Virus record (IMG/VR): IMGVR_UViG_2778261458_000004
Length of the DNA: 4,617 nucleotides
Source of the DNA: a virus
Taxonomy: Duplodnaviria; Heunggongvirae; Uroviricota; Caudoviricetes
Strand: one strand, 5' to 3'
Position numbers and translations under genes: made by a program. Position 1 is the stretch's first letter. Each line of letters starts with the position of its first letter. This document shows positions 1-4,617 of the stretch, one piece after another. The notes under the pieces were generated by a model that saw nothing but the letters and a program-made list of their open reading frames with translations, searched no databases and was not told the DNA's origin.

Positions 1-3000
1 TTATGATCATCGCTGATGGTGACTGTAACCGTCCCGTTTGGTGTTTCCGTGTTACCCCACGTACCAGCCTGTTTCGGGAATGATTTGGATACAGCTTTAA
101 CGAAGTCACCTCTGACCTGGTTCGCCTCCAGCATGCCCTTAATCGTACAGTTTTCATTTACCGTGACGTTGTTGAGCGTCCCGGAGTTCGCATTCACGTT
201 ACCGCTGATATCGGCATTTTTCGCCGTCAGCCGCCCGTCCGGTGTCAGGGAAAATACCGGAGGATTGCCGCCACTGGTAATGGTGGGAGCCGTCAGATAC
301 TTCAGGAACACTTCGTTCATGAATATCTGGTTGCCCTGCGCCACAAACATCGGCGTTTCATTCCCGTTTGCCGGGTCAATAAACGCGATACGGTTAGCGG
401 CAACCAGGAACTGGCTCAGTTTGCCTTCCTCCGTATCCTCCATGCTGAGGCCAAGCCCCGCGACATAATGCCTGCCGTCTTCGGTCTGCTCAATTTTGAC
501 GCCCCACATGGCATTCCATTTATCGTTGGCGTCCTTCCACTCTTTCGAAAACTCCTCCAGTTTGCTGGCGTTATCTTCCGTCAGCTCAAAGTTTTCCAGC
601 AGTTCCTTGCCGAGATGCGTTTTATTGATCAACCCTTTATAAAAATTCAGATAACCTTCCGCATCATCACTCGCCCGACCGACGGCCTCCACAAATGCCG
701 ATTTACCAACGGTATTCACGCTGCGGATATAAAAGTAATAATCATAACCCGGCTTAATATTGCTACTGGCAGCTATCCAGTACAGCGCCGTGCCAAGATA
801 ACGCGCGCTGGTTTCAATCTGCCTGATATCGATAATCCGCTTTTCCGAGAACCAGAACTCAAACTGCACCGTCGGGTCATAAACGGCAAGATGCGGCGTG
901 GCGGTTATCTGAAAATAGCCCGGCGTCAGCTCAATCCTCGACGGTGCTGCCGGTGCCGCAATCCGGAACGATACCGATGCCGGATCGCCCTGCTGCCCCC
1001 ACGCATTTACCGCCCGGACCGTCAGCGTGTAACGCCCCAGCGCCAGTTGCCTGAAGCGGTATGTGGTTTCCGTCGTCCGGGCCGTGCTGACCAGCAGCTC
1101 ACTGCCGTCGTCCGCTGTTACGGTCAGACGGAGCAGGAAGCTCACGCCCTTCACCACCTTCGGTGTGTCCCATCGCGCCAGCACCTGATATTCCCCGCTG
1201 TCTGCAGTGACTTCTGCGGCCAGGTGCTGCACCGCTGGCGGCGTGACACCATTCACCGTGCCACTCTGGTCGCCGTCAAAGTGCGCCCCGTTATCCACGA
1301 TGGCTTCTTTTTCCGGTACATGCTGCACGGCGGTGATGGCATACGTGCCGTCGTCGTTCTCACGGATACTCACGCAGCGGAACAGTCGCTGGCGCAGCGT
1401 CGGCAGCTTCAGCCCCCATACGCTGTATTCAGCAACACCGTCAGGAACACGGCTCACTTTTACCTTCACGCCGTCGGTGACGGACTGAACCTCCACGCTG
1501 ACCGGATTGCCACTTCCGTCAACCAGGCTTATCAGCGTGGTACCGGAGGATGGCAGCGTGATTTCACGGTCGAGCGTCAACGTCCGGGTCTGGCTGTTCA
1601 CCGCCAGCACGCGACCACCGATGCTGATACCGGCATAGTCATCATCACAGATTTCAATGACATCGCCCGGTACATGGCGAAGCCCTTCTGCGCCCACGCT
1701 GAAGTCCACGGTCTGTGTCTCCAGCAGCTCCGTTTTAATCAGCCACAGCCCGGCGCGGTGCGCCTGCCCCCGACTGGTACAGCCAAACGCATCCATCTTC
1801 GTGACGTTACGACCGTAACGGGCAATGGCCTGCGAGTCCTCCACAAGCTCTGTTGCCGTCTCCCAGCCGTTATCCGGGTCAATCCAGTTCACTTCAACGG
1901 CATTATGGCGGTCTTTCAGGGCGCTGAAGCTGTAGCGGAATGGCGCGCCATCATCCGGCATCACCACATTACTGCGGTTATAGGTCCACACCTTATCCGA
2001 CGGTCGGTCCTGCACGAACGTCAGCGTCTGCCCGTTCCATACCGGCATACAGCGCATCGCCGAGCAGAAATCACTGAGCACATCCCACGCCTTGCGCTGT
2101 GTGGTCAGCCAGGCATTACAGGTGATGCGCGGCTCCGTGCCACCAAAACCGTCCGGCACCGACTGGTCGCAATTCTGGCCGATGACATACAGCGCCCATT
2201 TGTCCACATCCGCCGCACCAAGACGTTTCCCCATGCCGTAGCGCGGGTGGGTCAGCATATCCCACAGACACCAGGCCATATTGTTGCTGTATGCTGGCTT
2301 AAACGTTCCGTCCCAGATACCGCTGTATTGCCGCGTCTGCGGGTTATAGTTCGACGGCACCTGCAGAATGCGCCCGCGAAGATGATAATTACGGCTCACC
2401 TGCTGGCTGCCGAACTGCTCCGAGTCCACCTGCACGCCGACCAGTGCCGTGTTCGGGTAGCACTGTTTCACATCGATGATTTCGGTGTATGACGACCAGA
2501 GCGTTTTGTTCTGCAGCTGGTCTGTGGTGCTGTCCGGCGTCATCCTGCGCATCCGGATATTAAACGGGCGCGGCGGCAGGTTACCCACCACCACCGAGGC
2601 CAGATACTGCGAGGTGGTTTTGCCTTTAATGGTGATGTCTTTTTCCGTCACCCAGCCACCGTTACGCTGTATCTGAACCAGCAGGCGGACTTCCGACGGA
2701 TTCCGGTCCCCCTTTGAGGTGGTTTCCACCAGTGCCTGCACACCGAAGGTAAAGCGCAGACGGTCGATGTTTGCAGACGTGATGGTCCGGGTAATCGGCG
2801 TGTCGTACTTCACTTCCGTACCCAGCACCGTCTCGGAGCCGGAGGATTCAAATCCCTCCGGCGGTGTCTGCTCCTGCTCACCTGCCCGGAAAACCACCGT
2901 GACACCGGAGATATTGGTATTCCCCTCACTGTCCAGCACTGGCGTACTGTTCAGCAGCACACTTTTTAATCCGTCCACCGGACCTTCAATCGGCCCTTCA

Positions 3001-3092
3001 CTGATGGCGTCTATCACGCTCAGCATCTGCGTGGACTTCAGGTTGTCCTTCGCTTCGCGCGGGGTATGCCCCTTACTGCTGCCTTTACCCAT
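1..3092 (-). CDS. J: Tail tip / central tail fibre protein, lambda gpJ-like (host specificity protein); 5' portion only, C-terminus lies beyond the left window edge
   Basis: Reverse complement of 3061..3092 reads ATG GGT AAA GGC AGC AGT AAG GGG CAT ACC CC = [11 protein letters not shown], which I recognise as the lambda gpJ N-terminus. The frame stays open from 3092 to the left edge (codons occupy 3..3092, about 1030 aa); translation at the left edge reads ...[10 protein letters not shown]. The ORF track does not list it, presumably because no stop lies inside the window. A GGAG Shine-Dalgarno sits 8 nt upstream of the ATG. Size and position after I match lambda J (1132 aa). Confidence 0.93.
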
Positions 3093-3100
3093 TCGTCATG

Positions 3101-3104
3101 CTCC
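3101..3104 (-). promoter_or_regulatory. Shine-Dalgarno (GGAG) for J
   Basis: Minus-strand sequence upstream of the J start reads GTTTATGGAGCATGACGA-ATG; GGAG (plus-strand CTCC at 3101..3104) is 8 nt from the start codon at 3090..3092. Confidence 0.55.
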
Positions 3105-3114
3105 ATAAACGACA

Positions 3115-3134
3115 AAACCGCCCGCAGGCGGTTT
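3115..3134 (-). terminator. Perfect 8-bp stem / 4-nt loop hairpin in the I-J intergenic spacer, followed on the minus-strand transcript by a U-rich tract (possible intrinsic terminator or RNA-stability element)
   Basis: Plus strand 3115..3134 = AAACCGCC-CGCA-GGCGGTTT, arms perfectly complementary. On the minus-strand transcript: AAACCGCC UGCG GGCGGUUU followed by UGUCGUUUAU, then GGAG and the J start. Seen directly in sequence; function not established. Confidence 0.3.
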
Positions 3135-3152
3135 CACATAAAATATTTTGCA

Positions 3153-3824
3153 TCATCGACCAATCACCACAACCTGACCACCGTCCCCTTCATCTGCCGT
3201 GCTGATCTCCTGAGATACCACACGTGACCCCACGCGCATTTCACCATACAGAACAGGCATAACATTGCCCTGGGCAACCATGTTATCCAGTGAGGAGAAA
3301 TAGGTGTTCTGCTTACCGTTATCCGTTGTCTGTGTGCGGGGAGTTCTGGCTTTCGGTGCCAGCATCTGAGCCACACCGCCGAGCACCATACTGGCACCGA
3401 GAGAAAACAGAATGCCGGTCATACCACCGGCACCAATGGCAGCCCCCCATGCTGCAAGGGTGGCTCCGGCGGTAAAGAATGATCCGGCAATGGCGGCTGC
3501 TCCCAGGACAATCTGGAATACACCACCTGACTTGGCCCCGGCGACTCTGGGAACAATATGAATCACAGCGCCGTCAGGCAGAGCCTCATGTAACTGCGCC
3601 GTTAATCCGGACGTGCTGACATCCTGCCCGGCAATACGCACCTGATACCAGCCGTCGCTCAGTTTCTGACGAAACGCAGGGAGCTGTGTGGCCAGCGCCC
3701 GGATGGCTTCGGCCCCCGTTTTCACACGAAGGTCGATGCGGCGGCCAAATCGTTGCAAATCCCCGTAAAGGCAGATGCGTGCCATGCCCGGTGACGCCAG
3801 AGGGAGTGTGTGCGTCGCTGCCAT
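3153..3824 (-). CDS. I: Tail tip assembly protein I (lambda gpI-like), 223 aa
   Basis: Track ORF of 223 aa (MAATHTLPLASPGMARICLYGDLQRF...GQVVVIGR), the same length as lambda gpI and recognisably the same sequence, in the expected position between K and J. The start overlaps the 3' end of K by 103 nt. A possible SD (GAGG, plus-strand 3836..3839) lies about 11 nt upstream. The C-terminal half carries a Gly/Ala-rich hydrophobic segment. Confidence 0.92.
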   Translation of the reverse strand: MAATHTLPLASPGMARICLYGDLQRFGRRIDLRVKTGAEAIRALATQLPAFRQKLSDGWYQVRIAGQDVSTSGLTAQLHEALPDGAVIHIVPRVAGAKSGGVFQIVLGAAAIAGSFFTAGATLAAWGAAIGAGGMTGILFSLGASMVLGGVAQMLAPKARTPRTQTTDNGKQNTYFSSLDNMVAQGNVMPVLYGEMRVGSRVVSQEISTADEGDGGQVVVIGR

Positions 3825-4465
3825 TTGTCGGTATACCTCTCTCGTTTGCTCAGTTGTTCAGGAATATGGTGCAGCAGCTCGCCATCACCACAGTAAATAG
3901 CGGCATGATTCGGCACCGATGAACCAAAGCAGCACAGCAGCACATCGCCCGGCTGCGCCGCTGACAACGGCACCTGATACAGCCCCGTTGCCTCCAGATT
4001 ATCCAGATAGAGATTCTGACCGTGACGCCACCAGTCATCCTCCCGTGTAAAATCCGGCATCTCAATCCCCGCCAGATGGTAAGCGTCCCGGAACAGCGTG
4101 TAACAGTCCGTCACCCCGTGCTCAAAGCGCCGCCCGGTGAGATGCGGCACACAGCGGAACTTGTGAATCGCCCCCCGGCAGACCAGCCACCACGGCAAAT
4201 CACTCTGCACCTGCAGCCGCCTGTCGGCCTCACTCAGCCAGGGCAGACCACCGGGGTGACTGTGGACCAGCGCCACAATCTCACCGTGCATCTCTGCCCG
4301 CAGCCAGTCCTCCGGCGACATACGGAAATAATCTTCCGGCTCACCGGAGATATTCACGCAGGGGAAATATCTTTCCCCCTCCGGCGTTCTCACCACGAAG
4401 CCGCACGACTCCGCTGGCACACATCGCCGGGCGTGCGCCAGAATCGCTGATTCTGTCTCTGTCAT
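3722..4465 (-). CDS. K: Tail tip assembly protein K (lambda gpK-like); JAMM/MPN metalloprotease-like domain plus NlpC/P60-like domain; 247 aa from the first ATG, or 199 aa if translation starts at the internal ATG at 4319..4321
   Basis: Track ORF of 247 aa (MTETESAILAHARRC...) whose ATG (4463..4465) lies 5 nt after the L stop. It contains a perfect JAMM signature H-x-H-x7-S-x2-D (HSHPGGLPWLSEAD, residues 68-81, nt 4223..4264) and a downstream Cys/His pair (C121 in GVTDCYTLF; H187, H199, H200) consistent with an NlpC/P60-type fold. Recognised as lambda K. The internal Met49 would give the 199-aa product that, as I recall it, matches the lambda reference annotation. Confidence 0.92.
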   Translation of the reverse strand: MTETESAILAHARRCVPAESCGFVVRTPEGERYFPCVNISGEPEDYFRMSPEDWLRAEMHGEIVALVHSHPGGLPWLSEADRRLQVQSDLPWWLVCRGAIHKFRCVPHLTGRRFEHGVTDCYTLFRDAYHLAGIEMPDFTREDDWWRHGQNLYLDNLEATGLYQVPLSAAQPGDVLLCCFGSSVPNHAAIYCGDGELLHHIPEQLSKRERYTDKWQRRTHSLWRHRAWHASAFTGICNDLAAASTFV

Positions 4466-4470
4466 GGGAT

Positions 4471-4617
4471 TTACTGCGAAAGTTTGTTAATGGAAAGGAA
4501 GCCGCCAAAGTTGCCGACGTTATTGCGGAACTTACAACCGCTCAGGCATTTGCTGCATTTATCCTTCGTGATATCGGACGTTGGCTGGTCATATTCATCC
4601 GCGACCGCCGGACCGTG
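4471..4617 (-). CDS. L: Tail tip protein L (lambda gpL-like), C-terminal 48 codons plus stop; N-terminus lies beyond the right window edge
   Basis: Reverse complement of 4471..4617 translates in frame to HGPAVADEYDQPTSDITKDKCSKCLSGCKFRNNVGNFGGFLSINKLSQ*, with stop TAA at 4471..4473. I recognise this as the gpL C-terminus, including the cysteine cluster CxxCxxxC. It sits immediately upstream of K, as in lambda. Confidence 0.9.
   Translation of the reverse strand, partial: HGPAVADEYDQPTSDITKDKCSKCLSGCKFRNNVGNFGGFLSINKLSQ

Follow-up and report, generated by a model that had tools for sequence, protein, structure and literature searches.

Gene layout at the locus

The window, by which we mean the whole 4,617-nucleotide stretch of viral DNA that was analysed (IMG/VR record IMGVR_UViG_2778261458_000004), is filled by the tail-tip block of a lambdoid phage in the order L'–K–I–J', all on the minus strand. 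It is about 95% identical to lambda, 434 and ev207. The genes, and the overlap between K and I, are as follows.

4471..4617, minus strand: 3' end of gene L, tail-tip protein L with its Cys-rich C-terminus (translation, annotation of related records)
3722..4465, minus strand: gene K, tail-tip assembly protein K, 247 aa in its full-length form (ORF, Pfam, phrog_30 minor tail protein)
3153..3824, minus strand: gene I, tail-tip assembly/plug protein I, 223 aa (ORF, near-identity to lambda gpI, phrog_32)
3722..3824, minus strand: overlap of the K 3' end and the I 5' end, 103 nt (coordinates; I lies in the -1 frame of K)
1..3092, minus strand: 5' part of gene J, central tail fibre/tip attachment protein, running out of the window (annotation of related records, ATG context)

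The reading frames that a first-pass annotation of this DNA had given for K (4465..3722) and I (3824..3153) agree with the ORF coordinates. The stop codon of L lies 5 nt ahead of the K ATG. K is 94-98% identical to the K proteins of lambdoid phages, and our data support a product of 247 aa as against the 199 aa counted from Met49 in lambda-type records; a practical by-product of this work is thus that K should be annotated at 247 rather than 199 aa. Programmed -1 frameshifting to make a K-I fusion was considered and rejected, as no slippery heptamer is present in the K/I overlap, and the K-I fusions found in databases, which are singletons with heterogeneous junctions, also count against it.

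The gene order is widely kept. L-K-I-J was found in all 15 distant phages whose annotated regions were examined (14 chosen from matches to K and one from a match to I), from Mannheimia to Synechococcus and Rhizobium. K occurs in 1,761 phage records and I in 1,712, with matching counts per genus, and among the deposited phage genomes that were searched, around 3.5% carry the pair. One candidate for a natural I without its N-terminal domain beside a K without its JAB domain, Acba_15, was rejected since both domains are present.

K combines a JAMM domain with an NlpC/P60 domain

4172..4456, minus strand: JAMM/MPN+ (Prok-JAB) metallopeptidase domain, K residues 4-98 (PF14464, structural model, Foldseek)
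4409..4411, minus strand: E19, upstream JAMM catalytic Glu (present in 102 of 105 diverse homologs; matched to the Glu of 2kks in alignment)
4223..4264, minus strand: JAMM zinc-binding signature H68-S-H70-x7-S78-x2-D81 (sequence; aligns with HSHP...S..D of 2kks)
3794..4135, minus strand: NlpC/P60 papain-like domain, K residues 111-224 (PF00877, full profile coverage)
4103-4105, minus strand: C121 of the NlpC/P60 domain, 96% conserved in 105 diverse homologs
3905-3907, minus strand: H187 of the NlpC/P60 domain, 98% conserved in the same homologs
3869-3871, minus strand: H199 of the NlpC/P60 domain, 98% conserved in the same homologs

The first-pass annotation had read K as a JAMM/MPN protein that also carries an NlpC/P60 peptidase domain, and profile searches returned both. 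Prok-JAB (PF14464) matches residues 4-98 with an E value of 2.4e-13 (50.4 bits, Pfam cut-off 25), and NLPC_P60 (PF00877) matches over profile positions 1-105 of 105, likewise with an E value of 2.4e-13 (50.4 bits, Pfam cut-off 23); each is far beyond chance. The motif E-x(n)-H-[S/T]-H-x7-S-x2-D is complete in K (E19, H68-S69-H70, S78 and D81), and counting H68, H70 and D81 on the nucleotide sequence places them within nt 4223..4264, as first read. In a sample of 105 diverse representatives taken from 2,774 clusters of K homologs, the signature is conserved at H68 (98%), H70 (97%), S78 (91%, with a further 7% Thr) and D81 (97%). The motif residues also align with those of 2kks.

Structural comparison points the same way. 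In a model built on a natural K-I fusion that is about 93% identical in K, the JAB region is predicted well (pLDDT of around 90), the remainder being of lower quality (NlpC/P60 pLDDT 55-80, I N-domain region 50-66, pTM 0.41). The best Foldseek match of the K N-domain is PfJAMM1 with its ubiquitin-like (Ubl) substrate SAMP2 (5lda), and 2kks, Rpn11, CSN5 and AMSH are further matches; the probability for the MPN fold is 1.00 against 5lda, 5ld9, Rpn11, CSN5 and AMSH.

For the NlpC/P60 domain, profile and conservation agree with the Cys/His set proposed earlier, with C121 at 4105..4103. C121 stands in a D-C-[Y/F/W] context and H187 in N-H-[A/G/S]; in an alignment with the mycobacterial NlpC/P60 endopeptidase 8idc_E, both H187 and H199 are matched to His residues. 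Because the Cys-His-His triad is intact, the domain is, judging by sequence, probably catalytic as well. In the 105 representatives, 22 positions of K are at least 90% conserved, and these include the catalytic residues of its two domains.

I has a predicted ubiquitin-like domain, a glycine junction and a plug

3534..3785, minus strand: predicted MoaD/SAMP-type beta-grasp Ubl domain, I residues 14-97 (PF06805, AF2, Foldseek)
3513..3539, minus strand: junction G-A-K-S-G-G-V-F-Q, I residues 96-104, presumed region of cleavage by K (112 homologs)
3354..3521, minus strand: uncharged Gly/Ala-rich hydrophobic linker and helices, I residues 102-157 (composition)
3156..3425, minus strand: C-terminal plug domain, I residues 134-223 (lambda tail-tip cryo-EM; kept in the virion)

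I aligns with lambda gpI (chain 8iyk_I) over residues 1-223 with an E value of 9.8e-140, and differs from it at 4 of 223 positions. Residues 14-97 match the Lambda_tail_I profile (PF06805; E 1.2e-27, 96.6 bits, Pfam cut-off 23.8). The AF2 model of this region has the secondary structure order beta-beta-alpha-beta-helix-beta, which fits a beta-grasp at a modest pLDDT of 58-69. When this model, with its pLDDT of only 58-69, was searched against the PDB with Foldseek, all of the top 50 matches were Ubls, with SAMP1 (E 2.9e-4), MoaD (TM 0.76, rmsd 2.8 A), CysO and Urm1 ranking best and SUMO and ubiquitin after them. The MoaD_arch profile gave a weak match to I (E 0.055, 14 bits, under the cut-off of 49.5), and a profile of 15 I N-domain sequences found no Ubl among PDB sequences. 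It is therefore the fold search and the literature that carry the Ubl assignment; in the latter, Iyer et al. (PMC1779556) linked the I N-domain to the Ubl family by PSI-BLAST (e = 1e-3). On these two grounds the ubiquitin-like beta-grasp proposed in the first-pass annotation appears sound, as far as the predicted model can support it.

I reads VPRVAGAKSGG at residues 91-101, as had been noted, but only G101 of the Gly pair there is invariant, G100 being Gly in 69% of 112 I homologs. Across these homologs both G96 and G101 are invariant, K98 and Q104 are each conserved in 96% and F103 in 85%; the two invariant glycines are internal to the polypeptide rather than C-terminal. G96 aligns with the C-terminal Gly-Gly of MoaD. 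The junction motif, which is conserved on both sides, is also present in 14 distant phages, and it offers two candidate cleavage sites.

Downstream of the junction, none of the 56 residues from 102 to 157 is charged, 14 are Ala and 11 are Gly, and Kyte-Doolittle hydropathy reaches 1.78 (averages over 19 residues). A hydrophobic Gly/Ala-rich segment had indeed been described here, but as a tail, whereas it is a linker that leads into a conserved C-terminal domain (residues ~134-223). The spacing between G101 and G143 varies from about 25 to 44 residues among homologs. Cryo-EM of the lambda tail tip resolved only residues 134/135-223 of gpI (PMC10721106, PMC12617516), and PDB entry 9e7m covers residues 133-222.

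Evidence for the proposed processing of I by K

Processing of I by K was predicted by Iyer, Burroughs and Aravind in 2006 (PMC1779556), so the first-pass annotation was right to call the pair a described prediction and not a new system. According to a conference report of 2025 (PMC12908700), the Davidson lab has shown that gpK cleaves the Ubl from gpI after gpI has joined the tip complex; our literature searches for a full paper or preprint with K-I cleavage data gave this conference summary only. In lambda virions gpK is absent by both mass spectrometry and cryo-EM (PMC10721106, PMC12617516), and the single gpI peptide recovered by mass spectrometry (9.87% coverage) is exactly the C-terminal tryptic peptide 202-223.

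A parallel set of observations comes from a preprint on the F-pyocin of Pseudomonas aeruginosa. There, mass spectrometry detected the N-terminal region of PA0640, the I homolog, in stalled tips and found it gone from mature particles, and the K homolog PA0639 was essential for tips and missing from particles. PA0640 expressed by itself lost its N-domain to host proteases, and the authors did not name the maturation protease. Collectively, the 2006 prediction, the virion data, the F-pyocin preprint and the conference report support the proposal that, during tip assembly, I is processed by its partner K. The remark that its biochemistry is poorly resolved is becoming outdated in view of the conference report and the preprint.

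A model for tail-tip maturation

We consider it likely, with a probability of roughly 0.8, that K and I are a lambda-type tail-tip maturation pair in which the JAMM site of K cuts the Ubl off I. I would be made as a three-part precursor consisting of the Ubl domain, the Gly junction with its uncharged Gly/Ala-rich segment, and the C-terminal plug. Three copies of the plug would come together inside the J-L tip lumen and grip the C-terminus of the tape measure protein; such a trimer and its tape measure contact have been seen by cryo-EM in the nearly identical lambda gpI. K would be a non-structural enzyme whose JAMM site (E19, H68, H70, S78, D81 and Zn2+) acts on a linear fusion in the manner of a deubiquitinase. 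The cut would fall where the Ubl tail ends, the bond following the invariant G101 (x-[G/A]-G|[L/V/M]-F-Q) being the probable site and G96-A97 the alternative, and it would be made only once I is incorporated in the tip complex. After cleavage the Ubl and K would depart, leaving neither in the virion. Most likely, the very hydrophobic segment stays soluble thanks to the Ubl, which also prevents early docking of the tape measure and tube, in which case its removal would serve as an assembly checkpoint.

Alternative explanations

An extended role for K is possible but doubtful: the NlpC/P60 domain would carry out a second maturation cleavage, for which gpH -> gpH* is the best candidate, and the JAMM domain might in addition strip a Bil-type Ubl from J. 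Processing of the tape measure from gpH to gpH* has been described with no protease assigned to it (PMC12617516).

It is unlikely that the JAMM domain serves mainly in counter-defence, as a deubiquitinase that strips a Bil-type Ubl from J, with the adjacency of I being incidental. Bil conjugates its Ubl to a J homolog, and Hor, Wolf and Sorek (10.1101/2023.09.04.556158) speculate that the DUB domains of siphophage tail-assembly proteins act in this way; J also lies two genes downstream of K. Against this, K and I co-occur almost one-to-one in about 1,700 phage records, I bears a Ubl of its own with an invariant Gly junction, and the K homolog PA0639 is required for any tip to form. Lambda genetics likewise counts against it, since K is required for tail assembly in ordinary hosts. 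Compared with defence-system proteins in PADLOC, neither K nor I showed any similarity, which for K argues further against a main role in counter-defence. Counter-defence could remain a secondary activity of K.

A non-catalytic K is less likely again. K would then be a pseudo-enzyme that serves as an assembly chaperone, and host proteases would remove the N-domain of I, or that domain would simply be disordered in the virion. Removal of the PA0640 N-domain by E. coli proteases on lone expression fits this explanation, and cryo-EM cannot tell a disordered domain from an absent one. Mass spectrometry nevertheless places the N-domain as truly missing from mature F-pyocin, and that of lambda virions gave a C-terminal gpI peptide only. 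Pseudo-enzymes typically lose their catalytic residues, whereas the zinc ligands, the catalytic Glu and the Cys-His-His set of K are 91-98% conserved across highly divergent homologs. The conference report (PMC12908700) moreover names gpK as the cleaver.

We regard as improbable, slightly more so than a non-catalytic K, that K uses its NlpC/P60 domain to hydrolyse peptidoglycan, either in association with the virion or at the time of infection, and that its JAB domain and the Ubl of I have nothing to do with each other. NlpC/P60 is typically a family of cell-wall endopeptidases, PGAP names K a 'C40 family peptidase', and NCBIfam models for phage cell-wall peptidase and RipB/RipC match K. These matches are weak, however, and every one of them is far under its cut-off. 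K is undetected in lambda virions by mass spectrometry and cryo-EM as well as in F-pyocin particles, lambda virions are described as holding no such enzyme (PMC12617516), and a hydrolase would leave the conserved JAMM site and the Ubl unexplained.

The first-pass annotation had also suggested conjugation of I; although a MoaD/SAMP-like fold with conserved Gly residues, together with the conjugation of SAMPs in archaea, would suit an I Ubl that is activated and attached to a target such as J with K as the deconjugase, this is very improbable, as the Gly residues are internal with ~120 further residues of I after them, the Ubl is lost from the particle after cleavage, and conjugation is not supported because the module lacks E1 and E2, no E1/ThiF-like or E2 gene being present in the window (L', K, I, J') or in any of the 15 related L-K-I-J loci.

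Comparison with known systems

The K-I pair described here is already known. The genes are the same as lambda gpK/gpI (TAPK/TAPI of Iyer, Burroughs and Aravind 2006), with K 94-98% and I 97-99% identical to lambdoid homologs and with the same L-K-I-J order, K/I overlap and domain architecture (PMC1779556). The differences from lambda are allelic only, those to gpI in the PDB being R67Q, T82A, I164T and L189M. Given the 2006 prediction and the recent experimental report, which is described as confirming it, the K-I finding is correct but not new. The pair is among the clearest viral or prokaryotic cases of a Ubl domain matched with an enzyme of the JAMM deubiquitinase type, and, on the proposed model, it would be a proteolytic checkpoint in the assembly of both lambda-type tails and F-type tailocins.

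The archaeal JAMM1/SAMP systems (HvJAMM1; PfJAMM1-SAMP2, 5lda) provide the closest structures for the N-domains of K (PfJAMM1) and I (SAMP1), and in them, as is proposed for the phage pair, a JAMM metalloprotease works on the Gly tail that ends a MoaD-type beta-grasp. SAMPs, however, are free proteins that are conjugated via an E1 (UbaA), and JAMM1 takes off conjugates that are either isopeptide-linked or linear, whereas phage I is translated with the Ubl and its 'substrate' as one polypeptide, no E1 is present, and K has the extra NlpC/P60 domain. In Mec+/CysO and QbsD/QbsE a JAMM peptidase gene also stands beside a MoaD/ThiS-like protein and the enzyme trims residues after Gly-Gly; CysO (3dwg_C) is among the fold matches of I, and the phage JAB has been placed in the same clade (PMC1779556). 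Those systems bare a C-terminal Gly-Gly for thiocarboxylate chemistry, whereas the phage retains the C-terminal fragment.

F-pyocin PA0639/PA0640 are K and I homologs in a phage-tail-derived bacteriocin from whose plug the N-terminal region is removed, and PDB chain 25vf_9 matches I residues 11 to 209; this system differs in being a tailocin rather than a phage and in its low sequence identity. Finally, the gpI C-domain has a counterpart in the plug domain of pb3, the baseplate hub of phage T5, which sits at the same place in the tip lumen and likewise serves as a tripod plug (PMC10721106), but the T5 plug is an insertion in the hub protein, with neither a Ubl pro-domain nor a K-like peptidase.

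Gene layout of the tail-tip block

The window (4,617 bases) is a lambdoid phage tail-tip block on the minus strand. Perceval, ev207, 434 and lambda derivatives match it at 94-95% DNA identity across its full length, and L, K, I and J are annotated at corresponding positions in their records.

4617..4471, minus, L, 3′ end (translation)
4465..3722, minus, K, 247 aa (ORF)
3824..3153, minus, I, 223 aa (ORF)
ATG at 3092, minus, J, first ~1,030 codons, continuing beyond the window

The readable C-terminal 48 residues of gpL (4471-4617, minus) include the Cys-rich stretch …KCSKCLSGCKF…, part of the iron-sulfur cluster domain known from the structure of the lambda tail tip. In lambda-type GenBank records K begins at Met49 and is 199 aa long. 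Codons 1-48 occupy window 4322-4465 (1651-1794 in the related locus L001), and this upstream ORF is in frame and open in lambda also. Several of the positions most conserved in the family fall within residues 1-48, namely E19 (the JAMM catalytic Glu), C21, G22, N38 and F47, and in each of 15 distant phages K begins directly after L and its JAB domain is complete; judged from these sequences, the correct length should be 247 aa. Because the K ATG (4465) lies 5 nt past the L stop codon and lacks a Shine-Dalgarno sequence, translational coupling to L is suggested.

Genes K and I share 103 nt (3722-3824), with the I frame at −1 relative to K. K-I ‘fusion’ proteins are numerous in public databases, and the PHROG profiles phrog_28576 and phrog_35166 cover K plus I. 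Programmed frameshifting was rejected as their origin: the overlap contains no slippery heptamer, the junctions vary between entries and the entries are singletons, which look like indels or decaying prophages. Lambda-type K extends ~23 residues past NlpC/P60 (residues 225-247, window 3722-3793, F-x-G-I-x-N-D-[L/I]-A). This extension, which could be a docking peptide, is kept in a Mannheimia phage with non-overlapping K and I genes and is missing from T1-like K.

The stretch separating the I stop (3153-3155) from the J ATG (3092) contains a GC-rich hairpin, GAAACCGCC-UGCG-GGCGGUUUU, and then a U-rich tract (3114-3135, minus); together they resemble an intrinsic terminator directly preceding J. 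The 76-nt intergenic stretch holding it has an MFE of −22.7 kcal/mol (z −1.9), and a consensus terminator scan gave no flag at the hairpin. The T1 and Skenny records have terminators annotated between I and J, and one phage 434 record lists a terminator among the features under the match.

Domains and active sites of K

The first-pass annotation had located a JAMM signature and an NlpC/P60 cysteine in K, and both were borne out to the nucleotide when counted from the K start (H68-S69-H70 … S78-E-A-D81 at nt 4264..4223; C121 at nt 4105..4103). Both domains score above their Pfam cut-offs, with Prok-JAB at residues 4-98 (E 2.4e-13, 50.4 bits, cut-off 25) and a complete NlpC/P60 at residues 111-224 (E 2.4e-13, 50.4 bits, cut-off 23). 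The JAMM motif is complete when the upstream E19 is counted in, and each of E19, H68, H70, S78 and D81 is matched by its counterpart in the alignment with 2kks, a JAB protein of solved structure.

The K family comprises 2,774 clusters among the 1.84 billion cluster representatives searched. We aligned 105 full-length representatives, each <65% identical to the window K, and found only 22 positions conserved in at least 90%. All proposed catalytic residues are among them: E19 (97%), H68 (98%), H70 (97%), S78 (91%, plus 7% Thr), D81 (97%), C121 (96%), H187 (98%) and H199 (98%). A natural K-I fusion, with a K part ~93% identical to ours, was modelled with AlphaFold2; the model is weak on its I side, and its JAB domain has pLDDT ~90. 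The best PDB fold matches of this domain are all active JAMM isopeptidases, headed by Pyrococcus JAMM1 solved with its ubiquitin-like (Ubl) substrate SAMP2, then Rpn11, CSN5, AMSH and BRCC36. Since the catalytic residues are conserved and the modelled JAB domain folds like active JAMM isopeptidases, both K domains appear to be functional enzymes and not pseudo-enzymes; the same conservation contradicts a role for K as a non-catalytic chaperone.

The ubiquitin-like domain and junction of I

I matches the Pfam family Lambda_tail_I at residues 14-97 (E 1.2e-27). Sequence evidence for a Ubl is weak: the MoaD_arch match (E 0.055) does not reach its cut-off, and a profile built from 15 N-domain sequences found only gpI homologs among PDB sequences. 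The window I was also modelled from a 112-sequence alignment including homologs of 30-39% identity. Its Ubl region has a pLDDT of only 58-69, with a strand and helix order that fits a beta-grasp. Every one of its best 50 fold matches in the PDB is a beta-grasp Ubl; SAMP1 (E 2.9e-4), MoaD (TM 0.76, 2.8 Å), CysO and Urm1 come first, ahead of SUMO, ubiquitin and NEDD8. The model and fold search support the anticipated beta-grasp with moderate confidence, in agreement with the PSI-BLAST link of Iyer et al. (PMC1779556). Two recent PDB entries found with the window I, 9l9p_A (the phage T1 I protein) and 25vf_9 (a 200-aa I homolog), are not among the fold matches of the modelled Ubl, which would fit if, as in lambda, only their C-terminal parts are resolved.

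The sequence …VPRVAGAKSGG noted earlier is present at residues 91-101. The Ubl ends in P-x-x-x-G-[S/A/N] (P92…G96-A97), which lines up with the P-P-V-x-G-G found at the MoaD C-terminus, and continues as K-x-[G/A]-G-[L/V/M]-F-Q-x-[I/V]-L-G. P92, G96, G101 and G108 are invariant and K98 and Q104 are 96% conserved (n = 112 homologs). Hence the double glycine held only for G101; G100 is Gly in only 69% of the 112, and the other invariant Gly lies five residues before G101. Likewise, residues 102-157 do form a Gly/Ala-rich segment (56 residues, no charged side chain, 14 Ala, 11 Gly) but not a tail, as a C-terminal domain follows. The G101-G143 distance ranges from ~25 to 44 residues between homologs, and after this spacer a conserved G-x-S-M-x-L-G-G-V-x-Q-M-L-[S/A]-P leads into that domain. 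The I homolog of Acinetobacter phage Acba_15 (locus L016, 3557-4228) has a ~25-30-residue insertion within the Ubl and a junction reading G-A-G-G-G-G-G-L-Q; the spacing of the two invariant glycines can therefore vary. Judged by these alignments, strong purifying selection on both K catalytic sites and the I junction is shown.

Gene order and co-occurrence

We compared 15 distant phages, 14 chosen from K matches and one (Acba_15) from an I match, including Mannheimia, Stenotrophomonas, Moraxella, Burkholderia, Klebsiella, Pseudomonas, Synechococcus, Rhizobium, T1, Cronobacter and Acinetobacter phages. The order L-K-I-J is kept in 15/15. Among 50,697 phage records searched by tblastn, 1,761 have K and 1,712 have I, with near-matching K/I counts per genus (Escherichia 612/606, Klebsiella 454/444, Ralstonia 60/60, Pseudomonas 56/56, Burkholderia 39/39, Shigella 40/40), a pattern that an obligate enzyme-substrate pair would show. 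The domain and motif matches in K and I themselves are far beyond chance and confirm the first observation.

Proposed model for Ubl removal by K

We propose, with a probability of about 80%, that K removes the Ubl from I within the tip complex and leaves the plug. The C-domain of I has been shown to act as a structural plug in the near-identical lambda protein: cryo-EM resolves gpI only at residues 134/135-223, which form a trimer in the lumen of the tip, bound to gpJ through beta-augmentation and retaining the C-terminal end of the tape measure gpH (PMC10721106; PMC12617516). K is shown not to be part of the virion, as neither mass spectrometry nor the maps contain gpK (PMC10721106; PMC12617516), which contradicts a virion peptidoglycan hydrolase. 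In the virion mass-spectrometry table gpI is represented by a single peptide, whose 9.87% coverage corresponds exactly to the 22-residue C-terminal tryptic peptide 202-223, and none of the well-behaved Ubl peptides appears; this is only suggestive of a missing Ubl.

K would cut after I has entered the complex, as reported elsewhere. Until then the Ubl may keep the uncharged segment soluble and sterically delay docking of the tape measure and tube. The scissile bond probably follows G101, since x-[G/A]-G suits the P2-P1 pocket of a JAMM enzyme better than G-[S/A/N] does; G96-A97, the position equivalent to the MoaD end, is the other candidate.

A counter-defence role for the JAB domain against Bil, which attaches a Ubl to a J homolog, is a speculation of the Bil preprint (10.1101/2023.09.04.556158). 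It is very unlikely to be the main function, given that K and I pair nearly one-to-one, that K is required in tip assembly and that K shows no similarity to defence-system models (PADLOC); an additional anti-Bil or gpH-processing activity is possible. True conjugation of the Ubl to a target, the other option in the first-pass annotation, is contradicted by the glycine being internal to the I polypeptide and by a module with no E1 or E2 in the window and 15 loci examined.

Comparison with known systems

[quoted passage not shown] The gpK homolog PA0639 is needed for tip formation and absent from particles, and the authors describe a ‘proteolytic checkpoint’ to which they assign no protease (10.64898/2026.02.24.707460). 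An October 2025 meeting report states that the Davidson lab, from structure prediction, biochemistry and phage mutants, finds that gpK cuts the Ubl from the gpI structural domain only once gpI is engaged with other tip proteins, so that assembly order is enforced (PMC12908700); our literature search found no full paper or preprint carrying these data. The processing pair first suggested from the sequence was accurate and well interpreted, and was correctly called a described prediction. The cleavage site, the NlpC/P60 substrate and anti-Bil or gpH processing are questions for the whole K-I family rather than the window specifically. In TAPI (I), Iyer, Burroughs and Aravind (2006) recognised a Ubl resembling MoaD/ThiS, whose C-terminal Gly is conserved, followed by a Gly-rich linker and a C-terminal domain, and in TAPK (K) they recognised JAB plus NlpC/P60; they predicted that JAB frees the Ubl by a cut at its last Gly (PMC1779556). 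The K-I pair is hence already known, through the classical lambda K and I genes, the 2006 prediction and a mechanism since reported experimentally.
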